Below are positions 1 to 64,000 of a stretch of DNA of 64,000 bases, in pieces. The DNA is from Acidobacteriota bacterium. Lineage in GTDB: Bacteria; Acidobacteriota; JAAYUB01. The first letter of the stretch is position 1. The number at the start of each line of letters is the position of its first letter. The translations under genes were made by a program, and so were the position numbers. The notes under the pieces are model-generated. The model did no database searches. It was not told the DNA's origin and was given only the letters and a program-made list of their open reading frames with translations. The DNA is taken from contig JAKQOW010000131.1 of the NCBI GenBank assembly GCA_029565065.1, positions 6,901-70,900 of the forward strand, read 5' to 3'.

Positions 1-528
1 GGCCTGCTTCACGGTGTCGTGCACCTGGGCGGCGATGCGGCGCAGGTCGAAATCGCCGTAGCGCTCGCTCCAGAGCGTCAGCGCCAGGATGGGTACGTCG
101 TCGATGGAGCGCGGCTTGATGAGCGGCTGGGAGGCGCCTGGCGGGATGAGGTCGAAATTGGCGTACATCTTCTGGTTGAGCTTGACGATGCTGTCTTCCT
201 CGTCTTCGCCGACGTAGAAGCGGACAATGGCCATGGCCATCCCCGAGCTGGAGGTGGAGTAGATGTACTCCACGCCCGGGATCTCCCAGATCAGCTTCTC
301 CATGGGCTTGGTGACCCGCTCCTCGACTTCCTTGGCGCTGGCGCCGGGCATGGCGACGAAGACGTCGAGCATGGGCACCTTGATCTACGGCTCCTCCTCG
401 CGCGGGAGGCGCCACACGGCGAACGCGCCGAGCGCCAGCGAGGCGGCGATGAACAGCGGCGTCAGCTTCGAGTTGATCCACGAGCGGGCGAAGCGGCCCG
501 CGATGCCGAGCGGTTGCGGCTCTTTCAC
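1..528 (-). pseudogene. RND efflux pump (AcrB/CzcA family) N-terminal part, extends beyond window start; reading frame interrupted by in-frame TAG at 385-387
   Basis: Minus-strand translation from GTG at 528-526 gives [47 protein letters not shown], then TAG, then [31 protein letters not shown]... This aligns to the RND N-terminus (TM1 followed by LPxxxYPxIxxPxVxVxxxYPGAsaxxVExxVTxPlE). The GTG start overlaps the TGA stop of the upstream MFP gene (GTGA), and GGAGG lies 7 nt upstream. The gene is partial at the window edge. Confidence 0.6.
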
Positions 529-1673
529 GACCGAACCTCCACCTTCGCCCCGTCGGACAGGTCGGCGGTGACGGGGTAGATGATCGACTCGCCGGCGGCG
601 AGCCCGGAGAGAATCTCGCGGCGGCCGTCGCGTTCGGCGCCGGTGGTGACCATGCGCAGGCGGGCCGTGCCCTGGTCGGCCACGAACACCCACTGCAGCT
701 GGCCGCGGGTCCGGATGGCGTCGGCGGGCACCGCCAGCACGCGGCGGCTGCCCACGGCGAACGCGGCCCGGCCGAACAGGCCGGAGCGCAGGTCCGGCGC
801 GGCCGGCAGGTCGATCTTGACCAGGAAGGCGCGGGCCGCTGGATCGATGGTCGGGACGACGTCGGTCACCCGGGCGTCGATCCGGCGGTTCAAGGCGTCC
901 AGCGTGACAGCGACCGGCGTGCCGGGCCGGATCGAAGCCAGCAGCGATTCATCCACCGACGCTTCCAGACGGTATTCGCCGCGCCGTTCCAGGGTCAGCA
1001 GCGGCACTCCCGGCGCGGCCAGGTTGCCCGGCTGCACGGTCTTGTCTATGACCATGCCGGCGAAGGGCGCGCGGATCTCGGCGTAGCCGGCCATGATCTC
1101 GGCCGATCGGACCCCTTCTTCCGCCTGCCGGATCCTGGCCTGTAGTTGGCTCCGCTTCGACAGAGCCATCTCGTGGTTGGCCTCGGCCATTTTGAGGCGG
1201 GTGACGACCTCGTCGAATTCCTGGCGGGAGATGGAGCTCTTCTCGAACAGGTCGCTCATCCGCCGATGGGTGGCCCGGGCCAGCTCGAGGTTGGCCTCGG
1301 CGGCCCGGATGGCGTTATCCACCTCGGTCATGGCGTCGCGCGCTTCGGCCAGGCCGGCCTGGGCGGCCCGCAGGGCCGCCTCCTGGTCCCGGGCGTCGAG
1401 CAGCACGAGCAGATCGCCCGCGCCCACGGCGTCGCCGGCCTGGACGCGCACCTCGCGCACGTGTCCCATCACCTTGCTCGCGATCGTGGCGCTGGTCCGG
1501 GCGCGCACGGTGCCCACGGCTTCCAGGGTCGCCGGCCATTCGATTGGCTGGACGACCAGAGTCCCGACGGCGACGGGCGTTCCCTGGGCCGGCACGGCGG
1601 CCTTCTCGGGTGCGCCGCCGCAACCCGCCAGCAGGACGACCAGCAGGGCGACAGGCAGAATATTCCGGAACAT
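525..1673 (-). CDS. RND efflux periplasmic adaptor (membrane fusion protein, HlyD family) lipoprotein
   Basis: ORF 525..1772. The likely true start is ATG at 1673, giving [20 protein letters not shown], a lipoprotein signal peptide. It has a coiled-coil centre and a beta-barrel C-terminus typical of MFPs. It sits between the OMF and RND pump genes with overlapping stop/starts. Confidence 0.85.
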
Positions 1674-1768
1674 AGGATTGAACCTCCCTGAATTGAATGC
1701 GGCGGAATGGAATCGACGGATCCCGGCGTTGTTTAGTTGCTGCGTCATGGCGCTGTTCCTCCAGACGT

Positions 1769-3160
1769 TCACTGGAAGAGGGGGCTGTCGAGGTTCAGCC
1801 GACCGGCCGCCAGCTCGAGGTTGGCGTGGGCCAGGTGGTACTGGTAGATCGCCTGGCTCAGGCTGGTGCGGGCGGCCGTCAGCGCCGTCTCGGCGTTCAG
1901 CAGATCGGTGAGGGTGGCCAGGTCCGCCTCGTAGCGGTCCTTCATGATCCGCAGGCTTTCGTCCGCCTGGGCCACCGCCTCCGCGGCGACCTGGTGCTGC
2001 TGGTGGGCGGTGCCCATGCGGAGGAAGGCATCCTTGACCTGCAGGCCGATGAGCTGAGTCAGGCGCCGGAGCTGCGACTCGCGGGCGCGAGTGTTGGCCT
2101 CGGCCTCGGCCACCTTGGCTCCCTTGTACATGCCGTCGAAGATGTTGTACGACAGCTGCACGCCGAGCAGGTAGTTGGTGCCGGAGGAACTGGACCGCGT
2201 GCCCTGGTCGTATTCGAACGTGGCGAAGGCGCCGACCTGCGGCCGGTTGTAGCCGCGGGCCTCGTTGACCTGCTCCCGGCCGATGGCGATGGCGCGCTCC
2301 AGTTCCGCGATCTCCGGTCGGTTGGCCAGGGCGGCGGCCAGCAGCGACGCCTCGTCGGGCAGTGCGTCGCCCCGCATCGCCAGCGGCGTGGCCGGTTCGA
2401 AGACCTCGCCGAGCTGACGGCCCGTGTCGATGTCCAGGGCGGTGACGCTCAGCCGGAGGTGGTTTTCCGCCTCGAGCAGTTGCCGTCTCACGTCGGCGAT
2501 GTGGACCTGCATGCGGAGCAGGTCCGACTTCACCACCAGCCCCGAGTCGAACATGTTCTGGATGCGGGCGAGGCTGGCTTCGGCGGACCGGCGGGCGGCC
2601 TGGACGGTCTCCAGGTTCTGCCGGGCGAGCTGGATGGCGTAGTAGTGGGTGACCACCTCCAGCAGGAGTTGCTGCTGGGTTTGGTCCAGCCGTTCGGCGG
2701 CGATCTCCTCGCCCAGCCGGGCCATGGCGCGCCGCGCCTGCGTCTGGCCGCCCTGCCAGATCGACTGGTACAGGGTGAGCTCGGTCTTGAAGTTGTTGAT
2801 GGGATCCGGATTGTTCAGCATCTCGATGTCGAAGTCGGAGGCGGCGAACTTCTCCTGGGTCAGCTTCGATCCGAAAACATAAATCGGGTTGTTGCCGTTG
2901 GTGAAGCTCTCTCTGAAGTCGAGGCGCGGCAACTGCTGCGATTTCGCCTGCCGGCTCACCTGACGCGCGGCCTCCTGCTGCTCCCGGACCGCCTGAACCG
3001 ACGGATTGTGGGCCAGAGCCAGCTCCGCGGCCTCGCGGAGCGTGAGGGGACGCGGTCCGGGCGCATCCGCGGCGGCCAGCCAGGCCCCGAGCATCGCCAG
3101 CACCAGCCAGGACGACGCCAGTCTGCGGGGTGTCATCGCCATCTTGAGCTCCTTGATCAT
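1769..3160 (-). CDS. Outer membrane efflux protein (TolC-like OMF)
   Basis: The 463-aa product has a signal peptide and two repeated helical/beta OMF halves. It begins ...LTLREAAELALAHNPSVQA... and ends ...YQYHLAHANLELAAGRLNL, the TolC-family pattern. Alternative ATG starts lie at 3142 and 3136. Its stop overlaps the MFP start. Confidence 0.85.
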   Translation of the reverse strand: MIKELKMAMTPRRLASSWLVLAMLGAWLAAADAPGPRPLTLREAAELALAHNPSVQAVREQQEAARQVSRQAKSQQLPRLDFRESFTNGNNPIYVFGSKLTQEKFAASDFDIEMLNNPDPINNFKTELTLYQSIWQGGQTQARRAMARLGEEIAAERLDQTQQQLLLEVVTHYYAIQLARQNLETVQAARRSAEASLARIQNMFDSGLVVKSDLLRMQVHIADVRRQLLEAENHLRLSVTALDIDTGRQLGEVFEPATPLAMRGDALPDEASLLAAALANRPEIAELERAIAIGREQVNEARGYNRPQVGAFATFEYDQGTRSSSSGTNYLLGVQLSYNIFDGMYKGAKVAEAEANTRARESQLRRLTQLIGLQVKDAFLRMGTAHQQHQVAAEAVAQADESLRIMKDRYEADLATLTDLLNAETALTAARTSLSQAIYQYHLAHANLELAAGRLNLDSPLFQ

Positions 3161-3190
3161 AAATATAGTGCGTGTTGCATCATGATTTTC

Positions 3191-3664
3191 TCAGCGAATG
3201 GTCCACGCGGGTTCCATCGCCCCGATCAGCCGGCGGCAGCGAGCCGCCTCCGTCTCGTCCTCCAGCAGCTCCGCCAACACCATCCGGGTGCAGACGGTGG
3301 CTCCGGGATCGGCGTGACGACACAAGTCGCCCAGCCGGACCCGAAGGCCGCCGATGAATTCTGCGGGAAAACGGCGGCCGTACTGGCGGATCCGGCCGGT
3401 GTCCAATGCCGGGCTCGCCGACAGGATCCGGTGGACGGTGTCGGAAACGTCCCGGCAGCGCAACTGCACGGCGTGGCAGACGAGCAGGGCATAGAGGGCC
3501 TGCTCCCGCTGGACTTCATCCGCGGCCAGCGCCTCGAATATGGGGACCGCACGATCCGTTTGGCCTTCCGCCAGGTATTTGTTGGCCAGCATCGCATTCA
3601 TGGTGTCGTCGGCAACCTCCTCAGCGCACTCGTGACCTCGAGTCCATTGCATTTCAAGTGCCAA
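3191..3664 (-). CDS. Hypothetical protein, possibly helical/TPR-like; start uncertain (TTG at 3664, or internal ATG about 63 nt downstream)
   Basis: The 157-aa ORF has high GC3 and consistent codon usage. I recognise no family by eye. The annotated TTG start is embedded in a sigma-54-like TTGGCAC-N5-ATGCA motif, so the real start may be internal. Confidence 0.4.
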   Translation of the reverse strand: MALEMQWTRGHECAEEVADDTMNAMLANKYLAEGQTDRAVPIFEALAADEVQREQALYALLVCHAVQLRCRDVSDTVHRILSASPALDTGRIRQYGRRFPAEFIGGLRVRLGDLCRHADPGATVCTRMVLAELLEDETEAARCRRLIGAMEPAWTIR

Positions 3665-3820
3665 TTGCGCATTAACTATGTAATATATTTTAAATCAAAT
3701 AATTAGATCGAATAGAGCACTAAATTGAATGTTGCGCGTGTGTTGCAATTAGAAACTTGTGTTGCGTTAAAATGCAACTATATGCAACTCCCGATTCGTT
3801 GTCTTCAGTCTGGTGGGGAT
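3665..3820. promoter_or_regulatory. AT-rich intergenic region with repeated TGTTGCG / TTGCAAT / ATGCAAC motifs and a perfect inverted repeat GTTGC-N8-GCAAC (about 3760-3777); a probable promoter/operator region
   Basis: This is a sharply low-GC island in a high-GC context. It lies between the kinase stop (3821) and the start of the upstream minus-strand gene. It contains several direct and inverted repeats visible by eye. Confidence 0.4.
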
Positions 3821-6355
3821 TTACAGTGATCGTGTCTTTCGGTAAACGATGTCCCGGAGAAATTCCTTGAGCTCTTCGCTGGCGGGGCTGAGCGGGATGA
3901 GCGAGTTGACGATGTCCAGCGCCTCGTCGATCCGTTGTTCCTTCAGAGCGATGCGCGCTTTCTCCATCTCCGCCTTGATGTGCTCCTCTTTTCGGTTTTC
4001 CATGTCCAGGTTGTCTTTCAGTTCCTGGAACACGGGCTCGTCTTTCATGAGCTTGAGGCTGAGGGTGCTGTCCAGAAGCGCGGCGGCCTCCTGGAAGGAG
4101 CCCGCGGCAATGGCTTTTTCGATCTTCTCCTGCTGTAGGCTGACCAGGCGTTTCTTGAGTGCCTGCGACAACGTGATCAGGGCGTCTTCGTTGGGGAATC
4201 GGTCCATCAGGGTCAGGGCGAGCTCCGCCGCCTGGTACAATTCGCCGTTTTTCTCGAGGCGGTCCAGTTCCTCGAGGCCGGTAAGCAGCTCCTCGCGATC
4301 GCGCGTCTCCTTGTCGGACTTGATCTTCAGGTAATTGGTGTACAGGAACGTGTGCTCCGGATTCTGCGCCATCAGCTCGCGGATGATCTCCAGCGCCTTG
4401 TCATAGGCGCCCTTCGAGGCCAGGTTCACGGCGCTGGCCAGCCGGGACTGGCTGCATTCGAGCAGATCTTCGTTCTGGAAGCTCAGCCGCAGGTTGTCCA
4501 GTTCATGCTTGAAGATCGACACCTGCTTTTCGTTCGGATACGCTTCGGTGACCAGCTTGTACAGCTCCTCCGCCTTGCCGAGTTCGCGCGCGTCCAGCGC
4601 GTCGCGGATTTCGCTGAATGACCGCTGGAGCTCGATCTGATTGGCCACCTCGATCATCTTCTCTTCGAACGGCGCCGTGCCGGGGAACTTGTCCAGCAGT
4701 TTCATGAGATAGATCTGCGCCTGTTCCGTCTGATCGGACTTGAGCAGGGTGTTGACGATCTTGATCTGGTCGCTGACGAAATGCTGCATCGATTCCTGAC
4801 GGTCCTGCTCCAGCTTGGTGGCCATCAGGGTGTTGTACTTCTCCACAAGCTCCCGGTTTTTGGAATACATGCGGAGCAGGGGCCGCAGCAGCGCCACGGC
4901 CTCCTCCAACCGGCCCGACTCCTCCAGCGGAACCAACTGTTCGAACAGGGAGTCGATGTCGCTCTTCTCGCGACGGTTCTCCAGGTGCTCGCGGCGGGCG
5001 ATGTAGTCCTTCACTTTGCCGAAGAGACGGTTCCCCGCCTCGATATGGGCGGCGAGTTCATCCCAGCTGCCGCGGTTGGCCAGTTTCTCGCCCTCTTCCG
5101 CCCACTCGTTGATCTGCCACGTTGACTCCCGCGTGGAGATCAACCGGTCCAGCTTGCTGATCTGGGGCGACGACGGATCGAGCTTGAGCAGCGTCTCCAG
5201 CTCCAGCCGGGCCAGTTGGAAGTTGTCCTCGTCGAGGAGCCGCAGCGCATCCTGGTAGTGCTTTTGGAACATGGCCCGCTTGTCGAAGGATTCTTTCTCC
5301 TGGCGCAGCTGGCGGTAATAGGTCTGGAATTCGGGATCGTGCTGGTAGGTCTTGTGATGCTCCTTGAGGAGTCCGATCGCCTCGGTCAACCGGCCGTCCG
5401 ACGCCAGCGCCCGGCTCTGGTTGAGCAGCTCGCTGAGCGTCAGCCAGGATTTGGTGTCGGACCCTTTCTTCTCTCCGGACCTGGGCGAGGCCGCCGGTTC
5501 CACCGTCACGGTCTGCTGGAGCTGGAGCGTGTCGTCGGCCGCGACCGTCGCATAGAGCTGGGACAGCACCCGGCCGAATTCGTCGAGGTTGGGATAGCGC
5601 TTCTCGCGGTCTTTCTGGAGGCTCCGCAGGACGGCGGTCTCCAGCGCCTCGGGACAGTCGTCGCGGATGGCCCGGATGGGGATGGGCGGCTTGTTGAGGA
5701 TGGCCTGGATCGTGGTGGGAATGTCTTTTTCCAGAAACGGCTTGTTGCCCGTGATCAGCTCGTACAGGATCACCCCGAGCGAATACTGGTCCACGCGGCC
5801 GTCCACCTTCTGACCGATGATCTGTTCGGGGGGCATGTAGCCGAGCGAGCCCAGCAGCATGCCGGCCTGGGTCATGGTGGACGTCAGGACGTGAGCCACG
5901 CCGAAATCCAGGATCTTCACCAGACCGTCGGAGCAGATGAAGATGTTCGCCGGCTTGATGTCGCGGTGGACGACCCCGTTCTGATGAGCGAAATGCAGTC
6001 CCTTGCTCGTCTGGATGGCGATGTTCAGGAGCTTCCGATAGGGCCAGCGCTGGTTGGACTGCATCATGGTCTTCAGGTCGGTCCCGTTGAGCAGCTCCAT
6101 GACGATGTAGGGCGTCTTCTGCTCCTCGCCCAGCTCGAAGATGGTGATGATGTTCGCGTGCCGCAGGCTGCCGGCCGCCTTGGCCTCGGTGTTGAAGCGC
6201 TTGCGGAGCTGCGGGTCCGTCATCAGCTCCGACGTCATGGTCTTGATGGCGACCTTGCGCTCAAGAGCGGTGTCGAAGGCGATGTAGATCACGCCCATCG
6301 ACCCCTTTCCGAGGGTTCCCTGGATCTGGTACTTGCCCAGTGATTTGTGCTGCAT
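3821..6355 (-). CDS. Ser/Thr protein kinase (Hanks type) with about 570-aa C-terminal TPR/coiled-coil repeat region
   Basis: The N-terminus carries the glycine loop LGKGSMGVIY, VAIK, the catalytic loop HRDIKPANIF, DFG (DFGVA) and APE-like GYMPPE. The C-terminus is a long helical repeat region. The stop is TAA. Confidence 0.9.
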   Translation of the reverse strand: MQHKSLGKYQIQGTLGKGSMGVIYIAFDTALERKVAIKTMTSELMTDPQLRKRFNTEAKAAGSLRHANIITIFELGEEQKTPYIVMELLNGTDLKTMMQSNQRWPYRKLLNIAIQTSKGLHFAHQNGVVHRDIKPANIFICSDGLVKILDFGVAHVLTSTMTQAGMLLGSLGYMPPEQIIGQKVDGRVDQYSLGVILYELITGNKPFLEKDIPTTIQAILNKPPIPIRAIRDDCPEALETAVLRSLQKDREKRYPNLDEFGRVLSQLYATVAADDTLQLQQTVTVEPAASPRSGEKKGSDTKSWLTLSELLNQSRALASDGRLTEAIGLLKEHHKTYQHDPEFQTYYRQLRQEKESFDKRAMFQKHYQDALRLLDEDNFQLARLELETLLKLDPSSPQISKLDRLISTRESTWQINEWAEEGEKLANRGSWDELAAHIEAGNRLFGKVKDYIARREHLENRREKSDIDSLFEQLVPLEESGRLEEAVALLRPLLRMYSKNRELVEKYNTLMATKLEQDRQESMQHFVSDQIKIVNTLLKSDQTEQAQIYLMKLLDKFPGTAPFEEKMIEVANQIELQRSFSEIRDALDARELGKAEELYKLVTEAYPNEKQVSIFKHELDNLRLSFQNEDLLECSQSRLASAVNLASKGAYDKALEIIRELMAQNPEHTFLYTNYLKIKSDKETRDREELLTGLEELDRLEKNGELYQAAELALTLMDRFPNEDALITLSQALKKRLVSLQQEKIEKAIAAGSFQEAAALLDSTLSLKLMKDEPVFQELKDNLDMENRKEEHIKAEMEKARIALKEQRIDEALDIVNSLIPLSPASEELKEFLRDIVYRKTRSL

Positions 6356-6401
6356 GCCGCCCGTTCCGATCTGCTGAGAAAGACAAAGTCATTATAGCAA
6401 A

Positions 6402-6430
6402 CGGACCACCTGTGACAATCGATTTCCGAA
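6402..6430 (+). promoter_or_regulatory. Candidate sigma-70 promoter GTGACA-N17-TAGAAT upstream of the MFS gene
   Basis: A manual hexamer match with 17-nt spacing, about 100 nt upstream of the ATG at 6528, in a moderately AT-rich divergent intergenic region. Confidence 0.3.
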
Positions 6431-6527
6431 TTGCTAGAATACATTCCGCCCGTAAGCAGTGGTTTTTAGGGCAATCCGGATTTTCCCGCTCGAGCGGGAC
6501 GAAAAACGCGGGGTGTAGGCCACCGGC

Positions 6528-7763
6528 ATGCTGCGACACGTGATCAGCCTGTATCGGGATGCGTTCGGGGGATTGGCCCGTGAGACCTGGGTGCTGGTGG
6601 CGGTGGCGCTCGTCAATCGCGCCGGAACCATGGTGCTGCCCTTCCTGACGCTGTATCTAACCCGGGAGCTTCGGTTCGACAAGAGCGAGGCGGGCTGGGT
6701 GATCTTCGCGTTCGGTCTCGGGTCGGTGATCGGCACCTTCGCCGGGGGCCGACTGAGCGACCGGGTGGGGGCGATCCCCGTCCAGCTCTTCAGCCTGATT
6801 GCCGGCGGGGCGGGCTTTTTGCTGCTGGGGCTGCTGCGCACGGTGCCCGCGCTCATGGCGGGTTTCGCCGCGCTGGGGATGCTGGGCGACGCGTTCCGGC
6901 CGGCCTGCATGACGGCGGTGGCCGAATCGGCGTCACCCGAGACGCGCACCCGCGCTCTGACGCTCCTCCGGATGGCCATCAATCTGGGCATTACGGTGGG
7001 GCCGCTTGTCGGGGGCATGCTGGCTCTCGTCGATTACTTCTGGCTGTTCGTGGTGGACGGGAGCACCTGCTGCCTGGCGGCCGCACTGCTCTGGGTGACG
7101 GTGGGGCGCCGGTACCGACGCCAGGGCGCCGCGGCGGCTCCGGCGGCACCGGTCTCACCCGGGCCGCCGGCGCGGAAGCGGGACTGGCCGTTCCTGGGGC
7201 TGCTGGCGGTGCTGTTCGGGCTGGCCATGGTGTTCTTCCAGACGATGGGGACGCTGCCGCTGTACTACCGGGAGCATTTCGGCCTGCTGGAAAACCGAAT
7301 TGGGATGTTGTTCGGGCTCAACGCCCTGATCATCGTGATCGTGGAGATGGTCCTCGTCCATCGGCTGCAGCAGTGCGATCATCTCCGGATGATGGGCTGG
7401 GGCTGCCTGCTGGTCTGCCTCGGCTTCGGCCTGATGCCGTGGGGCTCGGGCTGGCCGTACGCGGTTTTCACGGTGCTGGTCTGGACCGCCGGCGAGATGT
7501 TGGCGCTGCCGTTCGCCAACAGCCTGGTGGCGGCCCGCGCCGGCACGACCGACGTGGGGCGGTACATGGGGGCCTACACGGCGCTGTTCGCCGTGGCGCT
7601 GGTGATCGCACCGGCGACGGGGCTCTGGATCTACGCCCGGTTGGGCGGCACCGCCCTATGGTCCGCGGCCGGAGTGCTCGGGCTGGTCCTGTGGGCCGGG
7701 TGCGCAGCCCTGGCGCCGCGGTTCCGCGTGCACGGGCGCCCGGCCGGTCCGGCCGGGCGTTGA
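6528..7763 (+). CDS. MFS transporter
   Basis: The 411-aa product has 12 predicted TM segments. It carries MFS signatures (GxLaDRxGrr-like GGRLSDRVG after TM2) and a cytoplasmic loop between its two six-TM halves. Confidence 0.85.
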   Translation: MLRHVISLYRDAFGGLARETWVLVAVALVNRAGTMVLPFLTLYLTRELRFDKSEAGWVIFAFGLGSVIGTFAGGRLSDRVGAIPVQLFSLIAGGAGFLLLGLLRTVPALMAGFAALGMLGDAFRPACMTAVAESASPETRTRALTLLRMAINLGITVGPLVGGMLALVDYFWLFVVDGSTCCLAAALLWVTVGRRYRRQGAAAAPAAPVSPGPPARKRDWPFLGLLAVLFGLAMVFFQTMGTLPLYYREHFGLLENRIGMLFGLNALIIVIVEMVLVHRLQQCDHLRMMGWGCLLVCLGFGLMPWGSGWPYAVFTVLVWTAGEMLALPFANSLVAARAGTTDVGRYMGAYTALFAVALVIAPATGLWIYARLGGTALWSAAGVLGLVLWAGCAALAPRFRVHGRPAGPAGR

Positions 7764-7773
7764 GCGGCGCCGC

Positions 7774-10700
7774 TCACGGCGCGGTCGAGTCCTCCGGGGA
7801 CACGGCCGCCGTGTCCGTTTTCCCGAACCGGATGGTAAACCGCTCCTCCGCATGCGGTCCCTTCGCCTTCACCGCATCCCCCTTGAATACCGCCCAACCG
7901 CCCAGGTCGCGCTGGAACCGGCGGGTCATGGCGTGGAGCTGGAGTTGGGAATTGGCGGCGAACAGGTAGAGGACCCGTTTCGGGTTGAAGGGGTTGGGGA
8001 GCACGAGCACCAGCCCGTCATCCGGATCGGTGTAGACGCGATCTTGCCAGCGGAACCAGTTGCGGCCGAAGGCGGCCGGCAGACGGCCCGACTGGGCGAG
8101 ACTGGCGGCCAGCGCGTTGTCGCTGGGGCTGCCCATTACGATCAGGTCGTGCGCGGCCGTGTCCGGTGCCGAGAGCTCGCAGTCCTTATGAACCGGCGGC
8201 AGGATCTCGGCATACGCGTCGGCCAGCGTGAGGGCCCAGCGGTCGGCGGCGGAGTGGTTCGCCTCCACCTGTCGGGTGGTTCCGTAGATGATCCAGGTGT
8301 CGTGAAAGTCGTCGATGAAATTGGACCAGGTGTAATACTGTTCCCGGTTCACAGGGATGTCGAAGCCGGGGTTGAAGGTGATCGCGTCGGGTGGCTCCGC
8401 CAGCGTGAAGCGGAACTTCTGGTCCGGCGCGTCAACTTCCAGAATCTCATAGCGGATCTGCTGGCCCGTCCGGATGGCCAGGGCGGTGATGAAATGGTAC
8501 GGCGACCCGTTCTGGTGGACGCTCACGGTGAGCTCGACGCCCGAATCGGTGGGGGCGGAAACGGCCGCGGTGACTCGGGGATCCGGCAGGTCGTCCCGAT
8601 CGGTCCACTGGCGGACGAACGCCGTCAGCTCGCGATCGGCGGCCAGGCCGGCCGTCGCGATAAACTGGGCGGTGGTCATGGGTGTGTCGGCGTACTGGTC
8701 GTGCACCGCCGCCATGACGCGGGCGAACGCCGCGTTGCCCAGCAGGAGCCGGAGCTGGTGGAGCAGGTAGATGCCCTTGATGCGCGGCACCTGATACGGC
8801 GTGTAGCGGTCGTAGGCGCGGCGGGCCGCGGCAGGGGCCAGCGTGCCCTCCCGGGCGGTCAGGTACAGGTACCGGTCGTTGAGCTCGCCGAAGATCTGGC
8901 GCAACTGGGTCTCCACGTCCGCGGCCTTTTCCGGAAAATCCCGCAAGATCCGCCAGTAGGCGGCTGAGCCGGAGACGAACCAGTTCTCGGCGTCGGTGGC
9001 CGGCATCACGGTGTTGTGCCACAGCTGCTCGCGCGGGTAGGCCAGACAGCCGGCGATCGCCTGCCGATCCAGCTCCGGATCGACAGGCCGGGCCGGCGGC
9101 TCGGGTGCCAGGGCCCGGGCGGCGTGCAGCCGCTCGGTGATGACGACCGGGCTGAAGGCCGTCCAGCCCAGGGCCAGGTGCGGCTGCGCGCCCGGCAGGT
9201 CGGGGATCCAGCGACCGCCGACGGTTTTGTCCCGCAAGGTGGCCTTGCCGTGGTGCGCCAGGAAAACGAGCTGCTCGGCCATCTCGGCGGTGGTGACCTT
9301 GGCGTCGCAGGCATGGGCGCGGTTGATGGGTGAGGAGGCGGCGAGATTGGCTGCGGCGATGGAATCGATGCGGCCGTCGCCGAAGCGGCGATAGAATTCA
9401 TTGAAGGCGACGTCACGGTTCCAGGGGCCGAACGCGAGATCGTACGGGGCGTTTTCAGGGTGGGCAATATACTCCCGCGTCACCGCCGGGTCGCGGTTGT
9501 TGTTGTTGGCCCAGATGAAGTCGCGCAGGCCGCCCGGCGTGTCCGCGACGGCGGCGGCGGTGCCGGTGCGCCACAGCCGTGAGGCATGGGTGCCCAGCAG
9601 CAGGACGGCGCCCTCGTCGGTCTTGGCGTCGGCCATGGTCCAGTCGTTGGTGTACATCCCGTTGTTGTGCTCTCGCAGGATGGCGCAGGCCTCGTCGATG
9701 CTCGACGCGTACTGGGCGGCCTTGCGGATGCGGTTCGCCTGGGGTGTCCCCTCGGCGTTGAAAGGGGTCTGCCCCACGGTGGTCTCTCCGATGACGAGGC
9801 CGGCCGCGTTGATGTAAAAGTCGGCGCCGGAGTGAATGCCGCCGGGAAACGTCTGGTACACCAGCCGGTGGCCGGCGCTGGGCTGGACGTCGACGATGAT
9901 GTTCCAGTGGACGCCCGTGTAGCCGTTCCACATGAAGAGCTGGTTGAAGACGAACCGGCTGTCCGTGGTGGCCGTGCGGGTGGCCACCATGGAGGAGCAG
10001 CGGTTCCGATCGGCCGGGACGTCCATCTCCTCCTCGGGCTTCAGGAACTTCCGGCCGCTCAGCGCGTGGGGGGTGCGGTCCAGCGCGTCCTCCAGGCTGT
10101 CGAGATCGATGAAGGCGTTGATCGTCACGAGGTCCACCAGGTCCAGCGGCCGGCCGTCGTAGCGGGCACCCGCGGCGGCGGCCCCGTCGGCGATGCCGCG
10201 CATCTCCAGGAGGAACTCCTCGTCGAACCGGCGGAGGAAGAGGGCGTCCGCCATGAAGCGCAGCTGCTGCCAGCCGCGGGCCGGCTCCTGAGCGTGGCGC
10301 TGCACGGCCAGCTTGGACAGGTACTGGACGATCTCGTCGGCGACCAGCGAGCCGTACTGGAAGCCGCGGGCGTACGGTTCGCCCTCGATGTGGACGAAGG
10401 TCCAGCCCTGGTCGTCGTAGCGGTAGGCCGGCCCGTGCCAGCGGACCGTCTCCAGGGGGATGAACTCGGCGATATCCGTCACTTCCTCGAGACGCAGCTC
10501 GTCGAACCAGGCGCGGCCCGTGGCGGTGCCATTGCGGCCCAGGTGCAGCTGGACGCGGTCCACGCCCTTCGTGGCGATGAAGACCGTGCTCACCGCGGTC
10601 CAGTCGGAATCGGCGCCCACGGCCGGGGCGTGATTGGTGAAGGGGAAGGAGAGCATGCTCAGGGTGGCGGGCACGGCGGTGGGATACCGGCTGAGCGGGT

Positions 10701-11118
10701 CGGACAGTGCCCCCTCGGTCCGGATCCAGCCGCTGAGCCGGTAGATGCGCCCCACGGTCAGTCGGATCGGTTCGGAAACGACCGTGACGCGTTCCGGGCG
10801 GGGACAGTCGATGAGGAGACTGGCCGTGCCGGCGTGCCGCACGGCGGCGCTTCGGGTGACCACCGCTGCCCCGGGCGAAGCCGGCTCGGTGACCTGCCAG
10901 CCGGCGGGTGTCGCGCCTCTGCCGGCGGTCTCGAACCCGGCGTTCGTCAAGGCCGGCGGCTGGGCGGCGGCCGGCAGCGCCGGCGGCGGAGCCGCCCACA
11001 GACTGGCGGCCAGCGCAATCACGGCGGCTCCGAGAGCCGGCGATATCCGGCGTGCGCGTCTCGGGCTCGGGTGCCGTTGCAGGGGGGGAGGAACCAGGCG
11101 TCGGTCGGGTTGCATCAT
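7774..11118 (-). CDS. Large secreted multidomain protein: N-terminal CBM-like beta-sandwich (NAGFE...GWQ) and a putative C45-like Ntn-hydrolase/acyltransferase region (tentative)
   Basis: The 1114-aa product has a signal peptide and an N-terminal CBM4/9-like motif (TNAGFETAG...GWQV). A central region (...DRNRCSSMVA...NDWTMADAKTDEGAVLLLGTHAS...) is reminiscent of the C45 peptidase/acyl-CoA:6-APA acyltransferase Ntn fold. The remainder is unassigned. The domain calls were made by eye only. Confidence 0.6.
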   Translation of the reverse strand: MMQPDRRLVPPPLQRHPSPRRARRISPALGAAVIALAASLWAAPPPALPAAAQPPALTNAGFETAGRGATPAGWQVTEPASPGAAVVTRSAAVRHAGTASLLIDCPRPERVTVVSEPIRLTVGRIYRLSGWIRTEGALSDPLSRYPTAVPATLSMLSFPFTNHAPAVGADSDWTAVSTVFIATKGVDRVQLHLGRNGTATGRAWFDELRLEEVTDIAEFIPLETVRWHGPAYRYDDQGWTFVHIEGEPYARGFQYGSLVADEIVQYLSKLAVQRHAQEPARGWQQLRFMADALFLRRFDEEFLLEMRGIADGAAAAGARYDGRPLDLVDLVTINAFIDLDSLEDALDRTPHALSGRKFLKPEEEMDVPADRNRCSSMVATRTATTDSRFVFNQLFMWNGYTGVHWNIIVDVQPSAGHRLVYQTFPGGIHSGADFYINAAGLVIGETTVGQTPFNAEGTPQANRIRKAAQYASSIDEACAILREHNNGMYTNDWTMADAKTDEGAVLLLGTHASRLWRTGTAAAVADTPGGLRDFIWANNNNRDPAVTREYIAHPENAPYDLAFGPWNRDVAFNEFYRRFGDGRIDSIAAANLAASSPINRAHACDAKVTTAEMAEQLVFLAHHGKATLRDKTVGGRWIPDLPGAQPHLALGWTAFSPVVITERLHAARALAPEPPARPVDPELDRQAIAGCLAYPREQLWHNTVMPATDAENWFVSGSAAYWRILRDFPEKAADVETQLRQIFGELNDRYLYLTAREGTLAPAAARRAYDRYTPYQVPRIKGIYLLHQLRLLLGNAAFARVMAAVHDQYADTPMTTAQFIATAGLAADRELTAFVRQWTDRDDLPDPRVTAAVSAPTDSGVELTVSVHQNGSPYHFITALAIRTGQQIRYEILEVDAPDQKFRFTLAEPPDAITFNPGFDIPVNREQYYTWSNFIDDFHDTWIIYGTTRQVEANHSAADRWALTLADAYAEILPPVHKDCELSAPDTAAHDLIVMGSPSDNALAASLAQSGRLPAAFGRNWFRWQDRVYTDPDDGLVLVLPNPFNPKRVLYLFAANSQLQLHAMTRRFQRDLGGWAVFKGDAVKAKGPHAEERFTIRFGKTDTAAVSPEDSTAP

Positions 11119-11140
11119 GTCGCTCCTTCAGGAACTGGGG

Positions 11141-11734
11141 TCAGATCGTGGTGGTGGCGGCCAGCCGCCGGATTTCCGCGTGTCGGTAGCAGCTCACCAG
11201 GTGGTCGTTCACCATGCCGGTTGCCTGCATGTGGGAATAGACGACGACAGGACCCGCGAAGCGGAAGCCGAGCCGGCGCATCTCCCGGCTGATCGTCGCG
11301 GCCAACGGCGTCTGGGCGGGTACTTCCCGGAGCTCCCGCCATCGGTTGACGACGGGACGGCCGTCGGTGAACGACCAGATCCACCGGTCGAAGCTGCCGT
11401 GGGCCGCCTGCACCTCGAGGAACACCCGGGCGTTGACGATGGCCGCGTCCACCTTCAGCCGGTTGCGGACGATGCCGGCGTCCGCCAGCAGCCGCCGCCG
11501 GTCCCGTCCGTCGAAGCGAGCCACCCGCTTTGGATCGAAGCCGGCGAAAGCGCGCCGGAAATTGTCCCGCTTCTTCAGGATGGTCAACCAGCTCAGGCCG
11601 GCCTGAAAGGTCTCCAGGACAAGAAACTCGAACAGTCCGCGGTCATCATGCAGGGGGACGCCCCACTCCAGGTCGTGGTATGCTAGGTACAGCGGATCAC
11701 CCAGACACCAGGCGCAACGCGGTTTGTCGTTCAC
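11141..11734 (-). CDS. tag: DNA-3-methyladenine glycosylase I
   Basis: The product begins RCAWCLGDPLYLAYHDLEWGVPLHDDRGLFEFLVLETFQAGLSWLTILKKRDNFRRAF, the canonical Tag family pattern, including Zn-binding Cys/His near the N and C termini. The start codon is GTG. Confidence 0.9.
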   Translation of the reverse strand: MNDKPRCAWCLGDPLYLAYHDLEWGVPLHDDRGLFEFLVLETFQAGLSWLTILKKRDNFRRAFAGFDPKRVARFDGRDRRRLLADAGIVRNRLKVDAAIVNARVFLEVQAAHGSFDRWIWSFTDGRPVVNRWRELREVPAQTPLAATISREMRRLGFRFAGPVVVYSHMQATGMVNDHLVSCYRHAEIRRLAATTTI

Positions 11735-11883
11735 TGGCGCTCCTGCCGCCCGGATCCGTGCCGGCCGGGCGGGTCGTCTGGCAGTATACGATATCCGGAT
11801 GAAAAGTTCTGCCGCGGCCGTCTATTCCGGTCGGGAATCCGGGTGGCGGATCAGGATCTGTATTTCGAGTCAAAGGAGGCCAT

Positions 11884-13221
11884 ATGAAAACTGTGCGGGC
11901 TCTAGCCGTCTGTGTCGGGATGATCGCCCTGTTGGGGATGATGGCGCCGGTCCACGGCGGCGTGGACACGCTGCTGAACCCGGCTGGCGGCAAGGTCTGG
12001 TTCGTCTCGGCCAAGACCGGCAGCAACAGCAACCCGGGAACGCAGGCGCAGCCGTTCAAGGACATCGACAAGGCGATCAAGGTCGCCCAGACCGGCGACA
12101 CGGTGGCCGTCGCCGAGGGTGTCTACAGCGGCACTTTCAACATCGGCTACATGGAAATCGACAAGCCGCTCAAACTGTACGGCAGCTTCGCCCAGGATTT
12201 CTCGGCACGCGACATCCGGCGCACGCCCACCCTGTTCCAGCCCGACAACGCCAGCGCGGGGAATGCCCGGAAGGCCGTGCTCACCTTCACGCGCGAGATT
12301 GACGGCGCGGTGGTGGACGGATTCGTCTTCGACATGGGCCTCCGGAACGCCTACTCGCCGGTCGAGGGAAAACCGGCCGGGTGCGAGACGGGGATGCTGT
12401 TGCTACCGCCGGAAAAGGGGCCCGCGGCCAACGCCACGGTGACGGAGCCCATCCTGTCGGTGCCCAGCGCGGCCAACGGCGGCGAGCTGCTCATCCAGAA
12501 CAACGCGTTCATCAACGGCGCCAGTTTCGGCGTGCAGATCGGCCTGCGCAGCGGGACCTGCCGCATTCTCAACAACGTGTTCGTGGCCAACCGCATGGCG
12601 GCCATCGAGGTGTACGGCACCTGCCGGAGCACCGGCGGCCCCAAGACGCTGAGCTTGTGCGGCCAGGTGGAGATCGCCCACAACACCATCCTGTTCAGCT
12701 GGAGCCGGCTCAAGGATTTCAAGGACATGGGCTACGGCGTGCGGGTGATGACCAAGCTCGAGTACAACATCCACCACAACATCATCGGCGGGAACATCCA
12801 GGGCGGCGTGGACCACACCCGGTTCAACAAGAACGAGTGGGTGCGGATGGACGACAACGTGTTCTTCGTCAACAAGACGGCGGACCTGTCGTTCAGCCCG
12901 GCCAGCAACACCATGCTGGATCTCCGGGTTAACCAGTTCGGTGATCTGGAGTTCGCCAGCGCCCGCGGCAACCGGGAGGAAATCCCCAAGACGCTCCCGG
13001 TGGACAAGAGCTACCTGGAGGGTTATCTCAGTGCGCGGTATTCGGAGCAGGCGGACTTCGACCGGAATTCGCCTGCCAACCAGTGGCGCTCCATCCTGGG
13101 TCTCAACCTGCAAGGCAAGCTGACCACGAAGGTCTCGATGTTCGGGAACCGGTACGCCTGGCAGAAGGCGCTGGAGCTGTTCGGCGCGGTGCCCGGTGTG
13201 GGAGCCCAGTCATTCCGCTGA
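11884..13221 (+). CDS. Secreted right-handed parallel beta-helix repeat protein (pectin-lyase-fold)
   Basis: It has an AGGAGG RBS and a signal peptide. Repeated N-x-F/I-x-G-N / NN-x-F turns (IQNNAFINGA, ILNNVFVAN, HNTILFS, HHNIIGGN) are typical of PbH1 repeats. Confidence 0.7.
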   Translation: MKTVRALAVCVGMIALLGMMAPVHGGVDTLLNPAGGKVWFVSAKTGSNSNPGTQAQPFKDIDKAIKVAQTGDTVAVAEGVYSGTFNIGYMEIDKPLKLYGSFAQDFSARDIRRTPTLFQPDNASAGNARKAVLTFTREIDGAVVDGFVFDMGLRNAYSPVEGKPAGCETGMLLLPPEKGPAANATVTEPILSVPSAANGGELLIQNNAFINGASFGVQIGLRSGTCRILNNVFVANRMAAIEVYGTCRSTGGPKTLSLCGQVEIAHNTILFSWSRLKDFKDMGYGVRVMTKLEYNIHHNIIGGNIQGGVDHTRFNKNEWVRMDDNVFFVNKTADLSFSPASNTMLDLRVNQFGDLEFASARGNREEIPKTLPVDKSYLEGYLSARYSEQADFDRNSPANQWRSILGLNLQGKLTTKVSMFGNRYAWQKALELFGAVPGVGAQSFR

Positions 13222-13263
13222 TCGTGGCGGCCGGCCGGCGGACGGTCGGACAGGCCGTCCGCC

Positions 13264-14040
13264 TCAGGCCGGCGGCGATGGCTTTCGGGCCACCAGCAGG
13301 AGCTGGTCCGATTGGCCGGGATCGAAGGGGCGGCCGTCGTAGCCGTTCCAGCGCGCCGCCTCTTCGAACCCCGCGGCGGCCGCCATCCCGGCCAGGCTGT
13401 CGGGACCGAGGGGGCGCTGGGCGGCGGTGAGCACCTGGGTGTCCGCCCGGCCGTCATCGGCGCGGCTCACCGTGACCAGGTGCAGATCGATGACGGACTC
13501 GTGGTGGTGAAACACCCGGAGGGTGGTGACGGGGCGTCCGTCCAACTCCACGATAATCGCCGGCATGATCTTCAATCCCGCGGCGGCCACGCGGTCCCAG
13601 TTGAACACGTGCACCACCGCGATCCCGCCGGGGCGCAGCACGCGGTGCATGGCGCGCCATGCCGCCGCCACGTCGTCGTCGGTGGGCGCCAGGGTGAGGG
13701 AGTTGCCGATGCACAGGACGGCGTCGAAGGCCGCCGCCGGACCGAACGCCGCGTCCAGGCCGGTGAACGAGGCGGTTCGGAAATCGGCGGCAACGCCGGC
13801 GGCGCGGGCGTTGGTCCGGGCGGCCTCGATCATTCGCGGGGACAGGTCGGAGCCGCAGGCCTGGTATCCCCACTGGCTGAGGGCGATCACGTGCCGCCCG
13901 GTGCCGCAGGCGCAGTCGAGCACCGTCTGGACGCCCGCCCCTTCGAACAGGCGGCGCAGAAACGGCCCCTCCTTGGCCAGGCGGGTCTCCCAAGGGAACA
14001 TCCGGTCATAGATTGTCGAGAACTCGTTGAACACGGTCAT
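13264..14040 (-). CDS. Class I SAM-dependent methyltransferase
   Basis: Motif I VLDCACGTGRH is present, followed by acidic motif II and motif III (GGIAVVHVFNW). The true start is ATG at 14040 (MTVFNEF...) with a GGAG RBS. The track ORF extends upstream artefactually. Confidence 0.8.
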   Translation of the reverse strand: MTVFNEFSTIYDRMFPWETRLAKEGPFLRRLFEGAGVQTVLDCACGTGRHVIALSQWGYQACGSDLSPRMIEAARTNARAAGVAADFRTASFTGLDAAFGPAAAFDAVLCIGNSLTLAPTDDDVAAAWRAMHRVLRPGGIAVVHVFNWDRVAAAGLKIMPAIIVELDGRPVTTLRVFHHHESVIDLHLVTVSRADDGRADTQVLTAAQRPLGPDSLAGMAAAAGFEEAARWNGYDGRPFDPGQSDQLLLVARKPSPPA

Positions 14041-14131
14041 GGATTTCTCCTGACGGGGAAGCGTTCGCCAGCCGGTGTGAACGCCGGCCTGTCCCTCGTG
14101 GTTTGGGATAGGCAGAGTCGATGGCTCTGCA

Positions 14132-15346
14132 TCATGGTTGTCCGTTTCCGCCGGTTTTGATGTAGGCTTCATGACGGTTCCGGAAGATGACCTTGCAGCG
14201 GGCACAATCCCGATAGAAATGTCCGCTGAACAGACCGTCCCGATACCGCCAGGCCTCCTCGCTGTTCCAGATGGCGGGAAAGTCCTCCGCCAGCAGATTG
14301 CCGATCCGGGTCTCGCCCTCGCAGCAGAAGAACACGTCACCGTTCTCGAAAACCTGGACCTGCCGCCAGGGGTAATGGCAGGGCAGACTCATGTCGCGGC
14401 GGGGCGGCCGCCCGATGAACCGGCGGCCGTACGCCCCGATGAACCGGATCAGGCGCTCGCGGAAGAGCCGCGGATCGTCGCGGAGCATCCGCCCCGCCCG
14501 AACCACCAGCGGCGGCCGCCGCCGAAGCGGGCGCAGCTTCTGCGTCAGCCGGTGCGCGCCCCAATTGCCGCTGACGCGGGTGTTGAGCTCCGGCCACATC
14601 TCGCATTCAACGGGGATGCCGACGGTGTGGGCCGCCCGGACCTGCTCGCGCGCCAGACGGGTCAAGTCGGGATCCTGGAGGATCGATTCGGTCTGCAGTT
14701 CCCGGCTGAACACCCAGAGGCTCTTGTATTGGATCCGTGAAGCATCCAGTTCGCGGGCCAGGCGGGCCGCCGGGACGATGTCATCCAGGTTGCGCCGCAT
14801 GACGATGAATCCGATGACCAGCGTCTCCGGTTTGCCCATCTCCCGGCGCACTTCGCGGATGAAATCCAGATTGCGGCGGATCAGCGGGAACCGGCTGCCG
14901 GTCATGACCCGGTCGTAGCTGCCCACGCCGTTGAGCGAGATGTGTACCTCATTGAAAAACGGCAGCAGGCGGGCGGTGTGCTCCCGGCTGGAGAAACAGG
15001 TGCCGTTGGTGAACGTGAGGAGGTAGGCGTCGCGGTGCCACTCCCGGATTTGCGCCAGCCGGTCCAGGATCCGCCCGGCGAACAAGGGCTCGCCGCATCC
15101 GCCCAGGTTGATGATATCGGCCCGGGCGACGAGCGGCTGCAGCCAGTTGAACACCTCATCCGGCATGTCGGTGAAGGTGGCTGGATCGACTGTCGAACCC
15201 TCCATGTGGGCGTTGCACATGAAGCAGCGCAGGTTGCAGCGGCTGGTGAGATCGAGGATCAGCGAACGGGGATATTCCTCCGGCCTGGGGGTCTGGTGCC
15301 CGCCGGAGCCCGCCCGCTGCGCCTCGTGTCTGAAAGAGGGATTCAT
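14132..15346 (-). CDS. Radical SAM protein with C-terminal SPASM/twitch-type auxiliary cluster domain
   Basis: It has a CxxxCxxC radical-SAM motif (CNLRCFMC) near the N-terminus. It has a C-terminal Cys-rich segment (CHYPW...FFCCEGE...CARC) typical of SPASM domains. It is translationally coupled to the upstream B12-rSAM gene (4-nt overlap). Confidence 0.85.
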   Translation of the reverse strand: MNPSFRHEAQRAGSGGHQTPRPEEYPRSLILDLTSRCNLRCFMCNAHMEGSTVDPATFTDMPDEVFNWLQPLVARADIINLGGCGEPLFAGRILDRLAQIREWHRDAYLLTFTNGTCFSSREHTARLLPFFNEVHISLNGVGSYDRVMTGSRFPLIRRNLDFIREVRREMGKPETLVIGFIVMRRNLDDIVPAARLARELDASRIQYKSLWVFSRELQTESILQDPDLTRLAREQVRAAHTVGIPVECEMWPELNTRVSGNWGAHRLTQKLRPLRRRPPLVVRAGRMLRDDPRLFRERLIRFIGAYGRRFIGRPPRRDMSLPCHYPWRQVQVFENGDVFFCCEGETRIGNLLAEDFPAIWNSEEAWRYRDGLFSGHFYRDCARCKVIFRNRHEAYIKTGGNGQP

Positions 15347-16899
15347 CGCCGCAGGCTCTCCCGGGCGGCTTCAGACGGTCGCGCGAGCGCCGGCACGAAG
15401 AACGGCGCGTGGTTGGAAGTGAACTCGGGCGGCGTCCGGCGCAATATCTCCGCGATGGCCGGCTGCCGGTTGAACTCCCGATCCAGAAATCTCCGGACCG
15501 CCAGGCGGTCCCAGCCCAGCGGATGCCGATAATCTTCGTACAGCGACAGGTCGCCGTCGGAAAACGGCCGGGTGTCCAGCGCGGCCGCCTCATCGCACCC
15601 GCGCGGCAGGTTGAAGATGGACACGTTCAAGAAGCCGATCGCCGCCGCGTGCGCGGCCGCGAAATCCAGCGTGCGCCGGGCGGCCGGCTCCGCCTCCCAC
15701 GGCGTGCCGAACAGCAGGTAAACGTACGTCCCGATCCCCGCCTCGCGCAACCGGTGCAAGGTCAAGCCGGCCGCCGCCAGGTCGATGCCCTTGCGCATCC
15801 GGGCCAGGACGTCCGGGTCGCCGGACTCCAGCCCCAGTTGCAGCATCCGGCAACCCGACCGTCGCAGCGCGCGGCAGAAATCCGGCTCAGCCAGCTCGGG
15901 GGTGAAGCGCGCGAATCCGTACCACGGCGCACCCGGCGGATCGGCGATGAGGGCGCGGAGCGCCGCCGGGCTCAGCGCGTTGTCCAGCAGGTGGACGAGC
16001 GCCGGCCGGTATCGGGCGGCCGACTCGCGCAGGCGCGCCGCCGCGTCTGCAGGAGTCCAGGCGAGGTACCGCCGGTCCTCGGTGCGCTCGGAGCAGAAGG
16101 CGCAGCGGTTCCAGTAGCAGCCTTCCGAAAAGCTGATGCCCAGAATAAGGCCCGGCGCGAGGTATTCCTCCCCGCGGAACGGATTGAAATCCGGCACGGG
16201 AAAATCGTCCGGCTCGCCCGGCAGCTCCGCCGCCCGGAGCAGCGGGCGCTCGCCGGCGCCGGCGATCCATTCGTCAGCCAGGTCGCGGAACGGATCGGCC
16301 CACCCCGGCCTACCCAGCCATGAGCTCACCAGGCCGCCGCCCACGAGGATGCGCACACCGGGGTGGTCGCGGCGGAGAATCCCCAGCAGGGCGAACGCGC
16401 TCAGGGCCTGGTTTAGAAAATTGATGGAGAGGCCGACGATCCGCGGCGCGGTCCCGGACAGCGCGCGGTCGAGGCGCTCGCGGAAAAAGGCGCACAACGG
16501 GTGGTGCTCGGGCGCGGCGGCCTGGGCGATCAGATCGGCGCTTCGCAACGGCGACCGGGCCGGATCCGTGTAGTCGGCCAGGCGGATGCCTACGCCGGCG
16601 GCGTCGCCGTGGGCCTCCAGGAGCCGGCTCAAACCGCGGACCGCGGTGGTGTAGGTGTCCAGGCGCCGGTACGTCGTCGCGTCGCGGATCGCCGCCAGGT
16701 TGCGGTTCCGCTGCTTCACGGCCCGCCGCGTCCAGGTGTCGCCGGCCGGTGGATCCGCGCCGATGAGGTGCAGTTGCGCGTCCAGGTTGAGGTCCAGCAC
16801 CGCCGCGCGTCCGCCGGCGGCGGCGACCGCCCCGGCCAGGCGGGCGAGCCCGGCGGGCGGCTCGGACGCCTTGGTGAAGGGCGGATGAATGAGCAGCAT
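15343..16899 (-). CDS. B12-binding-domain radical SAM enzyme (class B rSAM, methyltransferase-like)
   Basis: An N-terminal cobalamin-binding Rossmann-like region is followed by the radical SAM core with CYWNRCAFC. The 518-aa length is typical of class B rSAMs. Confidence 0.85.
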   Translation of the reverse strand: MLLIHPPFTKASEPPAGLARLAGAVAAAGGRAAVLDLNLDAQLHLIGADPPAGDTWTRRAVKQRNRNLAAIRDATTYRRLDTYTTAVRGLSRLLEAHGDAAGVGIRLADYTDPARSPLRSADLIAQAAAPEHHPLCAFFRERLDRALSGTAPRIVGLSINFLNQALSAFALLGILRRDHPGVRILVGGGLVSSWLGRPGWADPFRDLADEWIAGAGERPLLRAAELPGEPDDFPVPDFNPFRGEEYLAPGLILGISFSEGCYWNRCAFCSERTEDRRYLAWTPADAAARLRESAARYRPALVHLLDNALSPAALRALIADPPGAPWYGFARFTPELAEPDFCRALRRSGCRMLQLGLESGDPDVLARMRKGIDLAAAGLTLHRLREAGIGTYVYLLFGTPWEAEPAARRTLDFAAAHAAAIGFLNVSIFNLPRGCDEAAALDTRPFSDGDLSLYEDYRHPLGWDRLAVRRFLDREFNRQPAIAEILRRTPPEFTSNHAPFFVPALARPSEAARESLRR

Positions 16900-17105
16900 G
16901 CGATGACCTCACGGCGCCGGACGGGGTCAGCGGGCGCCCGGACCGGGGATGACTACGGGGGCATTGTAGCAGAGTCGTTCGAGCCGGTGAAGCTCGCCGC
17001 GCCTCTCGGGTGTCGCCGGGATCATCCAGTGATGAGTTGACCGGCGCAGAGCCGGACTCTACAATCAGCACCATGACGGATCCAGCCAGTTTCACAGGAG
17101 GCGAC

Positions 17106-18650
17106 ATGCAGCGAGGGAGCCACCGCCGATTAGCCCGGTTCTATGTGATCGGAATCATCCTGATCCAGTTGGCGTGGGCGGCCGCGCGCTGTCCGGCCGC
17201 GCAGACAACCGGCGCCTCATCCGCCGCGGACCAGCTCGTCGCCCTGACGCACCGCATCGGAAGCGACGAGCTGATGGGAACCGTACGGGAGCTGTGCGAC
17301 CCGAAGTATGACGGCCGGCTCACGGGCACGCCCGGCTACGACGCGGCGGCCGAATGGGTGATCGACCGCTTGCGTACGTGGGGCTACCGGCCCGGCGGCG
17401 AGGACGGGCGGTGGACGCAGGATTTTCACAACCCATACACGCAGGTCATGGCGCACGGTGCGCTGGCGCTGCGGCTGCCCGCCGGCGCCGACGGTTGGAT
17501 CGAGAAAGCATACCGGTACGAGGACGAATACTACCCCGGGGCGACCTCCGGCACCGGCGAGGTCACCGCGGAGGTGATCTACGCGGGCTACGGCATCACC
17601 GCGCCGGAGCTCGGCTACGACGACTACGCCGGGGTGGACGTGCGGGGCAAGATTGTGCTCGTGGATGTTGAAGCGCCCGTGGCTCCGGACGCCGGCGCCG
17701 ACGCGTTCCTGAAGTGGCGGCCCTACAGCTTCCACCAGTACAAGGTGGCCAATGCGTGGAACCACGGCGCCGCGGGGATGCTCTACCACTATCACATCGT
17801 CAACCCAAACTGCGCCTATATTCCCGGGCTCGGCTTGACCTATGTGAGCCGCGCGGTGGTGGACGACCTGTTCGCTGGGACCGGCCGGGACTGGAAGGGC
17901 ACAGTGGCGGGCATCCGTAAAAACTTGCAGCCGGCTTCATTCGCAACAGGCAAGACGGTCCGAATGAGCAACCGCACCGAGCACCATTCGGCGGGCGTCG
18001 GCCGCACGGTGATCGGCTTTCTGGAGGGCGCCGACCCGGTGCGGCGTCATGAGACGATCGTGGTGGCGGCCCACCTGGATTTCCTGGGTCGCAACCCCGC
18101 GCTGCTGGTGGGCGCCAACGACAACGCCTCGGGCGTGGCGGTGGTGATGGCCGTGGCTCGGGCGCTGGCGCAGTCGCCGGTGCCGCCCGGCCGCTCGGTG
18201 GCGTTCGTCTTTTTCGGGGCGGAAGAGCAGGGCGTGCGGGGATCGGAATTCTACCTGGAGCAGCCGCTGTTCCCGCTGGCGCAGACCGTGGCGTGTTTGA
18301 ATTTCGACGGCGTGGGCGTCGGCGAGGAGATCCGCGTGCTCGCCGGTCTGAATTTTCCGAAACTGTGGGACTATTTCGACCGGGCCAACGGGCGCTGGGT
18401 GCACCGGACCTGCGAGCCCTCGCAGACGGCGAACCTGGGACGTCAGCGCCTGGATGCCGCGCACTTCCTGAAGGCGGGGATTCCCACGCTCTCCTTCAGC
18501 ACCGGCGGCGGGCCCGAAGGCGGCCCCCCCACCTACCACACCACCCGTGACCGGCCGGAGATTCTGAATCCGGAGATCATGGAAGACCTGGCGCGGATCG
18601 TTTTTCGCGGACTCGTGGAGCTGGCGGCGGACGACCGGCCGCTGCACTGA
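17106..18650 (+). CDS. M28 family metallopeptidase with PA (protease-associated) domain, secreted
   Basis: It has a GGAGG RBS before the ATG at 17106 and a signal peptide. The PA insert carries VRGKIVLVD. The M28 metal-binding pattern is HLDF...NDNASG...EEQG...H. The track ORF starts earlier at 17010. Confidence 0.85.
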   Translation: MQRGSHRRLARFYVIGIILIQLAWAAARCPAAQTTGASSAADQLVALTHRIGSDELMGTVRELCDPKYDGRLTGTPGYDAAAEWVIDRLRTWGYRPGGEDGRWTQDFHNPYTQVMAHGALALRLPAGADGWIEKAYRYEDEYYPGATSGTGEVTAEVIYAGYGITAPELGYDDYAGVDVRGKIVLVDVEAPVAPDAGADAFLKWRPYSFHQYKVANAWNHGAAGMLYHYHIVNPNCAYIPGLGLTYVSRAVVDDLFAGTGRDWKGTVAGIRKNLQPASFATGKTVRMSNRTEHHSAGVGRTVIGFLEGADPVRRHETIVVAAHLDFLGRNPALLVGANDNASGVAVVMAVARALAQSPVPPGRSVAFVFFGAEEQGVRGSEFYLEQPLFPLAQTVACLNFDGVGVGEEIRVLAGLNFPKLWDYFDRANGRWVHRTCEPSQTANLGRQRLDAAHFLKAGIPTLSFSTGGGPEGGPPTYHTTRDRPEILNPEIMEDLARIVFRGLVELAADDRPLH

Positions 18651-18695
18651 CCGGCGGCGTGAACGCCGGCAGGATCCGTTTGTGGTCAAGGCAAC

Positions 18696-19205
18696 ATGAC
18701 GAACTGGTTCACCTGGTATGACCTGGCGGTGCCCGTGGTTCTGGCGCTGGCGCTGGGCGGCGGCTTCGTCGCGGCCGAACGGTGGCCGCCTCTCCGGGCG
18801 GCGTACTATCGCTCCATCCGCTGGCTCCTGGCGCCCGTCGTGGCGATGTCGGGGCTCCTGACGCGTTGGGAACGGCGTCTCCGCCCGCCGCGGTGGAAGC
18901 TGTCCGGCGGATGCAACCGGTGCGGCGAATGCTGCGAACTGCTCGCGGTGAGCATCACCCCGTCACTGGCGCGGCATCCGGCCGCCGTCCGGTTCGTGCA
19001 GCGGTTCCATGAGGTGAACTACGAATTCGTCTATGAGGGGTACGAGGCGGGGAAGGGCCTGCTGTTCGGGTGTCCCCACCTCGGGCCCGACCGGCTCTGC
19101 CGGATCTACGATCGCCGGCCGCGGCTGTGCCGCGAATACCCGTCGGCGTACGCGGCCTTTCCGCCGGACCTGCCGTCTGCTTGCGGCTTCCGCTTGGAGG
19201 AATGA
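18696..19205 (+). CDS. YkgJ-family Cys-cluster (CxxCxxCC) zinc/iron-chelating domain protein
   Basis: The CNRCGECCE motif is present, plus downstream GCPHL...LCRIYDRRPRLCREYP, typical of the UPF0153/YkgJ family. Confidence 0.75.
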   Translation: MTNWFTWYDLAVPVVLALALGGGFVAAERWPPLRAAYYRSIRWLLAPVVAMSGLLTRWERRLRPPRWKLSGGCNRCGECCELLAVSITPSLARHPAAVRFVQRFHEVNYEFVYEGYEAGKGLLFGCPHLGPDRLCRIYDRRPRLCREYPSAYAAFPPDLPSACGFRLEE

Positions 19206-19309
19206 TCAATCCACCCGTCCGGGCGCACATCTAACAGCCTGCGGACCGGCTGTGGAAACATTGAGGGCCGGTCCTTCGTTTATAGTGGTGAGCGGCCGGG
19301 AGACGCCCC

Positions 19310-20614
19310 ATGACCATCGTCCGATTTCTGATTCCTCTGGCCATCTGCATCGGTCTGGACATCTACGCTTACCAGGCCGTTCGGGTGATCGCCAACCGCT
19401 GGCGGACACTTGGCTGGGCCCGCCGCGCCTACTGGTGGGTGCACGCGTTGTTCTACCTCTCCCTGGTTGTCACGCCGCTGGCGGCCATGGCGGGCCACCG
19501 CCTGCCGCCGCGCGGGTATTTCTACCTGATCACCGTGTTCGTCTTGCTGTACGTGCCCAAGCTGGCGGCCGCGGCGGTGCTCCTGCTCGAGGACGCCAGC
19601 CGGATGGTCCGCTGGATCTGGCAGCGGCTGGCCCGTTGGCTGAGGCCCGCCCCGTCGCCGGTGACGGCGTCGCAACCGGCGGCCGGCATCAACCGGAAGG
19701 AGTTTCTCAGCCTGACCGCGGTGGCGCTGGCGGGCATCCCGCTCGCCGGCATCGTGCACGGCGTGGTGCGCGAGCGATATGCCTTCACCGTCCGCCGGGA
19801 GCGCGTCACGCTGCCCGGTCTGCCACCGGCTTTCGACGGTTTCCGGATCCTCCAGTTGTCGGATATCCACGTCGGCAGCTTCGACGACCTGGCGGCGGTG
19901 CGCGACGGCATCACGCTGGCCAACGCCCAGGGCGCCGACCTGATTGTCTTCACCGGCGACCTGGTGAACGACGTGGTGGATGAAGTGGGCGCGTACGGCG
20001 AGGTGTTCGCGGCTCTGCGCGCGCCGCTGGGCGTGCTCTCCGTGCTCGGGAACCACGACTACGGCGATTACCATGCGTGGCCCAGTGACCGGGAGCATGC
20101 GGCCCACTTCCAGCGCATGCTGGACTGCCATGAAGCGCTGGGCTGGCGGCTGCTCCGGAACGAGCACGCGGTGTTCGCACGAGGGGATGATCGCCTCGCC
20201 GTGATCGGCGTTGAAAATTGGAGCAACCGCCACGGTTTTCACAAGCGGGGTGACCTGGAGCGGGCGACCCGGGGCTTGCCGGTTGGGGCGGCCCGGATCC
20301 TCCTCACCCACGATCCCTCCCACTGGGACAGCGAGGTGCGGCCGAATTTCGGCGGCATCGGACTGACTTTGTCCGGCCATACTCACGGCTTCCAGTTCGG
20401 GGTGGAGGTGCCGGGCTTCCGCTGGAGCCCCGTCCAGTACGTCTACCGCCAGTGGGCCGGACTCTACCGGGAGGGCGGGCAGTACCTCTACGTGAACCGC
20501 GGCTTCGGCCACATCGCCTTCATGGGCCGGGTGGGGATCCGGCCGGAAATCACCGTGTTCGAGCTGGCGCGCGAGGCGCCCGACCACCGCGATCCCGGAC
20601 CGGATCTGGCTTGA
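19310..20614 (+). CDS. Membrane-anchored metallophosphoesterase (calcineurin-like)
   Basis: Three N-terminal TM helices are followed by the phosphoesterase motifs DIHVG, GDLVN, GNHD and GHTH. Confidence 0.85.
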   Translation: MTIVRFLIPLAICIGLDIYAYQAVRVIANRWRTLGWARRAYWWVHALFYLSLVVTPLAAMAGHRLPPRGYFYLITVFVLLYVPKLAAAAVLLLEDASRMVRWIWQRLARWLRPAPSPVTASQPAAGINRKEFLSLTAVALAGIPLAGIVHGVVRERYAFTVRRERVTLPGLPPAFDGFRILQLSDIHVGSFDDLAAVRDGITLANAQGADLIVFTGDLVNDVVDEVGAYGEVFAALRAPLGVLSVLGNHDYGDYHAWPSDREHAAHFQRMLDCHEALGWRLLRNEHAVFARGDDRLAVIGVENWSNRHGFHKRGDLERATRGLPVGAARILLTHDPSHWDSEVRPNFGGIGLTLSGHTHGFQFGVEVPGFRWSPVQYVYRQWAGLYREGGQYLYVNRGFGHIAFMGRVGIRPEITVFELAREAPDHRDPGPDLA

Positions 20615-20659
20615 CAGCCCCGCCGTCGCTCCTTAGAATCAGATCGGGTGTTTGAGCGA

Positions 20660-20830
20660 AACCGTTGACCGGTGCCCTCGGGCGAATCGGGAAAGTGGTG
20701 CGAATCCACTGCGGGCCCGCCGCTGTGACCGGGGACGAAGGCCGCACATCGCCACTGTCCGGACGGATTCCGGATGGGAAGGCGCGGCCGGAGGACGATC
20801 CGGAAGCCAGAAGACCGGCCGGTCGATGTT
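20660..20830 (+). promoter_or_regulatory. Cobalamin (AdoCbl) riboswitch
   Basis: The sequence carries the conserved core GGTGCC..GGGAAagtGGTGcgAATCCactGCgGgCCCGCcgCTGTgAcCGG, plus GCCACTG...GGGAAGGC and the B12 box AGCCAGAAGACCGGCC (20805-20820). It is followed by a GC palindrome and a T-run, a possible attenuator. It lies directly upstream of the btuF-like gene. Confidence 0.85.
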
Positions 20831-20972
20831 TTCACTGGACTCCTCGCGGAGACAGGATACAGTGATGCCCCGCTGGCTTTCCATCCTCGCTGGCCGGCCC
20901 GATGCTTTCGGGCCGGCGCTCATTGCCGGTCAAGTCAACCGCCGTTCGGCGGGACTGCCCCTGCCACGTTCC

Positions 20973-21839
20973 ATGCGCAGCCGGTGGGCGCTGATCGCCC
21001 TGGCAGTCGCCATCTGGGCGGTGCTGCCGGCGGCGGCGCCGGCACCCGGCGCCCGCCGGGTGGTGTGTATGGCGCCCGCGTTCACCGAGATCTGCTTCGC
21101 GCTGGGCCATGGCGACGCCGTGGCCGGCGTGACCGACTACTGCGACTTTCCCGACGCCGCTCGGCGCTTGCCCCGTGTGGGCGGCTTCCTGAATCCCAAC
21201 CTCGAGGCGATCATCCGGCTTGCGCCCGATCTCGTGCTGCTGGTACCCGAGGAGGCGGAGCTGGCGCAGCGGCTGGGCGCGCTGGGGATCCGCGCCGAAG
21301 TTCTCTCCCTCTACACGCTGGCGGATATCGAGGACGCCATGCGCGTGATCGCCCGGCGGCTGGGCGACCCGGCGGCGGGCGCGGCGCTGGCGCGTTCGTG
21401 GCGTCGGGAGCTCCAGGCGGCGGCACGGGAGGGGCCGGCGGGCACGGCCCCGCGGGTGATGGTGGTCGTGGGGCGCAACCCATCCAGCCTGAACAACGTG
21501 TTCGTGGCCGGCCCGGAGACGTTTCTCGGCGAGTTGGTGCAGCTCGCGGGCGGCCGGAACGTCTACCAGGGGAAGATCCGCTATCCCAGCCTGTCCCTGG
21601 AGGGAATCGCCCACGCCGACCCCGAGGTGATCGTCGAGCTGTACCCGGGGATGAAGCTGGACGCCGCGCAGATGGCGGCGCTGGCGCGCGACTGGGACCG
21701 GCTGCCCGCACTGGCGGCCGTGCGGAGCCGGCGCGTGCATGTCCTGGCTGACGCGTATCTGGCCATCCCCGGCCCGCGGGCGGTGGCCATCGCCCGCGCC
21801 CTCCGCGAGTGCATGGCTGGGAAGGGGGATCCGCGATGA
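20973..21839 (+). CDS. btuF: Periplasmic cobalamin/siderophore-type ABC substrate-binding protein (BtuF-like)
   Basis: It has a signal peptide (MRSRWALIALAVAIWAVLPAAAP) and the class III PBP fold pattern. It is under the B12 riboswitch and is first of a btuF-D-C-like operon. An alternative start lies at 20865. Confidence 0.75.
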   Translation: MRSRWALIALAVAIWAVLPAAAPAPGARRVVCMAPAFTEICFALGHGDAVAGVTDYCDFPDAARRLPRVGGFLNPNLEAIIRLAPDLVLLVPEEAELAQRLGALGIRAEVLSLYTLADIEDAMRVIARRLGDPAAGAALARSWRRELQAAAREGPAGTAPRVMVVVGRNPSSLNNVFVAGPETFLGELVQLAGGRNVYQGKIRYPSLSLEGIAHADPEVIVELYPGMKLDAAQMAALARDWDRLPALAAVRSRRVHVLADAYLAIPGPRAVAIARALRECMAGKGDPR

Positions 21840-22633
21840 CCGGCGCGCTCCTCGATGTGATGGGCCTGGGTTACGCCCCCGAAGGGAAGCGGGTACTGGC
21901 CGACGTGTCGTTCGACGTGGGCGAGGGTGAGTTCGTCTCCGTGCTGGGGCCTAACGGGGCCGGCAAGTCGACGCTGCTCAAACACCTGAACCGCCTGCTG
22001 CCGGTCCGGGAAGGAGCGGTGCGCCTGCAGGGCCGGTCGGTGGCCGACTACGCGTTTCGCACTCTGGCCCGCCTCCAGTCGTACGTGCCGCAGGCCAAGG
22101 GCTACATCCCGCCGTACCGCGTGGCCGAGTTCCTGCTGATGAACCGGTTCCCCTACCTGCAGGCGCTGGGAGCGCCCGGACCGCGGGACCGGGCCGTCGT
22201 CGAGGACGCGCTGGCGCAGGTGGCCATGACCGAATTCCGCGACCGTTTCCTGGACACCCTGAGCGGCGGCGAGCGCCAGAAGGTGTTCATCGCCGCCGCC
22301 GTGGTCCAGGAGACGGACGTCATCCTGCTGGACGAGCCCACCACCTTCCTCGATCCGCTGCACGCGCAGGAGATTTATCAGCTCCTCGGACGGCTGCATG
22401 CGCCGGGCGGGAAAACGATTGTCATGGTCACCCACGACGTGAATGCCGCCCTGGCGCTTTCGAGCCGACTGCTCTGCCTCAAGGCAGGCCGGGCGGTGTT
22501 TTTCGGTCCGCCGGCGGATTTTCTGGCCGGCCGGATTCTCGACAGACTGTATGACACACCGTTCCGGCGCTACGAGTGCCCCGACGATCCGGCCGGGCCG
22601 CCCGCCTACCTGCCCGGGAGGTCCGCGCCATGA
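21836..22633 (+). CDS. btuD: ABC transporter ATP-binding protein (FecE/BtuD-like)
   Basis: Walker A GPNGAGKST, the ABC signature LSGGERQ, Walker B ILLDEPT and the H-loop are present. Its ATG overlaps the btuF stop (ATGA). Confidence 0.9.
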   Translation: MTGALLDVMGLGYAPEGKRVLADVSFDVGEGEFVSVLGPNGAGKSTLLKHLNRLLPVREGAVRLQGRSVADYAFRTLARLQSYVPQAKGYIPPYRVAEFLLMNRFPYLQALGAPGPRDRAVVEDALAQVAMTEFRDRFLDTLSGGERQKVFIAAAVVQETDVILLDEPTTFLDPLHAQEIYQLLGRLHAPGGKTIVMVTHDVNAALALSSRLLCLKAGRAVFFGPPADFLAGRILDRLYDTPFRRYECPDDPAGPPAYLPGRSAP

Positions 22634-23640
22634 AGCGCGCATCCCGCCGGCCGCTCTGGATCGCCGGACTCCTGGCAACGGCCCTGGTCGTGACGCTGAT
22701 CCTCGCGCTCGCGGGGACGCCGGCCATCTCGCCGGCCCGGCTGCTGGATCCCGCCTTCGCCGGGAGCGCGGACGGGCGGATCTTCTGGCAGCTTCGTCTG
22801 CCCCGCGTCCTGCTGGGCTTTCTGGCGGGTGCGGCGCTGGCCATCGGCGGAATGGTTTTTCAGGCGGTGTTCCGAAACCCGCTGGCTACGCCGTTCACGC
22901 TGGGCGTTTCCACCGGCGCCTCGTTCGGGGCCGCCGTGGCGGTGAAGCTGGGACTGGTGGCCGGGCTGCTCGGATTCTCGTCGGTCAGTCTGTTCGCGTT
23001 TCTCGGCGCCGCGCTGACCGTGGGCATCATCTATCTGCTTGCCACCGTGAAGCAGGAGTTCTCCACCGAGGTGATGCTGCTCGCGGGCGTGGCGCTGAGC
23101 TTCCTGTTCTCCTCAGCCATCCTGCTCGTCCAGTACCTGAGCGATTTCACCGGCTCCTACCAGATGGTGCGCTGGCTCATGGGCGACCTGAACGCGGTGG
23201 GGTTCCAGCGGCCGCTGCAGCTGGCGGCGGTGCTGCTGCCCGGCGCCCTGGTGGTGCGCTGGCTCTGCCTGGACCTGAACCTGATCCTGGTGGGGGATGA
23301 CTTCGCGCGCAGCCGCGGGGTGGACGTGCGGCGGGTCCGATTGGTGCTGTTCGGCGTGGTCTCGCTGCTCACGGGGGTGGTGGTCTCGTTCTGCGGGCCC
23401 ATCGGATTCATCGGGATGATGGTGCCCCACATCCTCCGGCTGCTGATCGGGGCGGAGCACCGGTGGCTCTTCTGGGGGAGCCTGCTCGGCGGCGGGATTT
23501 TTCTGGCGTGCTGCGACTGGGTGGCCCGCGGGCTCATCTTCCCGGCGGAGGTGCCGGTGGGGATCATCACGGCCCTGCTCGGGGGCCCCTTCTTCCTCTG
23601 GCTCCTCATCCGCGGCCGCTCCAGCCGGTACTTTATGTGA
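22630..23640 (+). CDS. btuC: ABC transporter permease, FecCD/BtuC family
   Basis: It has about 9-10 TM helices. The FecCD signature region is ...NPLATPFTLGVSTGASFGAA... Its ATG overlaps the ATPase stop. Confidence 0.9.
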   Translation: MKRASRRPLWIAGLLATALVVTLILALAGTPAISPARLLDPAFAGSADGRIFWQLRLPRVLLGFLAGAALAIGGMVFQAVFRNPLATPFTLGVSTGASFGAAVAVKLGLVAGLLGFSSVSLFAFLGAALTVGIIYLLATVKQEFSTEVMLLAGVALSFLFSSAILLVQYLSDFTGSYQMVRWLMGDLNAVGFQRPLQLAAVLLPGALVVRWLCLDLNLILVGDDFARSRGVDVRRVRLVLFGVVSLLTGVVVSFCGPIGFIGMMVPHILRLLIGAEHRWLFWGSLLGGGIFLACCDWVARGLIFPAEVPVGIITALLGGPFFLWLLIRGRSSRYFM

Positions 23641-23705
23641 CCGGCCGTCAAGCCGCGGCCGCGTCCGCCGGACGGGGCTGGGGAATACGGCCCTGTCTGG
23701 CGATT

Positions 23706-23728
23706 GGCCGCGCCCGCCGGGCGCGGCC
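23706..23728. terminator. Perfect GC-rich palindrome (GGCCGCGCC-cgcc-GGCGCGGCC) between the convergent btuC and Fe-S genes; a possible bidirectional terminator hairpin without a clear U-tract
   Basis: A 9-bp stem with a 4-nt loop abuts the TAG stop of the minus-strand gene. Confidence 0.3.
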
Positions 23729-25068
23729 TACTGCGCGGGGAGGACCAGGGCTTCGGCGACAAGTTCGCAGACGGTCTTGATGGCGACGCCCAGTTTGTAC
23801 TCCTTGTTCAACTCGGAGAGTTGGTCCATGCAGTTGTGGCACGGCGTGGCCACAACCTTTGCGGCGGTGGCGCCGATCTGGTCCGCCTTGATCCGGCCGG
23901 CTTGCAGACGACGCTGGGCGTAACGGGTCATGGCCAGCTGGCCGCCCCCGCCGCCGCAGCAAAAATTCTTCTCCCGGTTGGGTGTCATCTCGACAAACTG
24001 CTGAACGGCGTGTCGGAGAACGAAACGCTGCGCCTCCACCACGCCGCCGAGGCGCACCAGGTTGCACGGATCGTGGAGCGTCACCGGCTCAGTGTGCTTC
24101 GACGGATCCAGCGTGATCCGGCCGTCGCGGATGTACTCCGCCAGCAACTCCAGCACGCTCCGCACCCGGAAGGGGTAGCGCTTCGACAGCCATTCGGGCG
24201 CCGCCCAGCGGTTGGCGTTGAAGCCGTGGCCGCACTCACCCAGGATCAGCTCCTGGCAGCCGAGACGCTCCACGGTCCGCACCAGCCGGTCCGACAGCTC
24301 GCCGGCAACGGGCGCCTCGCCGCTGTACAATCCGTAATTGGTCACGTCGTAGTAGTCGGTGGCCAGCGTCCAGCTCTCGCCCGCGGCGTAGAACACCTTG
24401 CCGGCGGCCAGCAGCGACAGGGGGAAGAATTTCGGCTCGCGCGGGTTGACGGTGTAGAGCATCCGCGCGCCGTGGAGGTCGAGGGGCATCCGGGCGGTCG
24501 GGTCGCCGGTTTCGGCCTGCAGCTCCTCCTCCAGCCACTGCACCGTTTCCACCCAGTCGTTCTGGGCGATGCCCATGTTGTTGCCGGTGGTGTACGCGGT
24601 GGTGATGGTGGACTGCAGCTCGGGCGGAATGAGCCCGATGGCGGTGAGCGCGGCCCGGGCCGCGGTGATCAGCGCGGTGATGTTGAGCCCCACCGAGCAG
24701 TTCAGGTTGCAGCGGCCGCAGAGCGAGCAGCGGCCGAACAGCACGTCCACCCACTCACGGGTGAGCGTCTCGTCCAGCTCCCGGGCGCCCACCCAGCCGG
24801 GGACGGTCCGGCCCAGCCGGGTGAAGTAGCGCTTGAACACCGCCATCACCAGGTTGACCTTGTAGGCCGGCGGGTTCTCCGGCTCATCCGAGGTGAGCGC
24901 ATAGTGGCAGGTGTCGGCGCACAGCCCGCAGTGGACGCAGGCGTTCAGGTCGGCGGCGCCCTGGTGCCCCAGCGCGGCGCGAAAAGTCTCGACGGCTTTC
25001 CGGATGTCGGCGGGGGTGAGTCGCCCGAGACGCTCTTCCAGGATGTCTTTGGTGGGCTCGGCGGTCAT
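23728..25068 (-). CDS. Fe-S oxidoreductase with two [4Fe-4S] ferredoxin motifs and two CCG (Cys-rich) domains, HdrD/DsrK/GlcF-like
   Basis: Motifs CVHCGLCADTCHY and CSLCGRCNLNCSV are present, then CCG domains (...DPCNL..., ...FCCGGGGGQ...). The true start is ATG at 25068 (MTAEPTK...), overlapping the stop of the upstream membrane-protein gene. The stop is TAG. Confidence 0.8.
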   Translation of the reverse strand: MTAEPTKDILEERLGRLTPADIRKAVETFRAALGHQGAADLNACVHCGLCADTCHYALTSDEPENPPAYKVNLVMAVFKRYFTRLGRTVPGWVGARELDETLTREWVDVLFGRCSLCGRCNLNCSVGLNITALITAARAALTAIGLIPPELQSTITTAYTTGNNMGIAQNDWVETVQWLEEELQAETGDPTARMPLDLHGARMLYTVNPREPKFFPLSLLAAGKVFYAAGESWTLATDYYDVTNYGLYSGEAPVAGELSDRLVRTVERLGCQELILGECGHGFNANRWAAPEWLSKRYPFRVRSVLELLAEYIRDGRITLDPSKHTEPVTLHDPCNLVRLGGVVEAQRFVLRHAVQQFVEMTPNREKNFCCGGGGGQLAMTRYAQRRLQAGRIKADQIGATAAKVVATPCHNCMDQLSELNKEYKLGVAIKTVCELVAEALVLPAQ

Positions 25069-25706
25069 GGCTGCGACTCCCGCGGCCGCGGCGGCAGCAC
25101 GCCCCGCCGGCCGAAAAAGATGCCGAACAGGATCCGGCTGTAGAAAAAGAAGAAGCAATGGCGGATTTTTCCCAGCGGTATATATAGGAAGAGCAGGGCG
25201 GCCGTCGCCAGAAGGACGGTGTCCGCGCCCGGAATCCACAAGCTGGCGATGGCCGCAGCCAGCAGCAGGTCGACCAGCACGTTGGCGGCGAAATCGTCCG
25301 GGCAGCTGATGCTGCGGAGCACCGGCTTGACCGCGCGCTTGACCAGCAGGCCGATCCCGCCGGCGGCGCCCGCCGCGAAGACGGCGGTGAGCGGAATCCT
25401 CCATTCTGCGGGCAGGGCGACGCGGCTCATCACGGTGACGAGATAACCCAGGGCGGCGAACACCGCGCCGTGATACCCGATTCCGGTCAGGTAGGTGGGC
25501 AGGTGCCGGGCGGCGCTCTCTTTTCCCCACGGCATCATGCCGGGCCCGAATGCGTAGGCGATACCCTTCAGGGAAACGCCCGCCGCTGCCGAATGGATCT
25601 CATGGCGACCGAACCGGTACGCGCGGACGGTCTGGAAAACCAGCGCCGCCAGGCACCACGCGGCGGCGGCCAGCACGGCCAGACGGAGCGGATCGAGCCC
25701 GGCCAT
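25065..25706 (-). CDS. Integral membrane protein, possibly NarI/DsrM/HdrE-like heme-b subunit (tentative)
   Basis: The 213-aa product has about 5 TM helices with several His residues in TM regions. It is translationally coupled to the downstream CCG Fe-S gene. Confidence 0.55.
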   Translation of the reverse strand: MAGLDPLRLAVLAAAAWCLAALVFQTVRAYRFGRHEIHSAAAGVSLKGIAYAFGPGMMPWGKESAARHLPTYLTGIGYHGAVFAALGYLVTVMSRVALPAEWRIPLTAVFAAGAAGGIGLLVKRAVKPVLRSISCPDDFAANVLVDLLLAAAIASLWIPGADTVLLATAALLFLYIPLGKIRHCFFFFYSRILFGIFFGRRGVLPPRPRESQP

Positions 25707-25713
25707 CGGCGGT

Positions 25714-26040
25714 TCACACGCAGCCGTCGGGCTTCGGGAGCCCCGCCAACTTGCACGCGCCCTTGGCCGGACCAGACGGGAACATCTCGTAAATCTGGCG
25801 CAGCGGGAAGCCGGTGGTCTTGCAGATCGCCCGAACCATGGGCGCGAGCTGCTTTTCCAGGAAGTATGCCCGAATGAACTCGATCACCGCCCAGTGGGCC
25901 GGGGAGAGCTCCTGCAGGCCTTCTTCCTGACGAGCCAGCGCCGCGGCGATATCGCGGTCCCACTCCATGGGATTGACCATGAAGCCTTCCTCGTTGAGCT
26001 CGTGCTGTTTGCCGTTCACTTCAATTACGCCCATTCCCAA
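25714..26040 (-). CDS. DsrC/TusE-family sulfur carrier protein (two C-terminal Cys, DsrC-type)
   Basis: The C-terminus ...GACKLAGLPKPDGCV has the conserved penultimate Cys and a second Cys 11 residues upstream, as in DsrC. It carries the TusE/DsrC helix-turn-helix-like fold signature (...HWAVIEFIRAYFLEKQ...). Confidence 0.85.
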   Translation of the reverse strand: MGMGVIEVNGKQHELNEEGFMVNPMEWDRDIAAALARQEEGLQELSPAHWAVIEFIRAYFLEKQLAPMVRAICKTTGFPLRQIYEMFPSGPAKGACKLAGLPKPDGCV

Positions 26041-26124
26041 TCTCCTGTGTAGTTAATATGTAAAGATTTATCTTTATTGAAATTGAAATACTAAAACAGT
26101 CAACGTTCGGAAGCAAGCGGTTCT

Positions 26125-28152
26125 TTACGGGAGCAGGCGCCGGTCCTTCAGCATCAGGAGCAGGTGGGCGGCGGTCCAGCTGAAGTGGGATGCCCGCAGA
26201 CCGTGCCCGGTGACGGGATCGTAGTTTTCGCGAAGCGGCGCGGGGGAATCGGCGGCGCCCCGCAGGTTGGCCAGGAGCTGTTCGGCCAGCGCATCCGCTT
26301 CCTGTCGGAAGCCGCAGCGGCGCAGGCCGGCCAGACCGAAGAAGGCCTGATCCAGCCAGACGGGCCCCCGCCAGTAGCCGTCCAGGGCCGCGGCGGGATG
26401 GTCGGCGGACAGCGTGGGGAAGGGAAGATGGGTGCGGAACCGGGTCGGGTCCATCAGCGCGTCGCGAACCCGCTCGGCTTGGCGCCGGGTGGCGACGCCG
26501 GCCCACAGGGGGATCCAGGCCTCCGGGCCCGGCGCCCGGACGAACGCCCCGTCCGCGAGGCGGATGTCGGCGAACAGCCCGGCTGCCTCGTCGAACATCC
26601 GGCTGCGGATGAGCCGCCGGAGCCGTCCGGCTTCCCCCGCCAGCCGATCGGCATCGCCCCGCCGCCCGATGAGCCGGGCCAGCCGGGCCAGGCAGCGCTT
26701 CTCGGCGTACAGGTAGGCGTTCAGATCCGCCGACGCCTGGTCCAGCGTCCAGGCGCCGGGACCGTGGGCGACGAGCCGTGCGTCGTCGAAGCGGGCGGCG
26801 TTGTCCATGCCGCTCTCCCATTTGGCGGCGGTCAGGTCGTCGCAGGTGGAGCCGTACTCGCACAGTCCGTCGCGATCACGGTCCCGCTGCGCGTACCACC
26901 AACGGTGGTATCGCCAGAGCCGCGGATACACCTCGCGCACGAACTCCCGGTCGCCGGTGGCGGCGTACACCGCGGCCACGGCCCAGGCGGCGAGCGGCGG
27001 CTTGGTGTTGAGCCAGTTGTCCTGGGAACTGTCGGCGAACACGCAGTCGGCCACCATGCCCGCGTCGTTCTGCCGCTCCAGCATGGCCCGGACCTGCGAG
27101 CGGGCCAGCTCCGGTTCAAACTCGGCCAGCGCGGCGGCGTGCTTCCACGAGTCCCAGGCCCAGAATCCGTTGAAGTACCCCACCGCGCCGGAAGGGATGA
27201 CGCCGTCGTGGCGCAGTGCGCCCGCCGGGGCGCGCCAGTTGTTCACCAGCGTCATCACCGCCTTGACCGCCAGGCGGCGGCCGGAGTCGCGGCGCAGAAG
27301 CGGTGCATCGCCGCCGAGCGCCCGGTCCAGATAGCCCTGCCAGCGTTCCCGGTTGCGGGCGAACGCGGCGCCGGTGTCGGCCAGCGCCGCATCGGCCACG
27401 GCGAGTTCGGGATCTCCACCGGACGGCGACCGCACCAGAACCAGGGCGAGCGCGGTGGCGGCACTGCCGCCGGGCGCGATCACTGTGGGCGCCGGGAAGT
27501 CGGCACGGTAGCCGGTGGAACCGCCGCCGGTGACGCGCCACGCCGTCGCGTCCGGCGGCACCACGTGCAGCGCCCCGGCGCCGGCGCCCCAGACCGCGCG
27601 AATGCTCGCATCGCCTGTCTCCAGCCGGGCGGCCGCGTCGAGGAGTTCGCCTTCCCATCGCCAGAGGACGGCCAGCGGTGACGTCGACCGATTGGTCACT
27701 TCCGCCCGCACCAGGGCCGTCGCCGCCGACGCGAAGAACAGTTCCAGCCTAACCGTTGTGCGGTCCGTCTCCGTCGACAGCCGCAGCAGTCCCGGGTAGA
27801 CCGTGCGGATCATCACCGCCGGTTGCGGGGGCAGGAGCGGGGAGCCGGTGGCGGCGTCCACCGGCACGAACCGGGCGATCGAGCGGCTGAGCCACCGGCC
27901 CGGTTCCGTGAGATACGGACCGGCGAAACCGACGGCGGTTCCATCCGCCGGGATGGCGTAGCCGTGCCAGGCTCCGCAATCAAACAGGCAGCCGGGCGCC
28001 GGTTCATCGGCGCAGCACGGCGTCTGGCTCAGGTCGAGCACATCGGCGAAGTGGCTCCAGGTGGCGGTGGGGGCAGTCGCGGGACGTGGGGCCGCCGCGG
28101 CCATCGCTGCCAGGAGCAACCAGCCCATAACCATCGAACGGACACGAGCCAT
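26125..28152 (-). CDS. Secreted (alpha/alpha)6-barrel glycoside hydrolase, GH63 / GDE_C (amylo-alpha-1,6-glucosidase)-like
   Basis: It has a signal peptide and a catalytic-region motif WESGMDNAARFD (GMDNS-type). A Trp/Tyr-rich C-terminal barrel (YWRGPVWLDQAFF) is typical of GH63/GH37/GDE_C. Confidence 0.75.
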   Translation of the reverse strand: MARVRSMVMGWLLLAAMAAAAPRPATAPTATWSHFADVLDLSQTPCCADEPAPGCLFDCGAWHGYAIPADGTAVGFAGPYLTEPGRWLSRSIARFVPVDAATGSPLLPPQPAVMIRTVYPGLLRLSTETDRTTVRLELFFASAATALVRAEVTNRSTSPLAVLWRWEGELLDAAARLETGDASIRAVWGAGAGALHVVPPDATAWRVTGGGSTGYRADFPAPTVIAPGGSAATALALVLVRSPSGGDPELAVADAALADTGAAFARNRERWQGYLDRALGGDAPLLRRDSGRRLAVKAVMTLVNNWRAPAGALRHDGVIPSGAVGYFNGFWAWDSWKHAAALAEFEPELARSQVRAMLERQNDAGMVADCVFADSSQDNWLNTKPPLAAWAVAAVYAATGDREFVREVYPRLWRYHRWWYAQRDRDRDGLCEYGSTCDDLTAAKWESGMDNAARFDDARLVAHGPGAWTLDQASADLNAYLYAEKRCLARLARLIGRRGDADRLAGEAGRLRRLIRSRMFDEAAGLFADIRLADGAFVRAPGPEAWIPLWAGVATRRQAERVRDALMDPTRFRTHLPFPTLSADHPAAALDGYWRGPVWLDQAFFGLAGLRRCGFRQEADALAEQLLANLRGAADSPAPLRENYDPVTGHGLRASHFSWTAAHLLLMLKDRRLLP

Positions 28153-28289
28153 CGGGGACTCCGAACGGATGTCAGATCGTCATGGCATGTCATCATCCGG
28201 TAATCCCGTCCAAAAATCAAGTCGCCGACGGCACGATACTAGTCACGGATGAGACGCTCCTGTTTTATGCTTCCATTAAAGTTTTATGA

Positions 28290-28318
28290 TTGTACCTTCC
28301 ATGTAATTTTGTTAAAAT
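28290..28318 (+). promoter_or_regulatory. Candidate sigma-70 promoter TTGTAC-N17-TAAAAT upstream of the hydrogenase operon
   Basis: A manual hexamer match in the AT-rich intergenic region, about 70 nt upstream of the ATG at 28387. Confidence 0.3.
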
Positions 28319-28386
28319 GCCGACTCTGTTTTACAGATGGTCGGTACCACGCGGCATTTAGGAATACTCGCTCGGAGCAGTAGTAT

Positions 28387-29838
28387 ATGGATATGCAGAC
28401 GACGGTACTGTTGGTCATCGGCGTCCCGCTGCTCGGGTCGCTGCTGATCCCGCTGCTGGGCTGGTTCAAGCTGCCGAAGGTGACAGGCTACGTCTGCGTG
28501 GCGCTCATCGGCGCCGCCCACGTCCTGTCCTGGACGCTTCTCGGCCCCGCCCTGGGCGGGATCACCACCCACTGGAGCAAGCCGCTGTACGAATGGGCCA
28601 GCTTCAGCCTGACATTCGACGCGCTGGCCGCCTTCATGGCGTTCACCGCCTCCCTGATCGCCACGCTCATCGCCATCTACTCGCTGGGTTACATCGAGCA
28701 CGGCGAGGACGAGCCGGAGTACTATTTCGTCGTGACCCTCTTCCTGGGCGCGATGATGGGGCTGGTGTTCTCCTCCAACCTGTTGTTCCTCTACTTGTTC
28801 TGGGAGATCTCGGCGCTGGCCTGCTGGCGGTTGATCGGCTACTTCCGGGAGCCCGACTACATCTGGAAAGCCGACAAGGCGTTTCTGGTGACCTTCGGCG
28901 GCGCGGTGTTCATGCTGTTGGGATTCGCCCTGGTGTTCGCTCAGTACGGCACGTTCGAGCTCGCCGAGCTGCGCGGCCAGGAGATCGGACCGGTCGCCCT
29001 GCTCCTCATCCTGCTCGGCGTGTTCTCCAAGAGCGCCACGGTGCCGCTGCACACGTGGCTGCCCGATGCCGGCGTGGCGCCCTCCACCATCACCTCGCTG
29101 CTGCACGCCGCCATCCTCGTCAAGATCGGCCTGTACGGCTTTGCCCGCATGTTCGCCAACGGCATGGTGATCCCGCCGGCCTGGGAGACGGGCATCCTCA
29201 TCGCCGCCCTGGTCAGCGCGTTCGTGTCGGCCTGCGCAGCGCTGCGTGAAACCAACATCAAGCGCATGCTGGCCTACTCGACGGTGAGCCAGATCGGCTA
29301 CACGTTCCTGGGGCTGGCCGCGTTCACCCATTTCGGGTACATCGGCGCCCTGCTGTACATCATGGCCCACGGCCTCGCCAAGGGCGGCCTCTTCCTCTGC
29401 GCCGGCATCATCGAGCACGGCACTCACACCAAGGACATGACCAAGATGGGCGGGCTCATCCAGAAGATGCCCATCACGGCTTTCTGCTACATCGTCTGCG
29501 CCCTGAGCATCGCGGGCATCCCGCCCATGGCCGGGTTCTTCTCCAAGTACTTCGTCATCTCCGGCCTGGTCGAAGGCGGACACACCTACATTGCCGGCCT
29601 GGCGATCCTGACCGCGGTGGTCACGCTGCTGTACATGCTCAAGAGCTTCCACGTGATCTTCATGGGAGCGCCGCGCGGCGAGTCCCACCACGAGGGTTCG
29701 CCCGTGATGGTGGGCGTGGTGGCCGTGCTGGCGGTGCTCACCGTCATCGTGGGAGCCCTGATGCATCTGCCCTTCGAACTGGCCCGCGTGGCCGATGGGG
29801 AACGCCTGGTCCAGGTGTTCACCTTCCTGTGGAGGTAA
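28387..29838 (+). CDS. Hydrogenase membrane subunit, MrpD/NuoN/NuoM-like antiporter module (1 of 3)
   Basis: It has 14 TM helices and the conserved antiporter motifs (WLPDAG...; TxxxLLHAAxLVKxGxYG; AYSSxxQxGY). Confidence 0.85.
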   Translation: MDMQTTVLLVIGVPLLGSLLIPLLGWFKLPKVTGYVCVALIGAAHVLSWTLLGPALGGITTHWSKPLYEWASFSLTFDALAAFMAFTASLIATLIAIYSLGYIEHGEDEPEYYFVVTLFLGAMMGLVFSSNLLFLYLFWEISALACWRLIGYFREPDYIWKADKAFLVTFGGAVFMLLGFALVFAQYGTFELAELRGQEIGPVALLLILLGVFSKSATVPLHTWLPDAGVAPSTITSLLHAAILVKIGLYGFARMFANGMVIPPAWETGILIAALVSAFVSACAALRETNIKRMLAYSTVSQIGYTFLGLAAFTHFGYIGALLYIMAHGLAKGGLFLCAGIIEHGTHTKDMTKMGGLIQKMPITAFCYIVCALSIAGIPPMAGFFSKYFVISGLVEGGHTYIAGLAILTAVVTLLYMLKSFHVIFMGAPRGESHHEGSPVMVGVVAVLAVLTVIVGALMHLPFELARVADGERLVQVFTFLWR

Positions 29839-29841
29839 GCC

Positions 29842-31659
29842 ATGAACGCTGACGTCCTGTTGTTGCTACCCATCATCGTGCCCCTCGTCTGCGCCGGGCT
29901 GATCCTCCCCATCTTCCGCAAGCGGAGCGTGGCGATCGCCTGGCTCGCCCTGCTGGCCGTGGTGGTCTCCGCCGCGGCGTTCCTGCTGGTCGCCGGCGGA
30001 CCGGCGGTCCAGTTCGCCATCCCCTGGATGGAGCTGTTCCGGCTGGAGTTCAGCCTGACGGGCTGGAAGGCGTTTCTCCTCTTCTTCGTGTTCGCGTTCC
30101 AGTTGATGACCGCGGTGTACTGCCTGGGGGCGATCCGCCGGGTAGCCAAGCCGCTGCTGTTTCTCGCCTTCGTCCTGGTCGCCTTCGCCGCCGCCTGCGG
30201 CGTCATCCTGACCGACAACCTGCTGTTCCTGCTCATCGCCTGGGAGGTCTTCCTGGTGGCCCTCTACGCGGTGATCCACAGCTCCGGCGACGGGGCCGAG
30301 GGTGTGGCCATGAAGGCCCTGGTGATCGGCGGGAGCAGCGACTTCCTGATGATCCTCGGGCTGATGCTCTACTTCGCCGTCTCCGGCGGCATGGCCATGG
30401 ACGCCCACCTGCCGGTGGCGCAGAGCACCGCATCGTTCCTCTCCTTCCTGTTGCTGTTTCTCGGCGCCGGCGCCAAGGCGGGCATGTTCCCGTTCCATAC
30501 CTGGATCCCCGACGCGGCCGAGGTGATGCCCGCCGCCGGTTTCGCGGCCCTGCCGGCCTCGCTGGAAAAGGTGCTGGGGATCTACTTCCTGTTCATCGTG
30601 AGCTACCAGATGTTCGCGCTGAACGAGGCGGCCCGGATCGTGATGTACGCGTTCGGCCTGATCACGGTGTTCGTGTCCATCGTGCCGGCACTGGTGGAGG
30701 AGAACCTGCGCAAGGTGCTCGCCCTGACGGCGATCTCCCCCGTCGGCTTCATGGTCGCCGGGCTGGCCACGTCGGAAGTCGCCGGCATGGCCGGCGCCCT
30801 GCTGTACATGCTCACCCACGCCACCTACAAGTCCTGCATGTTCTTCGCCGTGGGCCAGTTTGAGGAGCACGCCGGCGGCGCCCGCCTGTCATCGCTGCAG
30901 GGGATCGCCCGGCTGCTGCCGTTGTCGGGCCTGGGCTTCCTGCTGGCGTTCACCGCCGCCGTCTCGCTGCCGCCCACCGGCGGCTTCATCGCCAAGGATT
31001 TGATCTTCGAAGGGGTGGTGGAGCGCGGCCATTACCTGGTGTTCCTCGCGCTGTGGATTGGAGCCATCCTGAACATGGCCGTATTCTGCAAGGTCATCGC
31101 CGTCCTGTGGGGACGCGGCGAGGACCGGCCGGTGCCCGCCGCGGCGACTCTGACGGCGCCGGTGCTGGTGCTGGGAATCGGCGCGGTGCTGACGGGCTGG
31201 ATCTTCACCCTGGCCGCGCCGGTGTTCGGGGCCGTCCTCCCCGTGGAGCACGCCGGCTGGATCGCCGCCGTGTGGCACCTCTCCCCGCTGACGGTGGCCT
31301 CCTACTCCATCTACCTGTTCGGCGCCCTGCTGTTCTTCGCCGCGCGCGCGCGCGCCGCGGAGCCCGCGGCGACCTTCGCCTCGCTCCGGCAGTCGCCGGT
31401 GCTGGGCCGCACACTGGAGCTGGCCCGCCAGAAGAAGTTCGACGGTTACGAGATCGGCGTGAAGGTGGTCAACTGGATCGCCGAGTTGGTCTTCCGTCGG
31501 TTCGAGCGGCTCATCGACGAGGTCGCCGACTGGATCATCCGGACCGGCCGCGCCTTCTCCGGCGCCCTGCTCAGCGCCCCGCACGACGGCACCTACAGCA
31601 CCTACCTGGGCTGGGTGATCGTGGGGTTGGCGATCGTAGCCGCTCTGATTTTTGTGTAA
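29842..31659 (+). CDS. Hydrogenase membrane subunit, NuoL/MrpA/MrpD-like antiporter module (2 of 3)
   Basis: The 605-aa polytopic protein has the TWIPDAAE motif and a C-terminal extension, resembling NuoL/HyfB-type subunits. Confidence 0.85.
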   Translation: MNADVLLLLPIIVPLVCAGLILPIFRKRSVAIAWLALLAVVVSAAAFLLVAGGPAVQFAIPWMELFRLEFSLTGWKAFLLFFVFAFQLMTAVYCLGAIRRVAKPLLFLAFVLVAFAAACGVILTDNLLFLLIAWEVFLVALYAVIHSSGDGAEGVAMKALVIGGSSDFLMILGLMLYFAVSGGMAMDAHLPVAQSTASFLSFLLLFLGAGAKAGMFPFHTWIPDAAEVMPAAGFAALPASLEKVLGIYFLFIVSYQMFALNEAARIVMYAFGLITVFVSIVPALVEENLRKVLALTAISPVGFMVAGLATSEVAGMAGALLYMLTHATYKSCMFFAVGQFEEHAGGARLSSLQGIARLLPLSGLGFLLAFTAAVSLPPTGGFIAKDLIFEGVVERGHYLVFLALWIGAILNMAVFCKVIAVLWGRGEDRPVPAAATLTAPVLVLGIGAVLTGWIFTLAAPVFGAVLPVEHAGWIAAVWHLSPLTVASYSIYLFGALLFFAARARAAEPAATFASLRQSPVLGRTLELARQKKFDGYEIGVKVVNWIAELVFRRFERLIDEVADWIIRTGRAFSGALLSAPHDGTYSTYLGWVIVGLAIVAALIFV

Positions 31660-31696
31660 GCCCGTCGACGGGAACGTAACGCCTCTGAGGTAGCTT

Positions 31697-33136
31697 ATGA
31701 TTACGAATATCGGATTGATGCTGCTGCTGCCGCTGGCCGCCGTCATCCTGATGCCGTGGGTGTCCCGGCTGCACCGGCGCGCCGCGGACGTCCTGGCCGC
31801 GCTGGCCGGCCTCGGCCTCGTCGGCCTGTGTTTGCGGTTCATCCCGCTGCGCGGGGAAACCCTGACGCTGCGGGTGCTGAACACGCAGTTCTCCGTGGAC
31901 GGCCTGAGCCTGCTGTTTCTCGTGGTGGTCAACGTCGTCGCGTTCTTCTGCATCCTCTACTCCATCGACTACATGAATCACTACGACGGCCGGGGCAAAT
32001 TCTACGCGCTGCTCCTGCTGATGGTGCTCGGCCTGAACGGCGTGCTGCTGGTGCGCGACCTGTTCAGCCTGTACGTGTACCTGGAGATCGTCTCCATCGC
32101 CTCCTACGTCCTGGTGGCGTTCGGCCTGAAGTGGGACGGCATCGAGTCGGCGCTCAAGTACCTGCTGCTGTCGGTAGTGGCCACGGGCCTGATCCTCGTC
32201 GGCCTGGGGATCATGTACCTGAACCTGGGCACGCTGGAATTCGCCGAGCTCAAGCTGCTGCTGGCCGCGGGGAGCGGGCCCAACACCGTCTTCCTGCTGG
32301 CGGCCGCGCTGTTCATCGCCGGCTTCGGGCTGAAGGCGGCGATCATGCCGTTCCACGCCTGGCTGCCCGACGCCCACCCGTCGGCGCCGGCGCCCATCTC
32401 GGCGATGCTGAGCGGCGTGGTGATCAAGGTGGCCGGCGTCTATGCCCTGACCCGGCTCTTCTTCGACATCTACCCGTCGCCGGCCCGGGTCCTGAACGTA
32501 TTCCTGATCCTGGGTGTCGCCTCGATGATCGGCGGCGCGCTGATCGCCTATTTCCAGAGCGACATCAAGCGGATGTTCGCCTACTCCAGCATCAGCCAGA
32601 TCGGCTACATCCTCATCGGCCTGGGCCTGGGCAACCCGCTGGGCCTGATCGGGGCGCTGTTCCATGTGCTCAATCACGCCCTGTTCAAGTCCCTGCTGTT
32701 CTTGAACAGCGGCGCCCTGCAGTACCGGACTCACACCCGCGATATGAACGAGATGGGCGGCCTGGAGCACCGGATGCGCGTCACCGGGATCACCAGCATC
32801 TTCGGAACGCTGTCGATCGCCGGAGTGCCACCGTTCAACGGGTTCTGGAGCAAGCTGTTCATCATCCTGGGCGCGCTGGCCGCCAAGCAGTACGTCGTGG
32901 CGGTGCTGGCCATTTTCCTGAGCGTCTTCACCCTGGGCTATTTCCTGCTCATGCAGCGACGGGTCTTCTTCGGCAAGCTCAACCTGAAGTGGCAGGATCT
33001 CAAAGAAGTGCCGCTGACCATGTCGCTGGCGATGATCTTCCTGGCGGCGCAGTGCCTGCTGGTGGGCATTTTCTTCAACGAGGTGCTCCGGTACCTGGTG
33101 GAACCCGCGGCTGCCATTCTGCTGGGAGGGAAGTGA
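31697..33136 (+). CDS. Hydrogenase membrane subunit, MrpD/NuoN-like antiporter module (3 of 3)
   Basis: It has 14 TM helices and the motifs AWLPDAHP, AMLSGVVIKVAGVY and AYSSISQIGY. Confidence 0.85.
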   Translation: MITNIGLMLLLPLAAVILMPWVSRLHRRAADVLAALAGLGLVGLCLRFIPLRGETLTLRVLNTQFSVDGLSLLFLVVVNVVAFFCILYSIDYMNHYDGRGKFYALLLLMVLGLNGVLLVRDLFSLYVYLEIVSIASYVLVAFGLKWDGIESALKYLLLSVVATGLILVGLGIMYLNLGTLEFAELKLLLAAGSGPNTVFLLAAALFIAGFGLKAAIMPFHAWLPDAHPSAPAPISAMLSGVVIKVAGVYALTRLFFDIYPSPARVLNVFLILGVASMIGGALIAYFQSDIKRMFAYSSISQIGYILIGLGLGNPLGLIGALFHVLNHALFKSLLFLNSGALQYRTHTRDMNEMGGLEHRMRVTGITSIFGTLSIAGVPPFNGFWSKLFIILGALAAKQYVVAVLAIFLSVFTLGYFLLMQRRVFFGKLNLKWQDLKEVPLTMSLAMIFLAAQCLLVGIFFNEVLRYLVEPAAAILLGGK

Positions 33137-33137
33137 C

Positions 33138-33632
33138 ATGCTGCTCTACGCTTCACTCGTCTTGCTGGTCATCTTTGCCATCCTGGTCTGCTTCTTCCGG
33201 GATCTGCTGTACGCGGCCGTGTCGCTGGCGCTGGCGAGCGTGATGCTGTCGGTGGTGCTGTTCCAGTACGGAGCCAACATCGCCGCGGTGTTCGAGCTCA
33301 GCGTCTGCGCCGGACTGATCACGGTGCTGTTCGTCTCCACGGTGAGCATGACGAAGGACTCGGACCAGGCGAACGAATCCCGACTGCCGGCCTACTTCCT
33401 TCCCTTCATCCTGGTGCTCTTCCTGGGCCTGGACTTTTTCCTGGTGAAGTGGCTGGCGGGCTCGACCCTCGTGGGCGCCGGCTTTCCGGCGACTCCCGGC
33501 CTGACCTTTCAGAACGCGTTCTGGGGACAGCGCATGACCGATATCGTCGGCCAGGTGAGCCTGATTCTGGTGGGCGTGTTCGGCATCCTAACCATCATGC
33601 GGGCGTTGTCCGAGAGGAGGAAACATGACTGA
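33138..33632 (+). CDS. Small polytopic membrane subunit, MrpB/MnhB-like
   Basis: The 164-aa product has 4-5 TM helices. It is translationally coupled within the operon, in the position typical of Mbh/Mrp B-like subunits. Confidence 0.6.
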   Translation: MLLYASLVLLVIFAILVCFFRDLLYAAVSLALASVMLSVVLFQYGANIAAVFELSVCAGLITVLFVSTVSMTKDSDQANESRLPAYFLPFILVLFLGLDFFLVKWLAGSTLVGAGFPATPGLTFQNAFWGQRMTDIVGQVSLILVGVFGILTIMRALSERRKHD

Positions 33633-33933
33633 GGACGTCATCCTGCTGCTGCTCAGCGGCCTGCTGCTGTTCATGGTGGGCGTATATTTGATGTTCGCCT
33701 ATCGCAATCTGCTCCGGATCATCCTCGGCGTCGAGGTCATGGCCAAGGGCGTCACGCTGGTCCTTCTGGCTGCGGGCGTCTTTCGGGGCAGCGTGGAATA
33801 CATCCAGGCCCTGATCGTGACCTTCATCATCGTCGAGACCATCCTGGCCGCGGTGGTGCTGGCGCTCACCTTTGTCGCCCAGCGGATTTACAACTCCCTC
33901 GACATCCGCAATCTGTCGAAGTTGAAGGGGTAA
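33625..33933 (+). CDS. NuoK/MrpC-like membrane subunit
   Basis: The 102-aa product has 3 TM helices and a conserved Glu in TM (GVEVMAKG...IIVETI), as in NuoK/MnhC. Confidence 0.7.
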   Translation: MTEDVILLLLSGLLLFMVGVYLMFAYRNLLRIILGVEVMAKGVTLVLLAAGVFRGSVEYIQALIVTFIIVETILAAVVLALTFVAQRIYNSLDIRNLSKLKG

Positions 33934-33937
33934 TGCC

Positions 33938-34270
33938 ATGGACCTGAACATTCTGCTCTCTCCGCCGGTCGCGTTTGTCACCTTCCTGGGACTCAGCGCC
34001 CTGCTGTACCTGGTGGGCCGGTTGATCGGCGCCCGGCCGAATCCGGAGCCGGGCAAGGCCGAAACCTACGCCTGCGGTGAGAATTTCCACCCCGACAAAT
34101 TCACCTTTGCGTACCGCCGCTTCTTCATTGCGGCGATCTTCTTCACCGTCATGCACGTGGCCGTGCTCACCATCGCCACGGTGCCGGGTGGCGCGCTGGC
34201 CTTCCGGGCGTTGGGCTACCTGGCGGTGATCGCGCTGTCGGTATCCATCCTGTTCGTGGATTTTGACTAG
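33938..34270 (+). CDS. NuoA-like membrane subunit
   Basis: The 110-aa product has 3 TM helices and the YACGE motif characteristic of NuoA-type subunits. Confidence 0.6.
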   Translation: MDLNILLSPPVAFVTFLGLSALLYLVGRLIGARPNPEPGKAETYACGENFHPDKFTFAYRRFFIAAIFFTVMHVAVLTIATVPGGALAFRALGYLAVIALSVSILFVDFD

Positions 34271-34291
34271 ACTTCTGCAAGGAGTGCTGCC

Positions 34292-34726
34292 GTGTTCAAG
34301 AAACTGGTGAAGTGGGCCCGGGTCAAGTCCCCGTGGATCCTGCATTTCAACTCCGGGGCGTGCAACGCCTGCGATATCGAAATTTTGGCGTCGCTGATGC
34401 CCCATTACGATCTGGAGCGGTTCGGCGTCATGCTCAAGGCGTCACCCCGCCACGCGGATGTGCTGATCTGCAGCGGCCCGGTCTCCAAGCAGATCGCCCC
34501 GCGGCTGCGGCGGATCTACGAGCAGATGCCGGATCCCAAGTTTGTCGTCGCGGTGGGTGCTTGCGCATGCAGTGGCGGCGCGTTCCGGGGATGTTATAAT
34601 GTAATGGGCGGTATAGATTCTGTAGTGCCGGTCGCCGCCTATGTTCCGGGTTGCCCGGTCAAGCCGGAAGCGCTCATCGACGGCGTGGCCAAACTGTTGG
34701 GCGAACTGAACAAAGAGTCGGCCTGA
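34292..34726 (+). CDS. [NiFe]-hydrogenase group 4 small subunit (NuoB-like, proximal 4Fe-4S)
   Basis: The four Cys ligands are in the conserved pattern NSGACNACD...CSGP...GACACSGG...VPGCP. Confidence 0.9.
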   Translation: MFKKLVKWARVKSPWILHFNSGACNACDIEILASLMPHYDLERFGVMLKASPRHADVLICSGPVSKQIAPRLRRIYEQMPDPKFVVAVGACACSGGAFRGCYNVMGGIDSVVPVAAYVPGCPVKPEALIDGVAKLLGELNKESA

Positions 34727-34741
34727 GGGCAGGAGGAAACC

Positions 34742-35206
34742 ATGAAATTCGATTATGAAAAGGAGCTGCAGACGCTCTTTCCCGCGGGTGAGGCGCGCAA
34801 GACCGCCGAGCGGCGGTACTGGGTCAACGTGCCCCCGGGGGAGCTGCACGACGCCGTCCGCACGTTGCGCGGCAAGCTGGGCATCGTGCATCTGTCCACC
34901 ATCGTGGGCGAGGATCTGCGCGACGCGTTCCTGAACAGCTATATTTTTTCCGGCGAAGTGGTGGTGACGATCTGCGTGCGCATTGACCGGGACAAGCCGG
35001 AAGTCCCCTCGCTGGCACCCGTTGTCGACGGCGCCATGGTCTACGAGCGGGAAATCCATGACCTGCTGGGGATCGTCCCCGTGGGGCACCCCGACCTCCG
35101 CCGGCAGATCCTGCCGGAGGACTGGCCGGAGGGCGTGTACCCGCTGCGCAAGGATTACGTCGTCGCCCAGGGACCGACCGAGACTGAAAAGAAGGAGGAG
35201 GCTTAA
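34742..35206 (+). CDS. Hydrogenase NuoC-like (30 kDa) subunit
   Basis: It has NuoC fold motifs (...VYEREIHDLLGI..., ...PLRKDY...). It sits between the small and large subunits. Confidence 0.85.
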   Translation: MKFDYEKELQTLFPAGEARKTAERRYWVNVPPGELHDAVRTLRGKLGIVHLSTIVGEDLRDAFLNSYIFSGEVVVTICVRIDRDKPEVPSLAPVVDGAMVYEREIHDLLGIVPVGHPDLRRQILPEDWPEGVYPLRKDYVVAQGPTETEKKEEA

Positions 35207-35207
35207 C

Positions 35208-36407
35208 ATGGCTGAAAGCACCATCAAGATCCCCGTCGGCCCTCAGCACCCGTTCCTCAAGGAGCCGTGCAAATTCGAATTCGAGATCAGCGGTGAGGAG
35301 ATCCGGGGCGCCAAGATCCGGATGGGCTACAACCACCGTGGCATGGAAAAGGCGTGCGAAGACCGCAACTATTACCAGTGTCTGTACCTGTTGGAGCGCA
35401 TCTGCGGCATCTGCTCCCATTCGCACACGACGGCCTACATCCAGGCGGTGGAGAGCCTCCTTGGACTCGAGCTCCCCAAGCGCGGCCTGTACCTGCGGAC
35501 GCTGGTCTGCGAACTGGAACGGCTCCACAGCCACCTGCTGTGGCTGGGGGTGGCGGCCCACGAGGTGGGCTTCGACACTCTGTTCATGTACACCTGGCGC
35601 GACCGCGAGCTGGTGATGAACATCCTCGAGGAGATCAGCGGCAACCGGGTCAACTACGCGATCAACACCGTCGGCGGCGTGCGGCGTGACATCACCGCGG
35701 AGCAGCGCAAGAAGATCCTCGACTTGACCAAGGTGGTGCGGGAGCGGGTGGCTTATTACGCGAACATCGGCACCAACGAGCCCAGCTTCATGGCCCGGAT
35801 CCAGGGCGTGGGCAAGATGAGCACGGAGCGGGCCATTGAAAAATGCGCCGTCGGCCCCTTCGCCCGGGCCAGCAATGTGGACCGGGACGTGCGGCGGGAC
35901 GATCCGTACGCCGCGTACGGGGACCTGGAGTTCAAGGTCATCACGTCGGACAGCTGCGACATTCTTGGCCGGGTGGTCGTCCGGGTGCTGGAGATGGTGG
36001 AATCCTGCAAGATGATCGACCAGTTGCTCGACAAGTTGCCGGAAGGCGAGATCGCCGTCCAGAAGGTGCCGCGGCGCGTGCCGGCCGGAGCCGCCGTCAG
36101 CCGCTACGAGGCGCCGCGCGGCGAGGACGTCCACTACGTCAGGTCCAACGGCACCGACAAGCCCGAGCGGGTCAAGGTGCGCGCGCCCACGCTGTGCAAC
36201 CTCGAGGCGGCGGCTGAATCGGTGGTGGGCTCCTATGTCGCCGACATCCCCATCGCCATCGCCTCCATTGATCCGTGCTTCTCCTGCACCGACCGCACGA
36301 CGGTCCTGCTGAACGACCGCCGGCGCGGCGTCCGGATGGCCACTTGGGAAGAGCTGCGGCGCCACGGCGTGGACTGGTACCGCCAGAACAAGGGAATTCG
36401 CTTCTAG
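35208..36407 (+). CDS. [NiFe]-hydrogenase group 4 large subunit (NuoD-like, Ni-Fe ligating Cys retained)
   Basis: The N-terminal L1 motif RICGICSHSH (CxxC) and the C-terminal L2 motif DPCFSCTDR are present. Both Cys pairs are retained, unlike true NuoD. It has an AGGAGG RBS. Confidence 0.9.
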   Translation: MAESTIKIPVGPQHPFLKEPCKFEFEISGEEIRGAKIRMGYNHRGMEKACEDRNYYQCLYLLERICGICSHSHTTAYIQAVESLLGLELPKRGLYLRTLVCELERLHSHLLWLGVAAHEVGFDTLFMYTWRDRELVMNILEEISGNRVNYAINTVGGVRRDITAEQRKKILDLTKVVRERVAYYANIGTNEPSFMARIQGVGKMSTERAIEKCAVGPFARASNVDRDVRRDDPYAAYGDLEFKVITSDSCDILGRVVVRVLEMVESCKMIDQLLDKLPEGEIAVQKVPRRVPAGAAVSRYEAPRGEDVHYVRSNGTDKPERVKVRAPTLCNLEAAAESVVGSYVADIPIAIASIDPCFSCTDRTTVLLNDRRRGVRMATWEELRRHGVDWYRQNKGIRF

Positions 36408-36419
36408 CAGAGGGAGTGT

Positions 36420-37388
36420 ATGGAAACCGTCAAGGTGATGCTGTATGTCCTGGTCTTTCCAGGATTCCTGTTCCAGATGATCTATTCAACCTATCTGGAA
36501 TGGGTGGACCGGAAGCTGTATGCCCGCATGCAGAACCGGCGCGGGCCCCTCTACACCGGCTGGAGCGGCGTGCTGCAGCCGGTGGCGGACATCGTCAAGC
36601 TGTTCGCCAAGGAGGATGTCACGCCGGCCGCTTCCGACAAGTTCATGTTCAACATCTTGCCGCTGGTGGCCCTGGCCTCGGCATGCACCGCAGGCCTCTA
36701 CCTGCCCGTATGGCACCTGACCGGGTACAATTCGTTCCAGGGCGACCTGATCGTGATGGTCTACCTGCTGGCCATGCCCTCGTTCGTGCTGTTCCTGGCC
36801 GGCTGGTTCTCCGTGAGCCCGTTCAGCCTCATTGGCGCCACCCGCGTGCTCACCCAGCTGTTCGCCTACGAGGTGCCGTTCTTCCTGGCCCTGCTGACCC
36901 CGGCGGTCGTGGCCGGCAGCTGGAAGATCGCCGATATCGCCAAGTACCCCTGGGCGAGCGGCAACTGGTGGGTGATCCCCCTGCAGGTGCTGGCGTTCAT
37001 CGTCGCCGTGCTGGCGCTGCAGGCCAAGCTGGAACGCGTGCCGTTCGACATCCCCGAGGCCGAGACCGAGGTGGTCGCCGGGCCGCTCACCGAGTACAGC
37101 GGCAAGAAACTGGCGGTGTTCCGGATCCAGAAAGACATTTCCATGTACGCCGGCTCCGCCCTGATCGCCGCGCTCTTTCTGGGCGGCTTCGGCGGCGGCC
37201 TGTACTTGGGCGCGCTCCAACTGGTGCTCAAAACCCTGCTGGTGGTGGCTCTGCTGAGCGTGATCCGGGGCGCCTGCGCCCGCATCCGCATCGACCAGAT
37301 CGTGTCCTTCAGCTGGCGTTACCTGGCGCCCATGAGCATCGTCCAATTCCTGATCGTGCTGCTGCTGAAGGGCGGAGGAGTGATCTAG
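36420..37388 (+). CDS. Hydrogenase membrane subunit NuoH-like (EchB/HyfC/MbhM-like)
   Basis: It has 8 TM helices and a conserved NuoH N-terminal pattern (...ERKLLARMQNRRGP..., here DRKLYARMQNRRGP). Confidence 0.9.
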   Translation: METVKVMLYVLVFPGFLFQMIYSTYLEWVDRKLYARMQNRRGPLYTGWSGVLQPVADIVKLFAKEDVTPAASDKFMFNILPLVALASACTAGLYLPVWHLTGYNSFQGDLIVMVYLLAMPSFVLFLAGWFSVSPFSLIGATRVLTQLFAYEVPFFLALLTPAVVAGSWKIADIAKYPWASGNWWVIPLQVLAFIVAVLALQAKLERVPFDIPEAETEVVAGPLTEYSGKKLAVFRIQKDISMYAGSALIAALFLGGFGGGLYLGALQLVLKTLLVVALLSVIRGACARIRIDQIVSFSWRYLAPMSIVQFLIVLLLKGGGVI

Positions 37389-37390
37389 CC

Positions 37391-37786
37391 ATGAAGAAAG
37401 TCGGACTGCTGTTGCCTGAAATGATGAGCCACCTGGCCCACAAGCCGGTTACCCGCCTCTATCCGTTCGAGAAGGTGACCGCGCCCGAGGGCTTTCGCGG
37501 CACGCCCCGGTTCAAGCCGAACAACTGCATCGGCTGCAAGGCCTGCGTTCGCGATTGCACCGCCGAAGCCATCGAGATCGACGTCCACAAAATTGATCCG
37601 CCCCCCGGCTCGCCCGAGGGGACCAAGCCGACGAAGAAGATGGTCTGCACCATCTACCTCGATCGCTGCGTGCACTGCGCCCGCTGCGTCGAAGTCTGCC
37701 CCAAGGACGCCCTGTACATGGACACGGAGTTCGAGGTGGCCAACTTCACCCGCGACGCGCTGAAAATCGTGCAGGAATCGGATTGA
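37391..37786 (+). CDS. 2x[4Fe-4S] ferredoxin subunit NuoI-like (EchF/MbhN-like)
   Basis: It has two CxxCxxCxxxCP motifs (CIGCKACVRDCTAEA ; CVHCARCVEVCP). Confidence 0.9.
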   Translation: MKKVGLLLPEMMSHLAHKPVTRLYPFEKVTAPEGFRGTPRFKPNNCIGCKACVRDCTAEAIEIDVHKIDPPPGSPEGTKPTKKMVCTIYLDRCVHCARCVEVCPKDALYMDTEFEVANFTRDALKIVQESD

Positions 37787-38313
37787 TGGACCGTCCGGCG
37801 GACCGCCTGCGCGCCCTGCTGGACGCGGCGCGCCGGGCAGACCGGAAAGTGGTTGTGTTGGGAATTGGGAACGAGCTCCTGGGCGACGACGCCGTCGGCG
37901 ATCGCGTCGCCCGGGAGCTCGCGCCGTTTAACGACCACCGTTTTGAGGCTATCCCCGCCGGCAACGCACCCGAGAACGGCGCCTACATGGTCAGTCGGGC
38001 CGCCCCCGATGTGCTGATCATCATCGACGCGGCCGGGCCGGCCGGCGGAGCAGGGGAAGGCTCCGACAGCGCCGCGCCGTGGGATTTCTATCCTGCCGAT
38101 TCACTCGACACGTTCTGCCATTCCACCCATTCGGTGCCCCTGAGCATGCTCGTGAGCGTCTGGCGGCAGGAGCGGCCGCATCTCGATGTGCGGTTCATTG
38201 GCATCGCCATCCGCGAGACTTCGTTCCTGGCGCCGCTGTCCTCGTCGGTGGACGCCATCCGCGCCGAGATCGTGGGAGTGTTCCGGTCGGCGGTGGGGGA
38301 TGGTAAACAGTGA
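37786..38313 (+). CDS. hycI: Hydrogenase maturation endopeptidase (HycI/HybD family)
   Basis: The motif VVLGIGNELLGDDAVG is present with a downstream conserved His (HSTHS). Its ATG overlaps the NuoI-like stop. It is the last gene of the hydrogenase operon. Confidence 0.85.
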   Translation: MDRPADRLRALLDAARRADRKVVVLGIGNELLGDDAVGDRVARELAPFNDHRFEAIPAGNAPENGAYMVSRAAPDVLIIIDAAGPAGGAGEGSDSAAPWDFYPADSLDTFCHSTHSVPLSMLVSVWRQERPHLDVRFIGIAIRETSFLAPLSSSVDAIRAEIVGVFRSAVGDGKQ

Positions 38314-38575
38314 ACGGTGAACGGTGAACAGTGAAGAGATAGGAGATAGGGGATAGGAGATTGGAGTGTCGAGTATAGGTGGGTTCGGGATTCGTAATCG
38401 TAATATGTAATCGTGATCGTAATCGAGGCTCAACCCTCGACCCTCAACCCTCAACCCTCGACCCTCAACCCTCAACCCTCGACCCTCAACCCTCAACCCT
38501 CGACCCTCGACCCTCGACCCTCAACCCTCGACCCTCAACCCTCAACCCTCAACCCTCAACCTCCACCCCCAATCC
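38305..38575. repeat. Heptanucleotide-periodic microsatellite tract of about 38 units, in successive blocks: (AACRGTG)x4, (AGGAGAT)x4, a CGTAAT/CGTGAT hexamer block, then about 19 copies of (R)ACCCTC
   Basis: Direct reading gives aacagtg aacggtg aacggtg aacagtg aagagat aggagat aggggat aggagat ... gtaatcgtgatcgtaatcg aggctc (aaccctc/gaccctc)x~19. It is intergenic between the hycI stop and the convergent NSS operon. Confidence 0.85.
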
Positions 38576-38778
38576 TTTTGTTCTCATCCGTGCGATCGGC
38601 GACTCGAGGCCTGGCCGCAGCGACTATCTTCAGTGGCGCGCGTTCGATGAACGCACGCCAGAAGTACCTCGGGCTAGAGGCCGCTAAGTACAGCGGGCCT
38701 CCGGTGAACGCTGCCAACTGGCGGGCAAATCTGTTGTGACGAAATATATCTGGGGCGAAGCGGGACAGGTGGCCGCGG

Positions 38779-39045
38779 TTATCGCACCACGGCGAAGATG
38801 ATGAAGAACACCAGCGCCAGGTTGATGGAGGCGATCCAGCTGTAGAAGAGGGGGCCCGTCCGGCCGGATTCGGCCCGGGTCACAGTGCGGTACCGATTGA
38901 GGTAGCTCGGGATCATCACCCGCAGCCAGATGAAGCTCACCCGCTCGCCGCGCCGGCGGAGCGCCTCGTAGAGGCACACGGCCGTCCCGACGGCCCACAG
39001 CGAGCACATCACACCCAAGCTCAGAAGAACTATTTGCGGGAACAT
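38779..39045 (-). CDS. Small membrane protein downstream of the NSS transporter (possible accessory/small subunit)
   Basis: The 88-aa product runs from ATG 39045 (MFPQIVLL...) with an AGGAGG RBS. It has two TM helices. It is co-oriented 108 nt downstream of the NSS gene. Confidence 0.5.
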   Translation of the reverse strand: MFPQIVLLSLGVMCSLWAVGTAVCLYEALRRRGERVSFIWLRVMIPSYLNRYRTVTRAESGRTGPLFYSWIASINLALVFFIIFAVVR

Positions 39046-39153
39046 GGCGGGCCTCCTGCACACCGTATCGTCGTCAAACCGATAGTTTGGCCAACCCGGC
39101 TCGGATAGCAGCGCTTGGGTCCAGTCGCCCGGCAAGACGGTGTGAGGGAGTCG

Positions 39154-40827
39154 TCAGGCGCCGTCGCTCTTGCGGCGCCAGGCCTTGTGGATCATCCAGA
39201 AGGTGATGCCGGCGAAGGCGGCCATGAGGATCCGGGCGCCCCAGAGGTACGGCTTGTCTGCCGCCGGCTTGCCGTCCATCAGCAGCTGGCCCACCGCTTC
39301 CTGCCACGTCCAGGTCGCGAGCAGCACCAGGATGTAGAGCGGGGTGATGTACTTGAGGATAAATTTGAAGATCCGCGGAACCCGCAGATCGGCCCCCTGA
39401 TGCATGTCCGCCCAGCTGCGCTCGATGCCGAAAATCCACGAAAAGATGACGATCTCGATGGCGGTGAGCACCACCAGGAAGAACGTGCCGGCCCAGAAGT
39501 CCAGCTCGTCCAAAAAGCCGTGGCGGAAGAACGCCACCACCAGCAGCGTGCTGAGGACGGCAATCCCCATGACCGTGTTGACGGCGCGCGGGCGGCGCCA
39601 GCCGAACTCGTCCTCGAGGAAGGCGACGGCCGGCTGGGCCAGCGCCACCGAGGTGGTGATGCCGGCGATGAAGAGCAGGCCGAACCACATCCCGCCGAAC
39701 AGCTCACCCATCGGGATTTGCTGGAAAATCACCGGCATGGTCTGGAAGCCCAGGTTGTAGGCGCCCTCGCCGGCGATGACCTGCGTCTCGGCCAGGCCGA
39801 AGAACGCCACGGCCACCGGGATGGCGATGGTGCCGCCCAGCACCACTTCGGCGCATTCGTTTGTCGAAGCCGTGCTCAGCCCGTTCAGGGTGACGTCATC
39901 CTGTTCCCGGAGGTACGACGCATACATGTTGATGGTGCCCTGGCCCAGGCTCAGGGTGAAGAAGATCTGTCCGGCGGCGGCCAGCCAGACCGACGCCTGG
40001 CCCAGCCGGCTCAGATCGGGGTTCCAGATGTAGGCCAGTCCCGTGGCAATACTCCAATCGGGCTGGGCCGGGTCGGGCGCGCCCAGGGTGAGCACCCGCA
40101 CCGCCAGGGCGATGCCGAACACGAAGAGCAGCGGCATGCCGATTTTTGCCAGCACCTCGATCCCCTTGGAAATGCCGCGGTAGAGGCAGAAGTAGTTGAT
40201 GGTCAGGGTCAGGGCCAGGAAGCCGAGCGCCGTCAGGATGGACGGGAAATCGGCGCTGGCCTCCACACCCTGGAAGCCGCGGAGGAACTCCCCCATGGCC
40301 GCGCGGTCGGTTTTGCCGGCGTAGCGGCCGGTCAGGGAGAACCAGGAGAACGCCATGCACCACGACTCGACGAACACGTAGTAGACCAGGATGGTGAACG
40401 GGGTCATGATCCCCAGAAAGCCGAGGTACTTGGCGGCCGGGTGCTTCCACATCGCGGCGAACATGCCGGGCGTGGTGCCGTGGCCGCGGACGCCGCCGTG
40501 GCGGCCGATGGTCCATTCCACCCACATCATCGGGATGCCCAGCAGCAGCAGGGCCAGAAAGTAGGGGATCATGAAGGCGCCGCCGCCGTTGTCAGCGGCC
40601 TGAACAGGAAAGCGCAGGAAATTGCCCAGGCCGATGGCGTTGCCCGCCATGGCCAGGATCAGTCCCACCCGGCTGGCCCACCGGTCACGGCCGGATTCGT
40701 CACCGGCGGCGAGCCCGCGCTTGCCCCCGAACAGGACGCGGGCGAAGCAGTACACCACCAGCGCGATGATCGCTCCCCACCCCAGGGTCAGGAACACCCA
40801 CCCGGCCGTGGTCAGTCCTTGGGCCAT
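39154..40827 (-). CDS. Neurotransmitter:sodium symporter (NSS/SNF, LeuT-like) family amino-acid transporter
   Basis: The N-terminus RVGLILAMAGNAIGLGNFLRFPVQAADNGGGAFMIPYFLALLLLGIPMMWVEWTIGRHGG matches LeuT TM1-TM2 nearly residue-for-residue. It has 12 TM helices. Confidence 0.9.
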   Translation of the reverse strand: MAQGLTTAGWVFLTLGWGAIIALVVYCFARVLFGGKRGLAAGDESGRDRWASRVGLILAMAGNAIGLGNFLRFPVQAADNGGGAFMIPYFLALLLLGIPMMWVEWTIGRHGGVRGHGTTPGMFAAMWKHPAAKYLGFLGIMTPFTILVYYVFVESWCMAFSWFSLTGRYAGKTDRAAMGEFLRGFQGVEASADFPSILTALGFLALTLTINYFCLYRGISKGIEVLAKIGMPLLFVFGIALAVRVLTLGAPDPAQPDWSIATGLAYIWNPDLSRLGQASVWLAAAGQIFFTLSLGQGTINMYASYLREQDDVTLNGLSTASTNECAEVVLGGTIAIPVAVAFFGLAETQVIAGEGAYNLGFQTMPVIFQQIPMGELFGGMWFGLLFIAGITTSVALAQPAVAFLEDEFGWRRPRAVNTVMGIAVLSTLLVVAFFRHGFLDELDFWAGTFFLVVLTAIEIVIFSWIFGIERSWADMHQGADLRVPRIFKFILKYITPLYILVLLATWTWQEAVGQLLMDGKPAADKPYLWGARILMAAFAGITFWMIHKAWRRKSDGA

Positions 40828-40867
40828 GATCCGTCGCCTCCGTGTGGGAATCGTGCGGCGCGGGCCG

Positions 40868-41473
40868 CTAGAAGTGGTAAATCAGCTTGTTGTTTTCTTC
40901 CGCCAGTTTGTTCTGGACGAACAGGGCGTCGATCAGCGTGTTGATCGTCGCTTCGGATTCCTTTTTCTGGAACAGGCCGTGGATGTGCTGATGCAAGGTC
41001 TTCCGGGTGCGGGGACGCCGGTTCTTGTGGATCTTCGACAGATTTTCCATCACTTTGTCCACCAACTCGTTGCTGAGGGTGAGCAACTCGCCCCGCTTGG
41101 ACAGCTCCAGGATGCTGTTGATGCGGCGGCAGGCGATGTGGTGCCGTTTCACGTAGCGGACCAGTGGATCGAATCCCGTGTCCTTCGACAGGATGATGAA
41201 GGACGCCGAGCGCTGGGCAGCGGCGCTGAGCCGGCCCAGGTAGAACGCGATGTGGAAGTCGAGGGCGTTCTTGCCGGTGCCGTCGATCTTCACCCATTCG
41301 ATGGAACCCCCGAATTCCTGGGCCGACCGGACCAGCTCGAAGGGGATCTTCTGCTGGCTTTCGCCCACGAAGATCTTGATCTCGACATCGCTGTCTTTCA
41401 GCGTCGGGAGATCGATGGTCTGGATGTTTTCGAAATCTATGAACAGAACGGTTTTTGCCATGCTCCGAATCAT
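40868..41473 (-). CDS. Hypothetical protein with N-terminal NYN/PIN-like nuclease-fold domain (tentative)
   Basis: An N-terminal TVLFIDFENIQ...IFVG...ILSKDTGFDPLV pattern resembles NYN/LabA-like domains. The gene has visibly lower GC than its neighbours and a TAG stop. The C-terminal helical region is unassigned. Confidence 0.45.
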   Translation of the reverse strand: MIRSMAKTVLFIDFENIQTIDLPTLKDSDVEIKIFVGESQQKIPFELVRSAQEFGGSIEWVKIDGTGKNALDFHIAFYLGRLSAAAQRSASFIILSKDTGFDPLVRYVKRHHIACRRINSILELSKRGELLTLSNELVDKVMENLSKIHKNRRPRTRKTLHQHIHGLFQKKESEATINTLIDALFVQNKLAEENNKLIYHF

Positions 41474-41557
41474 ACCATCATCACGGGAGATTGGCGAGAC
41501 GAGTCTGCGGGGTGCAGACGATCGCCCCGACGGTCGGCGCGACCAGCGGGACCGGGA

Positions 41558-41950
41558 TCATTTCTTGGTTTCGGCAAGCACCTGGCGGACGGTCGTGACC
41601 AGGACTTCCGGTGAGACCGGCTTTTCCAGAAAACGGCTCACGGGCAGCCACTTTTTGTCTTCCTCGCGGGAAAACTTCCATTTGTCGCTCATGTAGTCGC
41701 GCACGCACGTGAGCATGATCACCGGCACGTTGGGAAACTTGATGTCGATGTCGCGCGAAAGGTCGAAGCCGGAATCAAAATCCTCCATCATGCAGTCCAG
41801 CAGCATCACGTCCGGGGTGCCCTGATGCAGCACATCCCAGGCTTGCTTGGCGGAGAACGCCGGTGTGACCGTGAATCCCTCGGCTTCCAAGACCATGGTG
41901 ACGGCATCCACAAAATCACGATCATCATCGACCAGCAGGATGTTGGCCAT
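41558..41950 (-). CDS. Single-domain response regulator (CheY-like receiver)
   Basis: The ATG is at 41950 (MANILLVDDD...) with a GGAGGG RBS. The phospho-acceptor D (MLLDCMM), the conserved T (IMLTC) and K (LEKP) are present. The track ORF is over-extended upstream. Confidence 0.85.
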   Translation of the reverse strand: MANILLVDDDRDFVDAVTMVLEAEGFTVTPAFSAKQAWDVLHQGTPDVMLLDCMMEDFDSGFDLSRDIDIKFPNVPVIMLTCVRDYMSDKWKFSREEDKKWLPVSRFLEKPVSPEVLVTTVRQVLAETKK

Positions 41951-42081
41951 CAAGTCCCTCCAAATATCAGGTGTTGGCACACATTCTAGCAGAATGCATC
42001 GAGTCTGGCAATTCGGACGCATCGCCCGGCGGATCGGCGACAGCCCAAACCCGGCGGGCAGCCGCTGTCCGCCACCGGCGG

Positions 42082-42624
42082 TCAGACGGGCGGGCGGTCG
42101 AAAAAGGGATTCTTGGCCGTTGCCGAGAGCGGGATGCCGTAGATGACGGCTGCATCCGGCCCCAGCCAGCCCAGCTCCTTGACCGCCTGGCCGATGGTGT
42201 ACATGACCCGGGAGTCCATCCGATGGTCGGCGGCCACGCCCACGGCGGAACCCACCGCGATCCCGAGATCGCCGGTGTTGAACACGCACGGCACACCCGG
42301 ATGCTCCGCCTTGGACTCGCAGTCGGGGAATCCGCACATGCCGCAGATCTTCAGGCCGAATGGGGCGATCCGGGTGCCCAGCAGCACGACGGCGTCGGCG
42401 TGGGCGAGGTTGCCTGCGTCCCGTTCGAAAAAGGCCACGCCGCGGCGTCGGCCGAGGGCCCGCATCGTCTCGGCCAGCACGGCGATCTCGTCGCCGTCCA
42501 CCACCGCGGCGAGCAGGTTGTCGATGCCACGGCCCTTGGGAGCGGTTCGGGCGGCCACCAGCATGGCTCGTGCGGTCTCGAGCACGCGGGTTCGACGGAT
42601 CGAGTCATAGGTATACAGTGCCAT
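42082..42624 (-). CDS. Ferredoxin-domain protein (DUF2148-like; CGxCGFxxC motif)
   Basis: The 180-aa product has ICGMCGFPDC plus downstream VPCVFNTGDLGIAVGSAV, matching my recollection of the DUF2148 family. Confidence 0.55.
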   Translation of the reverse strand: MALYTYDSIRRTRVLETARAMLVAARTAPKGRGIDNLLAAVVDGDEIAVLAETMRALGRRRGVAFFERDAGNLAHADAVVLLGTRIAPFGLKICGMCGFPDCESKAEHPGVPCVFNTGDLGIAVGSAVGVAADHRMDSRVMYTIGQAVKELGWLGPDAAVIYGIPLSATAKNPFFDRPPV

Positions 42625-42678
42625 CAGTCCTCCTTGGGGTGTCCGGATCCGGATGTCACCGGCGCGGCGGCGGTTCCA

Positions 42679-43785
42679 TCACGGCAGCGGCGGTTTCGGG
42701 CGGGAGTAGTACGCCTGCCGCAGCGCCTCGACGAGGCGGCGGTCCACCAACCCGCGGGCGTTCCCTTCGTACTCCAGACCGCGGGCCTTGCGGAACGCGT
42801 CAACGGCCTCCATGGCTTCGTCGTCGTAGAGCGCGAAGGCGGTGTCGAACGCTTCGCGGCGGGCGCGGAAGGCCGCCAGCCGCTCCTCGTATGCCTTCGG
42901 GTCGCTGGTGCGAAGCGACTCGGGGATGTCGTACTGCGGCGGGTCGGGGAACGCGGCCAGCTCCTTGCGCCAGAACCCGAGCGCATGGAGCATCCGCTTG
43001 AGTTCGATGACGTCGCTGCCCCGGATTTCAGAAAACTCCCGCCAGCCGAGGCGGCCGGACGTCCGATAATAGATCCGCTTCAGCTCCTGGACCGGCTCGG
43101 GGTGTTCGCCCACCTCGATGGCCAGGCTGATGTGGTCGCCGCCCCGGCCGGGGTGGTTCGGGTCGGCCACCTTGACTGCGGCCGACTGGAACAGGCCCCA
43201 CCGCTTGTCGCCGCCTCGGGCCTGGCCGGCCTCCAGGGCCAGAATCAGGCGCTCTGCCAGCGGCATCCCGGTCCCCTCGGTCTGTTCGAAAAAGTCGGCT
43301 ACCGCGGCCACCACCTCGGGTCCCACCATGATGTTGGCCTGGACGGTGTAGTTCTTGCCCTGCCGGTCGCCGGCCCAGGCGCCGCACGCGGCGCCGGTGA
43401 ACGCGGCCGCTTCGCCCTTCATGTTGATGAGGCCGAGCTGCCGCCGGTCGGCGCCCACATCATCGGCCAGCAGCCGGCGGATCGCCTCGGCGGGCGGGAC
43501 GCCGTCTTTGAGCAGGTCCAGCCCGCGACGGCCGTACTCCACGACCGTCCACGACTGGGTGGCCGCGGCGCCGACTCCGGCCTCGACCCACGGCACCGCC
43601 CGGCCTACGAAAGCGACTCGGGTGGTGACGGCGGCGCCGCTCTCGCCGGTGGCCGGATCGATGGCGCAGATTGAGAAGGTGGCGAACAGGGTTTCATCCG
43701 TGGGATGAGCCGGCGCCGGCGTGGCGGCGCCCAGGCCGATCAGTGCGGCCCATGCGGCGCCCAGGATCAGGCTGCGTGGGATCAT
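42679..43785 (-). CDS. Secreted DUF1028 (Ntn-hydrolase-like) protein with C-terminal peptidoglycan-binding-like domain
   Basis: It has a signal peptide from ATG 43785 with a GGAGG RBS. The mature N-terminus ...FSICAIDPATGESGAAVTT resembles the DUF1028 start (TFSIVARDPETGE). The C-terminus has a PG_binding_1-like helix pair (VIELKRMLHALGF...). The track ORF is over-extended. Confidence 0.6.
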   Translation of the reverse strand: MIPRSLILGAAWAALIGLGAATPAPAHPTDETLFATFSICAIDPATGESGAAVTTRVAFVGRAVPWVEAGVGAAATQSWTVVEYGRRGLDLLKDGVPPAEAIRRLLADDVGADRRQLGLINMKGEAAAFTGAACGAWAGDRQGKNYTVQANIMVGPEVVAAVADFFEQTEGTGMPLAERLILALEAGQARGGDKRWGLFQSAAVKVADPNHPGRGGDHISLAIEVGEHPEPVQELKRIYYRTSGRLGWREFSEIRGSDVIELKRMLHALGFWRKELAAFPDPPQYDIPESLRTSDPKAYEERLAAFRARREAFDTAFALYDDEAMEAVDAFRKARGLEYEGNARGLVDRRLVEALRQAYYSRPKPPLP

Positions 43786-43930
43786 GCGGCCTCCTTGACG
43801 GATTTCGCCTCTACCATACCCCGGCGCCGGTTTCCCGGCAAGGGCAAACAGGTGGCGGTGTATGCGGCGGCGGGTTTCGCCGGCGAGCTCCTTGGGGTAC
43901 AATCGGCAGGACAGCCGCCGGTGAGCGGAC

Positions 43931-45637
43931 GTGCATCACCCGGAGGCCAAACCCCAAGGAGGTGCGACCGTGCGCATGTCGGAAATGTTGGCCCGGCCGG
44001 CCAAGGAGGCGCCCAAGGGAGCCACCCTGGCGTCGCACCGTCTGCTGGTCCAAGGCGGCTTTGTGCGCGAGACGGCGCCCGGGCTGTTCGCCGCACTGCC
44101 CCTGGGGCGGCAGGTGGCGGCACGGGCCGAAGCACTTGCCCGGGCGGCCGGGGCGGAACGCGGTCTGGTGGAGCTGGAGCTGCCGGCGTTGCAGGATGCG
44201 TCGGGCTCGGCGCCGGATCACGGGGGCTTCATCCTGAGAGACCGCCGGGGAGCCGAGCTGCGCCTGGGGGGAAATCCCGCGGCAGCCCTGCTCCGGCTCG
44301 CGGCTCGGGAAATCAATTCGTACAAACAGCTCCCCCGCCGCTTCAGCCAGATCGGCGTCCGGTTCCGGGACGGCTACCGCGCCCGGTCCGGCCTGTTTGA
44401 GGCGCGGGAGAGCCGCGAGTTTCGGGCTTGGGGGCTGGCGCTGGAACCGAACCACCTGGACGAGGTGACCCTTGCCTATCGATCCATCGTGGCGGACGTG
44501 GCGGTCGCCGCCGGCGTGGACGGCCGCTGGATCGATGACGGAACGGGGACGGCCGTCTGGGTCGTCAGTCTGGCTGAGGGTCCGGAGCGCATCCTGAGCT
44601 GTCCGGCTTGCGGCTACGCCGCGCGGGCCGAGACTGCCGAATCCCGGCTGTCGCACCCACCGCAGGACGCCGCGTGGCGCCCCATGGAAATGGTCTGCGG
44701 CCCGGGGCTGATCCAGCCGGCGCCGTTGGCCGAGTTTCTGGGCATCCCGGTCTGGCTGACGACCAAATTACTCCTGTTCCTGGCCGACGGCCGGCCGGTG
44801 GCGGTGATGGTGCGGGGCGACTGCGATGTGAGCGAGACGAAGGTCCGGCGCCGTCTGGGGGGCGGCCGGCTGGAATTGGCCCCTCCGGAGACGGTCCAGG
44901 CGCTCACCGGCGCCGAGGTGGGCTACGCCGGCCCCATCGGCCTAGCGGCCGACGTGCAGATCCTGGCGGACGCGCAGACCCGGGATCGTGTCAACTTCGA
45001 GTGCGGCGCCAATCGCACCGACCATCACCTCATCTGCGTCAATTTTGATCGCGACCTGCCCCGGCCGGAATTCGGCGACTATGCCGCCGCGGCGGCCGGG
45101 CACGGGTGCCCGCGCTGCGACGCGGGCCGGCTCGCCGACGGCGTCGCGGCGGTGATCGCCCGGGTGACGGGTTCGGGCGCGGCGCCGGCGGATCCGGACG
45201 GGCCGACGTGCCTGGATCAGGAGGGGAGATCCCGGTCCATCGGATGGGTTCAGCTGTCCCTGGATCTCACCGCGCTTGTCGCCGCCGCCGTGGAGCAACA
45301 TCACACTGCCGCCGGCATCGTCTGGCCCCGCGCTTTGGCACCGGCCGCGGTGCACCTGGTGGCACTCAACCTGGAGGACGTCGAGGTGGCGTATGCCGCG
45401 GCGGCGCTGTACACCGCGCTGCGGGCGGACGGAATCCCGGTGCTGTTCGACGACCGCGACGCCCGCGCCGGCGACAAGTTCGCCGGTGCCGACATGCTCG
45501 GCCTGCCGGTGGTCCTGACCCTGAGCCGGCGCACCCACCAGGCGGGCGAACTGGAGCTGCGGATCCGCGGCGGCGAGCGCGAGACGCTCCCCCGCGAGGA
45601 GGCGCTGGGCCGGCTGCGGATGCACCTCGGCGCCTGA
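43931..45637 (+). CDS. Prolyl-tRNA synthetase-like paralog: intact INS editing and anticodon-binding domains, degenerate class II motifs 1-3
   Basis: It aligns along its full length to bacterial ProRS (...SHRLLVQGGFVRE..., INSYKQLP, FRD..., the INS region MVRGDCDVSETK...GANRTDHHLICVNFDRDL, and a C-terminal ...IVWPRALAPAAVHLVAL...LFDDRDARAGDKFA...). But LGPTHEE becomes LGGNPAA, FRDEvRPRfGvmRsREFlMKDAYSF becomes FRDGYRARSGLFEARESREFRAWGLALE, and GCYGIGVSR is lost. The start may be GTG/ATG about 40 nt downstream, after GGAGG. Confidence 0.75.
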   Translation: MHHPEAKPQGGATVRMSEMLARPAKEAPKGATLASHRLLVQGGFVRETAPGLFAALPLGRQVAARAEALARAAGAERGLVELELPALQDASGSAPDHGGFILRDRRGAELRLGGNPAAALLRLAAREINSYKQLPRRFSQIGVRFRDGYRARSGLFEARESREFRAWGLALEPNHLDEVTLAYRSIVADVAVAAGVDGRWIDDGTGTAVWVVSLAEGPERILSCPACGYAARAETAESRLSHPPQDAAWRPMEMVCGPGLIQPAPLAEFLGIPVWLTTKLLLFLADGRPVAVMVRGDCDVSETKVRRRLGGGRLELAPPETVQALTGAEVGYAGPIGLAADVQILADAQTRDRVNFECGANRTDHHLICVNFDRDLPRPEFGDYAAAAAGHGCPRCDAGRLADGVAAVIARVTGSGAAPADPDGPTCLDQEGRSRSIGWVQLSLDLTALVAAAVEQHHTAAGIVWPRALAPAAVHLVALNLEDVEVAYAAAALYTALRADGIPVLFDDRDARAGDKFAGADMLGLPVVLTLSRRTHQAGELELRIRGGERETLPREEALGRLRMHLGA

Positions 45638-45747
45638 GAGGCGCTGGACGGCCGGCAAAGAAAATCACCAAAGGGGCTGGTGATTTTGAAACGTCTGACG
45701 GATAATTGACTCTATTTCTTGGACCGAATCTATCGGGAGGAACATCC

Positions 45748-46506
45748 ATGCGTGGAAAGTTGATCGTCGTCACCTGCCTGATCGCCGCTCTCACCCTGAC
45801 GCTGGCCGCTGCCGGTTTCTGGGAGAAGAAACCGTATACCCAGTGGTCGGAGAAGGATGCGCGCAAGATGCTGGAGAAGTCACCGTGGTGTTACGAGTTC
45901 AACTGGGGGCGGCAGAGCAATATCGGTTCGGACGTGACCGGACCGTCGATCGGTTCAGTGCCCAGCCCGACCAGCACCCCGGCCGATGACAGCCGGGGCG
46001 TCACCGACGCCGAACGGGAATTCATCACCATCGTGCGGGTCATGCTGTTCTCCTCCCGGCCCATCCGCCAGGCGTACGCCACCCTCATCGCCAAGGGTGA
46101 CAAGGCCCGGCTGGAAAAACTGAAGGATTTCGCCGAACGCGATTTCGGCGACGAGATCGTCATCGCCTGGGTGATCGATTCCAAGCCGAAGGGCGCGACC
46201 TCGGTCTTCGACCTGGACCGCCAGCTCCGCGCCCTGGCGGTGGGCGAATTGGCCAATGATACCTTCATCGCCAGCAGCAGCGGCAAAAAGGTGTACATCA
46301 AGGATTTCATCCCGCCGACGAGCGACGGCACCGGCGCCAAGTTCGTCTTTCCGCGGACGATGCCCGACGGCACGCCGTTCCTCACCGCCGCCGACAAGAG
46401 TTTCCGCTTCCAGACGCGGAAGTTCAAGATGAAGGATGACGCGGTTGCGGTGGACGCCACCTTCAAGGTGGAGGACCTCCAACTGGCCGGTCAGCTCGAG
46501 TATTAA
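45748..46506 (+). CDS. Secreted protein of unknown function, paralog A of a tandem pair
   Basis: It has a GGGAGG RBS and a signal peptide. Conserved blocks YWEKKPYTQWSEKDARKML, TIVRVMLFSSRP, KDFAERDFGDEIVIAWV and GTGAKFVFPR are present. It is about 65-70% identical to the next gene. Confidence 0.7.
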   Translation: MRGKLIVVTCLIAALTLTLAAAGFWEKKPYTQWSEKDARKMLEKSPWCYEFNWGRQSNIGSDVTGPSIGSVPSPTSTPADDSRGVTDAEREFITIVRVMLFSSRPIRQAYATLIAKGDKARLEKLKDFAERDFGDEIVIAWVIDSKPKGATSVFDLDRQLRALAVGELANDTFIASSSGKKVYIKDFIPPTSDGTGAKFVFPRTMPDGTPFLTAADKSFRFQTRKFKMKDDAVAVDATFKVEDLQLAGQLEY

Positions 46507-46731
46507 GCCTTCGGTACGCATCCGCAGATCGCATTCGAGCATTCAACGCCATCGGTGTCGGGCGAGTGTCCCGGCGCCGGTGGCGCTTTGGTCTGCCGAC
46601 CGGCTACGACGCCTTCGGCGACAACCTGAGGTTTCTTGAATCCGCGCGTCACCGGGAGACGTATAATGCATCTTGACCATTGGTGGGAACCGCGCCGAGC
46701 GGTTCAATTGCCCAAAGGAGGAACAAGCGTC

Positions 46732-47499
46732 ATGCGCCTGAGACTATTTATGGGGCTGATCGGACTCATCGCTCTGGCCGCCGCAACGCTGTCGGCCGCG
46801 GATTACTGGGAGAAGAAACCGTACGCGAAGTGGTCCGAGAAAGAAGCCCGTAAGATGATCATGCAATCGCCGTGGTGCGTCGAGTTCAGCTGGAGCAGCA
46901 CCGGCTCGAGCGGCGACAGCCTCACCCAGGATGCGACGGCCTATGAGCCGTCTTCGCCGGTGGGAACGGCGACGAGCCGGGGCGCCACCGACACCGTGGG
47001 CAGCGAGCGGGAAATTCTCACCATCGTCCGGGTCATGCTGTTCTCGTCGCGGCCCGTCCGCTCGGCGGTCGCCGTGCTCGCCGCGAAGGGGGATGCCGGC
47101 CGGATCGAGCGGCTGAAGGATTTCGCCGAGCGCGACTTCGGCGACGAGATCGTTGTCGCCTGGGTGCTGGATTCCAAGCCCAAGGGCGCCACGTCGGTCG
47201 CCGACCTGGACCGCCAGCTCCGCGCCCTGGCGGTGGGCGAGCTGGCCAACGAGACCTTCCTGGCCACCAGCAGCGGGAAAAAGGTGTTCCTCAAGGACTA
47301 CATCCCGCCCACGCCGGACGGCACGGGTGCCAAGTTTGTCTTCCCGCGCTTCCTGCCGGACGGCACGCCCCTGATCACCGCCGCGGACAAGACTCTGCGC
47401 TTCCAGACGAAAAAGTTCCAGATGCGCGATGACGACATCTCCGTGGATGCCACGTTCAAACTGGACAAGATGATCTTCAACGGCCAGTTGGACTACTAA
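46732..47499 (+). CDS. Secreted protein of unknown function, paralog B of a tandem pair
   Basis: It has an AAAGGAGG RBS and a signal peptide. The blocks are colinear with paralog A (YWEKKPYAKWSEKEARKMI ... GTGAKFVFPR...). Confidence 0.7.
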   Translation: MRLRLFMGLIGLIALAAATLSAADYWEKKPYAKWSEKEARKMIMQSPWCVEFSWSSTGSSGDSLTQDATAYEPSSPVGTATSRGATDTVGSEREILTIVRVMLFSSRPVRSAVAVLAAKGDAGRIERLKDFAERDFGDEIVVAWVLDSKPKGATSVADLDRQLRALAVGELANETFLATSSGKKVFLKDYIPPTPDGTGAKFVFPRFLPDGTPLITAADKTLRFQTKKFQMRDDDISVDATFKLDKMIFNGQLDY

Positions 47500-47526
47500 G
47501 CCGATCACGCAGACTGCTGATCATTG

Positions 47527-47568
47527 TCGGAAATCCGGCGGCCGGCTGAGACCCTACAGCCGGCCGCC
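47527..47568 (+). terminator. Rho-independent terminator
   Basis: The inverted repeat CCGGCGGCCGGCTG-loop-CAGCCGGCCGCCGG is followed by TTGTTTG. It lies 28 nt after the paralog B stop, between convergent genes. Confidence 0.55.
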
Positions 47569-47584
47569 GGTTGTTTGTGGACCG

Positions 47585-49303
47585 CTACATTTTCTCCAAC
47601 AGCCGTTCCACTTCTTTGAACACGGCGGAACCCGCCTGTTCCAATTCCGGCCTCAGGACCGCTCGGGCGTATTGAACGGCGCGCGCCGCGTCGTCGGACA
47701 GCACACCAAGCAGGTAGGCGATTTTTCCTTTCAGCCCGTGGATCGTGTTGAAGACGACCTCGCTGTGGAAGAGCAGGGGACGCGCGCACAGGATGTCCAC
47801 CTCGTTGGACCGCAGGAGCATGTCCGCCCGCAGGCGCTCCACCGCGTCGGCCGGGGGATTTCGCTGGGCGATGACGGGTTGCAGCACCACCCGGACGGCC
47901 TGCAGCACCTCCTGAGTCCGGCGGAGATGCCGCAGGCATTCCGCCCGGTGCAGGCTGAATTCCCGCTCGTCGGCCGGCGGCGGCTCCTTGGCTTCCTGCT
48001 GACCGTCCAGCTTGAAGATGGCGCGCAGGTGCTGGGTGGTCAGCGGACGATCACCGAACATGGCGTGCAGGCTGGACAGCACCATCAGGAGTTCACGCGC
48101 GTTGCCCGGCCAGGCATAGCCCCGCAGCTCGTTCAGGATGTCGTCCGGCAGCGCGCCCGTCGGATTGCGGGTGATGCGCTGCCAGAAATGCTGGGCCAGT
48201 CGGGGGACGTCGTCGAGATGACGCCGCAGAGCGGGCGTGCGGATGAGCATGCCCCGGAGGCGGTAGTACAGGTCTTCCCGGAACTCGCCGCGCTGGACCA
48301 TGCCGAACAGGTCGCGGTTCGTCGCCGCCAGCACGCGGACATCCAACTGGACGGGCTCCCGGGCGCCCAGGGGCAGAATGGCCTTGTCGTCCAGCACCCG
48401 CAGGATCTTGGCCTGTTGCGGCAGGGGGAGTTCGGCGACCTCGTCCAGAAAGATGGTGCCGTGATTGGCCGCCTCCCAGAGGCCGATCCGGTCAGCCTGG
48501 GCGTCGGTGAACGCGCCCTTCTTGTACCCGAAAAACTCGGACTCCAGCAAATTCAGCGGAATGGCGCCGCAGTTGACGGGCACGAAGCGGCTTTTTCCGC
48601 GCCGGCTCAGGCTGTGAATCTCCTGGGCGACGATGTTCTTGCCGGTGCCGGTGTCGCCGACGATGAGCACGGCGCATTCGGCCCGGGCCGCCTGGATGAT
48701 GAGCTGCCGGACCAGCTCGGCCTCCATGGATTGCCCGACGAATTTGGAGTCGAGCACCCTGGCCTCGGCATGGTAGCCGATGAGTTGGATCAGGGATCCG
48801 TCGCCGGCCGTCTCGGACTCTGTCTCCGGAGCGGTCGGAGCCGGAACGGCGGCTCCCGCGGCGCCCGCCGCGGGGGCGGCGGTCTCGCCGCCCGCTGGGT
48901 CGGGCCTGGCCATCGTCCACAAGCTGTCGAACAAATCCGGCGGGATGCCCACGATGGCGCGCAAGTGCGTGCTGCCGGAGCCGGTGTGTTTAAGGAAATC
49001 GCAGACGCTGCGCTGCAACTGACCGGTTGAACGGTAAACGCCTTCGACAAGCGGAATCTTGCCGGCCGGGCCGCCCGTGAGGTAGGTCTTCAATCCCTTA
49101 TGGACGTTCTTGATGCCCCGATCCACCACCAGATCGACCATGGTGCGGAAACCGGCCAGATCCGCGTTGTCGACCAGGTAGATCGCAGCCTGGGGCGGTT
49201 TGGGGACTTTTTCCAAATCCTGTGTCCGGTTACGTGGCAGCGCGCACCGGAATGGGCCTTCAGGCGGTTTGCCCGTCAGGTACTTCAACGCACGAGCAGT
49301 CAT
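47585..49303 (-). CDS. Sigma-54-dependent transcriptional activator (bEBP AAA+ core) with unassigned N-terminal domain and no recognisable C-terminal Fis-type HTH
   Basis: The central domain has Walker A GDTGTGKN, GAFTGA-type KGAFTDA, Walker B IFLDEV, the arginine fingers and sensor II. The 150-aa N-terminus and 170-aa C-terminus are not recognisable by eye. It is divergent from the sigma-54 promoter operon. Confidence 0.85.
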   Translation of the reverse strand: MTARALKYLTGKPPEGPFRCALPRNRTQDLEKVPKPPQAAIYLVDNADLAGFRTMVDLVVDRGIKNVHKGLKTYLTGGPAGKIPLVEGVYRSTGQLQRSVCDFLKHTGSGSTHLRAIVGIPPDLFDSLWTMARPDPAGGETAAPAAGAAGAAVPAPTAPETESETAGDGSLIQLIGYHAEARVLDSKFVGQSMEAELVRQLIIQAARAECAVLIVGDTGTGKNIVAQEIHSLSRRGKSRFVPVNCGAIPLNLLESEFFGYKKGAFTDAQADRIGLWEAANHGTIFLDEVAELPLPQQAKILRVLDDKAILPLGAREPVQLDVRVLAATNRDLFGMVQRGEFREDLYYRLRGMLIRTPALRRHLDDVPRLAQHFWQRITRNPTGALPDDILNELRGYAWPGNARELLMVLSSLHAMFGDRPLTTQHLRAIFKLDGQQEAKEPPPADEREFSLHRAECLRHLRRTQEVLQAVRVVLQPVIAQRNPPADAVERLRADMLLRSNEVDILCARPLLFHSEVVFNTIHGLKGKIAYLLGVLSDDAARAVQYARAVLRPELEQAGSAVFKEVERLLEKM

Positions 49304-49590
49304 GGGGCACCTCGTTGAGTTGATGATCGATTGTACCTGCGATGTTTGTCCAACTCAACATAATATTGCAAATTAATCGGTGAGTTGACTAACGGTTGAG
49401 TAGTATGGAAATCATAATGCAAATATTATAAATAACATGCGTTTGTAATCGGAAGAGAAGCCAATGAATTTTGAGTAAAAAATTGAGTTATGGGTCTGTT
49501 TCTCAACCATTCGGGCCAATTGAATGCCTAAATATCAATCTGTTCGGTTGAGAACTTTGTAACAAAAACAAAAATAAGAATTTAGTAATT

Positions 49591-49606
49591 TGGCATGCTC
49601 TGTGCA
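49591..49606 (+). promoter_or_regulatory. Sigma-54 (-24/-12) promoter TGGCATG-N4-GTGCAT
   Basis: GG and GC are spaced exactly as in the consensus TGGCACG-N4-TTGCA. It lies about 65 nt upstream of the ATG at 49670, in a 365-nt AT-rich intergenic region carrying multiple GAGTTGA/TCAACTC inverted repeats (candidate UAS). Confidence 0.55.
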
Positions 49607-49669
49607 TTCCCCAGGTTCAAAGCCGGCGATAAATGAAACAGGAACCGGCCGAACGCGAGGTGCACGAAC

Positions 49670-51916
49670 ATGGCCAAACTCAATCTCAATGGCGTGGAAT
49701 TCTGGAGCGGCAGCACAGTCCATGACACCGTGCGCCAGTTGGCCGGTCTCTGCGAGCAGGTGGTCCATGCGCCCATCCCCATCGCGCCGGGCGGCGACAG
49801 TTTCACGATGCCGTGCGATCCGGCGATGAAACGCCGGGGCATCCTGGGCATTGAGGGAAGATACAAGCCCGATGACGACATCGTGGAAATCGTCATTCTT
49901 CTGGTCGAGGGGCCGGCCCAGGCCCGAAGCGGCGTGTCGGCGGTGTTTCAGAAACTGGCCGCGCTGTCGGATCGGGTGCACTGTCTGGAGCCCGAGATCG
50001 ACAACGACCGCGTCGCACTGCGGATGCTGCTCAGCGTCAAGGCCTCGATGTTGTCGTTGAGTCGGCAGGAGAAGTTCATTGACGAGTTGACGAAGCTGGA
50101 CGACCTGGCCCGCTTGCTCCAGGAGGAGATCCCGTCTGACAAGACGGACCAGGAGCTGGAGGCGGCCTACCGGAAGGTGCGCGAGGTCGTCGAGCCGGTG
50201 CGGCCGCTGGCACAGGGCGAGGCGGATCTGGAACCGGCTCACGTGGCGTGGGCCCGCGAGATTCTGGATTACCTGGGTGGCGCCGCGCCCGTCGCCGTCG
50301 CGGCGCCGTCGCTGGCGCTCACGGATTACGCGCAGGCGTTGCTGGCCCGGGTGGCGATGGGCACGGGGGGAAGTCTCGGGCGGCTGGCGGTGCCTTCCGT
50401 CAACACGCAGGGTCTGGTGGAGTTGGTGCGCCGCGCGCCGGGCTTCGTGGTGGTGCCGGTGGAGAGCATCAGTCTCGGCGCCAGCCGCTACGAACTGGGG
50501 AATGAGGTCCGCGCCCTGCTGGCGACCCTGGTGGCAGGGGGGAGGTCCCCGATCTTTACGGGGACCTATGAGGAGCTCCAGGGGGTGTTCCACGGGGGGC
50601 AGGGCGCGGCCTCGGACCCGTTGATGCCGGTGGTGCGGCACATCCCGAATGTGGCGCTGCCGGCGCTGGCCGAGGTGGCGGTCCAGGTGGCCAGCCGCCC
50701 GCACGGCGGCCTGCCGCCGGCCCGACGGAAGGAGCTGACCCGATGGGTGTTGGCGGCCCTCGACGGGCGGAGCGACTCCCAGCAGCAGCGGATCCTGCCG
50801 CTGGTGGCGCGCAAGGTGGTCACCGATTATTTCGCCGGGCGCTACCTCGGCCCCGATGCAGCCAACGGGTTCGCCGACCGCTCCGCCGCATTGAGTGAGA
50901 CGTTTGCCGGTCTATGCGTCCGCCCGCGGGCGATGCGGACGGCGGAAGTCCAGGCGGCGTGGGTGCGGACGCTTGCGTCGCCGGAGCTGCTGGCCACCTT
51001 CCGCGAACACCTGCTGGCTCAGGACCGGGCGCTCGAGGCGCTCAGCCGGCGGCTGACCATGGAAGTGCTGACGCGGCCGCTGCATCAGCCCCTCCGCTAT
51101 TGCGCCCAGGGAACGCCCGGCACGGGCAAGTCGGAGAGCGCCCAGCTCCTGGCCCAGGTGCTGGACGTGCCGTTCGTGGTCATCGACGCGGCGAGCATGT
51201 CCGACGCCTACACCGTCACCAGCCAGCTGCTGGGGTCCAGCCGGGGGATCGTGAACTCCTACCAACCCGGCCGGCTGGAACAGGTGGCCAAGCACCACCG
51301 TGGCGCCGTGGTGGAGATCTGCGACATCGACCATGCGCCGCCGCCGGTGCAGTCGGCCCTGGCGGCGCTCTGCTTCCAGGTGCTGGAAAACGGCGAGGCG
51401 CAGAGCTCGGCCGGCGGGATGTTCTCCTGCGCCAACCTCATCTTCGCCTTCACGATGAACCTGCCGGGGGGCATGGATGAGGCGGTCCGCCGCGACGGCA
51501 TCGGCTACAACAACGCGCCCACGGCCCGGACGGTGAAGAACAAGATCGTGAACGAGATCAAGGGCATGCTCAGCGGCGCCTTCCTGAGCCGGATCGGCAC
51601 GCCCATCCTGTTCGAACCGCTCGACGGCGATGCGCTGGCGGCGATCGTGGAGCGCGCCGTGGCCGAGGCGGTGCGCGCCGCCGCCGAGCGCCTGGGCCGA
51701 CCGGTACCGGCGGTGGCCGTCGGTGCGGGGGTGGGCCGGGCGGTGCTGGCCACGCTCGAGGCCAGCGTCATCGCCTTCGGCGCCCGCGCCATCCTGGAGC
51801 ACGGCCGCGCCCTGGCGGCGGAAGCGGTGCTCCGCTGGGAAGGCGGGGCCGCCGCGGACCAGCCGGTGCGCGTCGAGGCGCGCGGCACCGGCGAGCTGGA
51901 CATTCTGACCGATTGA
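49670..51916 (+). CDS. Diverged ClpA/ClpB-family AAA+ protein: degenerate D1-like region plus C-terminal AAA_2 (ClpB D2-like) module with atypical Walker B
   Basis: The C-terminus has Walker A GTPGTGKSE. The segment ...LGSSRGIVNSYQPGRLEQVAKHHRGAVVEICDIDHAPPPVQSALAALCFQVLENGEAQSSAGGMFSCANLIFAFTMN is colinear with ClpB D2 (...[68 protein letters not shown]), but DE becomes CD/DI. A central region resembles ClpB D1 without Walker A. Confidence 0.8.
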   Translation: MAKLNLNGVEFWSGSTVHDTVRQLAGLCEQVVHAPIPIAPGGDSFTMPCDPAMKRRGILGIEGRYKPDDDIVEIVILLVEGPAQARSGVSAVFQKLAALSDRVHCLEPEIDNDRVALRMLLSVKASMLSLSRQEKFIDELTKLDDLARLLQEEIPSDKTDQELEAAYRKVREVVEPVRPLAQGEADLEPAHVAWAREILDYLGGAAPVAVAAPSLALTDYAQALLARVAMGTGGSLGRLAVPSVNTQGLVELVRRAPGFVVVPVESISLGASRYELGNEVRALLATLVAGGRSPIFTGTYEELQGVFHGGQGAASDPLMPVVRHIPNVALPALAEVAVQVASRPHGGLPPARRKELTRWVLAALDGRSDSQQQRILPLVARKVVTDYFAGRYLGPDAANGFADRSAALSETFAGLCVRPRAMRTAEVQAAWVRTLASPELLATFREHLLAQDRALEALSRRLTMEVLTRPLHQPLRYCAQGTPGTGKSESAQLLAQVLDVPFVVIDAASMSDAYTVTSQLLGSSRGIVNSYQPGRLEQVAKHHRGAVVEICDIDHAPPPVQSALAALCFQVLENGEAQSSAGGMFSCANLIFAFTMNLPGGMDEAVRRDGIGYNNAPTARTVKNKIVNEIKGMLSGAFLSRIGTPILFEPLDGDALAAIVERAVAEAVRAAAERLGRPVPAVAVGAGVGRAVLATLEASVIAFGARAILEHGRALAAEAVLRWEGGAAADQPVRVEARGTGELDILTD

Positions 51917-51925
51917 GGAGGAATC

Positions 51926-52939
51926 ATGGCTGGCAACGTTTACAGCGTCTGCGATCCGGAGCAGTACCGGAAGGCGGGGCCCACCGATCTGGTGGAGCTG
52001 CTGCCGCCGCCGGGGGGCAATCCGCTGTACCTGCAGAAATGGCTGGTGGAGACTCTCGTGTTCGCCATCGTCCACCATGAATTCGTGCACCTGTCGGGGC
52101 CCACCGGGAGCGCCAAGAGCTCGCTCCTGGAGGCGCTCTACACAGTTCCGGAGAACTTCCGGGGGGTGTGCGACGGCCTGGGTTGCGCGTCGCGGCCCCT
52201 GAAGCTGTTCCCCATCGAGATGGCGACCTTCGAGGCGCCGGGCGAGCTGTACCAGCGCCGGGCGCTGAAAGACGGCACGACCTACGACGAGCCGAGCCGG
52301 CTGGTGGCCGCTCTGGCGGCAGCCGCCCGGTGCGCCGGTTCGGCGTACCCGCTGATCTGGCTGCGCGAGATCGGACGAGTGCACTCGTCCAGCGTCCAGG
52401 GCGGCTTGCTCAATCTGATGACGCGGGCCGAGATCGTGCTGCCGGACGGGACGCACTTTCCGGGGCAGGGCATCGCCTGGGTGGCCGACAGCAACTATCA
52501 GGCCGAGCAGAGCGCCACCCATACCCTGGTCACCCTGGACGACGCGCTGAAGCGGCGGTTCACCATCAATCTGACGCTGGACTACCTCACGGCCGAGCAG
52601 GAGGTCCAGGTGCTGGAGCACATTTTCAACGGCAACGGCGGCGCCCCGGTGCCCGCCGAGCTCATCGTGAAGGTGGTGCAGCTGGGCAACGTCGTCCGGC
52701 GCCACCGCAGCGAGGGGAACCTGCAGACGCTGACGCCGCCCACCATCTACGGCTACATGGCCTTCCTCCGGACGGCCCGGGCGCTGCCGCATCTGAGCTT
52801 GCAGCAGGTGGCGCTGGCCACGCTGCTCGGCAACGCCGGCTCCGAGGACCGCAAGCACGTGGCCGGTGTGTTCAATGAGGTGTTCGGCCTGCAGACCGAG
52901 GAGGAGGAAGACCCGACGATGGTGGGGAACCTGTTCTGA
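51926..52939 (+). CDS. MoxR/CbbQ/NorQ-like AAA+ ATPase (AAA_5) with variant Walker B
   Basis: Walker A is GPTGSAKSS. The sensor/Walker B region LIWLREIGRVHSSSVQGGLLNLMTRAEIVLPDG parallels MoxR's [27 protein letters not shown], but DE is replaced by RE. It is 337 aa. Confidence 0.8.
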   Translation: MAGNVYSVCDPEQYRKAGPTDLVELLPPPGGNPLYLQKWLVETLVFAIVHHEFVHLSGPTGSAKSSLLEALYTVPENFRGVCDGLGCASRPLKLFPIEMATFEAPGELYQRRALKDGTTYDEPSRLVAALAAAARCAGSAYPLIWLREIGRVHSSSVQGGLLNLMTRAEIVLPDGTHFPGQGIAWVADSNYQAEQSATHTLVTLDDALKRRFTINLTLDYLTAEQEVQVLEHIFNGNGGAPVPAELIVKVVQLGNVVRRHRSEGNLQTLTPPTIYGYMAFLRTARALPHLSLQQVALATLLGNAGSEDRKHVAGVFNEVFGLQTEEEEDPTMVGNLF

Positions 52940-52972
52940 TTGTCCGGGAGTGCACGGGATTGGGGAGGATCC

Positions 52973-55093
52973 ATGAAACCGAAACGAAAGACGGCCAGGA
53001 CGGCGACGGAACGGACGGGTTATTCGTTCGCGCTTCGCTCGCGCCGGAACAAGTCCGATTGGGCCGGCATCGGCATCGCTGACGCGTTCAAGCAGAACAT
53101 CGACTACTTCCACCGGTCCCAGGCCCAGCGGCTCTTCTACCGCCAGCTCAAGAAGACGGTCCGCGCGGTGGCCAAGCTGGACGGCACCGAGGCCCCGCAC
53201 CTGTTGCAACCGCGGGTCAAACCGCAGCTCTCGCCCTGCTACTCCAGCTATCCGGCGGGGCTGGCGGTGTACGCGGCCATCGGCCTGACGGCGTTTCTGG
53301 AATTCAAGGCCCGGATCTCGGACAGCCGGTTCCTGTCGTATCTGAACACCCAGCTCGGCGTGCAGATGGCGGACAGCGACGTCCGGGCCGATCCCGAGCT
53401 GGCCGAGCTCACTGCCCACAGCGTGGCCAACTGGATGCACAGCCGGCTGCTCATCGAGGACCTGGCCCGGCGGGCGGCGCTGTCCGCCATCGAGGTGTAC
53501 CGCCTGTTCGCCGCGGCCCAGGAAGACCTCCGTTTTGCCACCGTGGACGACATCATCCGCGCGGTGATCCTCTACGGCGACGTCCTGTGCGAGCCGTGGC
53601 ATCTGAACCTGCATCCGCTGACCGCCCGGATCCTCCGGGATCTCATTGTGGCCAGCGCGCCGTTCTACGAACGCCTGCCCGAGGTGCCGGACCGGGACTT
53701 GCTGGAGATGGGCGCCGCCTGGTCCTGGCGGCTGATGGCCGTTCTGCTGCGCTACCTGCCGCCGCCCGGCCAGCCAGAGGAGAAACAGCCCAAGGAGGCG
53801 CGGAAAGGGCGGAATCGGCTGATGGAACTGCTGGGCGCCTCCATGCCCGCCGACGAAAGCATCCGCGGCGACAGCGAGTTGGCCCCGTTCGACGGTCCCG
53901 TGCCGCCGGTCGTCAACCGGCCGGAGAATCCCCTCGACTGGCTCATGAACCAGTTGTCGGGCGGGACGGGACGCGACCGCATCCGCGACGCCGATAAGCT
54001 GGCGACGGTCGAGGATGGGATCTATAAAACCCTGGAGGAATTTCAAGCGGCGCTGGGCGGCGCGGCGGGCCAGTCCGGCAACTGGGAGGACATGCGGTCC
54101 GATCTGCTGGAGAACTCGCTTCGCGCGATCCCGTTCGCGGCCGGACCCATCGAGGGGAACCCGGCCGACGGGCATGAGGTCAAGGTGTCGATGTACGGCG
54201 ACGAGCGCGCGATGGGGGAGCTGTTCGACCGCCCCGTGGCGCCGTCGGACGACGTGGCGGCATGTCACAGCCTGGTGGAGGATGCGGCGCCCCTGACCGC
54301 AACCCTGCGCCAGAACCTCTATCCGAACATCGAGCAGCGGCCGGAGATCCAGCGCCTGCGCTGCAGCGGCGGGCTGGACGGCGCGCGCCTGCCGCTGGCG
54401 GAGTTTTCCGAGACGGTCTTCCGGCGCTACCGGATCCGCGAGGTGGCCGATCCGCGGGGATCGCCGGTGCTGGTGATCGCCTGCGACGGCTCCGGCTCAC
54501 TCAACGAGAAGCAGATGCGGATGGTCAAGCTGTTGTCGGCTGCCTATCTGCAGTCCACCGCCCGGAGCAGTATCCAGGTGCTCGCCGCCCTCTACCACAG
54601 CGGCGACATCCGGCCGGGCGTTTCGGGGCCGCTGGTCCAGTGGATGTACCATCCGCGCAAGTCCATCGCCCGGAGCCGCCAGGACGCCGTGCGGAGCGTC
54701 GTCACGTTGCCCGACACCGGTACCGGCGTGCAGAGCGATGCGCTGTCCATCGCGTTCATCATGGACGAGGCTCGCCGGATTGCACGCGGCCACATGATCT
54801 ACCTGGTGCTCATCACCGACACCAGCTGGAACCGCAGTTTCAACCGGTCCGAAACCGGCGCCGAGGAGGTTCGCGGCTATTTCGAGGACCTCTATGAACG
54901 CTTCCCGGGCCAGGTGCACACGACTCTGGTGGCGTTGGGCGTGGCGGCGCCGACGGGCTTCGAGGACCTGCTCAACGCGGTCATCGGAGTCACCCACGAG
55001 GAATTGTCCGACAGCGCCGCGGTGGCCGAGAAAGTCGGCGTATACGTCGCCCGCTGCATTCGCGAACGCACCCGGCTCATCGCCCGGGCCTGA
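52973..55093 (+). CDS. Large VWA-domain protein (CbbO/NorD-like partner of the MoxR-type ATPase); N-terminal about 480 aa unassigned
   Basis: The C-terminal VWA domain has the MIDAS motif VLVIACDGSGS and downstream T/D ligand positions. It has a GGAGGA RBS before the ATG at 52973. It lies directly downstream of the AAA_5 ATPase, as in CbbQO/NorQD pairs. Confidence 0.75.
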   Translation: MKPKRKTARTATERTGYSFALRSRRNKSDWAGIGIADAFKQNIDYFHRSQAQRLFYRQLKKTVRAVAKLDGTEAPHLLQPRVKPQLSPCYSSYPAGLAVYAAIGLTAFLEFKARISDSRFLSYLNTQLGVQMADSDVRADPELAELTAHSVANWMHSRLLIEDLARRAALSAIEVYRLFAAAQEDLRFATVDDIIRAVILYGDVLCEPWHLNLHPLTARILRDLIVASAPFYERLPEVPDRDLLEMGAAWSWRLMAVLLRYLPPPGQPEEKQPKEARKGRNRLMELLGASMPADESIRGDSELAPFDGPVPPVVNRPENPLDWLMNQLSGGTGRDRIRDADKLATVEDGIYKTLEEFQAALGGAAGQSGNWEDMRSDLLENSLRAIPFAAGPIEGNPADGHEVKVSMYGDERAMGELFDRPVAPSDDVAACHSLVEDAAPLTATLRQNLYPNIEQRPEIQRLRCSGGLDGARLPLAEFSETVFRRYRIREVADPRGSPVLVIACDGSGSLNEKQMRMVKLLSAAYLQSTARSSIQVLAALYHSGDIRPGVSGPLVQWMYHPRKSIARSRQDAVRSVVTLPDTGTGVQSDALSIAFIMDEARRIARGHMIYLVLITDTSWNRSFNRSETGAEEVRGYFEDLYERFPGQVHTTLVALGVAAPTGFEDLLNAVIGVTHEELSDSAAVAEKVGVYVARCIRERTRLIARA

Positions 55094-55105
55094 CAGGAGG
55101 AAGCC

Positions 55106-56221
55106 ATGGGCAACCGCACCACGACCACCGACACGCTGACGCTGCCGAAACCGGCAGGCGGCTGGTCATCGACGTTCGACTATGGCACCGGCGACTGGTG
55201 GAGCCGCCGGCCGGAGGTGGATCGCCGCAAGGCATTGGCGCCCGTTCTGAATCAGCTCCAGCGGCTGGACGCCCAGCGCCTCCGGCTGGAGCGGGAAGGG
55301 GGGACGGTGAAGGATCTGGCCGTCCTGACCCGCATCCTGAGCGAGCCGCTGCGCGTCGAGGGCCACTACGGCCCCGCGACCTGCTCATTGCGGGATCCGC
55401 GCGCGCTGCGCACGGCGCTGCTGGATGTCGACTACGATCTGCACCACGATGTGCGGCAGCTGCCCGACCTGCTGCCGGTGTACTACGTGAGCCGGACGCG
55501 CCGGGACTACTGGGGCGAGTACAGCCTGGTGGTGGAGGATTTTCACCTGAGCCCCGGCTACCCGCTTCAGGACGAGCGGTTCGTGCGCCTGATGGACGTC
55601 GGCCACGAGGTATACTTTCTGCGGCTGGCGCACCTGCGGGACGCCGCACGGGCCATGCTGGGGGGCGCCGGCTCCGGCGACGGGGCGGTGGACGCCCTGT
55701 TGTACGACCTGGGGCGGCACGTTTTCCAGGCCGCCTGGCATGAGGACCAGCGGCTGGGCATTCTGGTGGCTGATCATTTCCGCCTGACGGCGTTCCGGCA
55801 GGCCATCGAGCTGCTTTACCTGTGCCTGAGCGGCGAGCTGTGCGAACTGCGGCACGCCATCACGCCGGATATGCTGCGGTTTTTCGTCGAGGCCTACGAG
55901 CAGCCCGCGATCCGCCGCTTCCTGGAACGGCTGCACGACCTGGATGGCGCCATGATCACCGATCTGCCCCGGCAGGGCCGGGTGCTCTACAAGCGACTGG
56001 GACACGCGTTCAGCCGGTGCCTCGGCACCGAGGTGCTGTGGGGGTTCGGCCGGCGGATGATCCCGCTCTGGAAGGTGGTCTATGGCAACCTGACCCGGTT
56101 GGAGGCGGTCGGCCGGCAGTTGCGGGCCGATCCGCGGGTGATCACCGCGTGCGGCCGGCTGGAGAAAGAAGCCGAAGCAGTCATTGATGAACTGGCGGGA
56201 GGCGGAACGTCAGCGCGGTGA
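55106..56221 (+). CDS. Hypothetical protein, last gene of the sigma-54 AAA+/VWA operon
   Basis: The 371-aa ORF has an AGGAGG-like RBS (CAGGAGGAAGCC ATG) and coding-like GC3. No family is recognisable. Confidence 0.6.
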   Translation: MGNRTTTTDTLTLPKPAGGWSSTFDYGTGDWWSRRPEVDRRKALAPVLNQLQRLDAQRLRLEREGGTVKDLAVLTRILSEPLRVEGHYGPATCSLRDPRALRTALLDVDYDLHHDVRQLPDLLPVYYVSRTRRDYWGEYSLVVEDFHLSPGYPLQDERFVRLMDVGHEVYFLRLAHLRDAARAMLGGAGSGDGAVDALLYDLGRHVFQAAWHEDQRLGILVADHFRLTAFRQAIELLYLCLSGELCELRHAITPDMLRFFVEAYEQPAIRRFLERLHDLDGAMITDLPRQGRVLYKRLGHAFSRCLGTEVLWGFGRRMIPLWKVVYGNLTRLEAVGRQLRADPRVITACGRLEKEAEAVIDELAGGGTSAR

Positions 56222-56319
56222 GCGGGCTCGCCAACGCACTCAGAGCACGAAGCCCAGTTGAGCAATGGGAGCTAACGACAAGTAACCATACGATGTAGCA
56301 GGCGAAATCGAAAAGTATC

Positions 56320-58137
56320 TCAATCGGCCGATGGCCGGTTGAGGCGGATGATTTTGAAACCGGCGCCGGCGAGAAAACGGGGGAGCTGCCGCACCGGCTC
56401 CCGATCCTGGTCGCGCACCGGTTCGGTGAGCGCCTCCCACGGCACCAGGTAGGGTGAGATCTTCCGGTCCACGTCCTTGGCGGGACCCGGGCGCCAGCCG
56501 GCGCGGCGGCGCTCGTCCACCCACCGGTCATGCTCCAGGCGGGCCAGACGCTCCACCTCGTCGGCGGTGAACGCGAAGAGCGATTCGTCCCAGTCCGTGA
56601 GCGGCGCCAGCGCGCAGCCCAGCTCGCGCAGCTTGACGCCGATGTGGGCGGCCTGGTCGCGGTTGGAGTCGCGCAAATGTTCCGGCAGCTCGTCCCAGGG
56701 CACCATGGCCGGGTTGGTCGCCGGCGTCTCGCCGCGCTCCCGCTGATGCCGGCAGTAGTCGGCATGGATGGCCCGGGCCAGGGCCTCGTGGGTGCCGGCC
56801 AGGATCTGCTCGGGGCGGCAAGCCTGGTCCAGCAGGCTGAAGGCCTGGATGGCCGGCGGGGCGCCGGGCGCGGCCTCGTCGCCGCGCAACAGCGTGGCCA
56901 GCCCCGCGTCCCCCGTCATCCGGACCACCACGGGTATGCCCAGGGTTCGCGTGCGGGGCTGGATGGCCAGTGCCGCCGCCAGGCCCAGGGCGTCGTTGTC
57001 GAGACAGATGAACACCGCAGTCGCGCCATCCTGCGCCGGAAGATAATCGCCGCGGTGGAATTCGGGCGACTCCACGTCTATGTCCAGGGCGGTGAGACGG
57101 CAGGCCTGGGCCAGGCGGGGATAGCGGTGGCAGAGCGACGCCACCTTGGCGGCGGCGATCCGGTCGATCACGGTCACATGGAATTCGCCGTCGGCACCCG
57201 CGTCGCGCCATCCGCGCGCCGCCTGGACGAGCAGGCTCTCGCCCATGCGCCCCAGGCCCACCAGCGTGAGGTGCGGGGCCGGGAGCGGGCGGCCCTCCGG
57301 CCCGGTAGTGGCCGGATGGAGCGACAGCCACGAGCGGGCGCCGATGTCGAAGACGTTGAAGAATTCCAGGCGGTACGGGTCCCGGTGCCGGCGCTCCAGC
57401 TCCTGTTCCACGAGGAGGCGGCAGAGCTGCGGGTCCGTGATGTGGACCACCGCCTGCAGCGGCTGGCCCCGCCTCCATCGGGCGAGTTCCCGGGCGTGCA
57501 CCGCCACCTCGGCGTTGGCCCCGTCGTCGCCGCAGACGGCGACGACACAGGCGGCCTCGCCCAGCCGCGCCTTGCGCAGCATCTCGACATCGGTGGCGTC
57601 GCCCGGCAGCACGACGACTCCCAGGTCGCGGCACTGGGCGATGTGGTCGTTCCCCTCGTCGCGTTCGATGGCGACCACCCGCCGGCCCCCGGCGCGCAGT
57701 TCCCGCGCCAGGCGCAGGCCCTTCCGGCCCAGCCCGCAGATGACCACGTGGCTGCGCACGAAGCGCATCCGGAACAACTGCAGCTGCTCGCGGAACACCA
57801 GGGCGAAGGCTTTCACCGCGGCGATGGCGGCGATGCCGGGCGCGAGCAGTCGGGCCACCTCCAGTTCCCAGCCCACCGCCGGGCCGTAGACCGAGCCTGA
57901 CTCCAGGGTGAAGAGCTGCAGGGCCAGGTACAGGATGTCCCAAAACGAACGCGACTGGCCCGTGGCGGCACAGTAGTTCCGGAAACCGACGATGCCGAGC
58001 CCGATGGACGCGAGTGCCAGCGCGCCGATGATCAGCCACTGGTGGTCCTGCAGCGCGCGCAGGGCCCGTTTCCCGATGCTCTGCCCGTTTCCGCTCCGCG
58101 AAACGCCGTGGCCGGATGCCGTGTGGTCCATGGACAT
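56320..58137 (-). CDS. Membrane-anchored protein with tandem TrkA-N/RCK (NAD-binding) domains and a C-terminal RyR (ryanodine-receptor-like) domain
   Basis: It has two N-terminal TM helices and Rossmann motifs VVICGLGRKGLRLAREL and LTLVGLGRMGESLL. The C-terminal block NPAMVPWDELPEHLRDSNRDQAAHIGVKLRELGCAL resembles the bacterial RyR-domain signature (W..LPE...SNRDQA.HI..KL). Confidence 0.65.
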   Translation of the reverse strand: MSMDHTASGHGVSRSGNGQSIGKRALRALQDHQWLIIGALALASIGLGIVGFRNYCAATGQSRSFWDILYLALQLFTLESGSVYGPAVGWELEVARLLAPGIAAIAAVKAFALVFREQLQLFRMRFVRSHVVICGLGRKGLRLARELRAGGRRVVAIERDEGNDHIAQCRDLGVVVLPGDATDVEMLRKARLGEAACVVAVCGDDGANAEVAVHARELARWRRGQPLQAVVHITDPQLCRLLVEQELERRHRDPYRLEFFNVFDIGARSWLSLHPATTGPEGRPLPAPHLTLVGLGRMGESLLVQAARGWRDAGADGEFHVTVIDRIAAAKVASLCHRYPRLAQACRLTALDIDVESPEFHRGDYLPAQDGATAVFICLDNDALGLAAALAIQPRTRTLGIPVVVRMTGDAGLATLLRGDEAAPGAPPAIQAFSLLDQACRPEQILAGTHEALARAIHADYCRHQRERGETPATNPAMVPWDELPEHLRDSNRDQAAHIGVKLRELGCALAPLTDWDESLFAFTADEVERLARLEHDRWVDERRRAGWRPGPAKDVDRKISPYLVPWEALTEPVRDQDREPVRQLPRFLAGAGFKIIRLNRPSAD

Positions 58138-58407
58138 TCCCCGACAGTCTGATTGATCCTGGGCACCGTCAATCTAATCCACCGGCCGTTCAAAGTCAAA
58201 CCGGCGCTTCTGATTTTCCGTGAGTGTCGTCAATCGGTCCAAATCACACCAGACTTGCCGGCGGCCCGATTGCCTGCGGACACACACCGCGCAACATTGG
58301 CGCGTCACAACCGATAAGAATCGGTAGAACGGATGGACCGACGATGTTCGGCAGACCCTTGGCATCGGCCGGCCGGTGCTGGTACAATCCGAAGCACGGA
58401 GTGATCC

Positions 58408-59073
58408 ATGCCATCGAAATTCACCGAAAGCCTGGAACTGGCCCGTGAGCTGCTCAAGATCTACCATCTGCAGGGCGCGGACTCGTTTGTCGAATGTCTC
58501 CAGCGCTATGCCCGGCTCATCGTCGAGGACTGCCAGCAGGACACGCGCCGCCTCAACACCCGCTTCAGCACCGTGGTGTTCGGGATGTTGTCCATCCTGT
58601 TCGTCAACGACGCCGAGCGGATCATGCGGCAGGAAGTGGCGGTCACCGAGGGCTTCATCAACGAGGCGGGCGCGGCGCGCAAGGCCGAGCTGTTTGTCCG
58701 GGACGTCGCCCGGTTTCTGCGCGAGTACGAGGCCGAGCGCCATGAGCAGGTCTTCTCGGAGCGCCTGCTCATGCACCTGGCCTCCTGCCCGCTGACGGAA
58801 CTCAAGGAGATGACCCTCTCCGTGCTGGCTGAACGGTTCGATTACCATCCGAACTATCTATCCAACAAGTTCAAGAAGGAGAAGCGGTTCACCGTCCAGG
58901 AGGCGATCCTCAACGAGAAGCTGAATCGGGCGCTGTTCATTCTCCGCGATGAAACGGAACGCACCACCATCAAGGAGCTTTCATGGCGCCTTGGCTTCTC
59001 CGATCCCGCCTACTTCAGCCAGCTCTTCAAGAAGCGATTCGGCATGCTGCCCAAACAAATCCAGGCCACGTAG
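58408..59073 (+). CDS. AraC-family transcriptional regulator
   Basis: The C-terminus has a double HTH: ...LSNKFKKEKRFTVQEAILNEKLNRALFILRDETERTTIKELSWRLGFSDPAYFSQLFKKRFGMLP. Confidence 0.85.
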   Translation: MPSKFTESLELARELLKIYHLQGADSFVECLQRYARLIVEDCQQDTRRLNTRFSTVVFGMLSILFVNDAERIMRQEVAVTEGFINEAGAARKAELFVRDVARFLREYEAERHEQVFSERLLMHLASCPLTELKEMTLSVLAERFDYHPNYLSNKFKKEKRFTVQEAILNEKLNRALFILRDETERTTIKELSWRLGFSDPAYFSQLFKKRFGMLPKQIQAT

Positions 59074-59236
59074 GCCGCAACTACCGTACGCCGCATTCGA
59101 CGAATGCGGCCCGGCGGCAAACGGAAACAGGTAACGGCAGCTGAGGTCAGCGCCGTGACACCTCGTCGGGCTCCGGGCGCGCGTTCATCGAACGCGCGGT
59201 AAGGATGTCCAGTACGAGACAGCTGATGAAAACCGC

Positions 59237-59881
59237 TCAGGCGTTTTCCACCTTGAATTTCTTCTCGAACACGAGCCGGAAGACCATCACGATGGCGATG
59301 ATGAGCAACTCGGCGCTCAGGATCTCGCTCAGGATGGGCAGGAAGGGGAGGTACGGCGGGCAACCGATCAGGATCATCAGGATCCCGAGCACCACCCCGA
59401 TGGCGCCGGCCCGGCTGTAGCGCCAGAAGCCCCAGCGGTTGTCCTGCCGCAGCAGGTAATGGTGGTACCAGTTGATGAACACCGTCGCCCCCACGAACAA
59501 GACCAGATATTTGATGAGAACCGGCACCAGCGCCTCGGCATACTGGCTCCAGTTCTCCAGCAGGGGGTCGTAGATGTTCGCCCAGGCGGCCGCAGCGGCG
59601 GCGAGCGGTGTGGCGACGACCAGGCCTTTCCAGTACGCGTACTCCTGATGCTGGGCTCGACGAGTCTCCGCCACGTGGGTGGCCACCACGGGCACCAGCT
59701 CGGGGAAGTCCAGGACCTTCCGCCACGCCCCGCCCGCAGCACGGATCATGCTGTCGGCCGCCAGCCGGTTGGACCGGATCATTCCCATGACCGCCGCCGT
59801 GTCCAGACCCTGGTGAATCTTGCCGTCCACCAGCACGTCCCATCTCGCTGATGCGGTCATACCGCCGGTCGATCCGTTCAC
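59237..59881 (-). CDS. Membrane protein with N-terminal DUF4339 (GYF-like) domain (tentative)
   Basis: It likely starts at GTG 59881 after GGAGG. The N-terminal segment W.VLVDGKIHQGLDTAAVMGMIRSNRLAADSMIRAAGGAWRKVLDFPEL resembles DUF4339. It is followed by 4-5 TM helices. Confidence 0.5.
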   Translation of the reverse strand: MNGSTGGMTASARWDVLVDGKIHQGLDTAAVMGMIRSNRLAADSMIRAAGGAWRKVLDFPELVPVVATHVAETRRAQHQEYAYWKGLVVATPLAAAAAAWANIYDPLLENWSQYAEALVPVLIKYLVLFVGATVFINWYHHYLLRQDNRWGFWRYSRAGAIGVVLGILMILIGCPPYLPFLPILSEILSAELLIIAIVMVFRLVFEKKFKVENA

Positions 59882-60102
59882 GGGCAACCTCCAGGCAGGC
59901 AGGATGTTCGAATGCGTCTCCGAAATCATACTGGAATCGAACTGAAAACGGAATGTTTGGGTGAGGCACCGAACCATAACAGTGCGGCACAGGTTCGGTC
60001 GGATTCCGACTGTTCCCGCTGGCGCCCTGCAGTCGAGGCGATTACAATGACTGTGATTACAACCATGGAGAGGCTGCCGCAGGACATGCACCGGAGGGAT
60101 GT

Positions 60103-62787
60103 ATGGGTATCCGCATGCGGTTGGGATGTGCCTTGCTGCTGCTGACGGTGATCGGCGGAGTGTGCGTTCAGGCGGCGAGCGAATACTCCGAGGAAGACGA
60201 TGTCGAGCCCGCTGGTACCCTCATCCTGAGGACCGACGAATCGGGTGATGCTGAGGTGGATGCCTGGCTGCGGCTGGATTCGCCGGGTGGGCCGGCGCGG
60301 GTCTCGCCCGAACGGCTGCTGGGGCTCGTCCAACTAGCGGTGGGACAGCCACTGGCCGACTCCCGGGTCGTGGAGAACGACGGATTTCTTGCGGTGAGGG
60401 GGAAGCTCCGGCGGTGGGCGGTGCGCGACGGCCTCGTCGTGACGGCCACGGTGCGGATCAGCCCGCTGCAGGCCCTGCTGCGGGACGCGCATCAGCCGCG
60501 GCTGGAGCTGCGCCTTGGGCATCCCCGGCTGGGCTGGGCGGAGTACACGGGCTTCGAGCCGTCCCGCCGGTCCGCCGGCGCTCAGACGGAGCTGCGCCTT
60601 ATCGTCCGGGCGGGCACCCCGGCGGTGGCTACGGCGACCGTCCGCTGGGGCTATGACCGCTGGGGGCTGTGGTGGCGTCTGGCGCTGGCGGTGCTGGCCG
60701 TGCTGGCGCCCCTCAGCCTCATTCTGATCGCACGGCGCCGGTCGCTGCGGCTGGCGGCCGCCGATCCCATCGCCGCCTGGTTCGGATTCTGGCGGACGTA
60801 CCAGTGGGTGCTCGCGGGGGGTTGGCTGGCCTGGCTCTGGCTGGTTTTCGCCGGCCGGTGGGGGACTCTGGTTCAATTTCTCGCTGGTCCGGACCGTCCG
60901 GTCTGGCTGCTGGCGCTGGCCCTGCCGCCGGCGCTGGCGGGCGTCGCGTGCTTCCTGCCGGCGCGCGCGGTTTTCCGGCGGGTGCGCGGCATCCACCTCA
61001 CCCCGGCCGAGATGGTGCGTCAGGAGTTCTGGCGGCAGTTGGCGTTTCTCGCGCCCGCGACGTTGGGGCTGGTGGGCCTGGTCTGTCTGTTTGACGAGAC
61101 GCCCGTTGCCTGGCTGTGCTTCGGCCTGGCGCTGCTGAGCGCCTTGGTGGGGCTCACCGGCTACGCGTGGGCCACGGGCATGACCCCGCACCAGCTCATG
61201 TCCGGCGAGCTACGGGACCGCATGGAGGTGTTGGCCCGGCAGGCGGGCGTGACGCTCCGGCGGATCTTCGTCATGCCCGCCGGCCGTCTGCAGATCGGCA
61301 ACGCCTACGCCCTGCGCGGCAGCGACGTGATCCTGACCGACTACCTGCTGGAGCGCCTCAACCGGGCCGAGACCGACGCCGTGATCGCCCACGAGCTGGG
61401 TCATCTCAAGCGGGGCCACCATCGGTTGGTGGGGTGGGTGTTCGCGATCATCTTCGTGCTCCTGTTTTTCGTGGGTGGCACCGTGTTCGCGGTCATCGCC
61501 ATCCTGTGGCGCATGGCGGCGGAGGCGGCCGGGTGGGGCGGGGTGGACCGGCTGCCCGACCTGCTGGACGCAATGATCCTCATCCTGGCGCCCCTCGGTT
61601 TCGGGGCGGCGTTGTGGGGGCAACTGTTCGTCCGGCGGCGCTGCGAGCGCTCCGCCGACCGCGCGGCGGTGGCTCTCACCGGCGATCCGGAGAGCGCCAT
61701 CACGGCGCTGGTGAAGCTGTCGCGCATGAATCTCGTTCCCATCCGCTGGGGGTTCTGGGACGAGCAACTGGGCACCCACCCGGCGACGCTGCGGCGTGCG
61801 CAGACCATCGCCGCCGACCACGCCATCCCGGCCGAGCGGTTGGACGCGCTGCTGTTGACGCCGTCCGCGCCGGTAGCCGACGGCTACCCGGTCCCGGAGG
61901 AGATGCGCAACCCGCAGCGCCTCTTCACCGCGGAGTTCAAATCGCGTCAGGTGATGCTGAATCTGCTGGTCATGCTCGGCCTGTTCGCACTAGCGCCGGC
62001 GCTCTGGTTCCTGCGGCTGGAAACAGTCGGCTGGACCGGCACCGCCCGGTGGCTGGCCCTGGGGGCGGGGCCGCTGGTTGTGCTCGCGGTGTACCTGCTG
62101 ACAGCCAATTTTACCCAACTGTCGGGTTACGGCGCGGTGCGGCGGCAGTTGGCCGGCCGGCTGCGGCGACAGGGGGTGCTCACTGCCGAAGCGGACGGCG
62201 AGTTCGTCGGCCTGGCCCCCGAACCGCATCACCGTCTCTACGAGGGGCATTCGGTCTGGGACGTGGGATTTCTTGCCTGGAGCGATGCCGGGTTGGCCTA
62301 TGCCGGCGACCAGTGCCGGTTTCTCATTCCCCGCGATGAAGTGGCCGCGGTGGCGGCAGGCGCCGGTCCGCCCGGACTGCTGCGGACTGAGGAGATCCGC
62401 CTACACTGGCGCGGTCCGGACGGGCGGGAGCGGACGTGGCGGCTGACGGCGCTGGGCGGTGCCTCGCGGCTCGGGAACTCGGCACGGAGTCGAAGGCTGC
62501 GACAGCGGCTGGCGGCGTGGTTGGCCGGCCAACAATCCTCAGGTGGCGGCCTGCTCACGGCGAGCGAGCCGCCCCCGTCGGAACTGGACGAAGTGCGCGG
62601 CGACCACCCCCGCCGGCACGTGCAGGCGGGCGGCGTCATCTTCAGCCTGGTGGTCATCGGCTGCCTCGCGGCGGGCGCGGCCACAGCGCTTGGCATCGAC
62701 GGATGGGCTGTGCTCTACACACCGCTGGTCGCGGCGTTCGCGTTTGTCCTGGCCATCCTGCCCATGGCGCTGTATCGCGATCGCTGA
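60103..62787 (+). CDS. Large polytopic membrane M48-family zinc metalloprotease (HtpX-like core embedded)
   Basis: The HExxH motif IAHELGHLKRGHH is flanked by TM helices, with a downstream conserved E region (RRCERSADRAAV). The 894-aa protein has a signal peptide and more than 12 TM segments. Confidence 0.8.
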   Translation: MGIRMRLGCALLLLTVIGGVCVQAASEYSEEDDVEPAGTLILRTDESGDAEVDAWLRLDSPGGPARVSPERLLGLVQLAVGQPLADSRVVENDGFLAVRGKLRRWAVRDGLVVTATVRISPLQALLRDAHQPRLELRLGHPRLGWAEYTGFEPSRRSAGAQTELRLIVRAGTPAVATATVRWGYDRWGLWWRLALAVLAVLAPLSLILIARRRSLRLAAADPIAAWFGFWRTYQWVLAGGWLAWLWLVFAGRWGTLVQFLAGPDRPVWLLALALPPALAGVACFLPARAVFRRVRGIHLTPAEMVRQEFWRQLAFLAPATLGLVGLVCLFDETPVAWLCFGLALLSALVGLTGYAWATGMTPHQLMSGELRDRMEVLARQAGVTLRRIFVMPAGRLQIGNAYALRGSDVILTDYLLERLNRAETDAVIAHELGHLKRGHHRLVGWVFAIIFVLLFFVGGTVFAVIAILWRMAAEAAGWGGVDRLPDLLDAMILILAPLGFGAALWGQLFVRRRCERSADRAAVALTGDPESAITALVKLSRMNLVPIRWGFWDEQLGTHPATLRRAQTIAADHAIPAERLDALLLTPSAPVADGYPVPEEMRNPQRLFTAEFKSRQVMLNLLVMLGLFALAPALWFLRLETVGWTGTARWLALGAGPLVVLAVYLLTANFTQLSGYGAVRRQLAGRLRRQGVLTAEADGEFVGLAPEPHHRLYEGHSVWDVGFLAWSDAGLAYAGDQCRFLIPRDEVAAVAAGAGPPGLLRTEEIRLHWRGPDGRERTWRLTALGGASRLGNSARSRRLRQRLAAWLAGQQSSGGGLLTASEPPPSELDEVRGDHPRRHVQAGGVIFSLVVIGCLAAGAATALGIDGWAVLYTPLVAAFAFVLAILPMALYRDR

Positions 62788-62844
62788 GTTGTGTCCGGGG
62801 CGCACCTGCCGCAAACTCCATCGATGCCGGAGGCTCGTTCCTGC

Positions 62845-63005
62845 TCGTAAGTCGTAATCGTGATCGTAATCGTAATCGAGGCTCGGGACTCGGAGCTTGT
62901 TCCCGAACATCGGACAGCGGACCACGGACTTTCCAACCTCCCAACCTTCCAACCTTTCAACCTTCCAACCTTTCAACCTTTCAACCTTCCAACCTTCCAA
63001 CCATT
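62845..63005. repeat. Composite microsatellite: (CGTAAT/CGTGAT) hexamer block sharing a about 30-nt core with the 38.4-kb locus, then about 9 copies of an octamer (TTCCAACC / TTTCAACC)
   Basis: Direct reading gives gtcgtaatcgtgatcgtaatcgtaatcgaggctcgggactcgga... ttccaacc tcccaacc ttccaacc tttcaacc ttccaacc tttcaacc tttcaacc ttccaacc ttccaacc. It is intergenic between the M48 gene and the protease-like gene. Confidence 0.85.
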
Positions 63006-63373
63006 GAACAATCCTCAGAACAATAGCTGAAAAGTCCACTCGGTCGCGCAGGCAGTCTGTCCGAAGATGAGGGTTCCTGCAGACGGCTCGCGCTCGACGA
63101 GTCATGTTATTCCACGACAGGTCATCCCCCGTCAACGAACACTCGTCCCGTCCTGATCTCCTCTGGGAACCTCCCCTTGAGATGTTTCCGCCGGTTCTCG
63201 TACTAAATGCCAGCAGTCGATCCCACCCACGCCCCGGACGGCCTGGAAATGGAAAGCCGCCGCGGGGCCCAAAGGCCGGATCCGCACCCGGCCGGGAGGA
63301 AGCCGTGGAGATAACGGTGATAGGGGAGCGAACGATCGGTGCCCGGGTATGGCGACGGTGCTTCATCGGGGGG

Positions 63374-64000
63374 ATGCTGATGGCGGGAATCCTGATGGCA
63401 TCTCCATTGACGGCCCAGGTCGCCGAGCCCGTAGCGACCCTGATCGGATGGCAGGTGGAGCAGCTGGAACAGGCGTTCATCAATCGGGACCTGTCGGCCA
63501 TTCAGCCCCTGCTGGACAAAGAATTTGAAATCGCCGGCCAGCAGGGCGACAACGCCCGGCTGGTGCTGCAGGCTGCGATGGACCAGCTCAACCAGCTCGA
63601 GGCCATCCGGGTCACGGACATTCAGCCGCTCCCGGCGGGATACCGGGTGACGGTGGATGTACAGATGTATGGGCTCGCCATGGAGCGGGACCTGGTGCTC
63701 TCGCCGTCGTTCCGAATCCTCGAACTGAACCTCTTTCAGGTGGAGTTCCGGATCCTGGTCAGTTGGGAACCCCTGACGGCGGCACCGCCTCCGGTCATCG
63801 CCGACCGTTTCCGGCTGGCCGCCAACCTGGTGCTCGTCGACAACGTGCGCCTCAACGGGGTGAGCGGTAGCATGATCCTGGACACCGGGACCAGCACGAT
63901 GCTGTTGAACCTCCCGCGGCTCGATGGAGGGAGTGTCCGGCCGGCGGCCGATCACGGCGTCCTGGGCGGCGCCGGGGGGACCACCCGGGCGGTGAAACGC
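63374..64000 (+). CDS. Secreted protein with C-terminal retropepsin-like aspartic protease motif (partial, runs off window end)
   Basis: Manual translation from ATG 63374 gives MLMAGILMASPLTAQVAEP... (a signal peptide) and then ...LVLVDNVRLNGVSGSMILDTGTSTMLLN, a D-T/S-G-A/T-type aspartic protease motif. It is not in the ORF track because it has no stop within the window. Confidence 0.5.
   Translation, partial: MLMAGILMASPLTAQVAEPVATLIGWQVEQLEQAFINRDLSAIQPLLDKEFEIAGQQGDNARLVLQAAMDQLNQLEAIRVTDIQPLPAGYRVTVDVQMYGLAMERDLVLSPSFRILELNLFQVEFRILVSWEPLTAAPPPVIADRFRLAANLVLVDNVRLNGVSGSMILDTGTSTMLLNLPRLDGGSVRPAADHGVLGGAGGTTRAVKR

What the first reader, a model, noticed from the sequence alone, without database searches (positions are those of the whole stretch)
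38305..38575. A 270-nt intergenic tract with strict 7-nt periodicity built from successive different heptamer microsatellites
Read in register, the tract is AACAGTG AACGGTG AACGGTG AACAGTG / AAGAGAT AGGAGAT AGGGGAT AGGAGAT / a TCGTAAT-type block / about 19 copies of (A/G)ACCCTC. Such long heptad-periodic simple-sequence arrays are rare in bacterial chromosomes and strongly prone to slipped-strand mispairing. It sits in the convergent terminator zone between the hydrogenase operon and the NSS transporter operon. It could act as a recombination/phase-variation hot spot, or be a footprint of a small mobile element.
Basis: seen in the sequence. Interest (0 to 1): 0.55.

Follow-up and report, generated by a model that had tools for sequence, protein, structure and literature searches.

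The report
Clade-wide modular trains of short repeats
The tract is a real, non-coding chain of short tandem repeats; it is one copy of a repeat family found dozens to hundreds of times in a narrow group of uncultured digester Acidobacteriota, its copy numbers differ between strains, and its function is unknown.

Summary
The tract is real, at window 38302-38576. It has four blocks: GGTGAAC x4.9, GAGATAG x4.4, TCGTAA x5.5 and RACCCTC x18 perfect units (TRF 21.3). The periodicity is not strictly 7. The third block is hexameric, a 25-nt spacer is aperiodic, and the register shifts. The first block also covers the last codons and stop codon of the hydrogenase maturation protease gene.

It is not a one-off. 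A 21-nt junction (TCGTRATCGTAATCGAGGCTC) recurs at window 62864. In 596 Gb of genomes it is found almost only in two related Acidobacteriota MAGs from anaerobic digesters (43 and 31 copies).

Around that junction, about 15 unit types of 6-8 nt lie in a fixed polar order. G/purine-rich, stop-containing units come first, then the TCGTAA-CGAGGCT core, then C-rich units. Arrays typically have about 4 copies.

The train at this locus is ancestral to at least five related populations, and every block changes by whole units. The RACCCTC array has 2-4, 15 or 18 units in strains whose flanks are 98-99.97% identical.

Trains also coincide with inversion breakpoints. There is no sign of coding, of phase variation of the flanking genes, or of assembly artefact.

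The closest known kinds are heptameric long simple sequence repeats (SSRs): cyanobacterial STRR, Xanthomonas GGGNATC and Geobacter 4x heptamers. The fixed-order modular grammar appears to be new. Function is unresolved; a role in termination or insulation is possible.

The parts
37786..38313 (+). Hydrogenase maturation protease gene (175 aa), last gene of the membrane [NiFe]-hydrogenase operon. Its last 3 codons and TGA stop lie inside the first repeat block.
   Evidence: ORF. Homologues are 175 aa and are named hydrogenase maturation protease by NCBI/JGI. Translation of the 3' end is.
38302..38335 (+). Block A: GGTGAAC/AGTGAAC heptamers x4.9. Purine-rich, with stop codons in all three + frames.
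   Evidence: TRF. Lag-7 identity 0.85 and frame translations. 4 units here, 5 in L001/L057, 2-3 in L009-L011/L080-L083.
38336..38366 (+). Block B: GAGATAG (AGGAGAT) heptamers x4.4. It carries an AGGAG-like motif and a TAG in most units.
   Evidence: TRF. Lag-7 identity 0.88. Upstream of the core in 12 of 13 related trains.
38367..38391 (+). Aperiodic 25-nt spacer.
   Evidence: No lag from 3 to 10 exceeds 0.40.
38392..38425 (+). Block C: TCGTAA hexamers x5.5 (not heptamers). Left half of the conserved core.
   Evidence: TRF period 6. Lag-6 identity 0.68 against lag-7 0.26. 54 such arrays in relatives.
38411..38431 (+). Family-defining junction 21-mer TCGTGATCGTAATCGAGGCTC: end of the TCGTAA array plus a single CGAGGCT unit.
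   Evidence: Position. 81 matches in all. 43 are in MAG AnMBR.bin219, 31 in Go_SlDig_bin_198, 2 in the window and 5 on contigs assigned to four other MAGs. None in viral contigs.
38432..38557 (+). Block K: 18 perfect (A/G)ACCCTC heptamers with first-base string AGAAGAAGAAGGGAGAAA. TRF extends the array to 38429-38576. On the - strand it reads (GAGGGTY)n, with 19 GGG tracts.
   Evidence: C 57%, G 5%. Alleles of 18, 15, 4, 3-4 and 2 units. Four non-overlapping G-quadruplex (G4) motifs here, against two elsewhere in 64 kb.
38558..38600 (+). Degenerate C-rich, G-poor tail (AACCTCCACCCCCAATCCTTTTGTTCTCATCC...). A C-rich tail follows the core in all alleles.
38635..38659 (.). Imperfect palindrome GGCGCGCGTTCGATGAACGCACGCC. 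It forms a hairpin without a T-run. Similar palindromes occur in relatives.
   Evidence: Sequence. Predicted hairpin. Related copies seen in L004 and L078.
38779..39045 (-). 88-aa ORF with no Pfam match, convergent with the hydrogenase operon. An identical protein is on 19 public contigs.
39154..40827 (-). SNF/NSS-family transporter gene.
   Evidence: Pfam PF00209, E=2.3e-53.
62845..63009 (+). Second train of the same family: TCGTAA x5.5, the same junction (62864-62884), then gggactcggagcttgttccc and degenerate CGGAC-type units (acatcggacagcggaccacggac), then TTCCAACC octamers x9. It lies downstream of an M48 peptidase gene.

Best explanation
The tract is one copy of a clade-specific, dispersed, modular simple-sequence element, which I call an 'SSR train'.

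A train is a chain of short arrays of 6-8-nt units, typically about 4 copies each, laid out in a fixed 5'-to-3' order. G/purine-rich units that contain stop codons come first (here GTGAACR, then GGAGATA). Next is a conserved core, (TCGTAA)n followed by CGAGGCT units. C-rich units come last (here RACCCTC).

This copy is non-coding and lies at the 3' ends of two convergent operons. It was already present at this locus in the common ancestor of at least five related Acidobacteriota populations. This is shown by the orthologous loci.

It evolves by gain and loss of whole units. This is shown by the allele differences. The mechanism, replication slippage or unequal exchange, is inferred. The RACCCTC array is the hypervariable part, with 2-4, 15 or 18 units in strains whose flanks are 98-99.97% identical.

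Neighbouring unit types differ by only 1-3 substitutions. Each train therefore looks like a single periodic tract in which mutated units were re-amplified (inferred). The shared order and shared junction across many loci imply spread from a common template, by duplication or recombination (inferred; no mobility machinery was found).

It is not a genetic switch for the flanking genes. My best reading is a largely neutral or selfish, slippage-inflated repeat that is tolerated in intergenic DNA. Its physical properties may secondarily help to end or insulate convergent transcription. These properties are stops in all frames just after the gene, then an unstructured C-rich/G-poor RNA, and a G-quadruplex-prone opposite strand.
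For: Reality and composition.

Family:
- The junction 21-mer has 81 matches. 76 are in the window and two related digester Acidobacteriota MAGs.
- There are none in viral contigs.
- No arrays were found in 46 kb from more distant relatives, whose protease is 45-51% identical.

Fixed order relative to the junction:
- GTGAACA upstream in 8 of 8 arrays.
- GGAGATA upstream in 12 of 13.
- TCGTAA at a median of -23 nt, CGAGGCT at +7.
- CCCGTCT downstream in 12 of 12.
- CACCSATT downstream in 15 of 18.

Polarity: mean GC skew is +0.21 on the left of the junction and -0.24 on the right.

Vocabulary and copy number: period 7 dominates, about 15 unit types recur, and the commonest copy number is 4 (130 of 358 arrays).

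Orthology and unit-wise polymorphism at this locus. Flank identities run from 86% to 99.97%.

Not coding:
- No Pfam hits for the overlapping ORFs.
- Their GC3 is 0.54-0.65, against 0.85-0.91 in real genes.
- No gene was called there in public assemblies.
- Length differences between alleles are not multiples of 3.

Not an artefact: the 18-unit allele recurs in a JGI contig, L089, with 1 mismatch in 3267 nt. Other alleles come from independent NCBI, JGI, ENA and Logan assemblies.

No excess conservation: the aligned train is 84.5% identical between the window and L004, against 78% at four-fold degenerate sites. This is compatible with near-neutral descent.
Against: - No transposase, terminal inverted repeat, target-site duplication or clean empty site was found, so the means of dispersal is unknown.
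- A fixed order, a preferred copy number of about 4, and strong strand rules could instead reflect function. Arrays starting within -20 to +40 nt of a stop codon are G>C on the sense strand in 37 cases against 4.
- The core is co-oriented with the upstream gene in 40 cases against 15.
- Copy numbers of 100-150-nt arrays in short-read assemblies can be collapsed. Several contigs end inside arrays.
- My gene calls for the context statistics are crude, based on GC3.
- The density estimate in relatives comes from loci chosen because they contain a train.
Confidence: 0.65

Rival explanations
1. Bidirectional terminator or insulator between convergent operons. After the stop codon, the purine-rich arrays release any read-through ribosomes, because they carry stops in all frames. 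The distal C-rich, G-poor, unstructured RNA, (AACCCUC)18, then loads Rho. The G-rich template strand, (GAGGGTY)n, can form G-quadruplexes that stall RNA polymerase. The hairpins at 38635-38702 act as pause sites. Because the polarity is purine-rich then pyrimidine-rich on both strands, the same logic applies from either direction.
For: - No intrinsic terminator-like site in 38100-39200.
- The array is 57% C and 5% G over 145 nt.
- The + strand RNA folds worse than all 100 shuffles, z=+2.64.
- Every allele keeps a C-rich, G-poor stretch of 40-160 nt after the core, even where the unit differs (AACCCTC versus CCCAAT).
- Stop-proximal arrays are G>C on the sense strand in 37 cases against 4, and most carry stops.
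- The skew flips from +0.21 to -0.24 across the core.
- The - strand has 19 GGG tracts and 4 G4 motifs.
- Related GGGNATC heptamers form G4 in vitro and lie within 50 bp after stop codons (PMC4692102).
- The requirements for a Rho loading site are from my own knowledge.
Against: - Several related trains lie downstream of a canonical hairpin plus T-run terminator (L016, L021, L058, L071).
- 8 of 45 trains with both neighbours called lie between divergent genes.
- Alleles with only 2-4 RACCCTC units exist in the same species.
- The train is no more conserved than synonymous sites.
- No transcript data are available, and the presence of Rho in this clade was not checked.
Confidence: 0.2
2. A true miniature mobile element (MITE-like). 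Its arms are made of tandem units that are roughly inverted copies of each other. GGTGAAC on the left matches the complement of CACCGATT on the right, and GGAGATA matches the complement of CCCGTCT. A transposase encoded elsewhere would move it.
For: - Dozens of copies of the core per genome in varied gene contexts.
- Left-arm and right-arm unit types are near-complements.
- Whole modules are present or absent between orthologous sites (L043 versus L074).
- Other small repeats, including one with 31-bp terminal inverted repeats, are nested in trains.
Against: - No defined ends, target duplications or empty sites were found.
- Arm unit types within a single train are often not complementary. Here GTGAACR and GAGATAG are paired with AACCCTC.
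- The copy at this locus is ancestral rather than a recent insertion.
- No copies in viral contigs.
Confidence: 0.12
3. Arrays of binding sites for clade-specific nucleic-acid-binding proteins. Each unit of about 7 nt would be one site and about 4 units one functional quantum. Candidates are cold-shock-domain, S1 or CsrA-type RNA binders, or a global DNA-binding regulator or nucleoid protein.
For: - The commonest copy number is 4 for G-rich and non-G-rich units alike.
- The same preference is reported for Xanthomonas/Nostoc repeats (PMC4692102) and for Geobacter metallireducens '4x heptamer' families, including paired sites on opposite strands that were read as regulator sites (PMC2700814).
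- GGA or AGGAG motifs recur every 7 nt in the GGAGATA, CATCGGA and CCTGGGA arrays.
- Csp, S1 and CsrA were proposed as binders of TAACTGA repeats (PMC4679880).
Against: - No binding protein has been identified.
- About 15 different unit types would need many binders or very loose specificity.
- The mode at 4 may be a mutational equilibrium combined with TRF's detection floor.
- There is no excess conservation.
Confidence: 0.08
4. A phase-variation (contingency) switch, in which changes in unit number turn the hydrogenase operon or the transporter operon on and off.
For: Copy number does vary between strains. The first block overlaps the protease stop codon.
Against: - The tract is 3' of both gene sets.
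- The stop codon is in the first unit, and stops follow in all three frames, so a 7-nt change alters at most a few C-terminal residues.
- No promoter-like site in the zone.
- The variable block, RACCCTC, is 119 nt beyond the stop codon.
Confidence: 0.03
5. An assembly artefact, or a protein-coding repeat. These are the first reader's two refutation conditions.
For: Short-read assemblers break or collapse at these arrays; contigs L011, L084, L090, L091 and L093 end inside them. The + strand of the RACCCTC array is open in all three frames.
Against: - The same composite tract appears in independent NCBI, JGI, ENA and Logan assemblies, including an 18-unit copy with 1 mismatch in 3267 nt.
- The overlapping ORFs have no Pfam hits, non-coding GC3 and no gene calls.
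- Allele lengths differ by 98 nt between the 18-unit and 4-unit alleles.
Confidence: 0.02

Closest known systems
Long simple sequence repeats with heptanucleotide units (Mrazek et al. 2007, as summarised in PMC4679880 and PMC4692102)
   Same: Tandem 5-11-nt units, mostly heptamers. They are over-represented in intergenic DNA of large, high-GC, non-pathogen genomes. They change in 7-nt steps. Polymerase slippage has been proposed as the cause. Function is unknown.
   Different: Here about 15 unit types are chained in a fixed polar order around a conserved non-array junction, and the whole composite is dispersed. Hexamers and octamers are part of the same system.
G-quadruplex-forming GGGNATC / GGGGA(C/T)T repeats of Xanthomonas and Nostoc (Rehm et al. 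2015, PMC4692102)
   Same: Heptamers with one G3 tract per unit, a preference for 4 units and a range up to 26. G-rich on the sense strand just after stop codons and C-rich on the sense strand upstream of starts. Orthologous positions are kept but lengths vary between relatives. No regulatory role has been found.
   Different: The unit sequences and host phylum differ. The G3-bearing array here, GAGGGTY, is one module among many, and the non-G-rich units follow the same rules. This array has 18 units and starts 203 nt from the - strand stop codon.
Cyanobacterial STRR heptamers (Mazel et al. 1990; mentioned in PMC2670836 and PMC4692102)
   Same: Several different heptamers are tandemly amplified in intergenic DNA. 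This includes sites between hydrogenase genes (hupS-hupL) and near hoxW. Roles in transcript stability, translational coupling or pausing have been suggested. In Microcystis, different heptamers occur mixed together (PMC4679880).
   Different: A different phylum and different units. From memory, STRR3 is CAACAGT, against GAACAGT here, which is a one-base resemblance that I did not test. As far as I found, no fixed multi-array grammar or conserved core has been described.
Geobacter metallireducens multicopy '4x heptanucleotide' families and paired tandem-repeat sites (Aklujkar et al. 2009, PMC2700814)
   Same: Families of 16-49 copies made of 3-5 tandem units of 7-9 nt (GGGACCG, TCTCCGTS(Y), MTYCTGA). 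Some are paired on opposite strands at variable distance, like the two arms here. Insertion sequences are found next to them.
   Different: Those are single-array elements interpreted as regulator sites. The unit sequences differ, and they do not form a chain of many arrays.
TAACTGA repeats of Beggiatoaceae, cyanobacteria and Bacteroidetes (MacGregor 2015, PMC4679880)
   Same: Intergenic heptamer arrays of 2-43 copies with strain-specific indels in 7-nt steps. Csp, S1 or CsrA-type binders have been proposed.
   Different: That system has a single unit type, mostly just upstream of start codons. Here the bias is towards gene 3' ends and there are many unit types.
Mosaic extragenic repeats: E. 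coli BIMEs/REP and pneumococcal BOX elements (own knowledge)
   Same: Dispersed intergenic elements built from a small set of modules in a stereotyped order, with one module in variable tandem copy number (boxB). They are often found at operon 3' ends.
   Different: Their modules are 20-60-nt palindromic or structured units, not 6-8-nt microsatellites. REPs are moved by RAYT transposases, and nothing comparable was found here.

Membership tests
Long SSR / heptameric microsatellite | Head-to-tail repeats of a 5-11-nt unit, longer than chance allows | tested here: met
   TRF score 219 with 21.3 copies. 16 pattern matches against 0.00 expected. Lag-7 identity 0.85-0.88.
Long SSR / heptameric microsatellite | Length polymorphism in whole units between related genomes | tested here: met
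   Differences of one or more whole 7-nt or 6-nt units in blocks A, C and K among alleles. Short-read collapse is a caveat.
   Block C has period 6, the spacer is aperiodic, and the block phases are 0, 0, 3 and 1.
SSR-train family of this clade (defined here) | Junction TCGTRATCGTAATCGAGGCTC, with purine-rich arrays upstream and C-rich arrays downstream in the family order | tested here: met
   Junction at 38411-38431. The order GTGAACR, GGAGATA, TCGTAA, CGAGGCT, C-rich array matches the order statistics from 81 junctions.
G-quadruplex-forming heptamer repeats (Rehm et al. type) | At least 4 consecutive G3 tracts with loops of 7 nt or less | tested here: met
   19 GGG tracts and 4 non-overlapping G4 motifs on the - strand at 38448-38555. 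Actual folding was not tested.
G-quadruplex-forming heptamer repeats (Rehm et al. type) | Unit GGGNATC or GGGGAYT, about 4 units, within 50 bp of an ORF end | tested here: not met
   The unit is GAGGGTY with 18 units. It lies 203 nt from the - strand stop and 119 nt from the + strand stop.
Cyanobacterial STRR | STRR1-3 unit sequences, in heterocystous cyanobacteria | tested here: not met
   The host is Acidobacteriota. The units differ; the STRR sequences are recalled from memory and were not re-read.
Phase-variable contingency locus | SSR inside the 5' coding region or promoter, so that unit changes switch expression | tested here: not met
   The tract is 3' of both convergent gene sets, stops occur in all frames, and there is no promoter-like site.
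MITE | Terminal inverted repeats and target-site duplication, with insertion polymorphism | tested here: inconclusive
   Arm unit types are near-complementary at family level but not within this copy. No target duplication or empty site was found. Modular presence or absence is seen at L043/L074.
REP/BIME | 20-40-nt imperfect palindromic units | tested here: not met
   The arrays are direct repeats. The + RNA is less structured than shuffles, z=+2.64. A separate palindrome lies outside the tract at 38635-38659.
Rho-dependent terminator (rut site) | At least 70-80 nt of C-rich, G-poor, unstructured RNA downstream of the stop codon | tested here: met
   145 nt with 57% C and 5% G; fold z=+2.64. 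This is a test of composition only.
Rho-dependent terminator (rut site) | Rho-dependent 3' ends in vivo | not testable with these tools
   No transcript data are available, and the organism is uncultured.
Known RNA family (Rfam) | Match at the gathering score | tested here: not met
   The only hit in the window is a cobalamin riboswitch at 20653-20837. There are no hits in five related loci.
Protein-coding repeat | Coding-type codon bias, homologues, and frame-preserving variation | tested here: not met
   No Pfam hits. GC3 is 0.54-0.65 against 0.85-0.91 in real genes. A 98-nt allele difference exists. A search for protein homologues of the ORFs was not run.

The most novel reading that the evidence does not exclude
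The trains are a previously undescribed kind of modular genomic element. A microsatellite 'grammar' of about 15 units of 6-8 nt, about 4 copies each, lies in a fixed purine-rich to pyrimidine-rich order around a conserved core. In this reading the grammar is maintained because it works. It would act as a bidirectional transcription stop or insulator (stops in all frames, a Rho-loading C-rich RNA, a G4 on the template strand), or as a multi-protein binding platform. It would then be a functional alternative to hairpin terminators in this high-GC clade. It would also offer a way into the long-open question of why heptamer repeats of about four units recur in cyanobacteria, Xanthomonas and Geobacter.
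Probability: 0.2. Interest if true: 0.7.

Novelty: new variant of a known kind. Interest (0 to 1): 0.45.

Why it matters
Heptameric long SSRs have been known in several bacterial phyla since 1990 without an accepted function.

This clade is an unusually rich case, with dozens to probably hundreds of composite trains per genome. They share a vocabulary, a fixed order, strand rules relative to genes and a preferred array size of about 4 units. These regularities can separate a purely mutational origin from a functional one, using long reads, metatranscriptomes and reporter assays.

There are also practical consequences:
- The trains break short-read assemblies of these digester Acidobacteriota.
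- They provide hypervariable markers for strain tracking in bioreactors.
- They coincide with rearrangement breakpoints.

For the specific tract, the outcome is sobering. It is a real and unusually expanded member of the family, not a switch controlling the hydrogenase or the transporter.

Tried and rejected
- Rfam at gathering score found nothing at the tract in the window, and nothing in five related loci.
- Promoter and terminator scans of 38100-39200 found nothing.
- RNA folding gave no stable structure on either strand, with z=+2.64 and z=+0.80. A structured-RNA reading was dropped.
- Pfam found nothing for the three ORFs that overlap the tract.
- The conservation test gave 84.5% in the train against 78% at four-fold sites, so there is no clear signal of selection.
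- My own hairpin plus T-run scan over 544 kb was too permissive to use. It gave 262 sites, many inside genes, and only 29 of 366 gene ends had one. I did not build on it.
- The metagenome scan with a locus-specific 21-mer returned only a contig already in hand.
- The viral-contig scan returned nothing.
- A 45-nt module (CTGCCAA-N3-TTGGCAG...GGGAGTAACTGAGTAATCG) and a GC-rich multi-hairpin element abut some trains. I checked them as possible carriers of the trains. They have no Rfam match and no obvious link, so I left them as side observations.
- A small stem-loop in the CGTTCCC...CGGAC linker, judged by eye, is not supported by consistent pairing across copies.
- The idea that arms pair within a train was rejected, because arm types are often mismatched within one train.
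- Repeated transposon insertion and excision leaving 7-bp duplications was considered. I rejected it from general knowledge of bacterial transposition, and did not test it.
Full report
1. THE OBSERVATION

Tandem Repeats Finder gives four blocks:
- GGTGAAC x4.9 at 38302-38335.
- GAGATAG x4.4 at 38336-38366.
- TCGTAA x5.5 at 38392-38425.
- CTCAACC x21.3 at 38429-38576, score 219.

From 38432 there are 18 perfect (A/G)ACCCTC units, with first-base string AGAAGAAGAAGGGAGAAA. Degenerate C-rich units follow.

Chance is excluded. A three-unit pattern matches 16 times against 0.00 expected in shuffles. Lag-7 self-identity is 0.85-0.88 in three blocks, against 0.25 in control sequence.

Three details of the description are wrong:
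- The third block is hexameric (lag-6 identity 0.68, lag-7 0.26).
- Positions 38367-38391 are aperiodic, and the blocks are not in one register (phases 0, 0, 3, 1).
- The first block contains the last three codons and the TGA stop of the upstream gene.

A complex-I-like membrane [NiFe] hydrogenase operon, ending in a 175-aa maturation protease, lies on the + strand. An 88-aa ORF and an SNF/NSS transporter lie on the - strand.

2. IT IS NOT A ONE-OFF

TRF shows a second composite tract at 62845-63009, with TCGTAA x5.5 followed by TTCCAACC x9. It shares a non-array junction with the first tract...TCGTRATCGTAATCGAGGCTC.

Scanning that 21-mer against one genome per species (596 Gb) gave 67 stretches. 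With the window's two copies, that is 81 matches:
- 43 on the 5.0-Mb contig of Acidobacteriota MAG AnMBR.bin219.
- 31 in Acidobacteria MAG Go_SlDig_bin_198.
- 5 on contigs assigned to four other MAGs. One of these, L056, is near-identical to a Go_SlDig locus and so is probably mis-binned. Another, L014, has no arrays.

There were no matches in viral contigs. No such arrays were found in 46 kb around the same hydrogenase operon in more distant relatives, whose protease is 45-51% identical. The family is therefore confined to a narrow clade of uncultured bacteria. The two main MAGs are named as coming from anaerobic digesters.

3. ANATOMY OF THE FAMILY

I analysed 544 kb, made up of the window and loci L012-L078.

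Periods and units:
- Period 7 dominates, with 320 arrays plus 115 of period 14.
- A hexamer is also common (TCGTAA, 54 arrays), as are octamers (CACCSATT, 40 arrays; TTCCAACC, 5).
- About 15 unit types recur.

Relative to the oriented junction, the unit types lie in a fixed order:
- GTGAACA: upstream in 8 of 8, median -158 nt.
- GGAGATA: upstream in 12 of 13, median -93.
- TCGTAA: median -23.
- CGAGGCT: median +7.
- CATCGGA: about +35.
- CCTGGGA, CAACCAT and CGGGGTT: about +75.
- CCCGTCT: downstream in 12 of 12, median +145.
- CACCSATT: downstream in 15 of 18, median +162.

Polarity and symmetry:
- Mean GC skew is +0.21 at -75 nt and -0.24 at +125 to +175 nt.
- GC content falls to 0.44-0.59, against 0.67 in the flanks.
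- A pattern of purine-rich then pyrimidine-rich is its own reverse complement, so it looks the same from both strands.
- Right-arm units are near-complements of left-arm units. GGTGAATC matches GGTGAAC with a one-base insertion, and GGGAGAC matches AGGAGAT at 5 of 7 positions.
- The same unit can occur on either side, in the orientation that keeps the polarity. GAGGGTT occurs upstream in L016 and L019, and AACCCTC occurs downstream here.

Other regularities:
- Adjacent unit types differ by 1-3 substitutions, for example CGGACAT, CGGACCT, GGGACCT, GGGTTCT.
- The commonest copy number is 4 (130 of 358 arrays) for all unit types.
- The window's RACCCTC array is the second longest of about 430 arrays. 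Other AACCCTC arrays reach at most 5.7 copies.

4. RELATION TO GENES

These statistics rest on crude gene calls based on GC3.
- With both neighbours called, trains lie between convergent genes (16), tandem genes (21) and divergent genes (8).
- The core is co-oriented with the gene on its left in 40 cases against 15.
- Arrays that start within -20 to +40 nt of a stop codon are G>C on that gene's sense strand in 37 cases against 4. They are purine-rich in 42 against 2, and most carry stop codons in tandem.

This is the same rule that Rehm et al. reported for GGGNATC repeats (PMC4692102).

5. HISTORY OF THIS LOCUS

Orthologous loci were recovered at several distances. Flank nucleotide identity ranges from 99.97% to 86%. 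All have the order GTGAACR, then GGAGATA-like units, then TCGTAA(T), then a C-rich stretch, directly after the protease stop. The train therefore predates their divergence.

Every block varies by whole units:
- GTGAACR has 4 units in the window, 5 in L001 and L057, 2 against 3 in L009 and L011, and 3 against 2 in L080 and L082.
- TCGTAA differs by one unit between L003 and L004.
- TCGTAAT has 3 units in L080 and 4 in L082.
- RACCCTC has 18 units in the window and in L089, which has 1 mismatch in 3267 nt.
- RACCCTC has 15 units in L001 and L002, whose flanks are 99.0% and 97.9% identical.
- RACCCTC has 4 units in L092 (flanks 99.1-99.5% identical) and 2 in L090 (99.7% identical). L090's contig starts in the TCGTAA block just upstream.
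- RACCCTC has 3-4 units in L057.

The 4-unit allele is not a simple k=31 collapse of the 15-unit or 18-unit alleles. This rests on my own k-mer reasoning from the sequences. Short-read collapse remains a caveat, and several contigs end inside arrays.

Between the window and L004, the aligned train is 84.5% identical, against 78% at four-fold degenerate sites. There is no clear excess conservation.

6. REARRANGEMENTS

Two of the syntenic locus pairs between the two MAGs change orientation exactly at trains:
- L024/L065, where a gene flanked by inverted trains is inverted.
- L035/L049.

L043 and L074 differ by whole modules at one site. In AnMBR.bin219 the locus studied here has also gained CGAGGCT units, a small element with 31-bp terminal inverted repeats, and a second TCGTAA block. 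Gene order at this particular locus is conserved.

7. WHAT IT IS NOT

- Not coding. The overlapping ORFs have no Pfam hit, their GC3 is 0.54-0.65 against 0.85-0.91 in real genes, public assemblies call no gene there, and allele lengths differ by amounts that are not multiples of 3.
- Not an assembly artefact, because independent assemblies agree.
- Not a known RNA family.
- Not a structured RNA, with z=+2.64 and z=+0.80.
- Not a phase switch. It lies 3' of both gene sets, stops occur in all frames after the first unit, and there is no promoter-like site.

8. HOW IT MOST LIKELY WORKS

Shown:
- It is a dispersed family with a fixed grammar.
- Alleles differ by whole units.
- This locus is ancestral.
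- Trains coincide with breakpoints.

Inferred:
- Slippage or unequal exchange inflates and deflates each unit.
- Mutated units are re-amplified into new arrays.
- Copies spread from a common template by duplication or recombination.

I rate 'largely neutral or selfish, slippage-inflated modular repeat tolerated in intergenic DNA' at 0.65.

The main functional rival, at 0.2, is a bidirectional terminator or insulator.

In its favour:
- The zone has no hairpin terminator.
- The RACCCTC RNA is 57% C, 5% G and unstructured, which is Rho-loading-like by composition.
- All alleles keep a C-rich, G-poor stretch at this position, even where the unit differs.
- The opposite strand has 19 GGG tracts.

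Against it:
- Some trains follow canonical terminators.
- Some trains lie between divergent genes.
- Alleles with 2-4 units exist.

A true MITE (0.12) and protein-binding arrays (0.08) remain open.

9. COMPARISON WITH KNOWN KINDS

The tract belongs to the known class of heptameric long SSRs. It behaves like four described systems:
- Cyanobacterial STRRs.
- Xanthomonas and Nostoc GGGNATC repeats, which also prefer 4 units and show the same strand rule after stop codons.
- TAACTGA repeats.
- The Geobacter metallireducens '4x heptamer' and paired-site families (PMC4692102, PMC4679880, PMC2700814, PMC2670836).

It is not a member of any of these by unit sequence or host. Three full-text literature searches turned up nothing on the chaining of many unit types in a fixed polar order around a conserved core, dispersed through a genome. 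I also found no report for Acidobacteriota. The nearest architectural analogies are E. coli BIMEs and pneumococcal BOX elements (my own knowledge).

10. VERDICT

It is wrong on phase variation.

Novelty: a new variant of a known kind. Interest: 0.45.

Noticed in passing
L004 ~6846-7096; also L025, L027, L071, L074, L078: A small MITE-like element with perfect 31-bp terminal inverted repeats (GGAGGTACCGCGAGCGGCAGCGAGCGGCGCG ... CGCGCCGCTCGCTGCCGCTCGCGGTACCTCC) is nested inside trains in the AnMBR.bin219 genome. It is absent from the window's copy of the locus.
   Followed up: partly
L020, L021, L042, L062, L070, L073, L078, L027, L004 (positions): A ~45-nt module, AAAATCCTGCCAAAAATTGGCAGAAAATCGGGAGTAACTGAGTAATCG, contains the palindrome CTGCCAA-N3-TTGGCAG and directly abuts TCGTAA arrays. 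It follows either the MITE-like element or a ~250-nt GC-rich multi-hairpin repeat. Rfam has no match.
   Followed up: partly
window 38635-38659 and 38676-38702: Two hairpin-forming imperfect palindromes without T-runs lie between the tract and the 88-aa ORF. The first is CGCGTTCGATGAACGCA-type. Similar CGCGTTCGA(C/T)GAACGCG palindromes occur in L004 and L078, so they may be a REP-like family.
   Followed up: no
window 20653-20837 (+): Cobalamin riboswitch, 120 bits, the only Rfam hit in the window.
   Followed up: no
window 45799-46310 vs 46786-47303: A tandem duplication with ~990-nt spacing and 76-82% identity, probably two adjacent paralogous genes.
   Followed up: no
L011, L084, L090, L091, L093 (contig ends): Short-read contigs of this clade repeatedly end inside the arrays. 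The trains are therefore a systematic cause of MAG fragmentation, and copy numbers from such assemblies are uncertain.
   Followed up: partly
L024 2364-2620 and 4242-4451 vs L065 5297-5523 and 7214-7242: A 1.7-kb gene flanked by two trains in inverted orientation has the opposite orientation in the two related MAGs. Synteny is lost beyond the second train.
   Followed up: partly
L009-L011 and L080-L083 vs window 38779-39045: The 88-aa ORF between the tract and the SNF transporter is absent in two of the related populations, where the train abuts the transporter's 3' end. AnMBR.bin219-type contigs carry an 87-aa version, plus in some gene calls an extra 88-aa ORF inside the inserted region.
   Followed up: no
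L089 (JGI 3300009669, Ga0116148_1000023, 160 kb): A public metagenome contig matches window 37279-40545 with 1 mismatch in 3267 nt, including the 18-unit array. It is probably the same population as the window's source.
   Followed up: yes

What the first reader, a model, noticed from the sequence alone, without database searches (positions are those of the whole stretch)
43931..45637. ProRS-like paralog: conserved editing (INS) and anticodon-binding domains but degenerate aminoacylation motifs
By-eye alignment to bacterial ProRS is continuous. Motif 1 LGPTHEE becomes LGGNPAA. Motif 2 FRDEvRPRfGvmRsREFlMKDAYSF becomes FRDGYRARSGLFEARESREFRAWGLALE. Motif 3 GCYGIGVSR is not recognisable. The INS editing domain blocks (MVRGDCDVSETK; GANRTDHHLICVNFDRDL) and the C-terminal anticodon-binding domain are well preserved. 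This suggests a pseudo-synthetase retaining tRNA(Pro) binding and possibly Ala-tRNA(Pro) deacylation, a full-length analogue of free-standing ProX/YbaK editing factors, or a regulatory tRNA-binding protein.
Basis: partly seen in the sequence, partly recalled or inferred. Interest (0 to 1): 0.6.

Follow-up and report, generated by a model that had tools for sequence, protein, structure and literature searches.

The report
Dead prolyl-tRNA synthetase keeping its editing domain
This gene encodes a full-length copy of the enzyme that loads proline onto tRNA; it has lost the residues needed for loading but keeps its proofreading and tRNA-binding parts, and it belongs to a large undescribed family whose other members often sit inside hydroxyproline/proline breakdown gene clusters.

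Summary
A 555-aa ORF aligns end to end with bacterial INS-type ProRS. Its real start is GTG 43970 with an AAGGAGG ribosome-binding site, not 43931. It fails both curated ProRS models.

Of the positions invariant in 49 canonical relatives, it keeps 91% in the INS editing domain and 83% in the anticodon-binding domain. It keeps only 42% and 24% in the two halves of the catalytic core. The motif-2 Glu, the motif-3 GxGxGxxR (including its Arg) and all proline-binding residues are gone.

It is not a pseudogene: dN/dS is 0.2–0.3 (INS 0.10–0.19), and orthologs remain intact down to 48% identity. It is, however, the fastest-evolving of 14 syntenic genes.

Orthologs occur only in a few uncultured Acidobacteriota from anaerobic digesters. 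The clade belongs to a diverse radiation of degenerate ProRS-like proteins. Of 28 such loci, 15 lie beside Hyp/Pro-catabolic genes, against 0 of 27 canonical loci. The query clade itself lacks that linkage.

The best reading is a trans-acting deacylase for mischarged tRNAPro built on a dead synthetase scaffold. Whether a canonical proS exists in the same genome could not be tested.

The parts
43956..43962 (+). Shine-Dalgarno AAGGAGG, 7 nt upstream of the real start codon
   Evidence: Read directly from the sequence.
43970..45637 (+). Coding sequence of the ProRS-like pseudo-synthetase (555 aa plus stop).
   Evidence: Orthologs start at MRMSEML. Full-length alignment to ProRS 2J3L. AF2 model pLDDT 91.7; Foldseek TM 0.90 to 2J3L.
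43970..44584 (+). N-terminal part of the class II catalytic core (residues 1-205), degenerate
   Evidence: Keeps only 44 of 106 canonical-invariant positions. dN/dS 0.27-0.38. The SYKQLP block and the motif-2 loop arginines are retained.
44264..44284 (+). Motif-1/proline-site remnant LGGNPAA (canonical LGPTHEE)
   Evidence: Alignments: P101G, T102N, H103P, E104A, E105A.
44363..44437 (+). Motif-2 remnant FRDGYRARSGLFEARESREFRAWGL (canonical [25 protein letters not shown])
   Evidence: E135G, R144E and F148S are lost; R133, R137 and R139 are kept.
44585..45139 (+). INS editing domain (residues 206-390), conserved
   Evidence: Pfam tRNA_edit 76.4 bits. Keeps 63 of 69 canonical-invariant positions. 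Lowest dN/dS of the four regions, 0.10-0.19.
44600..44617 (+). First Cys pair (C211, C214) of a Cys4 motif at the base of INS
   Evidence: Invariant in all 97 aligned sequences. Zinc binding is inferred.
44759..44779 (+). INS block TTKLLLF containing the editing-site Lys (K266; counterpart of E. coli K279)
   Evidence: K266 is invariant in 97 sequences. The E. coli correspondence comes from established knowledge.
44909..44935 (+). INS GXXXP loop (GAEVGYAGP, residues 314-322)
   Evidence: G318, Y319, A320 and G321 are invariant; P322 is kept in the query clade.
44993..45058 (+). INS block NFECGANRTDHHLICVNFDRDL with H353 (counterpart of E. coli H369)
   Evidence: N342 to N348 (apart from C345, nearly invariant) and H353 are invariant in 97 sequences.
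45107..45133 (+). Second Cys pair (C380, C383) of the Cys4 motif
   Evidence: Invariant in all 97 aligned sequences.
45140..45304 (+). C-terminal part of the catalytic core (residues 391-445), the most degenerate region. Contains the proline-site remnant AAVIARVTGSGAAPA (45146-45190) and the motif-3 remnant WVQLSLDLTALVAAAVEQ (45245-45298).
   Evidence: Keeps 7 of 29 canonical-invariant positions. E395V, H398R, G430S, G432D, R435A.
45305..45634 (+). Class IIa anticodon-binding domain (residues 446-555), conserved
   Evidence: Pfam HGTP_anticodon 44 bits. Keeps 29 of 35 canonical-invariant positions.

Best explanation
The gene encodes a pseudo-synthetase. The protein has the complete bacterial ProRS architecture but can no longer form prolyl-adenylate or charge tRNA. 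It keeps an intact INS editing site, the anticodon-binding domain, and the motif-2 loop arginines that in E. coli ProRS contact the acceptor stem.

The most likely mechanism is as follows. The dead class II scaffold and the anticodon-binding domain dock tRNAPro. The aminoacylated CCA end is delivered to the INS pocket (K266, the G318-P322 loop, H353), and the mischarged amino acid is hydrolysed. Because the INS pocket looks canonical, the default substrate is Ala-tRNAPro. The protein would therefore act in trans on tRNAPro charged by a separate, genuine ProRS.

What is shown:
- the loss of the catalytic residues;
- the retention of the INS and anticodon-domain residues;
- the predicted fold;
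- purifying selection.

What is inferred:
- tRNAPro binding;
- deacylase activity and its substrate;
- the existence of a separate ProRS in the genome.
For: - Architecture: end-to-end alignment to ProRS. The AF2 model (pLDDT 91.7, pTM 0.90) superposes on 2J3L with TM 0.90 and rmsd 2.9 A.
- Loss of synthetic function: tRNA-synt_2b scores 13.3 bits against a 29.3 cut-off. The proS equivalogs score 297.7/558 and 232.8/306.7. Only 42% and 24% of canonical-invariant positions survive in the two halves of the core. The motif-2 Glu, the motif-3 Arg and glycines, PTHEE and E.GH are all replaced.
- No new pocket: the replaced pocket residues differ between subclades (GNPAA, GPQDG, APEGF, PPDDS), which argues against a conserved new ligand site.
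- Retained editing and tRNA parts: 91% (INS) and 83% (anticodon domain) of canonical-invariant positions are kept. The INS Lys, the GXXXP loop, the Asp and the His are invariant in 97 family members. R133, R137 and R139 of the motif-2 loop are kept.
- Selection: dN/dS is 0.20-0.31 overall. INS is the most constrained region at 0.10-0.19, and the core is at 0.27-0.50. The ORF is intact in orthologs down to 48% identity, in at least 10 clusters.
- Precedent: NCBI itself names clade members 'YbaK/EbsC family protein'. Free-standing INS homologs that edit tRNAPro in trans are well established (PMC3973320, abstract).
Against: - No assay exists, and I could not show that a canonical proS is present in the same genome.
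- If the host's real ProRS is the INS-containing type, as in the Desulfobacterota relatives, a second Ala-tRNAPro editing activity looks redundant.
- The gene is the fastest-evolving of 14 syntenic genes (omega 0.31 against 0.02-0.24), which would be unusual for a fidelity factor under strong demand.
- Local context in the query clade (DUF1028, DUF2148, two secreted proteins of unknown family) gives no support.
- The AF2 model was built from an alignment that includes real ProRS sequences, so the fold match is partly built in.
Confidence: 0.5

Rival explanations
1. A proofreading factor for proline analogues. The physiological substrate would be tRNAPro mischarged with hydroxyproline (or another proline analogue), and the family evolved as a guardian that is co-expressed with Hyp/Pro catabolism. 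On this reading the Acidobacteriota clade is a stand-alone descendant of such a guardian.
For: - After 90% de-duplication, 15 of 28 degenerate loci carry HypD, a HypD-like GRE, activases, proline-racemase-family, OCD/P2C-reductase-family, ProDH or AcnX-like genes in their flanks. None of 27 canonical loci do (Fisher p 4.6e-6).
- In L023 the ProRS-like gene lies in a same-strand run between HypD (1235.6 bits, cut-off 1100) with a P2C-reductase-family gene on one side and a Hyp-epimerase/proline-racemase-family gene on the other.
- In L014 it directly precedes the HypD activase and HypD (1199.5 bits).
- P0078, the most frequent sister of the query clade, ends a DHDPS-family/SDR/ProDH/AKR gene run.
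- Hydroxyproline can be misincorporated at proline codons (PMC7595273, title and abstract).
Against: - The query clade has no Hyp/Pro genes in the 64-kb window or in the flanks of its orthologs.
- Its INS pocket is canonical-like, and canonical INS excludes proline-sized substrates (established knowledge).
- The neighbour families used in the test were chosen after seeing them, and the loci are not phylogenetically independent, so the p-value is optimistic.
- The grouping with L023 has only 43-76% bootstrap support.
Confidence: 0.2
2. A non-enzymatic tRNAPro-binding or ProRS-binding protein. It would act as a regulator, sensor or heterodimer partner of the true ProRS, by analogy with HisZ, and INS would be conserved for structural or binding reasons only.
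For: The scaffold, the dimer-interface region, the SYKQLP block and the anticodon-binding domain are retained. aaRS-like proteins with non-translational roles are a known class (PMC9437257).
Against: The INS residues that are invariant are exactly the catalytic and pocket residues, and INS has the lowest dN/dS of the four regions. No regulatory partner is conserved next to the gene across the clade.
Confidence: 0.15
3. Still an active ligase with an unorthodox active site, either charging tRNAPro or adenylating another substrate. It could even be the only ProRS of the organism.
For: The motif-2 Arg (R133) and the strand that follows it (A145, R146, E147) are kept. Presence of another ProRS was not demonstrated. 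Some sister classes keep both the motif-2 and motif-3 arginines and may well be active on something.
Against: The motif-3 Arg and both glycines, the motif-2 Glu and every proline-contacting residue are replaced, and the replacements vary within the clade. The gene evolves faster than all 13 neighbours, which is not expected of a sole essential synthetase.
Confidence: 0.07
4. A relic of a displaced proS in slow decay with no remaining function.
For: Constraint is relaxed relative to neighbours, and the catalytic core is heavily degenerate.
Against: dN/dS is well below 1 in every domain. ORFs are intact across lineages as far apart as 48% identity. The Shine-Dalgarno sequence is perfect. INS constraint is comparable to that of neighbouring genes.
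Confidence: 0.03

Closest known systems
Bacterial INS-containing prolyl-tRNA synthetase (ProS type 1; e.g. E. faecalis ProRS, PDB 2J3L)
   Same: Same domain order: class II core split by INS, then a C-terminal anticodon-binding domain. Same length. The predicted fold matches with TM 0.90. The INS and anticodon-domain signature residues are shared.
   Different: It fails both curated ProRS models. It lacks the motif-2 Glu, the motif-3 GxGxGxxR and all proline-binding residues. It evolves faster than its neighbouring genes.
Free-standing INS-superfamily trans-editing factors (ProXp-ala, YbaK, ProXp-x/y/ST)
   Same: Same editing fold (PF04073) with the conserved Lys. The proposed job is the same: clearing mischarged tRNAPro in trans. 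NCBI names clade members 'YbaK/EbsC family protein'.
   Different: Those factors are single domains of about 160 aa. They rely on acceptor-stem contacts or on a complex with ProRS. Here the editing domain remains embedded in a full 555-aa synthetase scaffold with its own anticodon-binding domain.
HisZ (HisRS-like regulatory subunit of ATP phosphoribosyltransferase) and other aaRS-like pseudo-enzymes
   Same: A class II synthetase paralog that has lost aminoacylation while keeping the fold under selection.
   Different: HisZ lacks the anticodon-binding domain and works with HisG in a metabolic enzyme. Here the tRNA-binding and editing modules are the conserved parts, and no partner enzyme is evident.
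ProRSx of Streptomyces (with tRNAProA) and the P-type plus E-type ProRS pair of Bacillus thuringiensis
   Same: Documented cases of a second ProRS gene in one bacterial genome (PMC9437257; PMC11229370).
   Different: Both are active synthetases with intact motifs, and ProRSx is paired with a dedicated tRNA gene. Here the motifs are degenerate, and no tRNA gene lies in the window or in 29 related loci, except for one ordinary tRNA-Pro(CGG) near a canonical locus.

Membership tests
Prolyl-tRNA synthetase, bacterial type 1 (NCBIfam NF006625 / TIGR00409) | Score at or above the curated equivalog cut-off | tested here: not met
   297.7 bits against 558, and 232.8 bits against 306.7.
Prolyl-tRNA synthetase, bacterial type 1 (NCBIfam NF006625 / TIGR00409) | Domain architecture: class II core, INS insertion, HGTP anticodon-binding domain | tested here: met
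   Full-length alignment to 2J3L. Foldseek TM 0.90. Pfam tRNA_edit and HGTP_anticodon hits.
Prolyl-tRNA synthetase, bacterial type 1 (NCBIfam NF006625 / TIGR00409) | Class II ATP-binding motifs: motif 2 fRxE and motif 3 GxGxGxxR | tested here: not met
   The motif-2 Arg is kept, but E135 is Gly. Motif 3 reads SLDLTA (G430S, G432D, R435A). Pfam tRNA-synt_2b scores 13.3 bits against a 29.3 cut-off.
Prolyl-tRNA synthetase, bacterial type 1 (NCBIfam NF006625 / TIGR00409) | Proline-binding residues (PTHEE block; E.GH block) | tested here: not met
   The blocks read GNPAA and V.AR in the query, and they vary among clade members.
Prolyl-tRNA synthetase, bacterial type 1 (NCBIfam NF006625 / TIGR00409) | Pro-AMP formation and tRNAPro aminoacylation | not testable with these tools
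   Needs ATP-PPi exchange and aminoacylation assays.
INS/YbaK aminoacyl-tRNA editing domain superfamily (PF04073) | Pfam score above the gathering threshold | tested here: met
   76.4 bits against 25.5, residues 266-373 of the 568-aa form.
INS/YbaK aminoacyl-tRNA editing domain superfamily (PF04073) | Conserved editing-site Lys, GXXXP loop, and Asp/His of ProRS INS (E. coli K279, G331-P335, D350, H369; numbering from established knowledge) | tested here: met
   K266, G318-P322, D334 and H353 are present, and they are invariant or nearly so in 97 family members.
INS/YbaK aminoacyl-tRNA editing domain superfamily (PF04073) | Free-standing single-domain architecture (as in ProXp-ala and YbaK) | tested here: not met
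   The domain is embedded in a 555-aa ProRS scaffold. The YbaK equivalogs score 19.3/153 and 12.5/243.
INS/YbaK aminoacyl-tRNA editing domain superfamily (PF04073) | Hydrolysis of a mischarged aminoacyl-tRNA | not testable with these tools
   Needs deacylation assays with Ala-, Cys-, Hyp- and Pro-tRNAPro.
ProRSx / tRNAProA mistranslation pair | Intact catalytic motifs and an adjacent dedicated tRNA gene | tested here: not met
   The motifs are degenerate. No tRNA gene in the window or in the orthologous loci.
Paralog status (a second, canonical proS in the same genome) | A canonical ProRS gene elsewhere in the genome | not testable with these tools
   None in the 64-kb window or in the flanks of 33 loci. 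The whole 5.0-Mb contig cannot be read here.

The most novel reading that the evidence does not exclude
The gene is a member of a large, undescribed radiation of ProRS-derived pseudo-synthetases. These would form a new architectural class of tRNAPro proofreading factor that evolved together with anaerobic hydroxyproline/proline catabolism (HypD and HypD-like glycyl-radical enzyme operons, ProDH clusters). Their role would be to protect translation from proline analogues or from proline-pool swings while those substrates are being burned. On this reading the Acidobacteriota clade is a stand-alone derivative of that system.
Probability: 0.3. Interest if true: 0.8.

Novelty: new variant of a known kind. 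Interest (0 to 1): 0.62.

Why it matters
The INS/YbaK superfamily of trans-editing factors has been catalogued as small free-standing domains. A full-length, catalytically dead ProRS that keeps only its editing and tRNA-recognition modules would be a new architecture for quality control of proline codons. It would also be a clear example of how a synthetase can be repurposed by losing its main activity.

The family is diverse. Among the 140 full-length 50%-identity representatives closest to the query profile, 59 have none of the four catalytic motifs intact. Public databases mostly label these proteins 'proline--tRNA ligase', 'YbaK/EbsC family' or 'hypothetical', so genome-scale aaRS counts and metabolic reconstructions are being misled.

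The recurrent embedding of sister classes in HypD operons makes a concrete question testable: do bacteria that grow on hydroxyproline need a dedicated mechanism to keep it, or the resulting proline imbalance, out of their proteins?

Tried and rejected
- Canonical proS in the same genome. There is none in the window (tblastn) or in the flanks of 33 loci. The single genome-contig scan went on finding orthologs. I considered recognising a canonical ProRS from the 5,003,342-bp contig by its 'longest_contig' value in another protein search. I judged this very unlikely to work, because only the best 120 hits are listed and no closely related canonical query was available, so I did not spend the search.
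- Same-metagenome pair. L054 (canonical) and L084 (degenerate) come from one metagenome, but tetranucleotide correlation is 0.48 (same-genome control 0.99) and GC differs by 6 points. They are different genomes, so this gives no co-occurrence evidence.
- ProRSx-like pairing with a special tRNA. No tRNA genes were found. Rfam finds only a distant cobalamin riboswitch.
- Promoter and terminator scan around the gene: nothing.
- Hyp/Pro catabolic genes in the window or in query-clade loci: none by tblastn. The contexts of P0008, P0009 and P0010 are uninformative apart from alpha/beta-hydrolase or peptidase genes nearby.
- PADLOC and NCBIfam on the immediate neighbours: no useful hit.
- Pseudogene reading: rejected by dN/dS and conservation.
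- Long-branch attraction as the cause of the clade grouping: the tree was rebuilt on INS and anticodon-domain columns only. Clade B holds at 75% bootstrap, while the link to L023 is weak at 43%.
- GRE type 2 as HplG: rejected. HplG scores 353.8 bits against 653.5 for HypD and 630.6 for glycerol dehydratase, so its specificity is unknown.
- Literature: seven searches found no description of a dead full-length ProRS paralog or of a link between ProRS and HypD.
Full report
OBSERVATION. The real start is almost certainly the GTG at 43970. All orthologs begin MRMSEML, and AAGGAGG lies 7 nt upstream. The product is therefore 555 aa.

HMMER aligns the protein end to end with E. faecalis ProRS 2J3L (E 1.4e-68). 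Pfam sees the editing domain (tRNA_edit, 76.4 bits) and the anticodon-binding domain (44 bits). The class II core scores only 13.3 bits, below its 29.3 cut-off. Both NCBIfam proS equivalogs are missed by a wide margin: 297.7 against 558, and 232.8 against 306.7.

RESIDUE MAPPING. I aligned the protein with 120 database relatives and 33 genomic loci and defined 49 canonical relatives as those with PTHEE, xRDE, E.GH and GxGxxR all intact. At positions that are at least 95% invariant in that set, the query keeps:
- 63 of 69 in INS (91%);
- 29 of 35 in the anticodon-binding domain (83%);
- 44 of 106 in the N-terminal half of the core (42%);
- 7 of 29 in the C-terminal half of the core (24%).

The specific losses are:
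- PTHEE becomes GNPAA (residues 101-105).
- The motif-2 Glu becomes G135.
- E.GH becomes V395 and R398.
- Motif 3 becomes SLDLTA (G430S, G432D, R435A).

Kept are the motif-2 Arg (R133), the motif-2 loop arginines R137 and R139 (which in E. coli ProRS contact the acceptor stem, from established knowledge), the SYKQLP block, and a Cys4 motif at the base of INS. The INS Lys (K266), the GXXXP loop (318-322), D334 and H353 are invariant in all 97 sequences of alignment A2.

The residues that replace the former pocket differ between subclades (GNPAA, GPQDG, APEGF, PPDDS). There is therefore no sign of a conserved new ligand site.

An AlphaFold2 model is confident (pLDDT 91.7, pTM 0.90). It superposes on 2J3L with TM 0.90 and rmsd 2.9 A. 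One caveat applies: the input alignment contains true ProRS sequences.

IS IT A LIVE GENE? Nei-Gojobori dN/dS between the window and three orthologs is 0.20-0.31 overall. By region:
- INS 0.10-0.19;
- N-terminal core 0.27-0.38;
- C-terminal core 0.2-0.5;
- anticodon domain 0.19-0.44.

Intact ORFs persist down to 48% identity. The gene is nevertheless the fastest-evolving of 14 syntenic genes in the same genome pair: omega 0.31 against 0.02-0.24, and 79% amino-acid identity against 87-99%. A housekeeping synthetase would be expected to sit at the other extreme. So this is a maintained gene with relaxed constraint on the core, and the editing domain is its most constrained part.

DISTRIBUTION. 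Orthologs occur in only three GTDB species. All are uncultured Acidobacteriota from sludge digesters, an anaerobic membrane bioreactor and Zodletone spring, and one lies on a 5.0-Mb contig. An exhaustive profile search of 1.84 billion 50%-identity representatives finds the clade as three representatives (895-1015 bits). Scores then fall away gradually from 654 bits.

Of the 140 new full-length representatives closest to the profile, 59 have none of the four catalytic motifs intact, 16 have one, 13 two, 16 three and 36 all four. This sample is biased towards relatives of the query, but it shows that degenerate ProRS-like proteins are a diverse group. In all of them the INS motifs are essentially unchanged.

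NCBI names query-clade members 'YbaK/EbsC family protein' or 'hypothetical protein'. It names other degenerate classes 'proline--tRNA ligase'.

CONTEXT. In the window the gene is divergent from DUF1028 and DUF2148 genes. It is followed by two paralogous secreted proteins of about 255 aa with no family assignment, then a sigma-54 activator. Only the secreted-protein gene stays linked in the 54%-identity relative. There are no tRNA genes, no second ProRS, and no Hyp/Pro catabolic genes in the window.

Sister classes look very different:
- In L014, L016, L017 and L059 the ProRS-like gene directly precedes the HypD activase and trans-4-hydroxy-L-proline dehydratase HypD (1199.5 bits, cut-off 1100). 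An SDR gene and AcnX-like subunits follow.
- In L023 the same-strand order is activase, HypD (1235.6 bits), an OCD/pyrroline-2-carboxylate-reductase-family gene, the ProRS-like gene, a proline-racemase/Hyp-epimerase-family gene, a DMT transporter and an aminotransferase.
- Six other loci carry a GntR regulator, a second HypD-like glycyl-radical enzyme and its activase divergently adjacent. Its closest solved structure is HypD at 653 bits, with glycerol dehydratase at 631 bits, so its specificity is unknown.
- P0078 ends a gene run of DHDPS-family, SDR, proline dehydrogenase and aldo-keto reductase.

After de-duplication at 90% identity, 15 of 28 degenerate loci against 0 of 27 canonical loci carry such genes (Fisher p 4.6e-6). 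Two caveats apply. The gene families were chosen after I had seen them, and the loci are not independent. On the other hand, the linked loci span at least seven motif classes, two GRE types and different gene orders.

PHYLOGENY. Neighbour-joining places the query clade with P0009, P0010, P0026 and P0078. Bootstrap support for this clade is 99% on all columns and 75% on the INS plus anticodon-domain columns alone. P0078 is the most frequent sister. The further link to L023 has 43-76% support.

INTERPRETATION. The data show a ProRS that has lost the chemistry of aminoacylation and has preserved the parts that recognise tRNAPro and hydrolyse mischarged tRNAPro. The most economical mechanism is a trans-acting deacylase built on a dead synthetase scaffold. 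Because the INS pocket is canonical-like, the default substrate is Ala-tRNAPro. I put this at about 0.5.

The family-level link to Hyp/Pro catabolism suggests a more specific setting: protecting proline codons while a proline analogue is abundant or the proline pool is disturbed. Hydroxyproline can be misincorporated at proline codons (PMC7595273). For this clade, though, the link is only by ancestry.

The rivals are a non-enzymatic tRNA- or ProRS-binding regulator, a still-active unorthodox ligase, and a decaying relic.

It is the first thing to do.

COMPARISON WITH THE LITERATURE. The 2022 review of aaRS duplications lists only ProRSx as a ProRS paralog (PMC9437257). B. thuringiensis carries active P-type and E-type enzymes (PMC11229370). 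The catalogued INS-superfamily trans-editing factors are single domains (PMC3973320). The HypD papers report proC as the co-localised gene and do not mention any tRNA ligase (PMC6219649). No searched paper joins HypD to ProRS. I therefore rate this a new variant of a known kind.

Noticed in passing
L014 3781-13236 (likewise L016, L017, L059, L012/L052): A degenerate ProRS-like class (LGQSYTN; motif-2 and motif-3 arginines kept) lies directly upstream of the HypD activase, HypD (1199.5 bits against a 1100 cut-off), an SDR gene, AcnX-like large and small subunits, and an IlvD-like dehydratase. NCBI names this class 'proline--tRNA ligase'.
   Followed up: yes
L023 5664-14682: A same-strand gene run in a Desulfohalobiaceae MAG: GRE activase, HypD (1235.6 bits), an OCD/pyrroline-2-carboxylate-reductase-family gene, a ProRS-like gene lacking the motif-3 Arg, a proline-racemase/Hyp-epimerase-family gene, a DMT transporter and an aminotransferase.
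   Followed up: yes
L022 462-3633; L044 4123-8514; L045 3789-8086; also L061, L066, L072: A second glycyl-radical enzyme of about 800 aa, with a GntR/FCD regulator and an activase, lies divergently next to further degenerate ProRS-like classes. In those classes the INS GXXXP loop reads GYAGG. The enzyme is below the HypD equivalog cut-off (764 bits against 1100), and its substrate is unknown.
   Followed up: partly
window 44600-44617 and 45107-45133: Four cysteines (C211, C214, C380, C383) at the two junctions of the INS domain are invariant in all 97 aligned canonical and degenerate sequences. This is probably a structural zinc site specific to this ProRS subfamily.
   Followed up: no
window 45748-46506 and 46732-47499: Two tandem paralogous genes for secreted proteins of about 255 aa with no Pfam, NCBIfam or PADLOC match. 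A copy stays next to the ProRS-like gene even in the 54%-identity relative (L010, L112).
   Followed up: partly
window 49670-56221: A conserved four-gene same-strand cluster of 748, 337, about 706 and 371 aa. Its only matches are weak AAA_2/AAA_5 hits and faint PADLOC hits (DolB 23.9 bits, PDC-M37B 23.1 bits). Function unknown.
   Followed up: partly
window 20653-20837: A cobalamin riboswitch (RF00174, 120 bits, + strand). It is far from the finding and unrelated to it.
   Followed up: no
L030 10001-11671; L091; L096: Another partly degenerate ProRS-like class (PQHEE / FRED / RLGH / GIDMMR), in at least one case from an uncultured Acidobacteriota genome. It is unlinked to Hyp/Pro genes in the available flanks.
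   Followed up: no
L011 9124-11668 and L028 2140-9113: The mildly altered 'PAHEE / K.GH / SIDINR' class is annotated 'proline--tRNA ligase' in the Desulfobacterales bin60 chromosome CP070694.1. It sits beside an OCD/P2C-reductase-family gene (L011) or a proline-racemase-family gene (L028). It may be a specialised enzyme and not the housekeeping ProRS.
   Followed up: partly
window 39154-40827: An SNF-family (sodium:neurotransmitter symporter) transporter gene lies 3 kb upstream on the opposite strand and is syntenic in the close orthologs. Members of this family carry amino acids, but I found no evidence linking it to the ProRS-like gene.
   Followed up: no
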